Shown here: one piece after another, positions 1 to 64,000 of the stretch
How positions within the stretch are numbered: position 1 is the first letter of the stretch
Layout of the letters: every line of letters starts with the position of its first letter
Source of the DNA: a virus
Lineage: Duplodnaviria > Caudoviricetes
Reading direction: 5' to 3' (one strand)
DNA length: 64,000 bases
IMG/VR virus record: IMGVR_UViG_3300029288_001872
Location: 32,001 to 96,000 of that record
The notes under the pieces: generated by a model
What the model saw: only the letters and a program-made list of their open reading frames with translations
Told to the model about the DNA's origin: nothing
The model's database searches: none
Position numbers and translations under genes: made by a program

Positions 1-161
1 CTTTTAAACACTTCAAACACCATCTTACGAATTGCTTTATCAATATTATTCATTGCTTTAGCATTGAATAAATTAATCTGGCTAACGAAGTTGCCTAGCC
101 CTAAGTTAGAAACTTGATTGCTACTTGGTCTAATATAGGTTGATTGATGAGTAATCGCCAT
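1..161 (-). CDS. Partial ORF (runs off window), probable neck/tail-completion protein (HK97 gp10-like)
   Basis: Own translation MAITHQSTYIRPSSNQVSNLGLGNFVSQINLFNAKAMNNIDKAIRKMVFEVFK; position downstream of head-tail genes. Confidence 0.4.
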   Translation of the reverse strand, partial: MAITHQSTYIRPSSNQVSNLGLGNFVSQINLFNAKAMNNIDKAIRKMVFEVFK

Positions 162-1134
162 AACTACTTCCTATAAACTCAAAAATTCTTTCTTTACATT
201 CATCAGCCTTAGAAACAATTTCACTTCCAGTTAAATGCAACACATCCCATCCACATCTTGCAAGATATAAATCTCTTTCTTGTTCTTTCTTTTTATCTTT
301 GTGCCATCGCTCACCGTCGCACTCAATAATCTTTCTCTTCTCAATAACTGCAAAATCAGGCCATTTATTTCCAACTCTATGATTAAAAACAGTTTTAATT
401 CCAAGTTCTTCTAATAATTCAGAAACAATCTTTTCAATATGGGTATATCCTTTACCTTTTGTCTTCTTGGCAAGTATGGCATTCGGATGTTTTTCAGGAT
501 ATTCTTGATAAAAACTTTTCATTCTTTCTGAATGCTCTGGGTTTTTTCTTCCAGTATATTTCTTTGATAAAATTTCTGCCCTTCTCGCAATAGATGGATG
601 ATCTTCTTTGGTTAGACCTTTACACCATAATCTACTTTTAGCAAGAGCGGCAAGTTGATTTTCATTTGGTTTTCTTGGATTTCTTTTTTGTTCTTCTGAA
701 ATAGTAATAGATAATTTTGCTAGTCTTACATCTGTCTCTTTAGTAAGTCCTTTATTCCAACAAACATGGCCTTTCTTACCAGTAAAATATTCTGACAACT
801 TTGCTAACCTTTCATCAGTTTCTTTTGTCAATCCTCTGTTCCAAATATTAGCTTGTTGGCATTCTCTTCCACAATACTTCTTTTCATCCCATTGTTTTTG
901 ACTATGTTTTTTATTCCTTGGAAATACTTTATCACAACATTCACACCATTTAATTTCAGTATAATTTTTTATTCTAATTCCCTTCTTTGGTGAAATTCTA
1001 CCAATCGATGATATGTGTTGGCATTTTTTACTACAATATTTTCTATTCTCCCATTGTTTTCTAGAACAGTTTTTTCCATAAACCTTACCACACAGTTCAC
1101 AATATTTTATTTCACAATAAATTTTCTTAGCCAT
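130..1134 (-). CDS. Putative homing endonuclease: zinc-finger/NUMOD-like repeats + C-terminal DUF559/Vsr-like PD-(D/E)xK nuclease
   Basis: YCSxxC motifs, repeated WNKGLTKETD, C-terminal WPDF...IIECDGERWH...ERDLYL..GWDVLHL. Confidence 0.75.
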   Translation of the reverse strand: MAKKIYCEIKYCELCGKVYGKNCSRKQWENRKYCSKKCQHISSIGRISPKKGIRIKNYTEIKWCECCDKVFPRNKKHSQKQWDEKKYCGRECQQANIWNRGLTKETDERLAKLSEYFTGKKGHVCWNKGLTKETDVRLAKLSITISEEQKRNPRKPNENQLAALAKSRLWCKGLTKEDHPSIARRAEILSKKYTGRKNPEHSERMKSFYQEYPEKHPNAILAKKTKGKGYTHIEKIVSELLEELGIKTVFNHRVGNKWPDFAVIEKRKIIECDGERWHKDKKKEQERDLYLARCGWDVLHLTGSEIVSKADECKERIFEFIGSSYGDYSSINLY

Positions 1135-1137
1135 TAT

Positions 1138-1368
1138 TTATGATCCACTCTTATTAAACAAAGAAACTATCATTCCACCAAATCCTTGGCTTATAAATAT
1201 ATAAGTTAATGCTTGTATTCCGCCAGTCATATCTTTTTGTATCCAATAACCATAATAAATGTACATAAAAATCGCAGTCAAGAAACCAAAGAAGCAGCAA
1301 AAACATGCTATGGCAAATATCACATTTGTTCTAATTTCTGATCCATTAACTAAATCTGAAAGCGCCAT
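1138..1368 (-). CDS. Small two-TM membrane protein, holin candidate
   Basis: Two hydrophobic segments in 76 aa. Confidence 0.4.
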   Translation of the reverse strand: MALSDLVNGSEIRTNVIFAIACFCCFFGFLTAIFMYIYYGYWIQKDMTGGIQALTYIFISQGFGGMIVSLFNKSGS

Positions 1369-1371
1369 TTT

Positions 1372-1677
1372 TTAATCTCTCTCTGGTTCTGGTTTTGGTC
1401 TAGCTTTTCCACCTGTTCTAGAAGAAGTATAATCAGAAGCACTTCTAGTAAGGTATGCTCCCAAACCTCCTGTTCCACCACCACCAACTATTAAACCCAA
1501 TATCAATTTAACAGTCTCACTATCTATTCCTTTACCATGATAAAAACAATGATAGCAAATAAGAATTATAGCTAATAAAAACAATATTACAGTAAGAACT
1601 AACATTGCTGTCGCTACAATAGTAGGGCTATTAACTTTTTCATTTGAAGAACTAATGTATTCTTGCCACCAAGCCAT
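1372..1677 (-). CDS. Small two-TM membrane protein, holin candidate
   Basis: Two hydrophobic segments and a charged C-terminus; same layout as the neighbouring ORF. Confidence 0.4.
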   Translation of the reverse strand: MAWWQEYISSSNEKVNSPTIVATAMLVLTVILFLLAIILICYHCFYHGKGIDSETVKLILGLIVGGGGTGGLGAYLTRSASDYTSSRTGGKARPKPEPERD

Positions 1678-1679
1678 GA

Positions 1680-2060
1680 CTACTCGCGAAGCAAACCCCT
1701 ATAGAAAAGCACTGTCGCCGCGGGTTCTAATACAGAAATCCCAACAATTCCATACACTTTACTATTCAAAGTAAGTCTATCGCCCAATTCCGGGTCTGAA
1801 GTAGCATTTGTCGTGAATAAAACGATGCGGTCGTTCTGGAGGATAAGAGTCCCCCCAATATACGTTTCTCCATAACCTTTCAAATAAGTCTTAGTTGGTG
1901 TTACATCAACTAAATTAATATTATAAACAGCAGATGATGAAGAAGAATACGAGCCGGTTATCGGGTTAAAACTAGCATTGGTGAACCTTTTTAAAACTCC
2001 GGTAGTCCCAAATTTGGTTATAAGTTTATTAGTTCTATTTGCTAATGCTGTATAATTCAT
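1680..2060 (-). CDS. Head-closure (stopper) protein
   Basis: Pattern 'LITKFG...FNPITG...GTLILQND...P..GDRL...P....LFY'; follows the adaptor gene. Confidence 0.65.
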   Translation of the reverse strand: MNYTALANRTNKLITKFGTTGVLKRFTNASFNPITGSYSSSSSAVYNINLVDVTPTKTYLKGYGETYIGGTLILQNDRIVLFTTNATSDPELGDRLTLNSKVYGIVGISVLEPAATVLFYRGLLRE

Positions 2061-2062
2061 AG

Positions 2063-2575
2063 CTATGCTCTAAAAATTTCCACGTTAGTTTTTCCGCGAA
2101 TCCATCCCCTAAGTAGTGTATCTATATATGGTTGTGAAGGAACTTGTTGTGCTCCACCTGAATCATATTGTATTTCTACCACATCAACTTTTTCTCTAAT
2201 AACATTTCCAGTGGTGTCATTATCTGGTAGTGGATCATCACCATTAAGAAATCTATAAGCAAGTTCTGCCTGAATCCATTTTATTTGTAAGGGAACACAA
2301 GTGGATGAAATAAAATAGGAATTTTTATCTGTTACGTTTCTTCTAGGCCACTCAAGAGGTTGAGTTGATAATGCCTTAGTACCAATGAAGTCTTGTAATT
2401 CCATGTAGTAACAAGCACGAATCAACGCAGCACTTTGTGTAGTTGTGGTTCCAGAAGCCCAACTAGTTAGTTTCCCAATTTTTGTAAAATATTCCGTACA
2501 AGAATTTAGGCTAAAATAGGAGTTTGCAGATGCAGGTGTCGTGGAGGCACCTGTTTCAATTACAAGTTCTGGCAT
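2063..2575 (-). CDS. Head-tail adaptor (DnaT-like/Ad1 family)
   Basis: Motifs 'LVIETG...ANSY', 'ALIRA', 'QPLEWPR', 'Q.ELA', 'REKVDVVEIQY'. Confidence 0.75.
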   Translation of the reverse strand: MPELVIETGASTTPASANSYFSLNSCTEYFTKIGKLTSWASGTTTTQSAALIRACYYMELQDFIGTKALSTQPLEWPRRNVTDKNSYFISSTCVPLQIKWIQAELAYRFLNGDDPLPDNDTTGNVIREKVDVVEIQYDSGGAQQVPSQPYIDTLLRGWIRGKTNVEIFRA

Positions 2576-2932
2576 TTATATTCCCTCCTATTCCCAAAAC
2601 TTCCACCAAGATTTCTTTTCTGGTAAGTCATAAATAACTTTAACAATATCACTAATTGACATCTTTCTTAGTTCTACTAATTTTATCTTTCTACGCATCT
2701 CTAGTATGTTTTTGACAATGAATTTCTTTTGTTTTAAAGAAAATTCCACTATTAGAATCCAACCTTTAAAAACCTCTTAGTCTTGAATCTCTCTTATTTG
2801 GGTCCAAGGCGGTGCCATTTCTCTTTGACAATCTCATCGACTTGGGTACCTTGGTCTTAATCTTTTTCTTTTTCGCTGTCTTCAATTTTTTTATTTTCGA
2901 TTTTGCGCCCATAAAAAGAACCTCAATTATAG

Positions 2933-3139
2933 TTATTTCTTTTTCTTAGAAAGTTTGTTTAGAGTTTTAGCCAATGATGCTCTCTTCTTAGTCTTGGCAG
3001 TCGCCTTAATTTTTCCAGTCATAACGGCATTAGCAAATTCTTGCACACCCATATCGTGAGCCTTAGCTTGGGCAGTAAAACTACCTGTTTTTAATTTAGC
3101 AGATTGGATAAACTTTTTCTTACTTCTAACAGTACCCAA
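2933..3139 (-). CDS. Small very basic protein
   Basis: Lys-rich 68 aa; RBS GAGGA upstream. Confidence 0.5.
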   Translation of the reverse strand: MGTVRSKKKFIQSAKLKTGSFTAQAKAHDMGVQEFANAVMTGKIKATAKTKKRASLAKTLNKLSKKKK

Positions 3140-3368
3140 GGTGTATCCTCCTAATCTATTATCTCAACCTTACAACCAGTAATTTTAACGCCCAATTTCA
3201 TTATCTTTTTACCTAACCACATTCTAAATTTAAACATAGGATTGATATTAAATCTAATCTGAATACATAATTCTCTGATTAAATCAGAAGCGTTAATATT
3301 TACAGTTTCAAGAGGTGGGTGTAACATATTATTTTTCCTTCCCTTTTTTCTTTCCACCTTTACATTTA

Positions 3369-3899
3369 TTATTCATTAGGGGTGTCTTTTTCTCTGTCTT
3401 TGGCATACCATCTTATGTCTTGTCGTTTTGCAGGAACACCCCAGACCATAGTATCTGGTGCAACATCCCGAGTACAGACCGCGCCAGCGCCTATCGTCGC
3501 GTTGCGACCCACGGTGATTCCAGGAAGAAGGATAGCTCCCGCACCAATTGTGGCTCCGTCCTCAATGATTGTTACAGAAAATTGGCCTTTTCGATCAGCC
3601 TTCGGTTTTTTAACATTACACACCACCACACGTGGACCTAAAAAAACTGAATCACCAACAATAGTAGAATCAAAAAGTTGCACTCCATTTTGAATACGAC
3701 AGAATTTGCCAATTCGAGTATTGCCAGAAACATAGCAGTGTTCAGCAATCATCGTTCCTTCTCCGACCACTGCGCCGGGAAGGATGTGGGTCCAAGCAAA
3801 AACTTTTACCCCATTCCCTAGTGAACAACCCGACTCAACATAACTTTTAGGATGAATAAAAATTGGCGGTGAATTTTTCAAAGGGTCTTTACTATCCAT
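3369..3899 (-). CDS. WbpD/WlbB-like hexapeptide-repeat sugar N-acetyltransferase
   Basis: Left-handed beta-helix repeats; 'IHPKSYVE', 'CRIQNGV', 'VFLGP', 'GATIGAGA', 'GVPAK' resemble WbpD. Confidence 0.8.
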   Translation of the reverse strand: MDSKDPLKNSPPIFIHPKSYVESGCSLGNGVKVFAWTHILPGAVVGEGTMIAEHCYVSGNTRIGKFCRIQNGVQLFDSTIVGDSVFLGPRVVVCNVKKPKADRKGQFSVTIIEDGATIGAGAILLPGITVGRNATIGAGAVCTRDVAPDTMVWGVPAKRQDIRWYAKDREKDTPNE

Positions 3900-4869
3900 A
3901 AATTACTTCTCCTTCTGGAGTATTGTGATATTTTTCGTTTTCATATATTTCTTTTATTGCAGAAACAGAACGCTCAACATTTTTAGGCGAAATAGAATTT
4001 ACTTCAATAAATCTATCTCTCATTCCACAAACCATTTCTATTGCTATTCTATTTTCTTCTATCCCATATCCTTCGCCAGCGAGAATTTTCTTGTACATAT
4101 TTGTGTGAAGTTCAGTAAACCCTTTATCAAGATTCAAAGTATATTCATCACCGATACTTAAACACCTATTTGGAATTCCTTCTATTAGATCATTTTTATC
4201 TGTAGATAAAAACCATTCCACATAAGCATTTTCTAAATCAATATAACCACTCGCCTTTGTTTCTGTAAGTGAAGATACTGAAGCCATTTTCCAATGACCA
4301 AATGTATAATTCATTATATCAAAAGCATGAATAGCAAGATTTAGGAGTATTCCACCACTTTTGTTAATATCAGATTTCCAAGATTTTCCGTACCAATCAC
4401 CTCTTGGAACCACATAGCGAAGATTGACTTTATATCGTTCTTTGTTACTTAATTTGATTATTTCTCTTAATCTATTTATTTCTTTGTGTAATCTTAATTG
4501 AAGAATTGAGAATACTTTTTTCCCAGTTTCTTTTTCTATTCTAATCAAATCATCTAAGTCAGATGGAAATAAACAAAGAGGTTTTTCACATATTACATTT
4601 ATATTATTTCTAAGTCCGAATTCAATGTGTTGTTTGTGCATATGATTTGGAGATATGACAGTCAGCCAATCAATTTTATTTTCTTTACAACACTCTTGAA
4701 AATCTAAATCATTCATAAAAAATTTACACTCATTGAACCAAGAATCGAGATGGCCAACTATATCATTTTTACTCAAGACCGCAATCAATTCTCCATTAAC
4801 ATCAGAGATGGCTTTTAAGTGTTTATGGCTTACATATCCACACCCTACCATTGCAAATTTTGGTTTCAT
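3892..4869 (-). CDS. WbpB/WlbA-like Gfo/Idh/MocA UDP-GlcNAcA 3-dehydrogenase
   Basis: 'GYVSHKHLKAI', 'SPNHMH', 'VICEKPL', 'ILQLRLH', 'RGDWYGKSWK', 'GFTELH' resemble WbpB. Confidence 0.85.
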   Translation of the reverse strand: MKPKFAMVGCGYVSHKHLKAISDVNGELIAVLSKNDIVGHLDSWFNECKFFMNDLDFQECCKENKIDWLTVISPNHMHKQHIEFGLRNNINVICEKPLCLFPSDLDDLIRIEKETGKKVFSILQLRLHKEINRLREIIKLSNKERYKVNLRYVVPRGDWYGKSWKSDINKSGGILLNLAIHAFDIMNYTFGHWKMASVSSLTETKASGYIDLENAYVEWFLSTDKNDLIEGIPNRCLSIGDEYTLNLDKGFTELHTNMYKKILAGEGYGIEENRIAIEMVCGMRDRFIEVNSISPKNVERSVSAIKEIYENEKYHNTPEGEVIYG

Positions 4870-4879
4870 TCATTCACCT

Positions 4880-5041
4880 TTATTTCTTCTTTGTTTTAGT
4901 TTTAGTTTTAGTCTTTTTCACTTTTACTGCACCAGAATGTAACTCTGATTTTAGTTTCTTTTGTTGTTCACTAGTCAACGGGCTTACTTTTGATAAAAGG
5001 TAGCGCGTCTGTTTCAATGATTTAGTTTTAGTTTTTGCCAT
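4880..5041 (-). CDS. Small very basic protein (53 aa, KT repeats), absent from the ORF track
   Basis: Own translation MAKTKTKSLKQTRYLLSKVSPLTSEQQKKLKSELHSGAVKVKKTKTKTKTKKK. Confidence 0.55.
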   Translation of the reverse strand: MAKTKTKSLKQTRYLLSKVSPLTSEQQKKLKSELHSGAVKVKKTKTKTKTKKK

Positions 5042-5426
5042 AATTAAATTAACCTTTTAATTCAAACCAATTAGCTTCTGAGCCACAACCTTTATTTCTT
5101 AATTCTTCACAAGAGTCTTTTGGCAACCCTCTTACTTTTCCTTTATTTTTTATGTGAGAACAGAAATCTGAATATACTTCTTCTGGTTCTTCTTCTATAT
5201 TACTTTCTTCTAAGTAAAACTTACAATCAATACATAATTTAATTTCATCCATTTTTATATTCCTCCAATTCCTTTTCCAATCTTTTATTCTTGTTCTTCA
5301 AAACTGTATATTGCGAATTGCACTTTATCTGAAACAATTCGTTTTCCAATTCTTCCACTCTCTCTTCCAATTCCAGAAGTCTATTGACGATCTGGTCTTG
5401 GGTGAGAGGGTGTAGTTTGATTAGTT

Positions 5427-6545
5427 TCATTGACATTTCTTTCTTCTCATATCTACTTTCCTGCAACCAATTTCACTATGTGCCAATTCATGACATGGTA
5501 CACAAAGCGTGATGCAGTTATCTAGATCAGCAGATTCAATAGGGTTTAATTCAATACCTTCAAAATGATGACAATGAAGAGAAACTTTAGTTTTCTCACA
5601 TCGTTGACATTGATATGAATCTCTAGCAAAAACCATTTGTCTTAATTCAGGTTGCACTTCGCGATTAAGAGGAACTGTTCCATTCATCTGATTCAAATAA
5701 CCATTTTCTGTCTTTTTGTAACTAGGACAAACATTTTGACATAATTTTGAACAATATAAATTGTGTTCATAAATATCTTTTCCATTTATAAAATCTATTC
5801 TACCACAGACTTGACTCCTAGTAGGAATAAACATTTTTCCGCAATATTTGCAAATACATTCGAGAATAGCTGGATTTTCTCTATTTCTCTTAACCTTCTC
5901 ACCAACACTCAATAATGTCGCTGCATATGTATCATAACTAGCCACTTGTTTATTTTTTGAAAGACCATGTGTAGTAGTAACTTTGCTTGCTCTCTCTAAT
6001 GCTAGACATCCACAAGACTTAGTATGACCGTAAAATAATCTTGAACTTAATATTTCTTTTGTTTTTCCACAATCACATTGACAATTCCAATACCAATAAC
6101 CAAATTTATTTTGCTTTGTTTTTGATATAGCAACAAGTCTATCAAATCTTTTATTGGTCAAATCGTATTGTTCTTTTCTTTGAATACACCCACAAGATTT
6201 AGTTTTACCATTCCATACTTTATTTCCTTTTATTTCTTTCACAGAACCACAATCACACTTAAACATCCAATACCAATCATTGTCTTTCCCCATCTTTGTT
6301 CTATATAAAGCAGTTAATCTATTAAATTTTTGTCCAGTAACATCTTTGAATTTATCATAATATTGTCTTGCACATTGTCTACTACAACAACCTTCAATTT
6401 TCTTTGCTGGAAAAACAAGACAATCTTCACCACAATTGAAACATTTTATTTTTCTATATAAACTTTTTCTAGTTGAATGTTGATATCTAAAAATATCACT
6501 ATTAATCCACTCTCCTTTTGAGAGAACTTCTTCAGTTATCTTCAT
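5427..6545 (-). CDS. HNH homing endonuclease
   Basis: Two 'G.kF.RL...W.C.CDCG...TKSCGC' repeats; C-terminal RDSYQCQRC...HCHH...NCITLCVPCH. Confidence 0.85.
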   Translation of the reverse strand: MKITEEVLSKGEWINSDIFRYQHSTRKSLYRKIKCFNCGEDCLVFPAKKIEGCCSRQCARQYYDKFKDVTGQKFNRLTALYRTKMGKDNDWYWMFKCDCGSVKEIKGNKVWNGKTKSCGCIQRKEQYDLTNKRFDRLVAISKTKQNKFGYWYWNCQCDCGKTKEILSSRLFYGHTKSCGCLALERASKVTTTHGLSKNKQVASYDTYAATLLSVGEKVKRNRENPAILECICKYCGKMFIPTRSQVCGRIDFINGKDIYEHNLYCSKLCQNVCPSYKKTENGYLNQMNGTVPLNREVQPELRQMVFARDSYQCQRCEKTKVSLHCHHFEGIELNPIESADLDNCITLCVPCHELAHSEIGCRKVDMRRKKCQ

Positions 6546-7766
6546 TTATATTGCTACCTTGTAGATATCAAGACTGTTTTTTATAACGTTTTTATCATCA
6601 TTTTTAAAATTAATATCTTCTATCAAACAAGACAATCCCATCCCATTTAAATTAGTTCTAAGTTCTTGCATGATATCAGCAGGTGCAGTAGCCAATTGCG
6701 GTTTAATAGCATTTAATGCGTTTACTCCCTCGTTCAACGCGGCAACGCTTAAGCGGTAGGTCTGGAGGAGTAGAGAATCTTCGCGAAGACTGAAAAAAAA
6801 TTGCCCTCCGCGTTTTTCTGGTGACTGTGACATCTCCCTGTATCCTCTAATAAATCGCCGTGCTCCATCTGCCATTATAGAAAGGTTGTTATTTGCTGCA
6901 CCCCAATCACTTAATGCATATGCCAAATCGGGGTCATAAGGGTTTTCTTTCAATGCTTCGATATTCAATTTATATGCTTCTTCCATTCTATTTTTTTCAT
7001 ATAAAGACTTTATGATCGTAAAAAAAATCGTGGCATTAAATTTCGTTGGATCAATTTTATCCTTCAAACTAATATACCATTTGCCATACTTTATCGATTC
7101 TTCCGTATAACCATGATGTCCAAGAAGCTGGGAGAGGTAAAATAAGGTATCTTTTCTAGTTGGATTCCCTTCCTCATCCAAATCTTCCATCTCTTTCATC
7201 AGCAAACCATGAGTTCTTTCAAACTTCAATCGCATTTTTTCTTCAGACAAATCATATCCATAATGCTCTATTTCAAGCATATCACAAAGAACTGCTGCAC
7301 CTTCAAATATAGGCGAGTTATGAATTCTGTGTTTATATTCTACTTTGCCTTTCTTAAATAATCTAGCGCTATTGCAAGACATTACTGTTTGACCTTGCTG
7401 CATGTCTCTAATTGGAATGGCAACAACATTATATTTGTCTTGTACCATTTCCAACCATTTCTTTAGTTTCTTTATAGAAAAGTCTTTTGACGGAACAATT
7501 TTTTCGTCAGCATCGATTATGAGTATAAAGTCCGCGCCATTCTCTTCAGCATATTTTATTGATTCGTTCCTATGATGTGAAAAATTATCCTGCCAAGGGG
7601 AATGATATAGTTTTACATTATCGAATGATTCTAGAATAGAAATTGTTCGATCAACACTGCCGGTGTCTACACATATGACCTCATCAACGATTCCTTTCAA
7701 GGAGTTTAGGCTTTGGGTTATAAATCTCTCTTCGTCCCGAACCATAAGACACGCTGTAATTTTCAT
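6546..7766 (-). CDS. GT2 glycosyltransferase with TPR-like C-terminus
   Basis: 'CLMVRDEE', 'VDTGSVDRT', 'DNFS..RN', 'IDADE', 'RIH', 'HYGY'. Confidence 0.85.
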   Translation of the reverse strand: MKITACLMVRDEERFITQSLNSLKGIVDEVICVDTGSVDRTISILESFDNVKLYHSPWQDNFSHHRNESIKYAEENGADFILIIDADEKIVPSKDFSIKKLKKWLEMVQDKYNVVAIPIRDMQQGQTVMSCNSARLFKKGKVEYKHRIHNSPIFEGAAVLCDMLEIEHYGYDLSEEKMRLKFERTHGLLMKEMEDLDEEGNPTRKDTLFYLSQLLGHHGYTEESIKYGKWYISLKDKIDPTKFNATIFFTIIKSLYEKNRMEEAYKLNIEALKENPYDPDLAYALSDWGAANNNLSIMADGARRFIRGYREMSQSPEKRGGQFFFSLREDSLLLQTYRLSVAALNEGVNALNAIKPQLATAPADIMQELRTNLNGMGLSCLIEDINFKNDDKNVIKNSLDIYKVAI

Positions 7767-8458
7767 AACACCTCATTTAAATACCGATAATTATATTTTT
7801 GATTTAAAATCAATTGATATAGTGCTTTCCAAGTATTTCTCTTTTTGTTTGCTCTAGAATTACAAGATGTACAAATTGAGATCAAATTATTAGGATGACA
7901 ATTTTTCTTGTCATAATCGACATGGTGTGCTGCTAATCTTTTTGAATTGTTTTTACAAGAAGGGTTTAAACATTTATAGCCATCCCTCTCTTTTATTTCG
8001 TCTCTATATTCTTTGGTCCACAGACAACAATAAGATTCAGTTGAAGTTCCACCCTTCCAATTATGGTTGTTAGGGCCACTTATTTTTAATATGGTCTCTT
8101 CGCTAAGTGGACCTTTCTTTATGCCCAATTGAGATTCAGAAATTTTTATTCTTGTTTCTTGTGTTACTTCATGTCCTAAATGTGCTTCACTCTTCTTCTT
8201 TTTGGTTTCTTCTGAATCTTTTTTCCCTTTTATTTTTTTACTATGATTAAGACACCATTCTAAAGAACTATTTCTATCTTTGGTACTACACCCACGAGAA
8301 CAATAACTCCCATTATTCTCTGGAAGATTAAGACATAATACTCCACAATATTTACATTTATTAATCTTGTATCTTCTATATTGGATACCACAATGATAAA
8401 TAATTGTATAATCATCAATCCATTTACAATTATCAAATATTTCTTGGGTTAATTTCAT
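7763..8458 (-). CDS. NUMOD3 + HNH homing endonuclease
   Basis: SEETKKKKS/ETRIKISE repeats, NWKGG, RDGYKC...HHVDYDKKN...NLISICTSC. Confidence 0.85.
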   Translation of the reverse strand: MKLTQEIFDNCKWIDDYTIIYHCGIQYRRYKINKCKYCGVLCLNLPENNGSYCSRGCSTKDRNSSLEWCLNHSKKIKGKKDSEETKKKKSEAHLGHEVTQETRIKISESQLGIKKGPLSEETILKISGPNNHNWKGGTSTESYCCLWTKEYRDEIKERDGYKCLNPSCKNNSKRLAAHHVDYDKKNCHPNNLISICTSCNSRANKKRNTWKALYQLILNQKYNYRYLNEVL

Positions 8459-8663
8459 ACACCTTCCTTGCTGATCTTCAATTTATCTTTCCTCTTTTAA
8501 ATAGTTTTTATTACCAAATAGTTTCTTCACCTAAACTTTCCCAGTAATGGCGATCCAACTCATGTTCAATCGCTCGCCGCTCTTTCTCTCTATTCATCCC
8601 GGCCAAAATGAAAATCGTCCGGCCCAGACATCCCCGGCAGGTCGTCTTGGTTGCAATAAAGCA

Positions 8664-10133
8664 TTATCTCTTCCTTCTCAATTCATTAAATCCCGCCAGA
8701 CTAATGAGGCCATATCCTACTGGCGTAGAATGAAGACCGTCAGCATCGCAATCAGGGTCCGCAGCCTTTAAGTCCCAGAGATTGACTACTGGCCCTCCGG
8801 GGCGGAATTGGCCAATATAGGCTTTACTGTCCACGATCACCGCTTCAGGGTAACTGACCCTACACATGGATGTCAGGGAGGCATTCCAGGCATCAATGGT
8901 TGACATATCGTTGGCTACGGCGCTCACCGATGCAACCGGCCCCTCATTGACCAATCCCACAGCATTGTCAAATGTTAGGACAAGGGCTGACCCATCCGTG
9001 ACTTGTATTTTTTGGTTGTTCCCAGCTTCACTGAATCCGCCCCACTGTATCCAGGTTCCCAGCGATACGCCATCTACAAGCCACGACCCCGTGGCCCTAG
9101 TGTAGGTCTTGGCTGCTGCATCCACTGTGACATTGGCCACGGTCAGACTGAACTCATCCCCATTGGTATAAGGCGGCATCAGCATAACTAACGGAATGAT
9201 AGAATTTGCCCTGCAAAGGTCTAAAATATCCGCCCAATCAGACAGATGATTTGCTTGGACATAATCTCCGTTTCGCAGGTTGTTTGTGCCGCCATCAATA
9301 ATTGCGATCCGTGGTTTAAGCGCAATACAATCGGCAGCAAACCGAGATAGAATCTCCGAAGTCGTATCACCCCCGGCACCCATGTTTTGAATCGTGTAGG
9401 CTGGATTGAGGAAGTCACGAAACTGCTCAATAATGGTAGAACCGGGAAGGTAGATATCTTGAAGACCCTGTAAAAAAGAATAATTGGCAGGTTGACCGGC
9501 CATACCGGAGTCACCAATGCCCACGATATGAGGTGCCGTGTCCATAAATAACTCAATAGGCACGGCAGTGTTGGCTACAGTGCTCTTGCTTTCCCAATCA
9601 TAGCCGGTAGCATCCGGCGTGGCGTTGCTGATGTAATAGAGGACCATCCCGGCAATGCCGGTGCGGGCACGAAATAGGTTCTGAGTACCGGAGGTCTTAG
9701 TAATCCGTAGTCCGTAATAATCCCCCACCTGGACGCCAGCAATCGGCGTTGAAAGAGTGATAGTTGCAGTGGCTCCAGCTACCAGGGAAGCCAAGAGGTT
9801 TTCCGTGGTGGACCCCACTCGGTCATAAGTTCCCGCTTCATTCCGTCTCCAGACTTTCACATAGACGCCTGTAATTCCTGTGAGAGTCGCCCCGGCATAG
9901 ATTTTGATTTGCGAGATAGTCCCTGCCTGCCGGATGCGGTAAGACGGCCCCTTAAACAGAGCTTCCCTGGCGGTATAGGCCAGGCCGCCGTAGTTCGGAG
10001 TGTCTTCACTAACCGTAGCATAAGGCCCCACAATCACCGGCCCGATGTTAGGGATTAGGTTAGCTACCTCCGGCCAATATAATGGTTTCTTTTTCCCTAC
10101 AAGATTAATCCGGTTCCCACGCAAATAAGGCAT
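8664..10133 (-). CDS. SGNH/GDSL esterase-domain protein, probably virion-associated
   Basis: GDS, G, GTNN and DGLH catalytic blocks; beta-rich N-terminus; markedly higher GC than flanks. Confidence 0.75.
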   Translation of the reverse strand: MPYLRGNRINLVGKKKPLYWPEVANLIPNIGPVIVGPYATVSEDTPNYGGLAYTAREALFKGPSYRIRQAGTISQIKIYAGATLTGITGVYVKVWRRNEAGTYDRVGSTTENLLASLVAGATATITLSTPIAGVQVGDYYGLRITKTSGTQNLFRARTGIAGMVLYYISNATPDATGYDWESKSTVANTAVPIELFMDTAPHIVGIGDSGMAGQPANYSFLQGLQDIYLPGSTIIEQFRDFLNPAYTIQNMGAGGDTTSEILSRFAADCIALKPRIAIIDGGTNNLRNGDYVQANHLSDWADILDLCRANSIIPLVMLMPPYTNGDEFSLTVANVTVDAAAKTYTRATGSWLVDGVSLGTWIQWGGFSEAGNNQKIQVTDGSALVLTFDNAVGLVNEGPVASVSAVANDMSTIDAWNASLTSMCRVSYPEAVIVDSKAYIGQFRPGGPVVNLWDLKAADPDCDADGLHSTPVGYGLISLAGFNELRRKR

Positions 10134-10134
10134 A

Positions 10135-10719
10135 TTAATCCCTCAAAATTCCAAATGTCAACTTCAGATCAATAGTCCCTAAATAAGTCGGCGTCCCGGT
10201 TGTTCTCATTACGCAATAAAGACTTTTAGTTGCAGGAGCAGATTTAATTGGCAATCCCAAATTACTAACACATGCCACTGAATTATCAGCCAACGATTTA
10301 TAATCACTTGCAGTTATTTCTGCCCACCCAATACAATTACCCAAATCTGCATCACTAATATCTAAAGCCGCATTATCAGTATAAGTAGTTAATGAAGTTG
10401 ATTTAAATAAAAATATTTCCATTGCAGCGTTTTTCTTAGCTAAATCTTGCAATGTGATTGATTGTAAAACACCAGTTCCAGCATTAACTCTAACTGCTCC
10501 TGGTATCGCAAAACCACCACCTACACAATCATTAGCGGTATAAGTAGCCAAAGAAACTGCTGGAGTGACTTGTACAATAGTAGTATTTCCTCCGACCTCT
10601 CCAATATGATTTTCACTTGCTGTGATTGGAGTTCCGGCAGAAATAGTATTAAGGAGGTTTACGGTTTGATCGCCATGCTTGTCTCTGAGGTTAGTGTATG
10701 AACTGGTTGGTATCGCCAT
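10135..10719 (-). CDS. Putative virion structural protein
   Basis: T/A/G/S-rich beta-type sequence inside the head operon. Confidence 0.45.
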   Translation of the reverse strand: MAIPTSSYTNLRDKHGDQTVNLLNTISAGTPITASENHIGEVGGNTTIVQVTPAVSLATYTANDCVGGGFAIPGAVRVNAGTGVLQSITLQDLAKKNAAMEIFLFKSTSLTTYTDNAALDISDADLGNCIGWAEITASDYKSLADNSVACVSNLGLPIKSAPATKSLYCVMRTTGTPTYLGTIDLKLTFGILRD

Positions 10720-10751
10720 AATGATTCACTCCGTTAAAATTTACTTAAATT

Positions 10752-11231
10752 CTATTTTCCTACAAGTTTCGCCAATTCCACTAATATCTGATCTTGACCT
10801 AATTTCAATAAAGCCAAAGTGGTTTTCAAATTTGATAATTCATCTTTATTCTCATTATATTTTACATATAAATCAGAAATATGATTCACATTAGTAACAC
10901 TTCTTTCATGTTCAGCACTATGTTCTGGACAGTCTCTTGGACATATAACTAAATTTTTTTCTGTTTCGATGTTTGTCTTACCTATTACTACGAGTTTTGA
11001 TTTGATTAACAACCAGCCCACAAATCCGAATACCACTATCGTAGCTACTGTTCCTGTAACTACACCTAATATTACATCAATATAAGAAAAATCTACAGTT
11101 TGCGGATGATTGATTTGTAATGGTGTAGTTTGTGCCAATACAACAGGAAAAATAAAAGCAATCATAAATAAGATTAATCCAGTTATAAATAGTAAGTTTT
11201 TACATTTTTTATTTTTAAAGTTAATTGTCAA
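10752..11231 (-). CDS. Membrane protein with coiled-coil tail
   Basis: Two hydrophobic segments followed by a heptad-like C-terminus. Confidence 0.45.
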   Translation of the reverse strand: MTINFKNKKCKNLLFITGLILFMIAFIFPVVLAQTTPLQINHPQTVDFSYIDVILGVVTGTVATIVVFGFVGWLLIKSKLVVIGKTNIETEKNLVICPRDCPEHSAEHERSVTNVNHISDLYVKYNENKDELSNLKTTLALLKLGQDQILVELAKLVGK

Positions 11232-11665
11232 TTCATATACTCCCCCAAAATGAAAAAGAAAAAGGACAATTTCAACACTTTTAATTAAGGCAAAATTGTC
11301 CCATAGTTTTATCCAATGTAATGCTCCACTTATGCTTCTCCGCTAGCGATTGAAATCAAAGACATAAATTTAAAGTTTCTCAAAATGGGAAGGAACAAAT
11401 TCACCTTCTTGAAATAATTCAGTTTCACCTTGATTGTACAGTTTCTTCTTAGTAGAAACCCAACATTTATTTCTACAAATATATTTTCTAGGCCAAGATT
11501 CTTCCACAACTTCTGGTTCGACAATCACTTCTTCTTTTACTTCCACAACTGGTTCGGGAATTATTTCTTCAACAATAGGTTCAAAGACTTCTTCAACTTT
11601 ATTCTCATATGTTTCAAAGGCCGATTTAACTTTAGCCATATGTATATTCTCCAATCAAAAAGGTT

Positions 11666-11697
11666 CTAGTGTGGGAGACGCCAATCTCCCACACTAG
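11666..11697 (-). terminator. Hairpin/intrinsic terminator after the cement gene
   Basis: 13-bp stem CTAGTGTGGGAGA/TCTCCCACACTAG, followed by a T-run on the minus strand. Confidence 0.6.
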
Positions 11698-11705
11698 GTT
11701 AATGG

Positions 11706-12170
11706 TTATTCATACATTTTGGGCAGCGAAGCAGAATCTAACCAAGCATCAACAGTACCAGCAGAGCAAGTAGCACCGCCAAGAGTACCTTTGACACGCA
11801 GATAACGTTTGCAAACAGGTGGTAGAGCGCCACTGTAAATCAACTTGCCAGCAGTAAGCAAATTATGAGTCATGCTGGAAGCGCCAGCCAGATTCAAATT
11901 CATCAAATTGGAAAAAGAAGCTGCGGAATTGGCAGTGGCATCCTGCAAATAAAGAGCAACAGTGCCGGTGGCAGCATTACCAGAAATAGCAGTGCCAACG
12001 CGAACGTGAATATACACAGGTTCGCCACGGCCTACATTTGGATTCCGAGCCGTAGAGTTCCAGTCTACCGAAGGCCCAGTATCTACAGTATTCCCTTGAA
12101 TAGTTACACCACTAGCCCCAGCTAAAGACTGAGCATCATAAAAACTTAACTTACTATCCATGATCGCCAT
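11706..12170 (-). CDS. Capsid cement/decoration protein (Bbp16-like)
   Basis: 'MDSKLSFYDAQ...N.VDTG...VGRGEPVY...KRYLRV...AGTVDAWL'; lies downstream of the MCP. Confidence 0.75.
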   Translation of the reverse strand: MAIMDSKLSFYDAQSLAGASGVTIQGNTVDTGPSVDWNSTARNPNVGRGEPVYIHVRVGTAISGNAATGTVALYLQDATANSAASFSNLMNLNLAGASSMTHNLLTAGKLIYSGALPPVCKRYLRVKGTLGGATCSAGTVDAWLDSASLPKMYE

Positions 12171-12197
12171 AATAATTAACTCCTATTTAGCAACTAT

Positions 12198-13061
12198 TTA
12201 AGTCGCTTTTTTCTTCAAATTGTTTAGTTCACATTCAAGCCATATTGCTACTCTCATTAAATCTTCTGGATCAGTCACCGAGTTTTTTATAGAATTTGCC
12301 TTATGACTAATAACCATAATATTGTTTTTCACATAACCCAATTCGGGGATTATCCTATCTAATGATGGGCTGTCAAATCTTGAAACATCATTAACTTTTA
12401 ATTTTATTTCTGGAAAGACAGGACAATATTCTGGAATAATAATATCAGACAATTCTAAATTAAACGGCAAATCTAGCTTTTTAGCTCTTGATTTAGCTGA
12501 ATGGAACATAATATATTTGGGTGCCAAACCTGTACTTTTTGAAAGTCCGTGTTTGGTAAATGTCTTAATTAATGTATCAACTCTTAAACACCCACAGCTT
12601 TTAGTATGACCATTTCTTAAAGTGCCAGTTCTAACAAATGTTTGATTTCCACAATCACATTGGCATAACCAGCGAGATATTTTCTTCTTTAAATTTGGCG
12701 CTTCTTCTAAAACCAAAAGTCTACCAAATCTTTGACCAACTAAGTCCGGTTTGTTTGGAGCAGAATGCCTTATTTTTTGATTATTTTCTCTAAGAATTTC
12801 TAAAATTCTATTCCCAGATAAATCAAATTGTTTTCCTATTTGTATTGAATTTAAACCACCAGCATATAGCTCAACAATCTTTTTGTTCCGGTCTGTAAAA
12901 TCTGGCTTACCACGATGTCTTGTGTGGAAATTGTTTTCTTTAAGAATTTCTAAAACTCTTGCATAAGATAAATTAAATTGTTTTCCCACCTTTTCTGCGG
13001 TGGCTCCATTTATATAGGTTTTAACAATTTCTTGATTTCTTTGTTCCAATTCTGGAAGCAT
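12198..13061 (-). CDS. HNH-type homing endonuclease with N-terminal HTH repeats
   Basis: LVGQRFGRL..W.CQCDCG..TKSCGC; AKSRAKK...CPV...SPSLDRI.PELGY...N..VIS..AN. Confidence 0.8.
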   Translation of the reverse strand: MLPELEQRNQEIVKTYINGATAEKVGKQFNLSYARVLEILKENNFHTRHRGKPDFTDRNKKIVELYAGGLNSIQIGKQFDLSGNRILEILRENNQKIRHSAPNKPDLVGQRFGRLLVLEEAPNLKKKISRWLCQCDCGNQTFVRTGTLRNGHTKSCGCLRVDTLIKTFTKHGLSKSTGLAPKYIMFHSAKSRAKKLDLPFNLELSDIIIPEYCPVFPEIKLKVNDVSRFDSPSLDRIIPELGYVKNNIMVISHKANSIKNSVTDPEDLMRVAIWLECELNNLKKKAT

Positions 13062-13086
13062 TTATATTTTCCTATTCAAAAGATAA

Positions 13087-13122
13087 TTTCATGGTAGGGT
13101 TTAGAATTACCCTACCATGAAA
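13087..13122 (-). other. Perfect 14-bp hairpin after the MCP stop (mRNA processing/stabilising or attenuating)
   Basis: TTTCATGGTAGGGT...ACCCTACCATGAAA; no clean U-tract on the coding strand. Confidence 0.55.
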
Positions 13123-13130
13123 AGTTTTAC

Positions 13131-14105
13131 TTAGGTCAAAGCTGACTCAGTTCCGAGCAAGGCGTCAGCTTTGAGAATTTTTATACCTCTGAAGCGCATC
13201 GTCGGCAGACCCCACGGACCCTCTGGAGTGTATGTCACATTTGCCTTATCTTTGCTTTCTTTATCCAGACAACCAAGAACGGTAGCATTAGCATACATTA
13301 CAGCACCAGCACCATCACCCGGCATTTGACGCAGAGCATCAATAAGAGTATCAGACAAATTAGAAGCAGTGGCAGGAATGTTACATACACGTTGCACACA
13401 ACGGTCGTCACGGACAGCAAGACCAGCCCATACTTTGAATTGAGTCTGCCAAACCTTATAAGGAAGGCCATTTCCATCAGTGACAGTCAATTCTCCATCA
13501 TCTTTCTGCACAATACCAACATTGGCATCAGCATTACGAGGATAAAGTAGATGGCAAGTGGTTGGCCCCCAAGTCACGATCCAAACAGAACTTAGGGCTG
13601 ATCCAGTCCCGCCATAGTTATGTACATTATGAACAGCACTAGTACCAAGGGTGGTCAGAGTGGCATAACGAGTAGCAAAACCGTCGAACTTTTCAGGAGA
13701 GCCAACAGTGGTTCCATAAAAAATCTGAGTTGCTAAGGTTTGACTCATACCTTCAACGAAAGCCAAATCCTCATCCATACGGAAAGCCATAGGATCGGGA
13801 GACAATTCAACAAGGGCGGAGTCGATACGGCTAAAAGATTCCAACATGCCGATAGATTCCACAACCTGGGTTACTTCAGATTTCTCTAAAGCTACACCAG
13901 AATTAATTTTGCGCCAAGAACCAGCAGGCAAATAGACACGTTTAGAGGTCGTATGTGAAGTTTCAGAATTAGCTCTAATCCAAGGAGCGTCATCTAGTAT
14001 AGAGTTAGATTTACTCAGAACTTCCGCAACAGCCAATATTGCATTATTCTTGGTGCGTTTTGCTAAACTAACTAAAGTCATTTGATTTGCAGTCAAAAGT
14101 GCCAT
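13131..14105 (-). CDS. Major capsid protein (epsilon15 gp7/BPP-1 Bbp17 type)
   Basis: 'N.ILDD.PW..AN', 'LP..SWR.IN.GV', 'EGMSQ..A..IFYG', 'EKFDG.A.RY', 'GLAVRD.R.V.R.CNI'. Confidence 0.85.
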   Translation of the reverse strand: MALLTANQMTLVSLAKRTKNNAILAVAEVLSKSNSILDDAPWIRANSETSHTTSKRVYLPAGSWRKINSGVALEKSEVTQVVESIGMLESFSRIDSALVELSPDPMAFRMDEDLAFVEGMSQTLATQIFYGTTVGSPEKFDGFATRYATLTTLGTSAVHNVHNYGGTGSALSSVWIVTWGPTTCHLLYPRNADANVGIVQKDDGELTVTDGNGLPYKVWQTQFKVWAGLAVRDDRCVQRVCNIPATASNLSDTLIDALRQMPGDGAGAVMYANATVLGCLDKESKDKANVTYTPEGPWGLPTMRFRGIKILKADALLGTESALT

Positions 14106-14123
14106 CTATATGTTACTCCTGTT

Positions 14124-14909
14124 TTATCCTTTTTTCATAGAAGGGTATAAGGTTTCAGGCAGGGATTTTTCCTTCTTCTCATCAGAGTTTCCGGGTTTGT
14201 CCATCCCACCACCTGCACCATCTGATTTAAGAATACTATCTCTAAATTGATAGTTTTTAATTAAATATTCAATAGCTTCTTCAGTAGAAGCCAACTCGCC
14301 ATTACTTTCAGAAAGGATTTCATTACCGTTAAACTTGCCAACTGCTCTCAATTGCCCTTCTTTCTCCACAACCTCAAAATTATTACCAAAGTGTGAATAG
14401 GCTAAGTCAGATGGCATTACAGTCTTAGAACGTAGATATTCAGAACGATCAAAGGCTCCTCTCACGAGAAGATTCCGAATCTGATTTTCTTTAGTTCCAA
14501 GTAGAGCTTCCTTCTTGGCTAGATTCTCTTGAAATTCTTTTCTAGTTTGGGCCATAGTCTTTTCATGCCCATCAATTAAACTTTTTCTCACCTCGTCTAG
14601 TTTTCCTGCATCAATAAGTTCTTTCTCACCTATGAGTTTGACATCTTCCAAAGCCTTCTTTGCTTCCTCTGGATTCAATCCTTCCCATTTCTTGACTTCT
14701 TCATCAAATTGAGCTTCTAAAGCATCAATCCTCTTGCGCCTCTCGGCGCTTTCGTGATTAAGAGATTTGACTTTCTGTTGCAATTCACTAGCATCAAGTG
14801 AGATTTCATTTTGACCATCTTGGTCAACATAAACGGGTTTTCCTTCCACTACTACGACATGACCTTCTTCATCAAGTTTTAATTTCAGGGGGTATTTTAA
14901 TTCAGCCAT
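14124..14909 (-). CDS. Capsid scaffolding protein (DUF6651-like)
   Basis: 'LKLKLDEEGHVVV.EGKPVYV..DG', 'LN.ES..RR', 'LIDAGK', coiled coil; lies immediately upstream of the MCP. Confidence 0.75.
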   Translation of the reverse strand: MAELKYPLKLKLDEEGHVVVVEGKPVYVDQDGQNEISLDASELQQKVKSLNHESAERRKRIDALEAQFDEEVKKWEGLNPEEAKKALEDVKLIGEKELIDAGKLDEVRKSLIDGHEKTMAQTRKEFQENLAKKEALLGTKENQIRNLLVRGAFDRSEYLRSKTVMPSDLAYSHFGNNFEVVEKEGQLRAVGKFNGNEILSESNGELASTEEAIEYLIKNYQFRDSILKSDGAGGGMDKPGNSDEKKEKSLPETLYPSMKKG

Positions 14910-14943
14910 TTTGTTTCTCCTCTCGGAGTGTGCCTTGTTCGTT

Positions 14944-15024
14944 GGGCATCACGCCTTAAAATCCTTATATATTATTAATAAAAAAAAGAACTGGACAGAG
15001 CATCACGCTCTTATTTGCCAGTTC
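14944..15024 (-). promoter_or_regulatory. Structured leader of the scaffold/capsid genes with two GCGTGATGC hairpins
   Basis: Minus strand GAACTGG..GAGC-GTGAT-GCTC..CCAGTTC + T8, then GGC-GTGAT-GCC. Confidence 0.5.
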
Positions 15025-15128
15025 CTTCAATTGCCCTCTTAATGAGGATTGGTGGATAATCTGATTTATTTAATTATATGTTTAGTTATCAGTAGGGTCT
15101 CTAGGCATATAACCTTCTTATTAATTTT

Positions 15129-16210
15129 TTAATTAACTTTCTTGATTGTTATAGTTTCTTCTGTTTTATTTTTACTTTTTTCTTCTTTCTCTTTTTCTTT
15201 AGTTAATAATTGGTCCACACAAAACTTTAATCCAGTTATATTCTCAATAGATTTTACCATTTCATATGAACATTCATTATCTCTTTTCTTTAAACACAAA
15301 TTACAAATACTTATTTTATATGGTTTTGGATTTTCAATTTTCATACTTGGATACATAGCATTTGGTGTTGGAAGAATTTTAGATTTTTCAACTTTATTTT
15401 CTTCTTCTAATTGCTTTAATGCTACATAAATTTTTCCAGTTATTTGACTAAGCAAATTATATAGTCTTTCTACTTCATAATGTTTTCTATTGCAAAGAAT
15501 GTCAAGAACTTCATCTCTTGAAGGAATTCTACCAAGAAGACCAACAAATGGTTGCGAAATAGTTATTATTTTTTCGTCAATTTCCGATTCCAAATACACA
15601 GGAATTTTATCCCAATCAATTGTCCCATCTAATTTTAAATTGCAACAAAATCCTTCATTCCCAAGTTTTAAATCTTCACCATTACAAGGAAGTTTCTTTA
15701 TTTTTTCTTTCCAATCCTTCATATAACCTCTTTATTTTACAGGTTAATCTTCTTTCAATTCTATTGGTAAGTTTATATTAAATATTTGGCAACGTGGATA
15801 TGGTTTTTTTGATGGTTCGCAAACAGATTGATACATAATAAAACCAATACATTTACTCCCAATACATTTTGTGTTATCAAGCAACTGATTAAAACGATAT
15901 GGACATTCCATATAACCTCTCTCTATTTTATAGATTAATCATTAATTGCTGTATTAAGTTTATAAGAAATTTTATCTTTTATAAAATCATAGTTATTATA
16001 AATGGCATCAATTACTTCTTCAAAAATCCATCTACAATAATCATATTCATCCTTTTTATTCTTCAGATAAATATTCAAACAATGATCATCTACCACTAGT
16101 TGACATCTTCCGCCGTATTCATCTGCTAAAGTCATAATTGGACGATGTATAGCAAGATTATGACTTACTTTGGCAGGAAATGATTTATCTGTCTTAACTA
16201 TTTTGTACAT
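15129..16210 (-). CDS. Cluster of small hypothetical proteins (15129-15722, 15935-16210 and shorter ORFs)
   Basis: Same-strand ORFs, each with an AGAGG RBS. Confidence 0.5.
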
Positions 16211-16434
16211 AAAACCTCTCTTACTTTATAGGTTCACGATAATCAATAAATGCGCTCATCAACTTTCCAGACATGAAATTAAATTCAAAATTGAACTTGC
16301 CAGTCTTATTGGAAGACTGCCATTTGTCAAGTTCAAGTCTTAATCTCTGTATAACTTTTTCTGGTGATGGTGATGTTTGCATAAGTAATGTTTAGGTAAG
16401 GTTAGAGTAAGTAAATAAATAAGTATCTAAATAT

Positions 16435-16463
16435 ATTATACTAAATTATACACCTCTTGTCAA
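16435..16463 (-). promoter_or_regulatory. Consensus sigma70 promoter for the head operon
   Basis: TTGACA-N17-TATAAT on the minus strand. Confidence 0.75.
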
Positions 16464-16512
16464 AAAAAAGTACGTTTTTGTAGATGAAAATGCACTTTAT
16501 TTGCATTTTTGT

Positions 16513-17949
16513 TCATTTCTTTTGTTTTGTTTTACAATTTAGACAAATAACGTTTTTAACTTTCCTTTTTCTTAAAATTTTATTACCACAAACTGAACAT
16601 AGAAATTCTTTTAATCTTAAAGAATATCCACCATCATTATTTAATATAGTTTTTTCTTCAACATATTTTATACATCCAGTTCTCTTAAGATGATATTGAA
16701 CAGTTCCCCAAGCGACATTATATTTCTCTGCTATGTTACCTACTGAAATATTGTCATTATACATTTTTATAAAATCTTCAATATCATTTTCAGAAAGTTT
16801 GTCTAATGATTTATTTTTATTATGACCGCCGAGGTATTTATATGGCTCTCCTTTTATTTGTCCAGACCTAATATCATTTCTTTTGATTATATTAGTTTTC
16901 TGTCCACAACCACAATGGCAATATCCATAAGGAATTTCAATGTCAATAGTTTCTTCTTCATTTAATTCAAATTTACAAACAGATTCTTTTATATTCCCAT
17001 CTAAATCTATATTTTTAAGAAAAGAAAAATCTTTGTATTGTTCTAAATCTTGTGGATAATGTAAATATATTCTTTCAGAATCTATATTTGGAAATGGGAT
17101 TAAATAGACATCATTGTCTTTACTGGTAATTATATAATCAGCCCTTACATATAAAGTTAAAATATATAATCCAGACTTCTTATGTAAGGACAATTTTTTA
17201 ATTGTAAATGTCTTACCGTTTTCACACTCCCATTTACAATTGCCTTTTCGATGTTTTATTCCCTCTTCTCTTAATTTATTTCCAATTACTCCTTGTAAAT
17301 TAGAAGGATAACAAGACTGTCTTTCTTGACGGAAATTTTCTGATTTTAATCTCCAGACATTATCTCCATGAATTTTCCATAATAAATATCTAACCCCTTC
17401 ATGGCTAAGACCAGTATATTCAGAAATATCAGCTTGAATTATTAAAGGATCATCTAAATAATTGACAAATAAATCATATGCAATATCCCCAAATCTTTTT
17501 CTTATACCAATTAAAAAATCTTCTCTTGATTTCGACGGACCTTCGCCGCCATCACTAAGATTTGCAAGACAACCTGTACCGTTGTTTATCCTACCATATT
17601 CTTTAATCTTCTTTTTCTCAATTTTAAATGCTTCTTTCTCTGTTAAATTGTCAAACAAAATCATTTCTTTAAAATCTAAACCCTTATCCCATAATTCATG
17701 AATGATTTCATTTTTTAAATTTTTCTCTTCTTCACTATCTTTTAATCTATTGGCTTCTCTTCTATGGTCTAAATATCTATCATCACATCCTTTGCCAAAA
17801 TAAAATGGTTCAAAGTCATAATTACCAAGAAGGTCTGGTTTATCAAGTCTAAATAAACCATAAAGATAAAATTTCATATCTTCTTGAACAGTTTCTTGAA
17901 AATCTCCCCATAAATCACAAACTTTTAGTTGAGCAAATCCCATAAACAA
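16513..17949 (-). CDS. GIY-YIG-type endonuclease with long multi-domain DNA-binding C-terminus
   Basis: FYLYGL...PFYFGKG...R..DH...LTEKEAF.IE...YGR.NNGTG.LANL.DGGEG; YCHCGCG; HTH. Confidence 0.75.
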   Translation of the reverse strand: MFMGFAQLKVCDLWGDFQETVQEDMKFYLYGLFRLDKPDLLGNYDFEPFYFGKGCDDRYLDHRREANRLKDSEEEKNLKNEIIHELWDKGLDFKEMILFDNLTEKEAFKIEKKKIKEYGRINNGTGCLANLSDGGEGPSKSREDFLIGIRKRFGDIAYDLFVNYLDDPLIIQADISEYTGLSHEGVRYLLWKIHGDNVWRLKSENFRQERQSCYPSNLQGVIGNKLREEGIKHRKGNCKWECENGKTFTIKKLSLHKKSGLYILTLYVRADYIITSKDNDVYLIPFPNIDSERIYLHYPQDLEQYKDFSFLKNIDLDGNIKESVCKFELNEEETIDIEIPYGYCHCGCGQKTNIIKRNDIRSGQIKGEPYKYLGGHNKNKSLDKLSENDIEDFIKMYNDNISVGNIAEKYNVAWGTVQYHLKRTGCIKYVEEKTILNNDGGYSLRLKEFLCSVCGNKILRKRKVKNVICLNCKTKQKK

Positions 17950-18268
17950 TCACCCTTTGAATATAAAATTAACACAAATAACACAAGGGACACATATCGC
18001 ATCGTCTAAAGCTGCTTGCATCAAACAATTTTCATAATTTAGACAATCCCTCCTCTCTGTTTTCCTATGAATAGTAATCTGTAAATAAGTAACATTTTTT
18101 ATATTTTTGTGGTTTGTCTTTTTACCACAAATTACACATCTATCATTTATTATTAGAGAAGGTTTCATATGGTATCACTTATATTTTATCATATTTTAAA
18201 AACCACTTCATGAAAGAGTTTGTATTTTTGGGATAAAACTTAATATATAATATCACTAAACTCCCCAA

Positions 18269-19285
18269 CTATGTTCTCACAGGGTAGAAAGTGCCAGTAA
18301 CACTTACAATTCGTTCTGGCGCTACAGTAACTTCAATAATCCAAAATCCCATCGCTGCTGCTATTTTTCTACCGCGCATAAAAGGAGATTGGGATTGCGT
18401 ACATCCAGACTGGATCGCACATACTCCTCTAGTTATAAGCATTTCTGCTTTATGATAGTGGCCCACCACGCATATGTCTGGTTTTTGCCCCGGTGCGATG
18501 GATTCAATGTATTTCTGAATATTATAAGAAATCGCGTAACTAGTACCACCATCTGGATGAAAGAGTCTTATAGTAGCAAGGGCATCACCTTTACCTATTT
18601 TAATATCAGCTTCTTGATGCCCAAGATGGACTAAATCTGGTCTTTCATTGCTAATCATCTTACCAATATCTAACCCGCCATGTTTGTAAAAAGAATAATC
18701 ATGATTACCACGAATAAAATACGTAGTTATACCATCTTTCCTAGGATATCTTTCTCTCACTACATTTACTTGGTTGTCACTTCCTGAAAACTCCAACTCA
18801 AAGTCGTGACCCGCAAACATGCGGATGCCGTCACAAATATCCCCCGAATTCAACACCGTATTTATTTTTTCTTTTTCAAATGTATCATAAGCAAAATTCA
18901 ACAAAGCATAGTCAGAATATAAACTTCCAAAATGGTTATCAGAAACTATGCCAAACTTATGATGTGTTCCTTCCAAACATAAACTAGGCGTCTGTATATG
19001 TCTAGTTAATTCCTGCACTTGTCTTTGCAACTTCTTCACTTGTTCTTCTGCATCAGAAGTTTTTGGTCCAGTTTCTTCTTTTTCTACAACAGGAATTTCA
19101 TCGCCCATCTCAGCCAGATATTTCTTGGCTTCTTCTAGTGCATCTCCCCATTTTCCAAATAAACGATATAGGACTCGTCTAGATGGTTTCTCTGTTTTCA
19201 GAGTGTCGTAAACTACAGCAGAAATAGTTCCTTGTTCCTTGATTATTGAAGCAAACTTTTCAAGTGCTTGATTTTTATCTATCAT
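18269..19285 (-). CDS. Calcineurin-like metallophosphoesterase
   Basis: SDNHFG, GDICDG, GNHD, FHP and GHYH motifs. Confidence 0.85.
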   Translation of the reverse strand: MIDKNQALEKFASIIKEQGTISAVVYDTLKTEKPSRRVLYRLFGKWGDALEEAKKYLAEMGDEIPVVEKEETGPKTSDAEEQVKKLQRQVQELTRHIQTPSLCLEGTHHKFGIVSDNHFGSLYSDYALLNFAYDTFEKEKINTVLNSGDICDGIRMFAGHDFELEFSGSDNQVNVVRERYPRKDGITTYFIRGNHDYSFYKHGGLDIGKMISNERPDLVHLGHQEADIKIGKGDALATIRLFHPDGGTSYAISYNIQKYIESIAPGQKPDICVVGHYHKAEMLITRGVCAIQSGCTQSQSPFMRGRKIAAAMGFWIIEVTVAPERIVSVTGTFYPVRT

Positions 19286-19654
19286 TTATTTTCCTTTTTA
19301 ATAGGTTTTAAATTCTTATTCCTCTTCTGTTCATCTCTCTACTCATAGCATCAGAAAGAGTTTTATCAAGAACACCGCTCTTGATAACTTTTTTAATTTC
19401 ATCTTCATTAACATCATATTTAATTGAGCAACCATTACACATAATCTTACGAATATCATCTTCATTAGGAGGAAAGTTATTGACAATTATTCCACCACTA
19501 TGCCAAACTTTTTCTCTTTCCAATTCTTCGTCAATTCTTCTGACAGCGAGCAGGGCGTTCCACGCCAACTCTATTGTCTGCCATCTTTCTGCCTCAGTCA
19601 TTATTCTGAGAAGTTCTTCTTGAATTAAAATTTTATTGGTCATAAATTACCCTC

Positions 19655-19993
19655 TTATTTCCAAAATTGATACCAGCTTTTAGTATCTTCTTTCTTTGGT
19701 TCAACAGGAACCACATTAGTAAGTTGTTCTACCAACGCCTCAATCGCCATATCTCTTTCATCGAAACCACCTTCAACACCAATCATGTACTCTTCAAGTT
19801 CGCCAACAAAACCAAGAGGCATCTTGTCGAAGTCTTGTCTACTCGGCGGCTTTAGCTTTGGCCTTGGTGTTAGGTCTTTTAATGTTACTGCTGGTGTCCT
19901 TGGTTGAGGTGGGAGGTACTTTATTGTTGTACATCCTATTCCAATTGTCATAAAGATAATCACGGTTATTGTCGCTAACTGCTTTCTTAACAT
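19655..19993 (-). CDS. o-spanin (Rz1-like lipoprotein)
   Basis: Signal peptide with lipobox IGIGC; Pro-rich; overlaps the i-spanin 3' end. Confidence 0.7.
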   Translation of the reverse strand: MLRKQLATITVIIFMTIGIGCTTIKYLPPQPRTPAVTLKDLTPRPKLKPPSRQDFDKMPLGFVGELEEYMIGVEGGFDERDMAIEALVEQLTNVVPVEPKKEDTKSWYQFWK

Positions 19994-20258
19994 CAGAAGT
20001 CTCCTTCTGCACCTTCTGTCTTAAAGATAGTTGGTTTCTTTGAAATTTTATAGTAGCTTCCAAATCAGCTACTTTCTGTCTTTCTTGATATAAATCAACC
20101 AATGCTTTATCTCTTTCTTTTTCTATCTTGGTTATTTTGCTTTCATAGTTCCAAGCAGACAGTTTGTTATATATCCCAAACGCGCCTATAGCAAGACAAG
20201 CAATCACTATGATCCCTAGCTTGCTGCTTATAAATGACCATATTAAACTTAATCCCAT
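19839..20258 (-). CDS. i-spanin (Rz-like)
   Basis: N-terminal TM plus coiled coil, directly after the endolysins. Confidence 0.7.
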   Translation of the reverse strand: MGLSLIWSFISSKLGIIVIACLAIGAFGIYNKLSAWNYESKITKIEKERDKALVDLYQERQKVADLEATIKFQRNQLSLRQKVQKETSDVKKAVSDNNRDYLYDNWNRMYNNKVPPTSTKDTSSNIKRPNTKAKAKAAE

Positions 20259-20264
20259 AATTGT

Positions 20265-20753
20265 TTATCCTTGGAATATTTCCTTAAATTGTTCTGCTCT
20301 ATCCAAGACATCAGAAGAATAATTTTTATTTGCAGTTCTATTATCAATATTTTCGCCATTGCGGATAACTCTCATCATATTCCCTTCACCACAATTATAT
20401 GCTGCGATTGCTGCTTGTTCAGCTTCCTCTTGATTCATATTATCAAAACCACCATGTTCATTCAGATAATTATATTTGTCTGTCAATATTTTAACACCCA
20501 TCTCTATATTGGTAAATGGGTCTTGCCAATCATGATTAGCTAACCAACTACCAAAACTGCGGTCGTCAATTTGAACTAGACCATGCCCATGACCATTATC
20601 GCCTGTCATATCTGGGTCAAGTATCAAACCAAATCTTGATTCTCTAGAAATGATTGCCGCGATAACTTCTGGCCTCCAATCATATTTCTCAGCAAGTGGT
20701 TTGATGATTGGTGCTAATTCTTTACATAATTCAAATTCTTCTTTTTTAATCAT
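20265..20753 (-). CDS. Endolysin: goose-type lysozyme/lytic transglycosylase (GH23)
   Basis: 'IISRES', 'GHGLVQID', 'AAYNCGEG', 'YSSDVL.RA'. Confidence 0.85.
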   Translation of the reverse strand: MIKKEEFELCKELAPIIKPLAEKYDWRPEVIAAIISRESRFGLILDPDMTGDNGHGHGLVQIDDRSFGSWLANHDWQDPFTNIEMGVKILTDKYNYLNEHGGFDNMNQEEAEQAAIAAYNCGEGNMMRVIRNGENIDNRTANKNYSSDVLDRAEQFKEIFQG

Positions 20754-20762
20754 AAAGACTCC

Positions 20763-21248
20763 TTAATAATCAACGACTTCGTGCCAAGGAAAAAGTTCTC
20801 CAGGGTCAACTTTACCAGCAGTGCGGTCAGGAATATCTACATGACCAAAAATATCTTCAATCTTATAAACTTCTCCCAAGGCTGTGATCAATTTCCTATT
20901 GGCTTCTATTTGTTCTATTGGCCAATCACTACCATTTCCAACATTTTCAATCCCAATAGAATGAGAATTAACCGTAAGACCATTATAATGTCCTTTGGCA
21001 TGCCATCCTTTAATATTAAATGGAAGTAATTGATAAATAGTTCCATCTTTAGCAATTACAACATGAGCAGATACTTGAGACCGAGATGCACAAAGCCAAG
21101 ATAAAGCACCCTCAAGCGAATTGTCCCCGGTATAATGTTCAACAATAAAAATTGGTGAAATCTCTCCACCATGATTAGGCGATGGTCTATATTCTACTTG
21201 TTCACCATCTATGTAAAGAAAATTATCTTTTACTTCATATCTGGACAT
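20763..21248 (-). CDS. Endolysin: N-acetylmuramoyl-L-alanine amidase (Amidase_2)
   Basis: 'HYT', 'VSAHVVI', 'WHA', 'SIGIE', 'GH', 'K.DPG'. Confidence 0.9.
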   Translation of the reverse strand: MSRYEVKDNFLYIDGEQVEYRPSPNHGGEISPIFIVEHYTGDNSLEGALSWLCASRSQVSAHVVIAKDGTIYQLLPFNIKGWHAKGHYNGLTVNSHSIGIENVGNGSDWPIEQIEANRKLITALGEVYKIEDIFGHVDIPDRTAGKVDPGELFPWHEVVDY

Positions 21249-21471
21249 TCTGTACTCTCCTCTTTACGACCTTTTATCGGGCATGTTTGGTTGTAATTTT
21301 CTGAGTCTAAACATAAACATTTATTTGACATATCTCCAAAGTGGATGCACTCTTCCACACCACATGGCCAAATTTCATGATGGTTGCACAAATCATATAA
21401 CCTCCCAAAATGTTAAAGGTTAATAAAGGTTAATACTTCTTCCTTTCTTCCAATCTTCCAAATAATACTTA

Positions 21472-22470
21472 TTAAAATCCCAATGTGATTTGACAGGGAA
21501 ACAATAATTTGTCCCCTTTGCTTAAATTTTCTTCTGCTTTCAATGGTCTTAAATTTTTCAATGCCCATGCTCTCTTAAAATCAGAACTTTCAGCATTTTG
21601 AAAATTAAAAAAATTCAACGGAATGATATGGTCTATGTGCCAATAACTACCATAATTATCCCAACTCATTTCTATTGTAAATTGCTTTTCAAGATGCTTT
21701 TTTAATTTCTTTGCTGTATAACCAACCATTTCTTCCCACTTATGCCAATCTTTTGAACTATTCCTTCTTTTCAAACACTTGCTTATGCCACCTTTTACAG
21801 TTCTATTTAATCTAAGAATTGGATCGGTTTTTGTACATTCTTTACAATAACCCATTTTATGAAATTCTGATGTAGTTTTAGTCTTTTTACATATTGGACA
21901 AGTTTTTAAAGTATCACCTTTTTCAAATCTCTTATCCCTATTCTTCACATTTTCTATACTAGAACATTTTTTACATGCATTTTGTAGAGGATAAAAATCA
22001 ATTTCTTTTTTGATTTTTCCACAAGTTCTACATTTTTTATCTTTATTTGGGTCTGGATCAAATTTGGCTAAAGCCTTCTCTTTTTCTTTTTTTAATTTCT
22101 TTTTAGCACATTCCCTACAATAGTTTATAGTCAAAAAATCACTTAATTTATGATCTTCTTTGCATCTTGCACATTTCCTAATTTCATCTGGATGTTCTTT
22201 GTAATATTTTAATTTTTCTTTTCTCCTTTCTCTTTGTAAAGATAATTGACATTCTTTACACATCACATATTTTGGTTTAAATTGATCTGATTTTTTAACT
22301 ATTCCACAAACACTACATTGTATTTCTTCTAATATATTTGTTGATCTATAATCGCCTCTTTTCTGAGCATTGTGATAACATTCATGTGAACAATATTTAT
22401 GTTCATTACGAATACTAGTTTTAAATTTCTTATCACAAAATAAGCAACTATTAAATTTTGTTTTTCCCAT
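21472..22470 (-). CDS. HNH homing endonuclease with CxxC repeats
   Basis: Multiple CxxC; 'HLEKQF...MSWDNYG..WHIDHIIP...NLRPL...NLSK'. Confidence 0.85.
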   Translation of the reverse strand: MGKTKFNSCLFCDKKFKTSIRNEHKYCSHECYHNAQKRGDYRSTNILEEIQCSVCGIVKKSDQFKPKYVMCKECQLSLQRERRKEKLKYYKEHPDEIRKCARCKEDHKLSDFLTINYCRECAKKKLKKEKEKALAKFDPDPNKDKKCRTCGKIKKEIDFYPLQNACKKCSSIENVKNRDKRFEKGDTLKTCPICKKTKTTSEFHKMGYCKECTKTDPILRLNRTVKGGISKCLKRRNSSKDWHKWEEMVGYTAKKLKKHLEKQFTIEMSWDNYGSYWHIDHIIPLNFFNFQNAESSDFKRAWALKNLRPLKAEENLSKGDKLLFPCQITLGF

Positions 22471-22471
22471 T

Positions 22472-23569
22472 TTATAGCAAGTCCTTTAATAATACCAATT
22501 TTGCTGTATCTCTCGTTACTAAATCATCCCATTTAACTTTTCCAGATTTAATTAATTCAAAACGATTTTTTCCAAGTAAGTCAAGTTTAAATTTATCATT
22601 CCTAGTATTAAACCATTCTCCAAAATTACCTTGAGAAAATCCAACTTCTTCTATCGTTCTCCTCCCTCCTGCACCAATAGAAACTGGAGGTCTTATAGTA
22701 TAAGGTCTGTAAATTTCTTCTAACTCCCCAAAATCTTTGATTCCTAGAGATTCCCAAGACACCAAAACTGGCATCCAAAAGCAGCGTCAACGAGGATGAG
22801 CGGGCAAAGGGGGTTTTGATTCATCCAATCTATATTCACGACCATCACTAACAGCACATCGGAGGCAGCAGCCCGTTCCTTTTCTAATGTTCCCATTTTC
22901 GAGCGTGGAGACCCAACGAACTTTTTTTATAATATCACTATTATTTTGGTAAACACTATCCATTGCATAATTGTTGACTGAAGATACATACGTCCTTGCA
23001 AGTGTCACAGCATCATTCCTTGCCATGTCAAAGCCATTGCTAAGGCGATTTGTAAATTCTGCGTATGATTCGCCTTTCAACATTCCAGTCAACACTTCTT
23101 GTCTTATTTCTTCACTCATTGCGCCATATGTGTCTGTCAACCATCCATTCAATAATTTTCCACCAACTGGTTCATTTATAACTATTGTTCTTAATTGTTC
23201 TGCTGTTAATGTTACACTGTTAAAATTATTAATTCTACCACCAAAACTAACTATATCATTCATTGCCAAAATTGTAGACGCTCCCGCTTCACTGGCAATC
23301 TGCGCTATACCACCTTCTAATACATATCTAATTCCTAAAGTCATTCTATTGAAATTATCAAGAAGTGCTATCGTTCTATCTTCTTGCCAATCCGGTATTT
23401 GTGATCCATATTGGTTTAACTTCGCGAGTAGTTCGTTCTCAGCAGACTTGACCGATTTTAATAAAATCTTGAGCGATTCATCTTCCCAAGAAGATAGATC
23501 GTAGAAATATTCTATACTTCTGGCAAGCAGTATTAATTCTATTGTTTCTTGTTCAGTTAGTTTAGTCAT
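22472..23569 (-). CDS. MuF/SPP1 gp7-like head morphogenesis protein, 365 aa with in-frame UGA at 22787-22789 (probable selenocysteine)
   Basis: The ORF-track pieces 22787-23569 and 22472-22774 are in one frame: ...WVSTLE...CLRC...DG...PPLPAHPR-TGA-RCFWMPV...; TGA sits at the first Cys of the HPxCRC motif. Confidence 0.85.
22757..22789 (-). promoter_or_regulatory. Putative bacterial SECIS element
   Basis: UGA-CGCUGCUUUU-GGAUGCCA-[GUUU]-UGGUGUCU: 8-bp stem (3 G-U pairs), loop starting GU, 18 nt from UGA to loop. Confidence 0.65.
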
Positions 23570-23570
23570 T

Positions 23571-24519
23571 TTATAATCTCTTAAATCTGCTTAAATAATT
23601 TTCAAGTTCTAATTTTTGTTTTCTTTCCATTTCTCCCCACATTTTATCTAACCCTTCTTTGAATTCTTTACTTTTAAGATAATCTAACTTATTTACAAAT
23701 TCCAAACCATGATACTCTATCATTTCTTTACGTCTTTCTTCTTTTTGTTTCTTTATTTCTAAATCAAAACAATTTTTACAACAAATTAACTTAGATGATT
23801 TTGAAACATTAATAACAAAATCGTGAGGTTTATGTGGACAATATCTTTTCTTTTTAGCCATTATTGTTTTTTACTATATCTATAGATTCTTTCATAGTAT
23901 AATAATTACAAAGGGCAACGCTTAATCTTTTACCAAATTCTAATAAATCTTCATTGAATGAATTGTATATTTTCTTATTCTTCTGTCTTAATAATCTTTC
24001 CATCTTTTTATTATTCATCTATTCTCCTTATAACTCATTCAACCTATTCTTAGCCCATGTATGGAAATCAAGAAGTGGCATCTCGTCTATCATTCCATCA
24101 TCAAATAATTGTCTTTCTTCTTTATCTGTACTAACCATCAAATCGCTGCCGCCCTTAGTTAAGATATACATATTATTTATCTCTTTGATGGCTTCTCTAT
24201 AAATAGATTTGATGGTAACTTTTTTGAATTGGATTATGGTCATAAGTTTTTATGATTTTATTTTGATAATCTGACTAACATTTCTTTTTACTTCTTTCAT
24301 ATGTTTTAAATATTTTTTACAATCTTTCTCAAGATGGTCTTCTAATAAATTATATTCAAGAAATTCTATAAGACTTTCATCTGTAGCATAACCAATCTTA
24401 GAAAAAGCCCCAAAAAACTCAAAATAACCAAATGGGTCAACAACAGCAGATAGTTCTTTACCACATTTACTACATTCTCCAGTTATTGATAAGAAATAAT
24501 TCAAATTTTTTATAGACAT
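23571..24519 (-). CDS. Small hypothetical proteins (23571-23861, 24028-24243, 24250-24519)
   Basis: Same-strand ORFs in the operon. Confidence 0.5.
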
Positions 24520-24596
24520 AAATCATCCTTGTTTTAAAAAATCCACATACCCCACAAGAGGTGTAATTGACTCTTGTGAGGCATATGATTATTAAA

Positions 24597-25406
24597 TTAA
24601 AATTCCAAAGCAGTTCCACACTCTACACAACATTTATTTAAAGACCTATTCTTCGTCCCACATATTTCACAAACAAGGTTTTCTTTAACCATCAAAGGTT
24701 TTTCAACTTGCTTGTCATTATGATAACCTTTGAGTCTAATTATAATGGTGTGAGAATTAGGTTCTAATTTTCCGATATCTCCATACACAAAATTTTGGTT
24801 AGACACTTCGCCTTTCGTTGTGATGCCCTCATCAGAAAGTGGTTTAGAAAAATCCTTTGGTTCTGAACAACAAGCCATAGCTACATTATCATTATTTAAA
24901 TTAGGATTACTGTCAGCAGTCATATTCCCGCAACTACTACCCCTTCCACTTCCTCCAATGGTACTTGTATAAGTTACCCAAGGACCGGTCGGATAAGGCT
25001 GCCAAGGATTTACCCAATTATTGTGATAATAATGGTTGGTAGTAATCGTGATTGGTTTCATTTCTTCAAATGTGTAGATTATCTGAATGATACCATCATC
25101 TATCTTATCCCCACGATAATCAGAAATTTGTTGCGTTTTTCTTATAAATTTAAATTTGTAACCTTTATCTAAATCTTTGATAAAGCGTGTTAAGGTTTGA
25201 GTTTCATTTGGGTTGATAATCAATGCCTTATTGTATAAAACATCTTGTCCATCAATCGAAATCTTAACAGATGCTTTTCGTGAGTTTAAATTCTTGAGTT
25301 GAATTTCATACTCTTTCCCGAATGGGATAAAAACTTCGCCATCTTTTTCTCTCAACACCTTGCCATCTACGCGAATCACTGAAATAAATTTTTCCTGATA
25401 AACCAT
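24597..25406 (-). CDS. Conserved phage hypothetical protein with C-terminal zinc ribbon (start reassigned to 25406)
   Basis: AAAGGAG RBS precedes MVYQEKF; 'IPFGKEY.I.LKN', 'IDG.DV', 'EGIT.KG..S.Q.F', C-terminal CxxC-CxxC. Confidence 0.65.
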   Translation of the reverse strand: MVYQEKFISVIRVDGKVLREKDGEVFIPFGKEYEIQLKNLNSRKASVKISIDGQDVLYNKALIINPNETQTLTRFIKDLDKGYKFKFIRKTQQISDYRGDKIDDGIIQIIYTFEEMKPITITTNHYYHNNWVNPWQPYPTGPWVTYTSTIGGSGRGSSCGNMTADSNPNLNNDNVAMACCSEPKDFSKPLSDEGITTKGEVSNQNFVYGDIGKLEPNSHTIIIRLKGYHNDKQVEKPLMVKENLVCEICGTKNRSLNKCCVECGTALEF

Positions 25407-25419
25407 TTTACTTCTCCTT

Positions 25420-25457
25420 TGACTTACCATCTAGAAGTCAGTATTTTTAAAGATGGT
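25420..25457 (-). promoter_or_regulatory. H-type pseudoknot abutting the Shine-Dalgarno sequence
   Basis: mRNA order ACCAUCU...UGACUU-CU-AGAUGGU-AAGUCA-AAGGAG (interleaved stems). Confidence 0.5.
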
Positions 25458-26722
25458 ATTTTTATTTTTACTTCAAGTTTTTAATTAATCTTCATCCCAT
25501 AAAGTTCTGGATTCTTATCTTCAAATCTTTTCAATCTAACAAAGGAATTTATAACTCTATTCAACATATCTCTCAATTCGTCCGCATCAAATTCGTTATA
25601 TAATTCCTCGTCCATTTTAACTTCACAAAAAATTCCCAATCCATCGTTTTCTGTATCAAAGGCTAACATATTTTTATATCCTCTAGAATTTAACAGATTT
25701 AATATATTCTGACATATCTGAAAAATAGGCTGGGTGTTTCTCAACTTCCCATCCCTTCCTTTTGGCGGTTTCAGCCAATATTTTTAACGCTTCTTCTGAC
25801 TTCCAACATAATGGATTGCCGTCTGGCCCATTAATCCTTTCCCAACCTCTACTCTCCCAGCCGCATTCCTCTTCATTCTCTAACACCCTTGACACTTTTG
25901 TGAACACATAATTATCTGAACTATAAGCAAATTCACGAAGATAAAGAACACCTTGTTGCATCACTTCTTTCGAGAGGTGTAGAATCTCTACTGGTTCTTC
26001 ATTGTTGTTTTCTGTCATTATTCTGTTCTCCTTTTCGTTTAATAGGAGGTTTTTTCTTTTTATTATCATCCCTATGTATCATTTTTGTGAGCAAAACTTG
26101 AAGTGGAATTAGATCACCCATTTGTCATTCACTCTCAACAATTAATCTACCAGAAAAAACAAATACTGGTTCATAACTTTCAGCACAATCCAAACAGAAA
26201 AAAGTTATGGACAATTCCCTTAAAGAATCATCATCCATTTCAACTTCTGTGTTTGGAGATACCCTATCACTTCCACAATAAGGACATAATTCAGGACTAC
26301 CTTTAATTTCTTTGATATCCATTTTAATTTCCTTTACTTTTCCTTTTTAGAAACCTTGGTTTTTGGTTTGTCCAACTTTTTAATTTGTTTCTTTTCAATC
26401 TTCTTAGGTTTGTCTGTTTTTGGTCTAGAAGTATTTGTCATATCTTTCTTCTTATCTTTATTAGCAAGATTAGATAAAGCGTCATGTTCAACCTTCATAT
26501 CTTCCATACGCTTTGCTTTGTCTTCTGCCATTTTCCCAGCCATCTTTTTAGCTGCTGCCATCCGCATTTGGTCGTTTTGAATCACAGAGGCATTAGCGAT
26601 TGTTTCTGCGTCCATCTGTGCTTGCCAATCAGATTCACTCATAGGTTTATCAACTACAGTATTTTTAGCCATTTTTATTTCCTCTTTTATATTTTATTTT
26701 TTATAACTATTTAATATCATTA

Positions 26723-28339
26723 CTATTTTCCAGGCCCTCTTTTAATTGCGAAAGGCGATCCTACCCCGGCAGGCGACTTTGAAGTATCGGTAGCAACGCT
26801 TGTATACTTTGAAAGGTCAGGAGAACCTATTGACATAGCACCACCAAGAAAATCTTCCTTATCAAACATTGCCATAACTTCTGCCCATTCCCAATCAGCA
26901 TTCAAAATGCCCCTGCGTCTCAATTCTTCAAATACCAATTCTTTAGGCAAAATCTTGAATTGTGCAGCACGAAGCAATACTTCAGCATCCATCGTCTGCA
27001 TCCATCTAAAGTCAGTATTCACATCAACAGACCCACCAGAATTTTCGCCAATATACTTAGAAGTAAATACAAGCAATTGCTCAACAAAATCTTTAAATTC
27101 CAATGCCCAACTTCTTAATGTGCTATCGCTTTCACCAGATGACAATGCTCTTTCAGTAGCAGTCACATTGCCAGTATTAGGCATAAGTAATTGCAAACCG
27201 AACAAAGCCATCTTAGTTTCTAAATCAATCAATTGGGAATGACCAGCATTAATAGCAGCGCCTTGATGTTCTACATATTTAAGTTCTGAGTCTGGATGGT
27301 CAGAATGAATCATTCTATTAGGACCAAGTTCTATTTCGCCTAATTTGTTTGGTTCAGATAATTTCTTGCCAAATAAAATAGGAAGTCTCGTAAAATGCAA
27401 AATATTAGTTTGGTCAGAAGTTGATTGCCAATGAGAAAGATTAAGATAAGCCAAATCTTCCAAAGGAGGTTTAGCAGTCAACGCAGACATTCTTTCTCCT
27501 GGCATAAACACAGCAAGAGGAATTAAATCTTTAATTGAGTTTGTACCAGAATCTATTTTAACCCAATCGCTATTGTCTTTTTGTTTTGTCTTATCTGGTT
27601 CTTCCCACACTTCATATTTCCCAGGTTCAAGCAACCTGATTCTATTAACTTCAACAGTATTATAAGAATTTTCTGGATCATCTTTTTCAAACACTTCTTT
27701 AATTCTTAGTTGAGTAAAAACCTCTTTCCCGTTTCTTCTTTCTGTTTTCCAACCTATAATCGACTCAGTAGGAATATGCACCCAATATGGACGTAAACCT
27801 CTTTTATCTGCTTCGGCCTTAGTCATTGGCCCATCAGTAGGAGGATATTCAGCAAGACAAGTGGTAACACCATCACTTATCCCTCTTGAAAAAACATCTG
27901 CAAGGAATACATCAGCATTGTTGCCTCTTAAATCCATATCTTCTATATAACCATCCTTATTTTTTGTACCACGAATGGCTACTGGAATATCTTCTTTCCA
28001 AGTAATTGGTTTTGAAAATATTTGCCCAGTAAGATATGAAACAGTTCTTCCAAAACCATTAAATAGAATAGTTTTACTTAATCTATTATTATAATTTTCT
28101 GTACTCTCTTTAGGCTCTTTAGGAAGATAAGTAGTGCCTGCTGCAAGCATTGCCTCAGTACCGCCAAGCAAAGTTCTAATTAAATCTAGTCTTGCTTGTT
28201 GTTGGACATAATTATTGCAAGGTTTAGAAATATCTCCTTTTGTACTGGCAGAAGAATCTCCTTTTATATCAATCTGAATCTTCTCCCCCGTGTAAGAGTC
28301 TAATAAAACACGTCCATCGTCATCAATCGCTATTGCCAT
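26723..28339 (-). CDS. Portal protein (DUF4055 type)
   Basis: 'LLGGTEAM.AAG..YLP....E....Y..RL', 'PPLEDLA.LNL.HWQS.SDQ..ILH..R.P', 'TATE'; located between terL and MuF. Confidence 0.85.
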   Translation of the reverse strand: MAIAIDDDGRVLLDSYTGEKIQIDIKGDSSASTKGDISKPCNNYVQQQARLDLIRTLLGGTEAMLAAGTTYLPKEPKESTENYNNRLSKTILFNGFGRTVSYLTGQIFSKPITWKEDIPVAIRGTKNKDGYIEDMDLRGNNADVFLADVFSRGISDGVTTCLAEYPPTDGPMTKAEADKRGLRPYWVHIPTESIIGWKTERRNGKEVFTQLRIKEVFEKDDPENSYNTVEVNRIRLLEPGKYEVWEEPDKTKQKDNSDWVKIDSGTNSIKDLIPLAVFMPGERMSALTAKPPLEDLAYLNLSHWQSTSDQTNILHFTRLPILFGKKLSEPNKLGEIELGPNRMIHSDHPDSELKYVEHQGAAINAGHSQLIDLETKMALFGLQLLMPNTGNVTATERALSSGESDSTLRSWALEFKDFVEQLLVFTSKYIGENSGGSVDVNTDFRWMQTMDAEVLLRAAQFKILPKELVFEELRRRGILNADWEWAEVMAMFDKEDFLGGAMSIGSPDLSKYTSVATDTSKSPAGVGSPFAIKRGPGK

Positions 28340-28353
28340 AATTATTTATCCTT

Positions 28354-30184
28354 TTATAATTTTTCTGTATCTATCAAGAATCTTTTCGCTTTTATTCTAG
28401 CTATTTTCAATTTGCCATTGTCATTACTAATGAACAAAACTTCATCCTCTGTCAAACTAGTCAGCGCATCCCAAGCCTCAATTTCTGACAAATACTCCTC
28501 TTTAATATTTTTATGTTTAGAAAAATCTATTACTTTCATATTTCAAACTTCTTTCTAGGAATTTCATTTGTCCAAATAAACAAAGGTTGACCATTCTTCC
28601 ATCTACACCACACTTCAATATCTTTCTTATCTTTAATCCCATAACCATGAAGCAAAACATTGGTATAATCTGGTTGATAATCCATTGTGCCGGAATAGAG
28701 ATTAACACCAGAAATTTCAGACAAAACTTCTAATGCGTTTTGTGACATTGGGATAAGTAAAAATAAAAATATGAGAAGATATTTCATAATTTATTAATAG
28801 TCTCTATTTCATGTTTTAAGTCTTTTTCTATTTGAAGGTCTTCTTCTCTTATCCTCTCTGATTCTTCCAATTCTTCATCAAACAATTTTCTCATATAGTC
28901 ATCTGCTTCAACAATAACTGTCTCTGGCAAAGTGTTAGGCTTACTAATTCTTCCACCAGTGACATGGTCGTAAACCAAACTGACAGAAGAAAGTAGCCAA
29001 TAATAATCAGATAGCTCTCTGATTAATCTGTCTTTGTTGATGGTGCCATCTAAATTCTCAACTAAGTCTTTCCAAAAGGTTTCGTAGATTATTGTTGGGT
29101 CTTGTGTGTTGTACATTTGGTCAGTCCTTATGTTTCAAAGAAGTGATTTTCTTTCCTGTCTTTGGATCGACTATGATAGCATAAATCAAACCTTTGTCAT
29201 AAATTTCAAAGAATTTTTCTTTAATCTTTTTCAATCTGTCTGAAAATGTTGCACAATGAAACATAGTCATTATCCTATTTAAAATTATTTAATTTCTGTT
29301 TCTGTTGGTTTATCTTTTCTTTCAGTTCTTTCATTTCTTGTTTAATGACTGGATCAGTAACCTTATCACAATCTGAACCAAACCTATCTTCTAATTTCCA
29401 AAGTCTGGATTGATCGTTTGACAAAACATCAGTTTGAATTTTATAATCTAATCTTTTTTCAAGAAGTATTACCTTCTCATCTCTAGCATAAGTCTTGTCA
29501 ACGAAAAAATAAACGCCAAAGCAAAATGATATGATGGTAGCTAGTGAAATTATTGATTTAGTTAGGTTAGACATTTTGATTTTTCTCCGTTCAATCTTCA
29601 AACACTTTCAAAGTGGCTTTGCCTTCTATCTTCTCGCCAAAATAATCAATTGAAATGTCTGTGACCAAGACTTGAATAGATTCTTCTTTGTAATATTTAT
29701 CAAGAAGAAAATCGTATTCTTCTTCATCTAGAGAATCAATATTTAATGTGATACCAATCATTTTATGTTTCATTCATCAATACCCATCTTCCCATTGAAA
29801 ATCAAAATTACCTCTTATTACTCTACCATCCTCAAACATGACATATCCAGTCTCAACGCCATGACCACAACAAGCAGCAGTTACTCCTGGTAAGTTGGCA
29901 ATACATGGATCGTGACCATCTTTTGTTCGTTTTTTACCACATCTTGGACAAGGCCATTTGTGTTTCTCTGGGCCACTAGTTTTGGTTATAAATCTATATT
30001 CCTCCATTGGAATGATCGCATAGCCATCCAATTGAGGTGTGATTCTGCCTAATCTATCAAAATGAAATAATTCTTCATCCCAAGGATTCTCTTTGATTAG
30101 ACAATTATTGAGATAACCTCTTCTAAGTCGTTTCAAACGATTGCGAAGATGTTCTAATTCTTCATTTTGATTTTTAGTGGGCAT
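28354..30184 (-). CDS. Cluster of small hypothetical proteins, including a TM + coiled-coil protein (29275-29601) and a Cys-rich protein (29777-30184)
   Basis: Tightly packed or overlapping same-strand ORFs. Confidence 0.5.
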
Positions 30185-31252
30185 TTATAGTCCTTGATTA
30201 ATATTTGGTTTATATCTATTTTTAATAACTTGAGACTCATATCTACTTTTCTTATTTTTACTTCTATTTAAGTCATAACACTTTTTACAACAAAATTTTT
30301 TATCATCTATACTTGGTTGAAAGATAGTGCCACATTCTTTACACGGCCTTGGCTCATATTTTTTTACATTACCTTTGTTTTTAGTCGTATTTCCAAAAGG
30401 TCTATTTTTATGAACTTCCTTTCTACATTCTATAGAACAGAAAGTTTGTTTTTGTGAATTACTCCTAGGTTTAAAAGAATTCCCACAACTAGGACAAATT
30501 CTATCTTTTACATTTTTATGCCTAAACAAATCAAAACATTCTTTGGAACAAAATCTTTTCTTCTTCGCTTCATTTGCTGATTTAGGTTCATAAACAATTC
30601 CACAGTGTTCACATGGTCTTGGTTCATATTGCCATGCTTCGACCTTCCCGTTTGTAATTGCTTTTTCTCTAGCTATCCTACTAGTTTTCTCTGTTTCTTC
30701 TTTAGTATGTTTTCTACCATACCAAGGGTGATTTTCCCCGCTTTGTTTTTTGCTCAGATTTTGTCTTCTTTCTTCATCCCAATAATGAGCAAAATTAGAA
30801 TTATTTTCACCCTTATTATCTAATTGTTTTTGTATTTCAGACATCCTCTTTCTATCTTCTTCTGTGTGTTTATAACCAGAACAACCCTCCCCTCCATCAG
30901 TCATATTAGCAAGAATGCCAGTGCCATTGTTTTCTCTACCATAAAAAAGAATCATTTTGTTTTCAATTTCAAATGCCTCCTGTTCTGTAAGGTTATCAAA
31001 TAATATTTCTTCTTCAAAATCGATAAGGTTCTTCCATAAATATATAATTATATTTGTCTTTCTTAAATTTTCAACATAACACTCATTTCCACTTTTTAAA
31101 TATTTAATTGTATAATCACGATGTTGAATAATTCTTTTGTCAAATCCTTTTCCTATATAGAAAGGTTGAGATAACCATACATAAAAAGGGTCATGATTAT
31201 CGGGTCTTCTTAGGATATAAACATAAAATTTTCTTTTATTTTTCTTTGGCAT
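30185..31252 (-). CDS. GIY-YIG + NUMOD3 homing endonuclease
   Basis: FYVYIL...PFYIGKG...NMTDGGEG; HTEEDRKRMS; FCSxxC repeats. Confidence 0.85.
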   Translation of the reverse strand: MPKKNKRKFYVYILRRPDNHDPFYVWLSQPFYIGKGFDKRIIQHRDYTIKYLKSGNECYVENLRKTNIIIYLWKNLIDFEEEILFDNLTEQEAFEIENKMILFYGRENNGTGILANMTDGGEGCSGYKHTEEDRKRMSEIQKQLDNKGENNSNFAHYWDEERRQNLSKKQSGENHPWYGRKHTKEETEKTSRIAREKAITNGKVEAWQYEPRPCEHCGIVYEPKSANEAKKKRFCSKECFDLFRHKNVKDRICPSCGNSFKPRSNSQKQTFCSIECRKEVHKNRPFGNTTKNKGNVKKYEPRPCKECGTIFQPSIDDKKFCCKKCYDLNRSKNKKSRYESQVIKNRYKPNINQGL

Positions 31253-31282
31253 TATTTATTCCTTAATATATAACTTATTGGA

Positions 31283-33454
31283 TTACCACAAGATTTCAAC
31301 CGAGCGTCCTTGATTCTCATCGATGGGAAAGCGTTTTGCACAGTAGTAGGAAAGGGCGTCTGAGGCATGGCTTATAGTAGGATCGCTTTTGTCAATATCT
31401 ACACCGCCAGAAAGTATTTTTGTCCCCTCAATATCACGGATGATATTAGGACATCTTCGATTGTCAAATTTCATCCGTACAACATTAGACATTGAAAGAA
31501 GTCTCGCGTTGGTCGCGTTGATCCTTGATCTGACCCTCGGGTTGCTATCATCCACGAAAAGGTACGTTCTTTCTGGATTGAAATGTGAAAATAGACATTT
31601 TTTTACAATCGACCAATCACTGCCTTCAACCTTTGCAGAACCACCAGAACCACCAGTGGCGTCGCCATACAGATGGATTTCTCCCTCATGCATACCCCAA
31701 TCATAAATTAGCTTATTACACACAGCAACAGTGTTGCTATTTTGAGGAATATGTACTTCTCCAATTACACCAGTGCCAATCACAGGACGACTATATTCTT
31801 TGTTATCTTTTTTATCATAAACGGTTTCAACAACCCCAGGCATAATTTGTTCTTGACATACAACAGCAACACCAGGATTAATGTTAAAGTCAAAACAAAA
31901 AACTAATGGTAGTTTCTTATTATATTCAAGTGGACAACAATGAAGTCTTTCGTCAAATGGGTAATATGCTCTCCCAGCGAAGTGACAAAAATCCGCGCAA
32001 AATTCTTGCCGGAAGGTCATCTCATCAAGAAACTCTCGTGCTGATGCTATTTCTTCATCGTCAAGTATGTCAGCCGAAATCCAATGGAATTGATCCCACT
32101 CACTCTGTGTCCCTTTTTGTTTTGCTTCTCTAACTTTCTGTTTTGCATATTCAGATAATTCATAATAATGGTTCCTGCCCTCTGGCACCCCAATAAAGTC
32201 ACACCATCCTTTTCTATCAGACAGTGCAGGTCGCACATGCTCAGGCCATGCCCTAGACTTCATATTGCCATATTCATCCAGTACACCACCATCCCAGGGT
32301 GATCCCTCAATACGCTCAGGTTTGTCCATCCCAATAACCCACAATTCAGCACTACTCTTAAACTTAATCACCATATCTGATTCACGAATAGCTGTTCTTC
32401 TATCCCTTCCTGGCAATGCCCAATCAGGCACCATGGCTTTCAGATCAGCCCAATAAATACGTTTTGCTTGTCCCCATGTAGGCGCAGCCACAAAATATCT
32501 TGGCCCATAATCTTTAGAACAACTCATAGGGTCCAATGTACATGGCAATGGCATATCTATATTAGTATTCCATGGATCAATACATCTCAATATCAATTTT
32601 CTTTTTGCCAATTCAGTATTATGTGTGACTATTCCATTAGCAAGAAAATTGTGATAATCTTTAACTGTTAGATCGTAAGTTTTTTCTGGTTTAACTTCCT
32701 TTACTGATAATACTCTTTCCCATGTTATATCTGCATTAAGTAAAAAGTTGTATAAGTTTAAGTCTAAATATTTCTTTATTTTATTTAATTGATGTAAAGA
32801 TATTCTTTCCATACATTGTTTAGTATTTCTATCTTTAAAACCCCTTTGCCAATCTTTAATTACTTTTAATAAATCTGATGGCGCGTCTTTTATATTTTCA
32901 TCATATCCTTTTCTATATCCTTGATGTTTAACTGGTTCATATTTGGTATTATTCACTACTTCATCATAAGTCAATGGAATAAATTCACAACCATCAGAAT
33001 ATTGTTTAGACACTGCTACTAACATTCCTCTTTCTAGATTACCTGCTTCAACCCATTTTTTATTAGCCCAGATTGGATGGTTAGAAGTACATTTTAAATA
33101 TCTATATGCTTCATTAGTCCCTGATAATTTTATTTGTACAATAGACTTCTTTCCATTCTTTAAAACGTGCTCTACTTCTTTAGGCTCCAAAACATACATT
33201 GGATTGGCAGACAATACCATGTCACCAGCTTTAATTTTCTCTACTGGTTTTTGTTTGCCATTGGCCATAGTAACAAGTGTGCCTTTGGCAAGACATTTTC
33301 CAGAACGCCTTCCTGCTGGAACTACTTTAAATCTGGCTGGACTGTTTATAAGTCTAGATTGCTCATCGTGATCTCTTAATTTGGTCCATCTAGCCGGAAA
33401 ATCATTTCCAAGTTGTTTTGACTCTGATGCTCCATAACTGTGTTTAGGTGACAT
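31283..33454 (-). CDS. terL: Terminase large subunit (intein-containing)
   Basis: Walker A AGRRSGK|T, 'VAAPT..QAK', Walker B 'VLDEY', 'FRQE', RNase H 'DFN', 'H..DA..Y'. Confidence 0.92.
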   Translation of the reverse strand: MSPKHSYGASESKQLGNDFPARWTKLRDHDEQSRLINSPARFKVVPAGRRSGKCLAKGTLVTMANGKQKPVEKIKAGDMVLSANPMYVLEPKEVEHVLKNGKKSIVQIKLSGTNEAYRYLKCTSNHPIWANKKWVEAGNLERGMLVAVSKQYSDGCEFIPLTYDEVVNNTKYEPVKHQGYRKGYDENIKDAPSDLLKVIKDWQRGFKDRNTKQCMERISLHQLNKIKKYLDLNLYNFLLNADITWERVLSVKEVKPEKTYDLTVKDYHNFLANGIVTHNTELAKRKLILRCIDPWNTNIDMPLPCTLDPMSCSKDYGPRYFVAAPTWGQAKRIYWADLKAMVPDWALPGRDRRTAIRESDMVIKFKSSAELWVIGMDKPERIEGSPWDGGVLDEYGNMKSRAWPEHVRPALSDRKGWCDFIGVPEGRNHYYELSEYAKQKVREAKQKGTQSEWDQFHWISADILDDEEIASAREFLDEMTFRQEFCADFCHFAGRAYYPFDERLHCCPLEYNKKLPLVFCFDFNINPGVAVVCQEQIMPGVVETVYDKKDNKEYSRPVIGTGVIGEVHIPQNSNTVAVCNKLIYDWGMHEGEIHLYGDATGGSGGSAKVEGSDWSIVKKCLFSHFNPERTYLFVDDSNPRVRSRINATNARLLSMSNVVRMKFDNRRCPNIIRDIEGTKILSGGVDIDKSDPTISHASDALSYYCAKRFPIDENQGRSVEILW
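32618..33295 (-). mobile_element. Intein (226 aa) inserted in the terminase P-loop; no recognisable LAGLIDADG domain
   Basis: Starts CLAKGTLV, block B 'TSNHP', ends 'NFLANGIVTHN', +1 residue Thr. Confidence 0.9.
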
Positions 33455-34014
33455 TATTCGTTTTCAACCTTTTTGGGTGTTTTAGGCAAAGTATCCACCA
33501 TGCCTCCAATTTCTTTGCCAACTTTTTCAAAATAAGTTTCTTCTTCATCTTCTTTCTGATATCCCTTACCAACAGGCTGCCTTCTCTCTGGCGAAGCACT
33601 ACCAAACCATTCCTTGTAACCCATATTCAAAAGGATAGCACCTTTGTCTGTAGTTGCTCTCTTGATTATTTCCCCCATCCAATATTTCTTGAAATGGACT
33701 TTTCCGTATTTCAACTCATAACCAAACTTTCTAATAACAGTAGAATAACTAATAGGACCATAAGGGCAGATGACTTGGGCTATTTCTTCTGGTGTGCTGC
33801 CAGTGGCTACCATCCCAGCAACAATAACTCTGTCTTCCTCAGTAGGCTCCCAATTTTTGATTACACTTGATTTTACTTTTTTCTCAGCAGGAATTTTTCT
33901 TATTTTGTGAGAACTTTTTTCTAGCGGGATTGGAAGGTCTAACCCTTTTGCTATAGGAATTACATTCGCTGGTGGGTTTTCCTTCTTGATTCGTTTGATA
34001 ATTTTCTTTGCCAT
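33454..34014 (-). CDS. terS: Terminase small subunit (probable)
   Basis: HTH-like 'PTEEDR..V..M...G....EIA', 'EL..G'; immediately upstream of terL. Confidence 0.6.
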   Translation of the reverse strand: MAKKIIKRIKKENPPANVIPIAKGLDLPIPLEKSSHKIRKIPAEKKVKSSVIKNWEPTEEDRVIVAGMVATGSTPEEIAQVICPYGPISYSTVIRKFGYELKYGKVHFKKYWMGEIIKRATTDKGAILLNMGYKEWFGSASPERRQPVGKGYQKEDEEETYFEKVGKEIGGMVDTLPKTPKKVENE

Positions 34015-34075
34015 CTTCTCTCTCTAAAATATATTGACTTGAAATCGTCTAAATTTTAATTGTATTGATACCTTT

Positions 34076-34104
34076 ATTATAGAATATTGGAAATTATTTG
34101 TCAA
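34076..34104 (-). promoter_or_regulatory. Consensus sigma70 promoter for the terS operon
   Basis: TTGACA-N17-TATAAT on the minus strand. Confidence 0.75.
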
Positions 34105-34293
34105 GACTAAAGTTGCATTTTTGTAGGACAGACAGCAAATAATTTCATTACAACCTACTTTTTTGTATAAATTGGTCCGTAACGACCAATTTTTACTTAA
34201 ATTCTGTTTAATTTTTAGAATTTCTTCTATTCTAAAAATTTCTTGAAAATTCTTTTCTCTAAAAATTTTTTGAGGATTCTTGAAACTTTTCTA

Positions 34294-34322
34294 TTGACAA
34301 ATATTTTTAAAAATTCTATAAT
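34294..34322 (+). promoter_or_regulatory. Consensus sigma70 promoter (divergent)
   Basis: TTGACA-N17-TATAAT. Confidence 0.75.
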
Positions 34323-34358
34323 AAATTCAAATAAGGAAACAAAAAAGAGGAGAAATTA

Positions 34359-35858
34359 ATGAATTCTAAAAACCAAGAAATTACAGTAGATGATTTAATC
34401 TTTTTATTCAGAGTTAGGAATACTGCAAATAGGCGTGAATTGGCTAAATTAATTGATAGAACCCCTGAAACTATTTTAGGTTGGATCAAGAGCAACAAAA
34501 TACCAAAATATTATCAAATTATTTTAAATGAAATAAAAACACAGAATATATTATGGAGCAATTCAAGCAATACAATTCTTAATGTATATGATAGTTATTT
34601 ACTAGCAAGATGGTATTGGCAAGGATTTAAAATTGTAGAAATTTCAAATACCGTAGGTGCTAGTATCCAAAGTGTCTCTAGTTTTCTGGCAAAACACAAA
34701 ATTAGAGAAAAAGAATTTGGAAGAAAAGGACCAAGAAAAAATAAAAAAGAAAGATTGAAAGAAATCAAAGAAAAATATGGAGAATTAGTCTATAATCTAA
34801 TTCTAGATTACCCAAACGATCCTTTAACTAGTATGGTTGATATCGCTAAATTAATGTCAAAATCTAGACAAAGAGTTAAACAAATTTTAGATATAATACA
34901 TGGGAAAGAAAAACTAAGTTTAAAAAAGAAGTCAAAAACTACTTGTATTATCAAGAACAATCTTCCAGAACCATTTAATTCAAAATTACAAGAAGAGGGT
35001 ATAAAATATATTAAATTAAATAGTATTTTATATGAGGCGGAAAATGAAAAAACATTTGTTCTTCGCAAATTATCAAAAATAAAAACACATTATAGATTAA
35101 CTACCTTAGCAAAATGTGATTTCATTGTCTTTGAAAACAACAATGAGGTTTATGTTGTTTCATATCCAGATTTTGATACGACCACAATTTACTTCAATAA
35201 AATTTATGATTTCTCTAAATTAAAAGACTTCTCCTGTCTTAAAAACAAACCAAATAGAAAAGAAAAAGAGAAAGAAGAAGAATCCATTCCTTACGGTTAT
35301 TGTCATTGTGGTTGTGGACAGAAAACAGAAGTATTAAAAAGTTCTATTGGCAAATATAAAAAAGAAGAACCAAAAAAATACATTAAAGGACATCGCAAAA
35401 ACTATTCTTGTAAAACAGAAGACTTTTTATGTTCGATATGTGATAAAAAGATAAAAAGGAGAAATTGGTCTCAAGAAATTGTTTGTCCATCTTGCAAAAA
35501 CAAAACGACTAATACAAATATAGAAAAAAACAAAAGATGTAAAAATTGTGAAAATAATTTTATCCCAAAATACAACGACAATAATAACAAGAAGGGGTTT
35601 TGTTCTGAGGAATGCCATATTAACTATATACAAAAAGAACAACAAGATTTGTCAGAAAGATTTGAAAAAATAAAATATGAATTATCTTCAAAAGGTATAA
35701 CTTTGTCTGATATAGCAAAATTAATGAATGTTAGTCTTGCAACTGTCAAAGTGAGATGGTGGAAAGGAGATATAAATAAACAAAGGATTGAGGAATTAGA
35801 ATTGTTACCAAAGAAGAGAAGACTTGAAGAATTAAATGTTTCGCTAAAAATAAAATAA
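34359..35858 (+). CDS. Multi-HTH/zinc-finger DNA-binding protein, probable regulator
   Basis: HTH-like segments at the N-terminus (RRELAKLIDRTPETILGW), middle and C-terminus; YCHCGCG; core shared with 16513-17949. Confidence 0.6.
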   Translation: MNSKNQEITVDDLIFLFRVRNTANRRELAKLIDRTPETILGWIKSNKIPKYYQIILNEIKTQNILWSNSSNTILNVYDSYLLARWYWQGFKIVEISNTVGASIQSVSSFLAKHKIREKEFGRKGPRKNKKERLKEIKEKYGELVYNLILDYPNDPLTSMVDIAKLMSKSRQRVKQILDIIHGKEKLSLKKKSKTTCIIKNNLPEPFNSKLQEEGIKYIKLNSILYEAENEKTFVLRKLSKIKTHYRLTTLAKCDFIVFENNNEVYVVSYPDFDTTTIYFNKIYDFSKLKDFSCLKNKPNRKEKEKEEESIPYGYCHCGCGQKTEVLKSSIGKYKKEEPKKYIKGHRKNYSCKTEDFLCSICDKKIKRRNWSQEIVCPSCKNKTTNTNIEKNKRCKNCENNFIPKYNDNNNKKGFCSEECHINYIQKEQQDLSERFEKIKYELSSKGITLSDIAKLMNVSLATVKVRWWKGDINKQRIEELELLPKKRRLEELNVSLKIK

Positions 35859-35894
35859 TTGTTATAATATAAAATTTAAAAAGGATGAATATCT

Positions 35895-36659
35895 ATGGGA
35901 AGAAGACCTCCGGGACCAATGAAATCATCAGATAAAGAAGAAATAATTCTTTATTTAAAAGATTTATCCAAAAGAGTTAATTCAAATAATCCAACTGCCA
36001 AACAAGTTGAAGCAGACGGCCAAGTCAGCCCAGCAACAATCATCAGAGCGTTTGGAGGATTTAGCGAAGCATTAATACAAGCCGATTTGAAACCAAGTAG
36101 GATTTACAACCGCAATAGACTTCTAATGCTAAGTGAATTGGGTTGTTTGGTACAAAAATTAGGTAGAAAACCTTCAAAAACAGAAATCAAAGAAAATCTA
36201 GATTACAATGCTAGACATTATGAAAAAGAATTCGGTAGCATTTCAAAAGCGATTGAGTTAATCAATCTAGGTAAAATAACAAAGAATGATGATAATGGAC
36301 TCCGAATTTTAACCAAGACAAAATCAAGAAGGAAATATGGCCCCTCTATTGATTTCCCAGGATTAAGACACGCCCCAACAAATGAATTGGGAGTAGTCTT
36401 CCTCTTTGGGATGTTAGTAGAGAAACTTGGCTTTTCAGTAGAAAGTATACAAAAAGATTTCCCAGATTGTGAAGCTAAACTAATAAGAGCAGATGGCTCT
36501 TATGAAAAAGTCAAAATTGAATTTGAATACAATAGCAAGTCTTTTGAACAACATGGTCATGACCCAAAGGGGTGCGACTTAATTGTTTGTTGGGTACATG
36601 ATTGGAAAGACTGCCCTCTAGAAGTCCTTGAATTATCTTCAAAATTAGAAGAAAAATAA
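35895..36659 (+). CDS. Homing-endonuclease-associated repeats + PD-(D/E)xK restriction-like nuclease
   Basis: Two 'L..L....P........s...i...FG.f..A' repeats; 'NELGVV.LF', 'FPDC', 'IEFE..S..F..H.H', 'DLIVCW.HDW'. Confidence 0.7.
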   Translation: MGRRPPGPMKSSDKEEIILYLKDLSKRVNSNNPTAKQVEADGQVSPATIIRAFGGFSEALIQADLKPSRIYNRNRLLMLSELGCLVQKLGRKPSKTEIKENLDYNARHYEKEFGSISKAIELINLGKITKNDDNGLRILTKTKSRRKYGPSIDFPGLRHAPTNELGVVFLFGMLVEKLGFSVESIQKDFPDCEAKLIRADGSYEKVKIEFEYNSKSFEQHGHDPKGCDLIVCWVHDWKDCPLEVLELSSKLEEK

Positions 36660-36697
36660 TTGGAGAAAATAAATTGAAATTTTTTCTCAAAAATACC

Positions 36698-36726
36698 TTG
36701 ACACAGGCTCTTCTCTCATATAATAT
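36698..36726 (+). promoter_or_regulatory. sigma70 promoter
   Basis: TTGACA-N17-TAATAT. Confidence 0.6.
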
Positions 36727-36735
36727 GGTAACTAA

Positions 36736-36807
36736 AGGATAGAGTCACCTATCCTGAGACCCGCTGCCCTATGCTAAACGCTCCCCCGGCGATTAGGGCA
36801 GCAGGTC
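36736..36807 (+). ncRNA. Candidate structured leader or small RNA
   Basis: Hairpin AGGATAG/CTATCCT, then long GC stem GACC.GCTGCCCTA...TAGGGCAGC.GGTC, right after the promoter. Confidence 0.35.
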
Positions 36808-37742
36808 GATTCCAAATTGACTAGGATAAATTTCTATGGCCTACGCAAGTCTTGATGATTGGTTTAAACGAGCAGATGGTGAAACCAGTGGCGATATGGT
36901 TCATGACATACTTTATAGTTGGAAAGAAGATTTAAAAAGATTCGAAAAATTAATTGATGTGATCCATCAATGTGATTGTGATTGTTGTACTGGAAAATGT
37001 CTTGAATGTTCAATTGGAAAAGATGTCTTAGAAGGTAAATAATAATTGCCAATCTTCAATTCATTTGATGAATTAAGAAAGCATTATTTTCCGAAACAAT
37101 ATGTTAAAGAACACATACTAGAAATAATTGAAGAGTTATTATATAGTGATATATCAAAAGAGGACTTTCTAAAATTAATGGATGAAGTGAAGGAGAAAGA
37201 AACAGTATGACTAAATTATTACACATGGAAATTGACAAATGTGAAGATTGTCTGTTTAGACAATGGTATTGTGATTATAACGATCCCGAAAATGAAGATG
37301 AATATGAGTGTGATGGTACTGCTGGATATTGGTGTTACTTTCCAGATAGTGAAGTCTGGTGGGTTACAATAATTAGAGATTTAGGAAAAGATTTAGATAT
37401 TCCAAGAAATGAATATAGAGGAGATTTTCCAGAAAAATGTCCATTGAAAGATATCAATTCTAAAGATAAGGAGAATACATATGTCAAAAATTAATGAGTT
37501 AACAATTGGAAATTTCAAAAAACAAAAACATGAACTTGAACAAAATATCTTACTAGATATTTCAAAAAGGTTAGAAGATTTCAGAACAAAGAATGGTTTT
37601 AGCCCATATCGACTTGATGTTGATTTGGTTGAAACCACTAACCTTGGCCAATTACCAGACAGAGATTATGTCATTAGTTCAATAAAAGCAAAATTTGAAA
37701 TTTATTAAAAAAAAAGAATTCTTTACAACAAAGGTTTTTTGA

Positions 37743-38114
37743 ATGACCCAACACAAACTTATATCACTTGCTATAGAAGAGGCATTCAAATCAACACATC
37801 AACACAAAATTGGTGCCATTATCTATACCAACAAAGGTATCATAAGCAAAGGCCATAATGATGCAAATACATGGCGACACAATCTGCATCCTAAATATAA
37901 AAGATGGCCCACATCAATCCACGCAGAGGTCGCAGCTATATTATCTGCCAAAAAAGATTTGAAAGGATGTTTCATCATAGTAATCAGAGTAAATAAAATA
38001 GGTGAATTAAGAATGGCTAAACCATGTAATTTATGTATGAATTATATAAATTACGTTGGCATCAAGAAGGTTACTTATTCTACTGGTAATGGGATGGAGA
38101 CTATTGTATTATGA
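37743..38114 (+). CDS. Cytidine/deoxycytidylate deaminase-family protein
   Basis: 'GAII', 'HAE', 'PCNLC'. Confidence 0.8.
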   Translation: MTQHKLISLAIEEAFKSTHQHKIGAIIYTNKGIISKGHNDANTWRHNLHPKYKRWPTSIHAEVAAILSAKKDLKGCFIIVIRVNKIGELRMAKPCNLCMNYINYVGIKKVTYSTGNGMETIVL

Positions 38115-39327
38115 ATATTTTTCCTGTAAAAAATATTTTACCTTTGACTTTACCAATTAATTAAGTTATGGTTACTCAAATGCTTAAAACATTCAAATAC
38201 CGACTTTATCCTACCAAGAAACAGGCATCCTCTTTAGATTCCATTCTTGATGAATGTCGGTATGTTTACAACCGTCTACTTGAACAAAGAAAATATGCTT
38301 GGGAAATTCAGGAAGTATTTCTTGGTTATTACCAGCAAGCCAAGATGCTCCCAGCAATCAAAACCGCTCATAAAATACATTTGGCTCATTCTCAAGTTTT
38401 GCAAAATGTGGCTATCAGGGTTGATTTGGCTTTTAAATCCTTCTTTAGAAGAATCAAAACAAGTGACAAACCAGGATATCCAAGATTCAAAGGTAAAGGC
38501 TGGTATGATTCTATAACTTTTCCACAAGTGCCTTCTGGTTGTAGAATCAAAGGGGATAGATTAGTAGTTTCTAGAGTAGGTCATATTAAAATAGTCATAC
38601 ATCGTAAGATGTATGGCAAGTCCAAAACGGCCACCATCCGCCGATCCTCTACTGGCAAATGGTATGTGACTTTTGTTTGTGAAGTTGAGGCTCAACATCT
38701 CATGGTCAGCGTCAAGGTCGTAGGTATTGATATGGGTCTGCACACCTTCGCTATGCTCTCTGATGGAATTTCCATCAAAAACCCTCGCTTCTTCCAAAAA
38801 GAAGAAAAAGTTCTGGCCAAAGCACAAAGGGGGTTGAGCAAAACGGTTAAATGTACATCTGAAAGAGTTAAACGCCGCAAGGTGGTTAGCCGGATACATG
38901 AACGCATAAGATTTCGTAGAGACAACTTCTCTCATCAAGAATCCAAAAAGATCGTTACCCAATATGGAATAATTTGTGTTGAAGATTTGACTGTCAACCA
39001 TATGATTCATAACCATCGTCTTGCTAAAAGTATTGCGGATGCAGCTTGGTCCGGGTTCTTCACCATGCTCTCCTACAAAGCTGAAAACGCTGGTAGGAAT
39101 CTAGTGAAAGTCAATCCGGCCTACACGAGCCAAGACTGTCACAGGTGCGGACACCGGCAAAAACTTACCCTTGCTAACCGTATCTACGAATGCCCGTGCT
39201 GTGGTTTGCATATAGACCGCGACCTCAATGCTGCTAAAAATATTTTGAGATTGGGAATGCAATCTCAAGAGAGTCAGATTAATCTGACTCTCTGAAAGCC
39301 CTCTACTTTAACTGAGGGAGCATTCAC
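38114..39327 (+). mobile_element. TnpB-only IS605-family element (left end approximate)
   Basis: Right end GAAAGCCCTC...GAGGGAG-CATTCAC; AT hairpin AATATTTTT/AAAAATATT near 38114-38137; no tnpA in the window. Confidence 0.6.
38168..39295 (+). CDS. tnpB: TnpB RNA-guided endonuclease (IS200/IS605 family)
   Basis: FKYRLYPT, GYPRFK, RuvC GIDMG / VEDL / DRDLNAA, zinc finger. Confidence 0.92.
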   Translation: MVTQMLKTFKYRLYPTKKQASSLDSILDECRYVYNRLLEQRKYAWEIQEVFLGYYQQAKMLPAIKTAHKIHLAHSQVLQNVAIRVDLAFKSFFRRIKTSDKPGYPRFKGKGWYDSITFPQVPSGCRIKGDRLVVSRVGHIKIVIHRKMYGKSKTATIRRSSTGKWYVTFVCEVEAQHLMVSVKVVGIDMGLHTFAMLSDGISIKNPRFFQKEEKVLAKAQRGLSKTVKCTSERVKRRKVVSRIHERIRFRRDNFSHQESKKIVTQYGIICVEDLTVNHMIHNHRLAKSIADAAWSGFFTMLSYKAENAGRNLVKVNPAYTSQDCHRCGHRQKLTLANRIYECPCCGLHIDRDLNAAKNILRLGMQSQESQINLTL

Positions 39328-39483
39328 TTTCCTTTAGCGCCTTATGTGGAATATCCACCTTGGTTTAAAAACGAAGAATTTCATTTAAGTCATCAAAGTA
39401 ATTTAATTAGAAAATTACCAGAGCATTACAGTAAATATTTTCCAAATGTGCCAAATAATTTACCATATATTTGGCCTGTGTAA
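39328..39483 (+). pseudogene. C-terminal remnant of a pyrimidine-dimer DNA glycosylase (MSMEG_6728-like)
   Basis: Own translation FPLAPYVEYPPWFKNEEFHLSHQSNLIRKLPEHYSKYFPNVPNNLPYIWPV*, starting right at the IS end. Confidence 0.7.
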
Positions 39484-39633
39484 AAATTATGAATAATAAA
39501 ACTTGTGAACATGATTATAAAAATTGTATCAGAAAAGGACGAGCATATTATGTTTGTCCTATATGTGGCAAGGATATAACTTTGGAAATAGTGTTGATGG
39601 AAGAAGTAAAAAGAAAAAAGAAGGATATATAAA

Positions 39634-42600
39634 ATGGCAACAATATTTGATGGTTTTGATTTCACAGAATTATACACTGCCTATAATCTTGAACTTTGTC
39701 CAGATGAAGAAATAGCAGAAAACAATCTAGAAGATTTAACTGATTATCCTGCAAAAGCCATACAAGAATATTTGGATTGGGTATTAAAAATTTCTATGGG
39801 TGGTTTAAGAAATACTGGTTCTGGTCCACAAAGAATATTACAAGAAGCTGCATTTGATTTACGTTTATTTTTAATCGCATTGGCAGATGATTTGGACAGC
39901 GGTTGGGGTTATCACGGACCTGTATTTCGTGGTTTATCACAAGTGAAAGATGACTGGTCTATGATTCAAATGGCAGTTGGTTTAATACCATCTATGTGGA
40001 GTTAAAAATGAATATTAAAAAAATCACAACACAAGAAATTTCCTACGGATTTGGCGAACCATGTTGCAGAGATTTACAATCTCATATTCATGCTGGTTCT
40101 ATACGAATAGAAACTATTGCAGAACATGGGACTAGTAAAAAAGTTTGGTCTATAGTATTTATGAAAAGCAAAATTAATTTTTGTCCATTCTGTAGTGAAA
40201 AATTTGAGTTGGGTGAATAAAAATGACTAACTTTAAAGAAATTAAATTAACTAAAGGAAAATTAAAAGGCAAGACAGCAATATTTGAAACAGAAGGCAAA
40301 ACAGTACAGATATGTTGCCAGAATTGTGGTTACACAGATTGGCAAACTTTCTTTATCAAAACATTTGGCGTCAGAGACATAGGAAGAAATTGTCCAGAAT
40401 GTGGCTCTGAATTATGGTTTGATGAATAATAAATACTATACTATACTAATTTAGTAGGAATTAAATAAATGATTAAAAACCCAATAACTAAAAAACCACC
40501 TTTAGATGAAACCCCAAGAAACAAATCTGGAAAAAAGAAACGAAGAGAAACTGTTTGCGAAGATAAAAGGCGTGGATTAAATTGTCATATTTGTGGGTCT
40601 GACAATATCGTTTATGAAGTTTTAGGTTGGTGTGAAGTTTGTGATAAAGAAACTTTCAATATTACTCTGCAAGAAATGTATTGGAGATTTAATTGGGATG
40701 AAATAGAATCGCCATGTAATTGTAATGATATTCAATATAAAGAATATAAATTAAGAAGACGATGGAAGAAAAATCCTAGACATTATGATTCAATCAAAGT
40801 GTGCCTAACTTGTAATAGTATGGAAGCAAAAACTTGTCCTAATTGTCATGGAAATTGTTGGACTTCGCCATTCGGAGAAAAAAGATGCAGCAGTTGTGGC
40901 TATAGGCATAAAGGGTATAAAAAGGAGAAGTTATGACAGACCCGCCAATCCACCTCCCGCCTTCACAAGACCCTTACAGTGAGCCGTCTGTTCATGCAGA
41001 GGTGTGGCTCCCACAATCTAATCTTGATGGTCTTCACGCGCTGTTGCAATGGCTTGACGGCTATGAAAGCGCCAAAAGCGGAAATATACCTGGACATTTT
41101 GAATTGATAAGCCATTTTCGACAATTGAAGTCGAGTATTTCTGCTTTGAACAAAAAAGATAAATAAATGGCTTATCAAATCACATATCTCATCATAGGTT
41201 TATTTATTGCTTATCTATTTTCTCGTTACACTTTTAGGCAACTTTCACCATGCAGTTTTGAAGATTGTATCGTGGTAGGAATTTCTTTTATTGTAGGTTT
41301 ATTTTTATGGCCAGCTATATTAGGATTTGTACTAATTGGTGGTATTATTTGGGTTATAAAAGAATATTCGTAATGAAGTCTATAAATACCAAAACCCACC
41401 ATATTTTTAAAACCAATTTCAACAAATGAATAAAAAGCGGTTTGGTCATGAATAAAAGACAACGCAAAAAGAAGAAAAAGAAATTTATCAGAGGTACATT
41501 ACTACCGCCTGGGAAAACACATAAGTCTAAAAAAGACTATAACAGGAAAAATAAAAAACAGATAGAGGAGGAATGAAGATGCAAAAATCTATATGTGGAA
41601 CTCCCACACACAAATTAAAACAAGTAGAACCGTTTTTTTATAAAATATGTGAAAAATGTATGATGAAATTTAAACAAGAATTTGGATGGAAATATAAGAA
41701 ATACAGAGGCGATATCTCTCGTTATTTATGTGCTCGGTGCGCTCCAACAGAACAAGAAGCCAGAAGTTATTTTTTAACAGAACGTCCAAACTTCCCAAAT
41801 TGGATGTTATGTGATGATTAAAAAGATAGAGGAGGAATGAAAATGAAAACCAAACTAGGTGATGTATCAGTAGGAGCATATAGTAGTAAAGAGGGAGCGT
41901 GGGAAGAACTTCAAAGTTTTCTTAATGAGAATGAAATTAAAGTTACCTCAGAAATGGAAAAGAATTTTCAAGAATTTCTATTTATAGGTTATGAAGTTAT
42001 TTTAAATGTGACAATTTATGATGATGGAACTTTTGAAGTTACAGATATTGATTATGGTGGAAAAACTTACAAGAAGGGAAAATAAAATGCGAACTCCAAA
42101 AGATGAATTTTGTCTTAATGAATTGAACAGGAATAAACCCACCAGTCCAAAGCCAAGCGAACCGCCAAAAGGACAAAAAACAGATCAAACTAATAAAGGA
42201 GAACTAATTAAAATGACCAAAGAATACGTTTTTGAAATTTACGGACCACCAGAAATTTTAAACGATACAATGGAAAAGAAACTAAACACAATAGCAGAAA
42301 AATACAATGGTGAATGGTTTAATTTCGGCACTGCTTTTGATGGTGATATGTCACAAAGAGACATAGATTGGTTCTTCAAATCAGTCAAAGACAGAAGCAA
42401 ATTCAAGAAAGAAGTTGAGAAAATATTCAAAACCGATGAAGTGTTTTTTAATATATATACTGATGAGGTGTGAAAGATGAATGAAACTGAACTTATAATC
42501 GCAAATAAAGGAACAATATCTGAATACTTCTGTAATGATTGCGGTCAATTAAGATTACCCTTCAAACCAAAAGCAGATATTTGTGGAAATTGTGGTAAAA

Positions 42601-42858
42601 CAAATTTAATTATAGGTGAAGTCAATTCTCTAAACAAAGAACAACTTAAAGAAGAATGGAGATTAAGAAATGAGTAAAAACTTAACCTTTAAATATATTT
42701 GTTATGGCGGAACAATGGTTAAGAGAATTAACTTTGAGTCTTATGAGCAATATTATCAATGTCCTCATGCTAGTGATGAACTAAATGGTTTTCCTGCTTG
42801 CAAAACTTGTGATGGTAAGTTAGAAGGAACGGTTGATATAAAAATAATGTATAAATGA
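39634..42858 (+). CDS. Run of small hypothetical proteins, many with CxxC zinc ribbons
   Basis: Tightly packed + strand ORFs with RBS. Confidence 0.55.
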
Positions 42859-44130
42859 TTTTAATTATTATCTCAATTATAATGAGGGGACAATAATGAG
42901 TGAAGGAGATTATCTACCAAAAAGCGATATGCCTTTTGCTGGAAAATTTAAACCGATACCAAGTCATCTATTTGATAAATACAAAAAGAGCCGCGATAGA
43001 ATTTTAATTCTCACTGATATTTTATTGCAAGAAAAATGAATTATTGGCGATGTAACACATACAAGAATTAATATCTTTTGTAAAACAAGTTAGACCAAAA
43101 CTGTTTACTACTATAAAATAAATATTGCTGCCATTCATGTGGTATTAATAAGAAACGTAACGAGGTTATATGTAAAAACCACCCAATATTTTTTTAAGGC
43201 AAGATGTAAGTGTGTAAAATCATAGATGAAATAGAAAAGGGCTACTAGTATAAGTCTACATTGTGAACTGCCCCTCTCGGTCGTATGGCCGTGGCTTCTC
43301 GGGGTTGGTCACGCCGTAGGCCCCTGGTCCTGGCAAACCCACGTCCAGCCTGCCTTTGCGCCCCTTTCACCTTTACTCAATCCTATCTCTTATCCTTTAT
43401 CATATCTTATCAATCAATCTTTACACTAGTGCACCTATGCCCATATCATTCTAACCATAGGCCGTTATCCCTTGCCTACCTACCAGCTTGGTACCTATCT
43501 ATCATCCTTGCCTATCATTTAAACATTATATGTCATACCTCATTATGGCCTATCATATGCATCATGCAAGAAGTTTACCAAGTTAGCTGGTTATCTATCC
43601 CTATCTTGCCATATATCCCTTTATCCTGAGTAGTCTTTAAACCTATTCTAAGGCTGATGGTAAGGTTTTTTCTAGAAACTTGATAGATAGACTAGGTCTA
43701 GGTCTATTTTAAACATTTTACCTATCTATATGATATTGTTGGATAATCATGAATTGATATATTCATAGTGGTATGTTATCCCTATTTTATGACAGGTTAG
43801 TGAATTATCCAATATGTTTAGATAGTTATGGTTTATTTGTTATGAAAATTTTTTATTGATATGATGATATGAAATATATGGTTTTCAAGGAGTTATTAGT
43901 ATGATATGATTATATATTCTTTTGGTAGGATATAGTTAATTCATAGTTAATTGGTATGATATCCTTTGCTCTATCCCTTGTCTAGTGCTCTATCCTGATA
44001 ACCTCTTGCCTATCCATCCTATCGGTTATCATCATATCAGCTTGCCTATGGCCGTCTAGTGGTCTTATGGCGTATGTCTAATCATGGGTTATCTTGATAT
44101 AAATTATTTTCATATATATGCATTATTTTC

Positions 44131-44159
44131 TTGACAAGCATATATTCATGATTTATAGT
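44131..44159 (+). promoter_or_regulatory. Early sigma70 promoter in the first duplicated block
   Basis: TTGACA-N17-TATAGT. Confidence 0.65.
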
Positions 44160-44185
44160 ATATTTAAATTAACGATAAGGAGAGT

Positions 44186-44365
44186 ATGAATATGAAAACT
44201 TTAGAAACTATGAATTTGGTATCAAAAACCTTGCCGCGCAAGTTTATCAAGATTAACGTTTGCGCCATTCGTGGTTCTGTTACCTGGGAAAAGCTTTTAC
44301 GCGGCCAGTCAATTTATGATTATATAACAGGTATCACCTATTCCCGGAAGGACTGGGGCTGGTAA
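44186..44365 (+). CDS. Small monocistronic early protein (59 aa)
   Basis: RBS AAGGAG; MNMKTLETMNLVSK...RKDWGW; has its own promoter and terminator. Confidence 0.55.
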   Translation: MNMKTLETMNLVSKTLPRKFIKINVCAIRGSVTWEKLLRGQSIYDYITGITYSRKDWGW

Positions 44366-44390
44366 ACTAACAATCCTCTTGCAAGGCTAA

Positions 44391-44422
44391 CCCCGGTATC
44401 TTGATTGATACCGGGGTTTTTT
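44391..44422 (+). terminator. Intrinsic terminator
   Basis: CCCCGGTATC/GATACCGGGG + T6. Confidence 0.85.
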
Positions 44423-44654
44423 ATTGTCTTAATTCGTCTTTCATATTCTTTACAAGTTAATATCTATCAGTTATCATCTTATCGCTTGCCTATAGCCGTT
44501 TAGTGACCTTATGGCGTATGTATACCTATGGTTAGCAAGGGTTATCTGCATATAAATTTATTTTCATATATATTCTTTTTTTTTCTTGACAAGATATCTG
44601 AATTCCTATACTTATATATCATCTATGTAATTAAATTCAGATAAAGGAAAAATC

Positions 44655-45926
44655 ATGATTAATTATGAATCTTGCGAATGCTGTAAACAAATTACTTTTT
44701 TAACTGATTTATATCAAGAGGTTGAAAGTGATATGCTTTGCAATGAATGTTTTAATGAGACGGCTTGTGAATGTTATGAATGCAATGAAAAATTTTACCG
44801 GGAAAATTGCAATGAGATAGAAGGAAAATTCTATTGTGAATCATGCTATAATGATAATTTTGTTACTTGTGAAAATTGTAATGAAATTATCAATATAGAT
44901 GATAGTTTATATTCTGAATTAATGGAAAAAACACTATGCGAATCATGTTTTAATGATTCGCATATAACTTGTAATTATTGTAATAAAGTAATTTTATCTT
45001 CTGAAGCACAAGAAGGTTGCTGCGATGAATGTTTTAATGAAAATTATTTTATATGTGATAATTGTGGGGAAGCTATTCATTCTGATTATTTATATTATCA
45101 TGAAAGAAGTGAAAGATATTTATGTGAATCATGTTACCCCAATAGAAACGATGATATTCATGATTATGGTTATAAGCCTAGTCCTATATTTCATGGCAAT
45201 AAAGGCGAATTCTATGGAATAGAACTAGAAACTGATAAATATAATGATATAGATAATGCTGCTGAAGAGTTATGCGAATTAAGCAATAATGAAAATGATT
45301 TTTATTTAAAAGAGGACGGATCATTAAATAATGGAATTGAAATAGTTTTTCACCCTAGAAATATCAATTCGTGGATAAATTATCAAGATGATTTACAATT
45401 GATATGTAAAGAAGTAACAAATAATGGGGGAAAGTCTTTTAATACCGATACTTGTGGAATTCATATCCATAGAAGCAAAAAAGATATAAGTGAAATTACA
45501 ACGGCCAAATTATTATGGTTTTTTTCTATTTGTAAGAATCAGATAGTAAAAATAGCTCAGAGAAATAGCCAATACGCTAGTTTCGTATTATCTGAAAATT
45601 TATCAGGTAATGGGATAAAATATATCTATAAAGGATTAAAAAAAGATGATCATAAAATGGAAAGATATAGTGCAATTAATTTTCAGAATAGGCATACTAT
45701 AGAATTCAGAATCTTTAAAGGAACGTTGAAAATTGATACCATATATGCTTATCTTGGTTTTTCTCATTATGTCGTGGAATTCTGCAAAGTGAATTTAATG
45801 AATGAATTAATACTTGATAATAAAGAATTATGGGAAAATTTTGTTTTTTTTGTTAATTCTAGAACCAAAAAAGAGAAATTAGCGGATATACTTATCAATT
45901 ATCTTGATAAGAAAAAATTACTGTAG
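44655..45926 (+). CDS. Putative amidoligase (COOH-NH2 ligase) with N-terminal CxxC repeats
   Basis: 'YGIELE', 'KEDGSL..GIEIV', 'TCGIHIH', 'RY.AIN', 'TIEFRIF.GT'. Confidence 0.8.
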   Translation: MINYESCECCKQITFLTDLYQEVESDMLCNECFNETACECYECNEKFYRENCNEIEGKFYCESCYNDNFVTCENCNEIINIDDSLYSELMEKTLCESCFNDSHITCNYCNKVILSSEAQEGCCDECFNENYFICDNCGEAIHSDYLYYHERSERYLCESCYPNRNDDIHDYGYKPSPIFHGNKGEFYGIELETDKYNDIDNAAEELCELSNNENDFYLKEDGSLNNGIEIVFHPRNINSWINYQDDLQLICKEVTNNGGKSFNTDTCGIHIHRSKKDISEITTAKLLWFFSICKNQIVKIAQRNSQYASFVLSENLSGNGIKYIYKGLKKDDHKMERYSAINFQNRHTIEFRIFKGTLKIDTIYAYLGFSHYVVEFCKVNLMNELILDNKELWENFVFFVNSRTKKEKLADILINYLDKKKLL

Positions 45927-46294
45927 GCTGGTGCCTGTAGGCTATGCCTGTAGGCTATGCCTGTAGGCTGGTGCCTGTAGGCTGGTGCCTGTAGGCTATG
46001 CCTGTAGGCTATGCCTGTAGGCTGGTGCCTGTAGGCTGGTGCCTGTAGGCTATGCCTGTAGGCCATGCCTGTAGGCCATGCCTGTAGGCCATGCCTGTAG
46101 GCCATGCCTGTAGGCCATGCCTGTAGGCCATGCCTGTAGGCCATGCCTGTAGGCCATGCCATGAGGCTGGTGCCTGTAGGCTGGTGCCTGTAGGCTATGC
46201 CTGTAGGCCATGCCTGTAGGCCATGCCTGTAGGCCATGCCTGTAGGCCATGCCTGTAGGCCATGCCTGTAGGCCATGCCATGAGGCCGGTGCCT
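45921..46294 (+). repeat. Tandem array of 28 units of 13-14 bp, core GCCTGTAGGC
   Basis: Linkers TGGT/TAT/CAT; two GCCATGAGGC variants. Confidence 0.95.
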
Positions 46295-46368
46295 CAGAAC
46301 CAAGTTAATAAAAGGCAAATTTATCGCTTATATAAAAGGTCAATTTATCGCTTAAAGGAGAAATCATC

Positions 46369-47148
46369 ATGTGCATAGCAATTTATAAACCAAAAGGGAA
46401 AACTATCGAAGAAAAGACTTTAAAAACTTCATGGGATAATAATAAAGACGGCGCGGGTTATATGTATAACCATAATGGATTGATAATTGGGAAAAAAGGT
46501 TTTATGACCTATCAAGAATTGATTCAAGACCTATCCGATAATAAAATAATGAAAAAGAATAAAATAGCAAAAAACATAGAAATAGTTATTCACTTCAGAA
46601 TAGCCACACATGGCGGAATTGAGCCAGGAAAATGTCATCCTTTCCCGGCAAGTGATAATATTGAAAAACTTCATTCTTTAAACTGGAAAGATAATTGTGG
46701 AATTGCTCACAATGGTATCGTCCACGAATATGCAGAGAAAAACCTTTCCGATACACAAGGTTTTATACAAAAGGTGCTTTCTTCGCCAGTTATTCTGAAT
46801 AATCTTGATAATGATTCTATAAAAGAGTTAATAAAAGAAAGTACTATCGGAAGTAAATTTGTGATAATGAATAAAGATAAGGTTTATCTTTTTGGCAATT
46901 GGATTAATGATAAAGGGGTATTTTTTTCTAATAATAGTTATATTCCTTATATCTGGAAAGATGATAAAACCGATTTACTTAACTGGAATTATGAAAATGA
47001 TCCTTTATCTTTTTGGCAAGAGGATGAGGTTAAATTAATATCTCATTGCAGCTATTTCGAGGATTGCAACGAATGCCCTTATATGGAAAATTTAGACGGT
47101 GAAAAAACCTGCATTATCTGGCGTGATCACTTAGACCTAGATTTTTAA
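46369..47148 (+). CDS. Class II glutamine amidotransferase
   Basis: N-terminal MC, 'N.DGAG', 'HFRIATHG', 'HPF', 'HNG', 'SDT'. Confidence 0.88.
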   Translation: MCIAIYKPKGKTIEEKTLKTSWDNNKDGAGYMYNHNGLIIGKKGFMTYQELIQDLSDNKIMKKNKIAKNIEIVIHFRIATHGGIEPGKCHPFPASDNIEKLHSLNWKDNCGIAHNGIVHEYAEKNLSDTQGFIQKVLSSPVILNNLDNDSIKELIKESTIGSKFVIMNKDKVYLFGNWINDKGVFFSNNSYIPYIWKDDKTDLLNWNYENDPLSFWQEDEVKLISHCSYFEDCNECPYMENLDGEKTCIIWRDHLDLDF

Positions 47149-47183
47149 AGACCTGCAAAGATTCCCATCTAGAATTCACTTTT

Positions 47184-47232
47184 CAATTTCTTTACAAGAT
47201 AGCACATATCTTGTAAAGAATTGCTATTTTTT
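47184..47232 (+). terminator. Long hairpin/terminator after the GATase gene
   Basis: TTCTTTACAAGATA/TATCTTGTAAAGAA stem followed by a T-run. Confidence 0.6.
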
Positions 47233-47936
47233 GCGTTTAATGCAGGGGTCTTAGAAAGACTCACAGGGGTATTTTAGAAAAGTTAATGGTTTCGGTAGGG
47301 GTTAAAAAATATACCTTTGTGGGCTTATGTGAGCGCGGTGGTGAAGAGATAAATTACCGATGGTCTATGGTATATGTTATCTGGGATATGGTCTATGGGA
47401 ATATAAACATTATGACCTTATGGGATATGGGATATGGGCTATGGGCTATGGTACTTTACACTTGACAAATATGTAAATCGGCGCGACAATAAAGAAAATA
47501 CTTTATAGGAGAAAATATCCATGGAAAAATTAATTGCACCTAAGAAACGGGCAAGAGCTAACCTTTATTGGGCTATTCAGAAACCAAGGGATAATCAAGA
47601 TGGTATCTTGAAATCGTTTGCAGATAAGGAAGAAAGGGATATATGGATAGCTGTAAATGAGGATAGAGAAATTATGCTGGCAGATCATGCACTTATCAGA
47701 AAGGCAAGGAAGTTATATATCCTTGATCATCCTTGTGAATTGCCTTATGATGATTGACAATTTAAAACCTCATAAACCTATCTTTTCTATCAATCCGTGG
47801 GAAAGTATAGGTCCACTAATTATCGCTTGATATGCGGGATATCTACAGCTTCTCAGGCGCATTCTACACAAAGAAAAACCCCTTGATCATCGGTAAGTGT
47901 TACCCTGTAAGTTTTCATTGTGAAATCTCCTTATAG

Positions 47937-48107
47937 TTATTTGCAATATACCTGAAAATAAATCTGGTTTTCCCATTTTTGATTGACCTTGACAAGCTTA
48001 GAAATCGCAAGGTCAAAATCATCTTTTTTGGTGAAAACCTTTTTAGCAAGGTTGACGATTTTTGCAACATCGGCCACATTTTCTAATTCCCTTACGAAAT
48101 ATTCCAT
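47937..48107 (-). CDS. Small leftward protein (56 aa) with its own promoter
   Basis: MEYFVRELEN...FQVYCK; RBS AAAGGAG; TTGACA-N17-TAAGAT at 48169-48141. Confidence 0.55.
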   Translation of the reverse strand: MEYFVRELENVADVAKIVNLAKKVFTKKDDFDLAISKLVKVNQKWENQIYFQVYCK

Positions 48108-48356
48108 ATCAATCAATCTCCTTTATCTTTAATTATCCATATCTTAAATCTTAAAAATTACCCTGTCAATAACGCTAATATCATGCCAAAGTGAATTATT
48201 TTAAAGGATAAATATATCTATATATGGGAAAGTATTCTATAGTGAAAAGGTATAGAATTAAGTATGTGATATTATTATATATTTTAAGTGATATGCATGA
48301 AACGTATGTATTGATATGTATAAATGTCGCGCTGGTTTCCGGTGAGCAGGGCCAGC

Positions 48357-48547
48357 TAGGAACAATTTGCACCCACTAATAGGAACAATTTGCACCCATT
48401 TAATTCATTCACTTAAATTCTTATCCCATTATTTATCTAATATCATTAATTTTTTTCACATATTCATAAAGTGACGTATCATTCACTTTTTATAATCATA
48501 TTCACTTTTTATAATCATATTCACTTTTTATAATCATATTCACTTTA
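48357..48547. repeat. Direct repeats: 2x TAGGAACAATTTGCACCCA and ~3.5x ATTCACTTTTTATAATCAT
   Basis: Read directly at 48357-48398 and 48481-48547. Confidence 0.9.
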
Positions 48548-48875
48548 TGAATATATCATTCACATATCTTATAATCATTCTTTTATATCCTCATATCCCT
48601 TTCTCCTCTATTCCCCCAGCTAACCTAATATCCACCTATGAATTTATTTTCAATTATTTTTCTTTAAAATAATTGATATGGTATGAATTTTGCGTTATTG
48701 ACATAGGTTTTTCCAAGGTATAAATTAGGATAAAATTCAGATAAGGAGGTTGATTATGTATAAAGTTATTTTTGGCATGATAAATGCCTTGTTAATCGGT
48801 TTATGTATATCCTTGTATCTGAAGGAATTGTTTTTAACTATCCTTTCTGCATTAACTTTTTAAAGGGGTAAGATT

Positions 48876-51800
48876 ATGAGTAAAATAAAATTAGGTTGCC
48901 GCGTTCCTACTTGTGAAGATTGTGAATTCTTTAGACTTTTGAAAGATTCTAGGAGCAAAGGGTTTTGTCTAAAAAATAGCAAAAATAATCTCAAAAACAA
49001 GTCTAATTTTATTTCTAAAAATACTGAAATTTGCCATAATAATTATGAAAAAAAATCATTTGCGGGACTAAAAATCCAATGGTAAGGAGAATTAAAATTA
49101 TGTCTCCCGAAAATTCTTTAAAGACTTTTAAAATGATACACGCGGCCAGAGAAAAAGATGATTCTGTTTTATTAAATTGTCTTTTGCATGATTTATTTAA
49201 TAACGCGGAAGAGGATTGCAGGCCGATGGTTTACAACGTGCCTGTAAATTGGCTTAAGCCTTTGCCTAGCTGTTAAAGGAGAATATACTATGAAACGATA
49301 TATCAATTTAAGATTTCAATCGGCAAATAATCAAGAGGAAAATTACAATACTATGCAAGGGGATATCTTGCGGTTTGCCGATTGTGCTCTATCTTTAAGT
49401 ATCTTTGCCGCGTTTCAAATTAACGCAAAACATAATGATCGATTGATTTTGAAAACGGAAGATGGTAATTATCATCTTACCATGATCGAAGAAATTTAAC
49501 TTTTTTCTTTTGCCATAATGTTATTATAAGTTATGGCAAATGTAAGAAGTTAAATAAAAGTAAAAGGTGAAAATATGAAAACTTATCAAGAATTAACTGA
49601 GGAGCAAAAAAGTGAAGCTAGGGAAATCGCCTTGAATGAATTATTAAAGGCGATATGTGAAGGTTACATACGTTTTAATGATTCATTAAATGGAGATGAT
49701 TTGCAGGCAAGGATTGACGCTGCGGGAGAAAAAGCTGAGGCAATGAAAACCCCTTGGTTTATGCATGAATACGTTATGGATACTTGCCGCGAAGACCTCG
49801 AAGCTATGGCCGCGGCTGATGCTGAAGATTCACTCTATCCCGAAAATGGGGAAAGAGTTATCTATCTTAAAGGAGAATAATTACCATGAAAAGGAAAATC
49901 AAAAGTTATCCCATGGGAACAGTATCACATGGGACTATGCAGGAAAGGGATTTGATACCCGCGTTTCTTGACGAATTAGACTGGCAAGTAAGGCAAAGCA
50001 AGGCGCGGGGTTATCTCAGGGAAATAAACCGCATAAGGCGCGCCGCGGATAAAGACGTTGACGATTCATATTTTCATTCTGAGACCGCGGGTTATGACCT
50101 TGAATGGTTATTCGACAAGCTGGGCGATTTTGCCGCGCCATATTTCTATTTTGGCGCGCACCCTGGAGACGGCGCGGATTATGGTTACTGGTTATCTGAA
50201 GATATGGAATATGATTTTGACGGGTTAAAAGTTTCGGACCTATCAGAAGTACCAAAAGACTACCGCGGAGAAGTTTTACATATAAATGATCATGGTAATA
50301 TGACATTATACATTAAGAATTCCCGCGGATTTAAAGAAATCTGGGGAATTGTTTAACCATCTAACCATAAAAGGAGAAATTTACCATGAATAAAGACTTA
50401 ATCAGGGAATTAGGCAAGCGTGGGATATCAATCTATAAAGCGAATTCCAAAGATATCAAAATTGCTGGCCGTGCTATTGACAAGAAAAACAAGAGGTATG
50501 AAAACCGGGAGAAAAATTAACTTTTTTCTTTTGCCATAATGTTATCATAAGTTATGGCAAATGTAAGAAGTTAAATATAAGACAGGAGAATTAAGGCAAT
50601 GAAAAAAGAAAATTTATCTTTAAAAGAAATCATCAAAACGGTAATTTCTAACGGGTTATTCGAAAACGAGGAAGAAAGTTATTTCACATGGCAAGGTTGT
50701 GATTATTGTTCTCCTGGTTTGGGTAATACCGTTTATGATTGCAAGGGATATCTTACCTTGCAAGATGCACAAGAAGACCTCGACAATTATTATGAATTCA
50801 AATTGTGCGGAGATTGCTTGTATAACCTTTGTTATGGCGAATAATTTACCCCTTGCAAGGCTATGAGACCGCGCTGGGGAACATGAAATAAACCATCTAA
50901 CCATAAGGAGCAACCTGCCATGAATTTTGACAAAAAATATAATAAATGGTTATCGGATTGCAAAGAAGAATTGAAAAATAAAGGTTTTACAAAACAAGAA
51001 ATCAAAAAGGCGGAAATATGCGAAAACGGGCAAGTCTATTTTAGCCGCGGAAGTCTTTATGACATAACTCAACCTGATTTTGTTACCCCGTGGAAAGAAT
51101 AAAATAAACCATCTATAGGAGACTTATCACAATGACATATCTGCAAAATTTCTGCAATTGGATTGACAATCTTTCCGATTTAAATTTTGCCTTAATCATC
51201 GGTTTTCTTGCCGCGCTGTTAATTGTTTCTTTATGGATAACTGATATAAAAGGAGAATAAAAGGTTAAATTATCGCATAAAAGGTTAAAAATTCGCATTT
51301 ATTTTGACAAATAAACATAATTAAAAACCTGTTACGCCATAGGTTCGTAACAGATAAAGGAGAAAATTGTTTATGAAAGATTCATTAAGTGCCTTTCGTG
51401 GTTTATTTTTTGGAGTGCTCTTAGCAACCCCTTTCTGGGCAATAATCATTTATCTGATAATAAAAGGCTAAATTATCGCATAAAGGAGAATTATCACAAT
51501 GAAAAAATCAGAAGTTGAAAACTTGTTTATTGAAAAAGGATTTATTAAAAACCGTTTCGGCCACTTTGATATAAGCACTCCCGAAACGAAGTTAAGAGCA
51601 AAATTTCAGGCCAAAAGTTTAAGAATTGAAAAGAGATATACAAGGTCCGATAATTCTAACGCGTGGGTTAATCTAGGTTCAAATTATTACAGTAAATTGG
51701 AAATCAAGAATAATAAATTAGGTCCATTTATCGGCCTTGCAAATATCAAAAGATGGTTAAATCTTGACAACCTTAAAAGGGGATAATATGACCGTAAAAG

Positions 51801-54800
51801 AAACAATTATCGCAGCATTGCAGAAAGATGGTTATGATATGATAACCGCTTGTGAAATAGCCGCGGATTATATCAAGGAACTTTTGCAAAAGCCCGCGGG
51901 TAAATATATTTATCATACTAACACAAGTAAGATAACCATCATTAAAAAAGATTCATAAAAGGGGAAATTACTGAAAATATTCCTTGACAAGTGAATTTAA
52001 AACGCGGTAAAATATAAACCATAAAAGGAGATTAAAACCTTGACACAAGCGGAAAGACTAAGAAAATCGGCAAAGGCAAGCGCAAATTGGCGCGGCCATA
52101 AATTAGATCAATTCAAACATTATCCCAAAAGATACAACGGCCAGAAATTAAAAGGCCAGGAAAGAGCCGTGGCAATTTGTACGGTATGCGGCGCTTATGC
52201 CTGTTATGACACTAACCCCGCGCCGAATGGCATAGACGTATCAGGCGATGCTGTGGCCATCAATTGCCCGCGGCAAGGAGGGTAAATTAAGTGGATAATT
52301 TAGAACTGTATTTAATTGACTTGGATATGCGAATTTTTTGTATTCAATATGAAAATCCAGATTTAGATTATAATGAATGTAAAAAACTTGCATTAGAAGA
52401 AATCAAAGAAGAAAAGGAATTTGAAAAAGGAGAATAAAAGGTTATGAATACAAAAGTTATGAGAATGTTAACCGCTTTGGCGATTGTCTTAAAAGATGAA
52501 AGGCAACCATTAATTAACGCGGTCCACGAAGTCGTAAACGATAAAAGAGACGGCTATGATTTTGACTTTAAGGCCGCGGCTGAAAATATGCGCCACTTCG
52601 TAAAAGGCGGTAAACCATGAATAAAACAACCTGGAAAGTGACCCGCCTTTCTGATACTTCTTGTAAGGTTGAAAACCTCAAAACCGGCTTTTGTGATTTC
52701 CCCATAAGATACAAAAACGGAGAAATCGGTTATGACTACCCGGGACGAATACCGGCTTACGTCAAAGAAATGGTATCAAAAGAATTTAAATAAAAGGAGG
52801 ATTAAAAGATTATGATTAACAAAGAATTCGCGGCAAAAGACAAGGTTTTCGTAAAAGCCTGTGAAATCGCCAAAGTCGAACCGACCAAAAGACAGGCGGC
52901 AAAGTTTCAAAACAAGAAAGGTCTGGCGCGCCGTTTTTACGGGTCTGCGGCCTCTGCGGTAAAACGGCAAGAAACGAAGTAAAAGAAATTTTTATCGCTT
53001 AATAAAGGAGGTTTTGAAAATGGAAATGGTTATTGTAATTGCAACATTAAAAGATAACAGAAAGGTTGTTTTTTCTGTGGATGGGAACGAAGTTGATACA
53101 AGTTTTAACGGACTTTCTCAATATCTTTCCAAATATCCAAAACCTTTTCATCCTTTTACTTATTTTAAGAAAAACGATTTTGATTCTTTTGACGTGAGCA
53201 AAGCGGACGGCAGACCCCGCTTATTGTAAATCTGAATAAAAGGAGGTTTTAAAAATGTTTACCATCATCGGGCGGCGCTGGTTTGAAAAAACCAATGGTA
53301 ATACTTATCATTCAGTCGAAGTTTACAAAGACGGCGAATTATTAGGCCGCGTTCCCTTTGCCTATGGTTACGGGGACCAATACAAGCAAACCGCGCTTGA
53401 CTTGCTTGTCAAACTGGGGCATTATCCCAATACAGAGGCAAAACATGGCGGATATGAGTGTTACCGTCAATTCACTTTTTCAAAAGAAAGTGGCGGCGAC
53501 GGTAATTTCTTTTCCGTTTCGGACGTTGCCAGAAAGAAAGACCTTTAAAGGAGAAATTAACCATGATGATTTGTGATTATCTTAGGGGAAAATTTAAAGG
53601 TCCGGTCATTTGCGATACCGGAGAACTCGCCAGAAAAAACCGAAAAGAAAGTTTTGTAAAAGGTTTTCTCTGCGCTTTGTTTTCAGAAAGACCGGATACT
53701 TTTCTAATTTTCAATCGTGATGATTATATTTCAGGATATGCAGAGGGGAGCATTTACCGTGATACAATTAACGGCCTGTCTCCTTTTTGCCTCTTAATTC
53801 ACCGCGATTTACTTTTAACCTATCAATCCTATCAATAAAGGAGGATAATTAACTATGGCAAAATCAAATTATTTCCCCAAAACAAAAGAAGCAAAATTGC
53901 AATGGTATGAAACAAGAATACATGATTGTATGTATCTGCTTTTGCCGGAATCAGGCGCAAGCATTGACTACGCAAAAGGCGCTTTATCTGGCCTATTAAG
54001 CGGTATCATGGCTTGCAAACCTGGATTTTTGCCTATTGACTTAAAGCCGTTTTTGCCTCATGGTTATCGGCGCGAAGCAATTCCGGCACCGTGGCGCATA
54101 TATCTTTGCGATTAACCTTTAACCGATAAGGAGAATAAAACAAAATGAACCTTCCCACCATTGACACCTATGGCAGATATTCAAGCGGTAATTACGGCGC
54201 TCATTGTCTCCGCGTTGACTTTGACAATTTAACTTTGTGGTATTCTTACAATACCATCGTAGCCTTTCGCGGTGGCGGTTATCCCTGCATAGTACGTCAA
54301 AATTCCTGGGGTCCGACTACCGGCAAGCATTTGAATGCAATCGACGGCGGCGACAAAAAGTCGCGGGTGTCTGGTGAAAAGTTTGAAAAGATACTTGACG
54401 AAACCTTAAAGAAATTAGGGTTAAGCAATTAATGGAATTTATCATTTACCGTACAAGTGGCGGCGGTGCGCCTTTGTGGTGGAATGCAGAGGAGGAAAAA
54501 ACCGATAAGCCTTGTAAAAATGCTTATCCAGACGTTATAAAAGATGAAAATGATTATGATATTCATCTTTGGAAAATCAAGATTGATAATCTTAACGACC
54601 TTGTAAAACTTAATCAAGAGGTCGGGGCTTTAATCTTAAGAAAAAACAGTATAGAAATTTATGATCGATATCGCGAATAAAAGGAGGTTTTAACGTAATG
54701 GCTGAAAAGACAGATGAAAAGACTTATCAAGCAGCTTTGAAAAGGTTAAATGAAATCGGAGCGTTTACGGACCCTGGCCTTGACAAAATTAAAATCAAAA

Positions 54801-57800
54801 AAGAAAGGCCGGGCCTTATTTCTTTAGTAATTGAAAATAATATCGAAATAAAAGTCAATTATCCTATGGGAAAACAAGAAGCTTTGAAACTGGCCGCGCA
54901 GCTTATGTGCGCTTTTAATTATGATTAAAAAATAATTTGCAAAAGGTCAAAAAATCGCTTGACAAAGGTTTTTCTATCATGGTAATATTCGCCCATCAAC
55001 TAGGCCATGCCTAGACCTTAAAGGAGGTTCAAAATTTATGAAATCTTACCAAGAGGCTTTAGAAAAATTAGGAAAACGTTCATCCCGCAAACTTGAGAAC
55101 AATACCTACCTCATCCACTACCACGAAGCCAAACCGCATTACATAGGCGTCCGTCTGCACAATACCGACGTAGTGAAATATTACCCGGATGGGCGCATTA
55201 TCTTGAATTCCGGCGGCTGGAAAACACCCACCACAAAAGACCGTATAAATAAATATGCGCCGGTGAATGTCTGGACCGATAAAGGGATATGGTATATCGG
55301 CCAAAGTTGGAATAAACCCGCCGAAGCCATTTATCAAGATGATATGGTTATCAATCCCGACAACACTTTTTCCGGGGTTATGACCATGGAGCAAGCCAAA
55401 GCAGAAACCAAACTGCGCGGCCAAGTAAGGAAATATGCAAAAGACTTTGTAACCGCTTTAAAAGCTGGTAAAATCCCTATGCCGTCAAGTGGTGATTGCT
55501 GGGGATGTTGCATGAAAGACGTAAAGACAGGGCAGACGGTAATGGGAAGTGACCATATAATTTCCCACATAAAAGAAAAATATTATGTCCCTTCCCTGGC
55601 CGTGAATACCCTTGAAGCCTTTGGCGCAAGTATGGCCGCAAAATCAACCTTATGGTTTTACATGGGTCATAAAGAGGCTAACGACTGGGGAGAATTTGCC
55701 CTTGAACAAATCGAGAAGAGTATTAAAAGGTATGTTTACCGGGAATTAGGTTTGGCTTATTAATCTTGAATAAAAGGGGAAATTTAATGAATGAATATAA
55801 AGTAATATCAACCGGCAATGTAACCAAAGGAACCATTCTTGCTATAATATATGCTGACAATAAAAGAGAAGCAAAAGAACAAGCAAGGCGTCAATTTGGG
55901 GAATATGTCAGGGTTCAAAGTAAGTAACCTTTAATTCACAAAAGGAGAAATTATCGAATGAAAAAACAAATATATACCCCAACTGACACATGGAAAGATG
56001 TTTCGCCAGAAGAAAGAGAGCAAGTCGTTAATGAAATAATGGAAAGATTGCCACGCTCTGACACAATCGGCAAAGAATCTGAATTTTGGAAAAGAACAGA
56101 ACTTGCTTTAAACAAACTGAATATCTATGAACTAACCGCGCTTTGCATGTTTTTAACGCCTTTGGAATTTGTAAGATATCAAAGAACAAAAAATAAATAA
56201 CTTACAAAAGGTAAATTATGCCAAATAATTATAAAAGACAAATTTGTCAAATAGTTGGGGCTGTTTATACCAAGGCTCCAAGAAATTACCCACATATTGA
56301 AATGGATGAATTACTAATTTTTTGCCCCTTATGTGGGAACACTTTAAACTTGGCGCGTTATTTAAAAAGCGGTCGAGGTTATTACTGCCAAGATTGCGAT
56401 GCAATATTTAATCTTTAATAAAAGGAGGATTTAACGCAAATGAAAAAGTTTGAATTGACTGGCAATTACAAAATTTATAACGGCAAAAAACTTTTTCAAA
56501 TCAAAGCCCTAATTTCCTTTGGAATCGTTTCAAAGGGTGAATTAGGTGGCTATATTGAAAATGAAAATAATTTATCTCACTATGGCAATGCTTGGGTCTA
56601 TGGCAATGCTTGGGTCTCTGGCAATGCTTGGGTCTATGGCAATGCTTGGGTCTCTGGCAATGCTAGGGTCTATGGCAATGCTTGGGTCTATGGCAATGCT
56701 AAGGTCTATGGCAATGCTTGGGTCTATGGCAATGCTTGGGTCTATGGCAATGCTTGGGTCTATGGCAATGCTAGGGTCTATGGCAATGCTTGGGTCTCTG
56801 GCAATGCTTGGGTCTCTGGCGTATGTATAAACATTCAAGGAAAGTGGGATATTACCATAAGCGATTATCACATTCAAATCGGTTGCGAACTTCACACAAT
56901 AAAAGAATGGTTTTCCTTTAAGGATTCAAGAATTGCCAAAATGGAAAGTACCGCTCTTGATTGGTGGAATCGCAATAAAGAATGGTTAAAAATTCTTTGT
57001 GAAACAAGAGCAAAATAAGACTAACCTTCAATAAAAGGAGGAATTATCGAATGTCTAAACTTTTAATGGTAATTGACGGCGAAGTTTGCAAGGTAAAAGA
57101 GGTTGTTAATTATGGTTATCTCCCCATGATTGAACTTGAAGACGGAAGAGATTATTATATCGCCAAAGACAAAGACGAGGCCGGAGAAAAAGCCCGCGAA
57201 TATTGGGAAGAAATGGCCGAAAATGACCCGGAAGAATTCGCAGCTTTGGTAGGCGAAAAGACCTTAGTTTCTTGGGCTTTGGGGCAATATGCCGGGCCAG
57301 GGTCAACTAAAGTACAAAACCTTGACGAATGGCTGGACTTATGGCTTGATACCCCAGAGGAGCAGTGGGCCAGCTATGACAGCCAGGAAAAAGATTGCAG
57401 ACTTAACCTCAATCTCATTACAGAGTTGGGATGGGAAGATAATGAAGTTAACGCGGTTTGTTATCGACATAATTAAACAATCAAACTAAAAGGAGAATCT
57501 TACCATGCCAAGGCCAATTTTAAATTATGTGTATAAGTTTGACGAACTTTCAGAATCAGCCAAACAAAAGGCGATTGATGATTATCGCCAAGATGGGTTT
57601 GATTATGACTGGTGGGATGCAGTTTATGAAGATGCAAGGCAAATAGGCGAAATCATCGGTATTAAGATTGACAATATTTACTTCTCGGGCTTTTCCAGTC
57701 AGGGAGACGGCGCTTGCTTTGAGGGTAAGTACACCTATACAAAAGGAAGCGTCAAAAAAATAAAAGATCATGCACCACAAGATGAGGAACTTCACCGAAT

Positions 57801-58295
57801 CGCCAGAGAATTACAAAAGTTACAAAAGAAGAATTTCTATTCACTTTCCGCAAAAGTCAAACAAAGCGGCCATTATTCGCATGAATACTGCACAGAAATC
57901 GAAGTTTGCGACAATCTCAATTCATATGGCGATGTAACCGTTGAAACCGAAAAGGCTTTAAGTGAGTTGCTTCGTGATTTCATGCGGTGGATTTACAAAA
58001 GCCTTGAAACCGATTGGGATTATCTTTCATCGGATGAACAAATCGTTGAAACCATCCAGGCTAACGAATGGGAATTTGATGAAAATGGCGATATGGTTTA
58101 AATATGACAAAACATTATTACGCCTTTGATAATGAAAATCAAACTGTTTATCGCTGGCACAATCAAGAAATCAGACACGCTCATGTCTGGGACAAGCCAA
58201 ATATAAAAGCAGTTTCATCTAACCATTGGGCCGTATTAAAAGCAAAAAGATTACAAAAGAAAAATGTTGCGCTTGCCTATCCAATTAAGGTTTAG
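48876..58295 (+). CDS. Early region: about 25-30 small hypothetical proteins with strong AAAGGAG RBS
   Basis: Co-oriented short ORFs; TTGACA promoters at 48698, 51984 and 54959. Confidence 0.65.
49496..49553 (+). repeat. 58-bp imperfect palindrome, copy 1
   Basis: TTAACTT..TTTGCCATAA...TTATGGCAAA..AAGTTAA. Confidence 0.85.
50517..50574 (+). repeat. 58-bp imperfect palindrome, copy 2 (one substitution, in the loop)
   Basis: Near-identical to 49496-49553. Confidence 0.85.
56440..57018 (+). CDS. Beta-helix (GNAWVY hexapeptide repeat) phage protein
   Basis: About 13 tandem 18-bp repeats; 'KGELGGYIE.E.NLS', 'IQIGCE.H'. Confidence 0.8.
   Translation: MKKFELTGNYKIYNGKKLFQIKALISFGIVSKGELGGYIENENNLSHYGNAWVYGNAWVSGNAWVYGNAWVSGNARVYGNAWVYGNAKVYGNAWVYGNAWVYGNAWVYGNARVYGNAWVSGNAWVSGVCINIQGKWDITISDYHIQIGCELHTIKEWFSFKDSRIAKMESTALDWWNRNKEWLKILCETRAK
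57505..58101 (+). CDS. Conserved acidic early phage/MGE protein
   Basis: 'FDELSESAKQKAI', 'YFSGFSSQGDGACFEG', 'ANEWEFDENG'. Confidence 0.55.
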   Translation: MPRPILNYVYKFDELSESAKQKAIDDYRQDGFDYDWWDAVYEDARQIGEIIGIKIDNIYFSGFSSQGDGACFEGKYTYTKGSVKKIKDHAPQDEELHRIARELQKLQKKNFYSLSAKVKQSGHYSHEYCTEIEVCDNLNSYGDVTVETEKALSELLRDFMRWIYKSLETDWDYLSSDEQIVETIQANEWEFDENGDMV

Positions 58296-58444
58296 TAACC
58301 CTCTTTTATTTTGTGTGAAATGCGCCTGAGAGAGTGTTAAAAAGGCTCAAATTTCAACGATAATTTAAAAGAGGTACTTTGGGTAGGGTTTGGGGAAAAT
58401 TGTCAAAATAAGGGCTTTAAAATGCGTGAATGTTCTATCTAAAT

Positions 58445-59560
58445 TCAGACAGTTTTTAGAGCTACGCTCAAAGACTCCATCCCGAGTCTCAAAATGTTAA
58501 TTGCTGCGTTATGATCTCTATCTAACACTAAACCACAGGAGCAAGAATGAGTTCTAATAGACAAATCCTTATCAACCAGGTTATGACATCTAGAACACAT
58601 CTTACTAGTGTTTCTTGGATTTATGAAGATTGTTTGTCTACCGGCCCATTCTGCCTTGTATTTGACAAAATTCATAAATTGATTCCAAGCAACATTACCT
58701 ATAGACTTTCTAACACCTTTAAAAGCACCTTGTTGCATATTCTTAATATCAAGTTTCTCAAAAACAATTACTTGATTTTCATTAATGATTCTTCTACTGA
58801 GTTTATGTGCGAAGTCAGTACGTTTATTAACAATCTTAGAATGAATCTTAGCTACAATCTTTTTAAGTTTCTTTCTTTTAAAAGAACCTTTTTTAACTTT
58901 ACTAAATTTTCTCTGACATTTAGCAAGTTTATCTTCATCTTGCTTAAAGAATCTAGGGTTATCAATTTTAGTTCCATCAGAAAAAGTTGCAAAATTGATA
59001 AGACCTACATCAATTCCTATAGATTTATCAATTATTGGAAGGGAATTTATCTCAGATTCACAAACAAAACAAGCAAACCATTTATCAGTAGAATCTTTTC
59101 TAATAGTAAGGGTCTTGATTTTCCCTTCAATTGGTCTATGTTGTTTGATTCTAACTGCGCCTATTTTGGACATTTTGAGTTTATTGTCAATAAGTTTAAA
59201 GCCATATTGAGGAAATGTAAAACTATTATATCTATCCCGGCCTTGGAATCTAGGGTATCCGGGTTTGTCACCAGATTTTACTCTTCTAAAAAACGCCTTA
59301 AATGCTTTGTCAAGTCTGTTTTGGGCATTGGTCAAACATTGAGAAAACACATCATTAAGTTCAAGTTTATCTTTCTTCCACAAAGTCAAAAGTTTTTGTG
59401 TGTCATAAAGACTAAGGCTTTTCTTTTCATCTTCCCAAGATTTCTTTCTAGTTTCAAGTGTTTTATTATAAACCCATCTACAAGCATCAAGATAGGTTTG
59501 AAGAAACTTCTTTTGTTTGGAAGTTGGGTAAATTCTATATTTAAATGTTTTCATGCTCAT
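58445..59560 (-). CDS. tnpB: Second TnpB RNA-guided endonuclease (start reassigned to MSMKTF)
   Basis: FKYRIYPT, GYPRF, GIDVG / FEKL / DRDHNAA; right end CATTCAC at 58432-58426. Confidence 0.9.
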   Translation of the reverse strand: MSMKTFKYRIYPTSKQKKFLQTYLDACRWVYNKTLETRKKSWEDEKKSLSLYDTQKLLTLWKKDKLELNDVFSQCLTNAQNRLDKAFKAFFRRVKSGDKPGYPRFQGRDRYNSFTFPQYGFKLIDNKLKMSKIGAVRIKQHRPIEGKIKTLTIRKDSTDKWFACFVCESEINSLPIIDKSIGIDVGLINFATFSDGTKIDNPRFFKQDEDKLAKCQRKFSKVKKGSFKRKKLKKIVAKIHSKIVNKRTDFAHKLSRRIINENQVIVFEKLDIKNMQQGAFKGVRKSIGNVAWNQFMNFVKYKAEWAGRQTIFINPRNTSKMCSRCHNLVDKDLSIRTHSCSCGLVLDRDHNAAINILRLGMESLSVALKTV

Positions 59561-59655
59561 ATATAGATTATAACATATGAGAAAGATAATGCAATAGAAA
59601 AGTACAATTTTTTGTACTGAGAATAAAAATAAATTGAGATTAGTGAAAATAATTC

Positions 59656-59684
59656 TTGACAAGCTGATTTGAATAATTTAAGAT
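59656..59684 (+). promoter_or_regulatory. sigma70 promoter
   Basis: TTGACA-N17-TAAGAT. Confidence 0.6.
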
Positions 59685-60860
59685 TAACCATACTTTAAAC
59701 ACTTTGAATCATTAACCAAAAACTAAAAGGAGGGTGATTATCATGCGTTCCAAATTCAAGGGTTAAATAATTGAAATAGACACCGGCAACAAAGAATATG
59801 AAAATGTGGTCATAAATAGAAGTGGGCAAACGCCTTAGAGAGACATCCACCTAATTAATGCCCAATAATGCCAATAGGAGGGGCCAAACAATGAGGGTAG
59901 GGCCGGAAGGTTAGGAGGCCAGCGCCCGAGGATTAAAACCAAAACCAGCTTAAGGAAATAACACAGAGAGACTACGGGGAGGGCCTACCCCTCCCCAATT
60001 ACCAAAAGGAGAATAAATCACATGAAGAAAATTATCACAGGAAAAGTAAAAGTAATTAACAGAAGAGTGTCGGGTCTCTCCTCTGGTCTTGAAAATTCTG
60101 TCAGTAAAGACAATTGGCCATTTAGCCTTACCGCTCCAATGCCACCATTTGCCTTTGGGAAAGTAATTGCATTATGTCCTGATGAGCAAACAGCAAACTT
60201 AATTGCCAATTGCTTAAATCATTTTGTGGATGAATATTTATGATTAAAGAAATATATGATTGTTAAAAGAATAAAAGGAGATAAATAATCATGGCAAATG
60301 GTCCTTATCATGTTGGTGTACTCAACAAAGAAACGGGAAAATATGAAATAATTAATGCAACTGGAGAAGATGAAAAGAATGTATTAATCACAGCAAGTAA
60401 CGCTATTGGCCGCGTTGGAAAAGATGCAGTTCAAATATTTAAAGAAATATCCTACCGTGTAGAAATCAAATTAAATCTTTATGAGTTGACTAATGATTAA
60501 AGCTAAAATCCTTCCAAACGGTTGTCTTAAAATCACTGCTGACAATGAAGGTCGCGCAGATTTGAAAAATGAATATCAGCAGGGCGGTTATCCAAAAGCA
60601 GAAGATTATGTGATTGATTCCTTGCATGACAATTTTTATTTTGTCCTTCCCGAACAGATAGGCGCATTGACCAGCGCGCCCATATTCACCGACGAATTAG
60701 ATATAGACGATGATGGTAAAGTTGCTTATGTAGGCGATGTATTTTGGTATCCAAATTATATGTTAATTGATCCTTGGGAAGAATTGAAAAACAAAGGCTA
60801 TGTGATATTTGAGCCGGAAGAAAATAATAAAAGTTTAAATAAAAAGGAGGGAAAATAATT

Positions 60861-62501
60861 ATGCCTATCGCTAAAAATGGTTATAATGAATTTACCAAAT
60901 ATAAACATGAACATCTAGAAGCGATTCTTGATATATTGGCAAAGAAGTTCAAAACGATTGAAGATTATGATTGGGTATATCCAAATTTTTTAGATATTGA
61001 AACTCATGCCGGTGAAGGGAGTTATCCAGACCCAGAGAACAAAACCAAAAGGGTTTACGACTCAAGTATTTTAAGGTTTAAAACAGTCATGACAAGAAAT
61101 GAAATCTCCTATGAGAGCCATTTGTTTGAAATAAGAGACGATGCTAGAAATGATTTAAAAAAACAATTAGGAACTCCATTTGACAACTTCTATGGAGATT
61201 TTCATCAATTGGATTGTAATTTTGATGATTCTCCAACTGACAATTATCTTTTGACTGAAATAATTAGAAGAATATATAAAGCTAAAGGCAAAATTCCTTT
61301 TGGTATTATCCAGGTTGACCCTTGTGGATATATCAATAAACAAATTCAAGAAATGTTTTCACACAATTTGTTTAAACATTCTTCTTATTCAAATTCACTA
61401 TTAATGGGAATGGATATTTTGTTTTCTTTGAATATGACAGCCCATAAAAGACCGACACATCTAAAAACAAAAGAGTGCCATTTACCCCATTTAAGAGATT
61501 TTTTACAAACAATAAATAAAAAACATTGGTTTATCAGAGGTTCTGTTGAGAAAGACGCTCATCAAAGAGTTTTAGTTTTAGGGACAAATTGGAGTGGTTT
61601 TCCAGAACTTCCTGGAATAAATATGTATAATATAAATTCGCCAATGGCCAATCCTATTTGGGAGAAAATCACCACGACAAGAAAAGAACTTGAGATAAAA
61701 TTGTTTTATATCAAAAATAAAGATTTGCCAGAAGTTACTCCAATCGTTCAAAATAGTCTGTTGAAACAGGAGGAATATCTTACTGCATCTGATGTTGCTA
61801 GAAGATTAGATAGGCCCGTTCACCAAGTCATAAAATTGATAAATGCTGGTGAATTAAAAGCCCATAAAAGAAAAGTTTTCTGGCAAATTTCAGAAGATGA
61901 TTTGAAAGATTTTCTGACAAGAGAAAAGTTTGCTGAAAAAAAAGAACTAACAAAAACCTGTGAGCCAAACCCAAAAAACAATAAATTTTTATGGTGTCCT
62001 ATAGGAAAAGATTTCGGAGAAGATTTTAATGAAGAATCAAAAATTTGTCAAAAATGCAACGTGAAAACAAAATGTGAACAAACAACTGTGAATTATCACT
62101 CCACGACTTGTACTGATGGGCCTGCACCAGATGGAACTTTAAAATGTCCATTTTTCGGATTGGAAAACTTTATAATTCTTCCTTGTGGTTTAGAAGATTT
62201 TACAGAAATTTGCAAGTCTTGTGAAGTTTATAGCAAATGTGTTGAATCTTTTGAATCAACCTTTCCCCAATATGATGATAGAGAAATAATTAATAAAATC
62301 AAATTACATTCAAAAGAAATAAAAGAATTCAAAATAACGAAAAAAGAACTTTCTGAAAAAATTGGCATTTCACAATCAAAAATAAGCAAAGGGCTGGCCT
62401 TATTGCCCTACCCAAGATTAAGAAAAGATGTTTTTAAAGGGTTAGTTACAATAAACTACCAACATAACCAATTAATGAATTTAAAAAAGGGAAATAAATG
62501 A
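60861..62501 (+). CDS. TcmP (three-Cys-motif partner)-like SAM-binding domain fused to an excisionase-type HTH, Cys clusters and a C-terminal HTH
   Basis: 'FTKYKH..L..IL', 'DIETHAGEG', 'LFE', 'VDPCG'; 'YLTASDVARRL...INAGELKA'; adjacent to DUF5131. Confidence 0.6.
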   Translation: MPIAKNGYNEFTKYKHEHLEAILDILAKKFKTIEDYDWVYPNFLDIETHAGEGSYPDPENKTKRVYDSSILRFKTVMTRNEISYESHLFEIRDDARNDLKKQLGTPFDNFYGDFHQLDCNFDDSPTDNYLLTEIIRRIYKAKGKIPFGIIQVDPCGYINKQIQEMFSHNLFKHSSYSNSLLMGMDILFSLNMTAHKRPTHLKTKECHLPHLRDFLQTINKKHWFIRGSVEKDAHQRVLVLGTNWSGFPELPGINMYNINSPMANPIWEKITTTRKELEIKLFYIKNKDLPEVTPIVQNSLLKQEEYLTASDVARRLDRPVHQVIKLINAGELKAHKRKVFWQISEDDLKDFLTREKFAEKKELTKTCEPNPKNNKFLWCPIGKDFGEDFNEESKICQKCNVKTKCEQTTVNYHSTTCTDGPAPDGTLKCPFFGLENFIILPCGLEDFTEICKSCEVYSKCVESFESTFPQYDDREIINKIKLHSKEIKEFKITKKELSEKIGISQSKISKGLALLPYPRLRKDVFKGLVTINYQHNQLMNLKKGNK

Positions 62502-63763
62502 ATCCTAAAGAAATCAAAACCAGAGAGCCATTTAATCGTCTCTTCCCAATTGATTATAATATTGAAGAGGCTATTCTTGAACATATGAAAGAATATGGTT
62601 ATGACCAAGACCAACCTGTAATTCTATGGAAAGAAGAAAATGTTGTGGTGGATGGCCACACTCGTTTACAAGTAGCAAAACGGCTTGGTTTAGAAGATAT
62701 ACCTGTTAGCATGAAATCCTTTCCTGATGAACTGTCAGCTTTAAAACACGCGATTCACAATCAAAGAGACAGACGCAATTTCACTGATATTCAAATCCTA
62801 GCTTGTATTGAAATCGTGGACAAGGTTAAACAATCAGGAGAACGGGCAGACCTAGCATCAATTGATGCTAGGTCAAACAAGGGTAAATCAGCAGAAACTA
62901 CAGCTAAAATAGTTGGTACATCCCAAGCCAAGGTAGAACGTGCCAGAAAAGTTCTCTCAGACCCAAAGGAAAAGGAATCTGTCTTAAAAGGCGAGAAGAC
63001 TATTCACAAAGCTGCTCAAGACGTAAAAGAGAAAACCCAAGAGAAAAAATTCACTTTCAATAAGACTACAGAAAGTATTGAATGGGCTTTGTGGACGTGG
63101 AACCCCGTCACCGGCTGCAAAATCGGCTGTCCATATTGCTATGCTAGGAATTTGACAAAAAGATTTCCAGACAATTTCCCTTATGGTTTCGAGCCGCATT
63201 TTTGGGAAGAAAGGTTAGATGCCCCTAAAAATTCACCTGTACCAAAATCGGAAGCAATCGGGGACCGAAATGTTTTTGTCTGTTCGATGGCTGATTTGTT
63301 TGGTGAATGGGTGCCTCAAGAATGGATAGACAAAATTCTTGAAAAAGTGAGAGAAAATCCGCAATGGAATTTTTTGTTTTTAACCAAAAATTCTAAAAGG
63401 TTGATTGAACAAAATTGGCCCGAAAATTGCTGGGCAGGCACAACGGTAGACACTCAAAAAAGATTTGAAAATGCCATAATAAATCTTGAAGAATTGGAGA
63501 AATCAGAAAATAGGCCACCAGTTATTTTTATTTCATTTGAGCCTCTTTTAGAAGAAATTTTTCTTGACAAGCATAATTTATCTTGTGTAGAATGGATAAT
63601 AATCGGTGGACAAAGTTCAGCAGGAGATTCACCAGAATTTCAACCAGAATGGAAATGGGTTGAAAAGATTTTGATAAAAGCTAGGGAAAATAATTGTGAT
63701 GTGTATTTCAAGCCTAATTTAAAATCAAGGCCAAAAGAATATCCCCTGAAAAAGGGAATATAA
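62498..63763 (+). CDS. ParB-like N-domain fused to DUF5131 (Gp37/Gp68 radical-SAM-like)
   Basis: 'VVDGHTR...A', 'HNQ..RRN'; 'WNPVTGCKIGCPYCYA', 'VFVCSMADLF', 'LTK', 'SFEPLL', 'WIIIGG'. Confidence 0.85.
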   Translation: MNPKEIKTREPFNRLFPIDYNIEEAILEHMKEYGYDQDQPVILWKEENVVVDGHTRLQVAKRLGLEDIPVSMKSFPDELSALKHAIHNQRDRRNFTDIQILACIEIVDKVKQSGERADLASIDARSNKGKSAETTAKIVGTSQAKVERARKVLSDPKEKESVLKGEKTIHKAAQDVKEKTQEKKFTFNKTTESIEWALWTWNPVTGCKIGCPYCYARNLTKRFPDNFPYGFEPHFWEERLDAPKNSPVPKSEAIGDRNVFVCSMADLFGEWVPQEWIDKILEKVRENPQWNFLFLTKNSKRLIEQNWPENCWAGTTVDTQKRFENAIINLEELEKSENRPPVIFISFEPLLEEIFLDKHNLSCVEWIIIGGQSSAGDSPEFQPEWKWVEKILIKARENNCDVYFKPNLKSRPKEYPLKKGI

Positions 63764-63785
63764 AACACACAAAAGGAGGGATGAA

Positions 63786-64000
63786 ATGAAAATTATCTTT
63801 ATCATTATATCGCTGGCTCTAACTACATTAACAAGCTGTGCTACGGCTTATCAGCCCATGGGAATAACCGGCGGATATGCTGACAACCAAGTGTCAGAAA
63901 ATGAGTTCATCATCCAATTTGATGGTAATGGTTATACTGACAAGATGCGAGCCGTGCAGTTCGCTTTGATGCGCTGCGCCGATGTTTGTCTGGCTAATGG
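63786..64000 (+). CDS. Partial lipoprotein (CC0125/CC1285-like)
   Basis: Own translation MKIIFIIISLALTTLTSCATAYQPMGITGGY...F.GNGYT...ALMRCA; lipobox LTSC. Confidence 0.65.
   Translation, partial: MKIIFIIISLALTTLTSCATAYQPMGITGGYADNQVSENEFIIQFDGNGYTDKMRAVQFALMRCADVCLAN

Follow-up and report, generated by a model that had tools for sequence, protein, structure and literature searches.

The window, as we call the whole 64,000-nt stretch of DNA analyzed here, is part of a 189,632-bp IMG/VR virus record with a GC content of 34% that CheckV rates as 100% complete. Its minus strand carries a head module in which a MuF/SPP1-gp7-like gene lies 3′ of the genes for the large terminase subunit and the portal protein, the position expected of MuF/gp7 genes (Table 1), and this is the sole head-morphogenesis gene of the module. 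The ORF track gives the gene as two ORFs, 22787–23569 (260 aa) and 22472–22774 (100 aa). The initial annotation had read them as two parts of one frame separated by a lone TGA, and this reading holds: the frame consists of 365 codons plus the terminal stop, and its single internal stop is the TGA at codon 261. A frameshift between the two ORFs was ruled out because both parts lie in one frame. The joined protein matches Pfam Phage_Mu_F (PF04233) over residues 154–264 with 30.7 bits, above the curated cut-off of 29.6 bits, and PHROG 241 (“head morphogenesis”) over residues 108–355 with E = 2.9e-41; the homology thus crosses the stop at codon 261.

Table 1 Positions of the MuF gene, its motifs, the putative hairpin and the neighboring head genes in the window.
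Feature	Position	Strand	Remark
MuF/SPP1-gp7-like head-morphogenesis gene, complete	22472..23569	-	one frame; PF04233; PHROG 241
CxxC (C235, C238), invariant, partner of the HxxCxC motif	22856..22867	-	25-member alignment
His258 of the HxxCxC motif, invariant	22796..22798	-	25-member alignment
In-frame UGA, codon 261, first Cys of HxxCxC	22787..22789	-	proposed selenocysteine codon
Second Cys codon (TGC, C263) of the CRC motif	22781..22783	-	TGA in relative L002
C-terminal 104 codons 3′ of the UGA	22475..22786	-	homologous to the C-terminus of full-length relatives
SECIS-like hairpin, putative	22757..22776	-	GGAUGCCA / GUUU / UGGUGUCU
Hairpin 5′ arm	22769-22776	-	GGAUGCCA
Hairpin loop	22765-22768	-	GUUU
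Hairpin 3′ arm	22757-22764	-	UGGUGUCU
Portal protein gene, head module	26723..28339	-	PHROG 145, E 3.3e-108
Terminase large subunit gene, head module	31283..33454	-	PHROG 2, E 2.3e-25

The TGA stands in the context CAT CCT CGT TGA CGC TGC (H-P-R-*-R-C). When 25 full-length family members were aligned, seven columns were invariant (C235, C238, P253, P256, H258, C261 and C263), with the qualification that the column of codon 261 is Cys in 22 of the 25 members and that its other three rows are read-through or typed as C. The stop had been said to lie on the conserved Cys of an HPxCRC motif, and this was confirmed by the alignment, in which the column is Cys and relatives have TGY at the codon. 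The dN/dS ratio 3′ of the UGA was 0.2–0.3 (window versus L001, and L001 versus L002), and by this measure the stretch that follows the TGA is under purifying selection. Residue 255 (about 22805–22807) is Leu in the window and in L005 and a fifth Cys (PPCP) in L001 and L002, so this additional Cys is not invariant across the family.

TGA is otherwise an ordinary stop codon in this phage. Among 174 non-overlapping long ORFs of the whole phage, 110 end in TAA, 42 in TGA and 22 in TAG, and the three stops that the initial annotation had named as examples of normal termination (5427, 16513 and 29777) are indeed all TGA. When the whole phage was scanned for long frames broken by one or two TGAs, MuF was the sole convincing case. 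The phage carries five tRNA genes (Arg-tct, Pro-tgg, Gly-tcc, Leu-caa and Met), and none of them is a suppressor with the anticodon UCA. Neither tRNA-Sec nor selB nor selD was found in the 189,632-bp record.

Relatives of the gene were collected from IMG/VR, ENA and Logan assemblies. The initial annotation had proposed to compare them for TGA versus TGY at the broken codon, and both states occur. At the first Cys of the CxC motif, TGA was found in L005/L006 (ENA, 51% identity to the window, HPR-TGA-RC), L007 (Logan, 38% identity, HQQ-TGA-RC), L017 (an 84-kb IMG/VR record, HHR-TGA-RC) and L040 (Logan, HAR-TGA-RC). In L002 (IMG/VR, 73% identity to the window) the switch is at the neighboring, second Cys, giving HINCR-TGA. 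Together with the window there are six TGA lineages, five with TGA at the first Cys (the window, L005, L007, L017 and L040) and one at the second (L002), and a further 21 or so distinct loci read TGY at each of the two Cys. Apart from the TGA in CxC, in-frame stops were seen neither in the window gene nor in the MuF genes of the relatives, and in all six TGA lineages 103–106 homologous codons remain open 3′ of the UGA.

In L017, whose TGA-bearing MuF gene is at L017:1504–3300, read-through would give a longer product of about 599 residues with an additional domain at the C-terminus. This extension of about 230 residues follows the MuF domain, much as in MuF proteins fused to cargo or toxins, and a Pfam search with it returned no family. 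tRNA-Sec was not found in the L017 record.

In many relatives an intein sits exactly at the first Cys of CRC (HPR | C...intein...N | CRC). It was seen in L033–L039 (for example, L033:1501–3873) and in protein P0034, and about 20 of the top 150 representatives are of this type, with a length of about 690 aa and two matched stretches. The codon that turns into UGA is thus also an intein homing hotspot.

Further searches added little to the set of broken genes. A scan of metagenome contigs with a three-sequence alignment returned just the two contigs already known from IMG/VR, a search for split forms with the 100-aa downstream ORF returned the query alone, within the limits of its word index, and a further homologue search by profile gave no additional truncated forms. 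The named cellular homologues are all Cys forms and come from Desulfobaculum, Desulfovibrio and Desulfocapsa only. When genome contigs were scanned with the family alignment, one Cys-form locus was found, in a Desulfocapsa MAG in which selB is present, and a profile search of 400 further genomes of the phylum of this MAG showed no other close homologue. An anaerobic leachate well of a landfill (3300014205 = LW3; PMC9723747) is the source of the closest relatives. The two related contigs are not in the lists given in the supplement of the landfill CRISPR virus-host paper.

Downstream of the TGA we analyzed the RNA that could serve as a signal for recoding. The 8-bp stem with a GUUU loop that the initial annotation had placed 10 nt past the UGA is present (Table 1). 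Three of its eight pairs are G-U, and its energy in isolation is −7.9 kcal/mol. In the E. coli fdhF SECIS, a minimal stem-loop begins 11 nt after the UGA, and the apical G23 and U24 contact SelB (PMC8659212). The fdhF-like spacing that had been claimed was likewise borne out: counting the U of UGA as nucleotide 1, the GU of the loop is at nt 22/23 in the window and at 23/24 in fdhF. The minimum free energy (MFE) fold of the surrounding 71 nt does not include the hairpin, and the z score of this fold against shuffled sequences is 0.37. Seen alone, the window hairpin is unremarkable, and its significance comes solely from comparison with the relatives.

For this comparison we used our own scanner, which models uninterrupted stems: the stem had to be contiguous and 5 bp or longer, the loop had to have 3–7 nt with GU at loop positions 1–2 or 2–3, and the loop had to start 14–30 nt after the codon. 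Under these criteria, which are partly post hoc as they were set after four or five of the six examples had been seen, a GU-loop hairpin is present in 6/6 TGA genes (6–8 bp, −5.3 to −7.9 kcal/mol, 17–24 nt after the UGA). One of the six, L040, came to light only once the criteria were set, and it passes them. Of 21 Cys forms, one has a strong GU-loop hairpin (L022) and one more a weak one (L020), and even without the GU rule only two of the 21 (L022 and L025) reach −5.3 kcal/mol. Conservation of the hairpin among TGA homologues had been named beforehand as a check, and the outcome is that all six have it and nearly all Cys homologues lack it (Fisher's exact test, about 1e-4). GU-loop hairpins of that stability occur at 0.36% of phage-genome positions and at 1.0% in the related loci, and among the 42 phage ORFs that end in TGA, a stable hairpin combined with an open frame was found in MuF only. 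The sole other stable scanner match at TGA stops of the phage, a 12-bp GC-rich stem of −18.5 kcal/mol lying outside the window directly after a TGA-terminated ORF (G000, about 111609–111670), is probably an intrinsic terminator. The position-specific hairpin test is the only one that discriminates TGA from Cys forms; by plain folding energy (MFE of the 54 nt that follow the codon) the two groups are not distinguished (Mann-Whitney p = 0.15). A search of Rfam with the hairpin region gave nothing relevant.

In all six genes the loop GU begins a Val codon of a conserved P-V-L-V-S-W segment, and it falls at nt 22/23 in the window, L017 and L002 and at nt 28/29 in L005, L007 and L040. L002 and L005 share one Val codon and have their UGAs two codons apart, and they therefore belong to different spacing classes. 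Relative to the Cys-form sister L001, the arms of the window hairpin were made by TTT>TGG, TTG>ATG and a switch of Ser codon family, AGT>TCT; that is, by non-synonymous changes together with the Ser-family switch. The differences between the stems of L002 (CCAACU/AGUUGG) and L005 (CCGGCU/AGCUGG) keep the pairing. The bulged U (U17) of the upper stem of the E. coli type is not universal outside Enterobacteria. The one Cys form with a strong hairpin, L022, has UCCCGAC-CGUG-GUUGGGG around 2233–2300, with −7.9 kcal/mol, a GU loop and the right distance, and it may be a recent reversion from Sec to Cys.

In a maximum-likelihood tree of 27 sequences, six changes of state are needed, at least four of them forced by well-supported branches. 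Constraining the six TGA rows to one clade made the tree worse by 279 log-likelihood units (AU p = 2e-5), so a single TGA clade is rejected, and on this tree the TGA states appear to have arisen in four to six independent switches. The window (TGA at the first Cys), L001 (Cys at both) and L002 (TGA at the second Cys) form a tight clade with 100% support, whose members are 73–79% identical proteins, L001 being 79% identical to the window. The presence of all three states within so tight a clade implies that the switches are recent. It is also hard to ascribe the pattern to chance, since nonsense mutations striking at random would not, five or six times over, hit just two adjacent invariant codons among 365.

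Taken with the hairpins, these observations point to a bacterial-type selenoprotein gene in which UGA 261 would be read as selenocysteine (Sec) with the SelA, SelB, SelC and SelD of the host, a reading to which we give a probability of roughly 80%. Metagenomic surveys of selenoproteomes have recognized new families by at least two TGA sequences, homologues with Cys in the same column, and a stem-loop 3′ of the TGA whose apex carries a G (PMC1976440); in the MuF family we found six TGA lineages, about 21 Cys forms and, with our own scanner, hairpins in 6/6 TGA genes. As expected of a selenoprotein gene, both the frame and the homology continue past the in-frame UGA. When a Sec-competent host is infected, host SelB carrying Sec-tRNA(Sec) would bind the GU-loop hairpin 10 nt past the UGA and deliver Sec to the ribosome in competition with RF2. 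The product would be a full-length, 365-residue minor head protein of the MuF/gp7 type with Sec at codon 261 and the motif U-R-C instead of the C-R-C that is invariant in the family. Termination at the UGA would instead leave a 260-residue fragment without both motif cysteines and without the C-terminal 104 residues. Because the phage has no Sec machinery of its own, the full-length product would need selenium and the SelA, SelB, SelC and SelD of the host. The comparative evidence thus supports the main interpretation of the initial annotation, while its proposals of decoding by host SelA/SelB/tRNA-Sec, of a metal-binding site and of a selenium or host checkpoint are inferences.

CxxC...HxxCxC, with its four invariant Cys and one invariant His, is probably a metal site of the zinc type or a redox site. 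In an AlphaFold model (mean pLDDT 70), a short helix begins with the CxxC, and the CxC directly precedes a strand, a predicted geometry that would fit a site of the zinc-knuckle type. Searches of the PDB by sequence and by Foldseek with this model gave no informative match for the MuF protein. Since either CxC position can be Sec (U-x-C in the window, C-x-U in L002), the sequences suggest that the two positions work as a pair, be it in redox chemistry or in binding the same metal.

Several points count against the selenoprotein reading. Four to six independent births of a UGA with its SECIS are unusually many for a selenoprotein family, and Sec in a seemingly structural Cys4/His site is atypical. 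The hairpins are small (6–8 bp) and do not make the 54 nt after the codon fold more stably than in Cys forms, the window hairpin is missing from its MFE fold, and the hairpin criteria were partly post hoc. We nevertheless lean, with less assurance than for the gene in the window, towards a wider scenario in which phages of Sec-using anaerobes would repeatedly convert one Cys of CxC in their portal-associated head protein to Sec, on each occasion building a minimal SECIS de novo from the codons of the P-V-L-V-S-W segment.

Other explanations for an interrupted MuF gene were weighed against the same evidence. A programmed leaky stop, at which a near-cognate Cys or Trp tRNA would yield a little full-length MuF under stimulation by the hairpin, could fall anywhere, for example at the invariant Trp219, but all six UGAs are on the two CxC cysteines, and Trp at an invariant Cys would probably inactivate the protein. 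Hairpin-stimulated read-through by ordinary tRNAs is, to our knowledge, not an established bacterial mechanism. It is true that MuF/gp7 proteins are low-copy components of the virion, for which low read-through could suffice, that the base after the UGA is C in four of the six genes, which in E. coli makes for weak termination, and that no Sec machinery was found on the phage. On the other hand, a GU-loop hairpin at fdhF-like spacing is the signature of SelB (PMC8659212), and we regard the leaky stop as unlikely.

A gene that is truly split or truncated would make the 260-aa protein, perhaps together with a separately initiated protein of about 100 aa. Gene callers do give two ORFs, and the window has an in-frame AUG 12 nt after the UGA (22772–22774), but in the relatives such restart codons are at other positions or absent. 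The break occurs on invariant residues and not in a linker in six lineages, where the two motif cysteines, invariant in 25/25 aligned members, would be lost or split apart, and a split leaves unexplained why the hairpin tracks the TGA. We therefore consider a real split quite improbable.

Even less credible is a TGA introduced by faulty sequencing or assembly, or a pseudogene created by a private inactivating mutation. Although TGC>TGA is one substitution and the record was assembled from a metagenome, TGA is confined to these two codons in six assemblies made independently from different samples (IMG, ENA and Logan), with intact downstream frames, purifying selection and matched hairpins, in what is the only head-morphogenesis gene of the head module. 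An alternative code that gives TGA a sense meaning (table 4 or 25, or TGA = Cys) can practically be dismissed: recoded phages with in-frame TGA in late genes exist, but here TGA ends 42/174 long ORFs, a single long gene in the whole 190 kb has an internal TGA, 0/5 phage tRNAs have a UCA anticodon, and other TGA stops in the related loci are followed by the next stop within 0–47 codons.

The comparison with recoded phages can be extended. In stop-codon recoding of phages, TAG or TGA is reassigned genome-wide, often with suppressor tRNAs. Like those cases, the MuF gene is a late structural gene with an in-frame stop in a large uncultured phage; unlike them, it involves a single, Cys-specific site in a phage that uses TGA as a normal stop and has no suppressor tRNA.

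Compared with known bacterial selenoprotein genes (E. coli fdhF; PMC1976440, PMC8659212), MuF shares the alignment of the UGA with a Cys of the homologues, a stem-loop inside the coding sequence whose stem starts 10–18 nt after the UGA, a GU in the apical loop at about nt 22–29, and the continuation of the ORF in frame. It differs in four respects: the carrier is a phage without its own Sec machinery, the protein is a virion morphogenesis protein and not an oxidoreductase, the hairpins are minimal (6–8 bp), and the UGA arose repeatedly, on either of two neighboring Cys codons.

Viral selenoproteins are known from poxviruses, namely the glutathione peroxidases (GPx) of molluscum contagiosum and fowlpox, the SECIS of fowlpox lying within the coding region (PMC8310308). 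There, as proposed here for MuF, the UGA of a viral gene is decoded as Sec by host machinery (PMC8310308). However, poxviruses are viruses of eukaryotes, their GPx genes were captured from cells and their SECIS elements are of the eukaryotic type, whereas MuF would be a native structural gene of a phage with a SECIS of the bacterial type. A 2021 review of viral recoding gives the poxvirus GPx genes as the sole viral selenoproteins (PMC8310308), and our full-text literature search found no described phage-encoded selenoprotein; the deep-Sep and BSepDB papers do not mention phages.

Phage Mu F and SPP1 gp7 are minor head proteins (PF04233), and polymorphic toxins fused to MuF have also been described (PMC3482391). 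The window gene resembles Mu F and SPP1 gp7 in its domain match, its CxxC...HxxCxC motif and its position after terminase and portal, as does L017 in its cargo-like C-terminal extension. The described proteins have Cys at both CxC positions, unlike the window gene with its UGA, and we found no description of a Sec form.

If the selenoprotein reading is true, bacterial viruses encode a selenoprotein family that is built into the virus particle, and phages exploit the SelB/SECIS recoding of the host with none of its components encoded by the phage. The selenium metabolism of the host would then be a requirement for phage assembly, an essential head protein being gated by host SelB, Sec-tRNA and selenium status; in L017, UGA decoding would also gate production of the fused, cargo-like domain of about 230 residues. 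This would bear on host-range prediction and on phage ecology in anaerobic habitats. It would likewise affect annotation, as such genes are now called as two ORFs or as truncated proteins.

If the repeated switching from Cys to Sec is also true, SECIS elements would be born and lost on short evolutionary time scales; that birth and loss could be so fast follows from the presence of the Sec-at-first, Cys and Sec-at-second states in one clade of 73–79% identical proteins. Natural series of this kind, in which Cys has very recently given way to Sec beside a minimal SECIS hairpin, are rare, and the family could be used to find the least RNA structure that SelB requires and the reason for the preference for Sec at CxC. 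The switches would mark the CxC motif of MuF, which is also a hotspot of intein insertion, as functionally critical.

Several other features were seen in the window. One nucleotide downstream of MuF on the minus strand is a 332-aa gene (21472–22470) that contains numerous CxxC pairs, ends in an HNH-like motif (HIDHIIP...N...N) at the C-terminus and looks like an insertion of the homing-endonuclease type into the head module; Pfam searches with the two genes flanking MuF gave no family. A glycosyltransferase-like gene (6546–7766) abuts an HNH endonuclease gene (5427–6545) in the same frame on the minus strand, the two being parted by the stop of the first gene alone, with the ATG of the second directly next to it. 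Positions 8001–10000 form a local GC island (46% versus about 33% elsewhere) that covers a 489-aa ORF (8664–10133) with a weak lipase-like PHROG match, which may be a recent acquisition.
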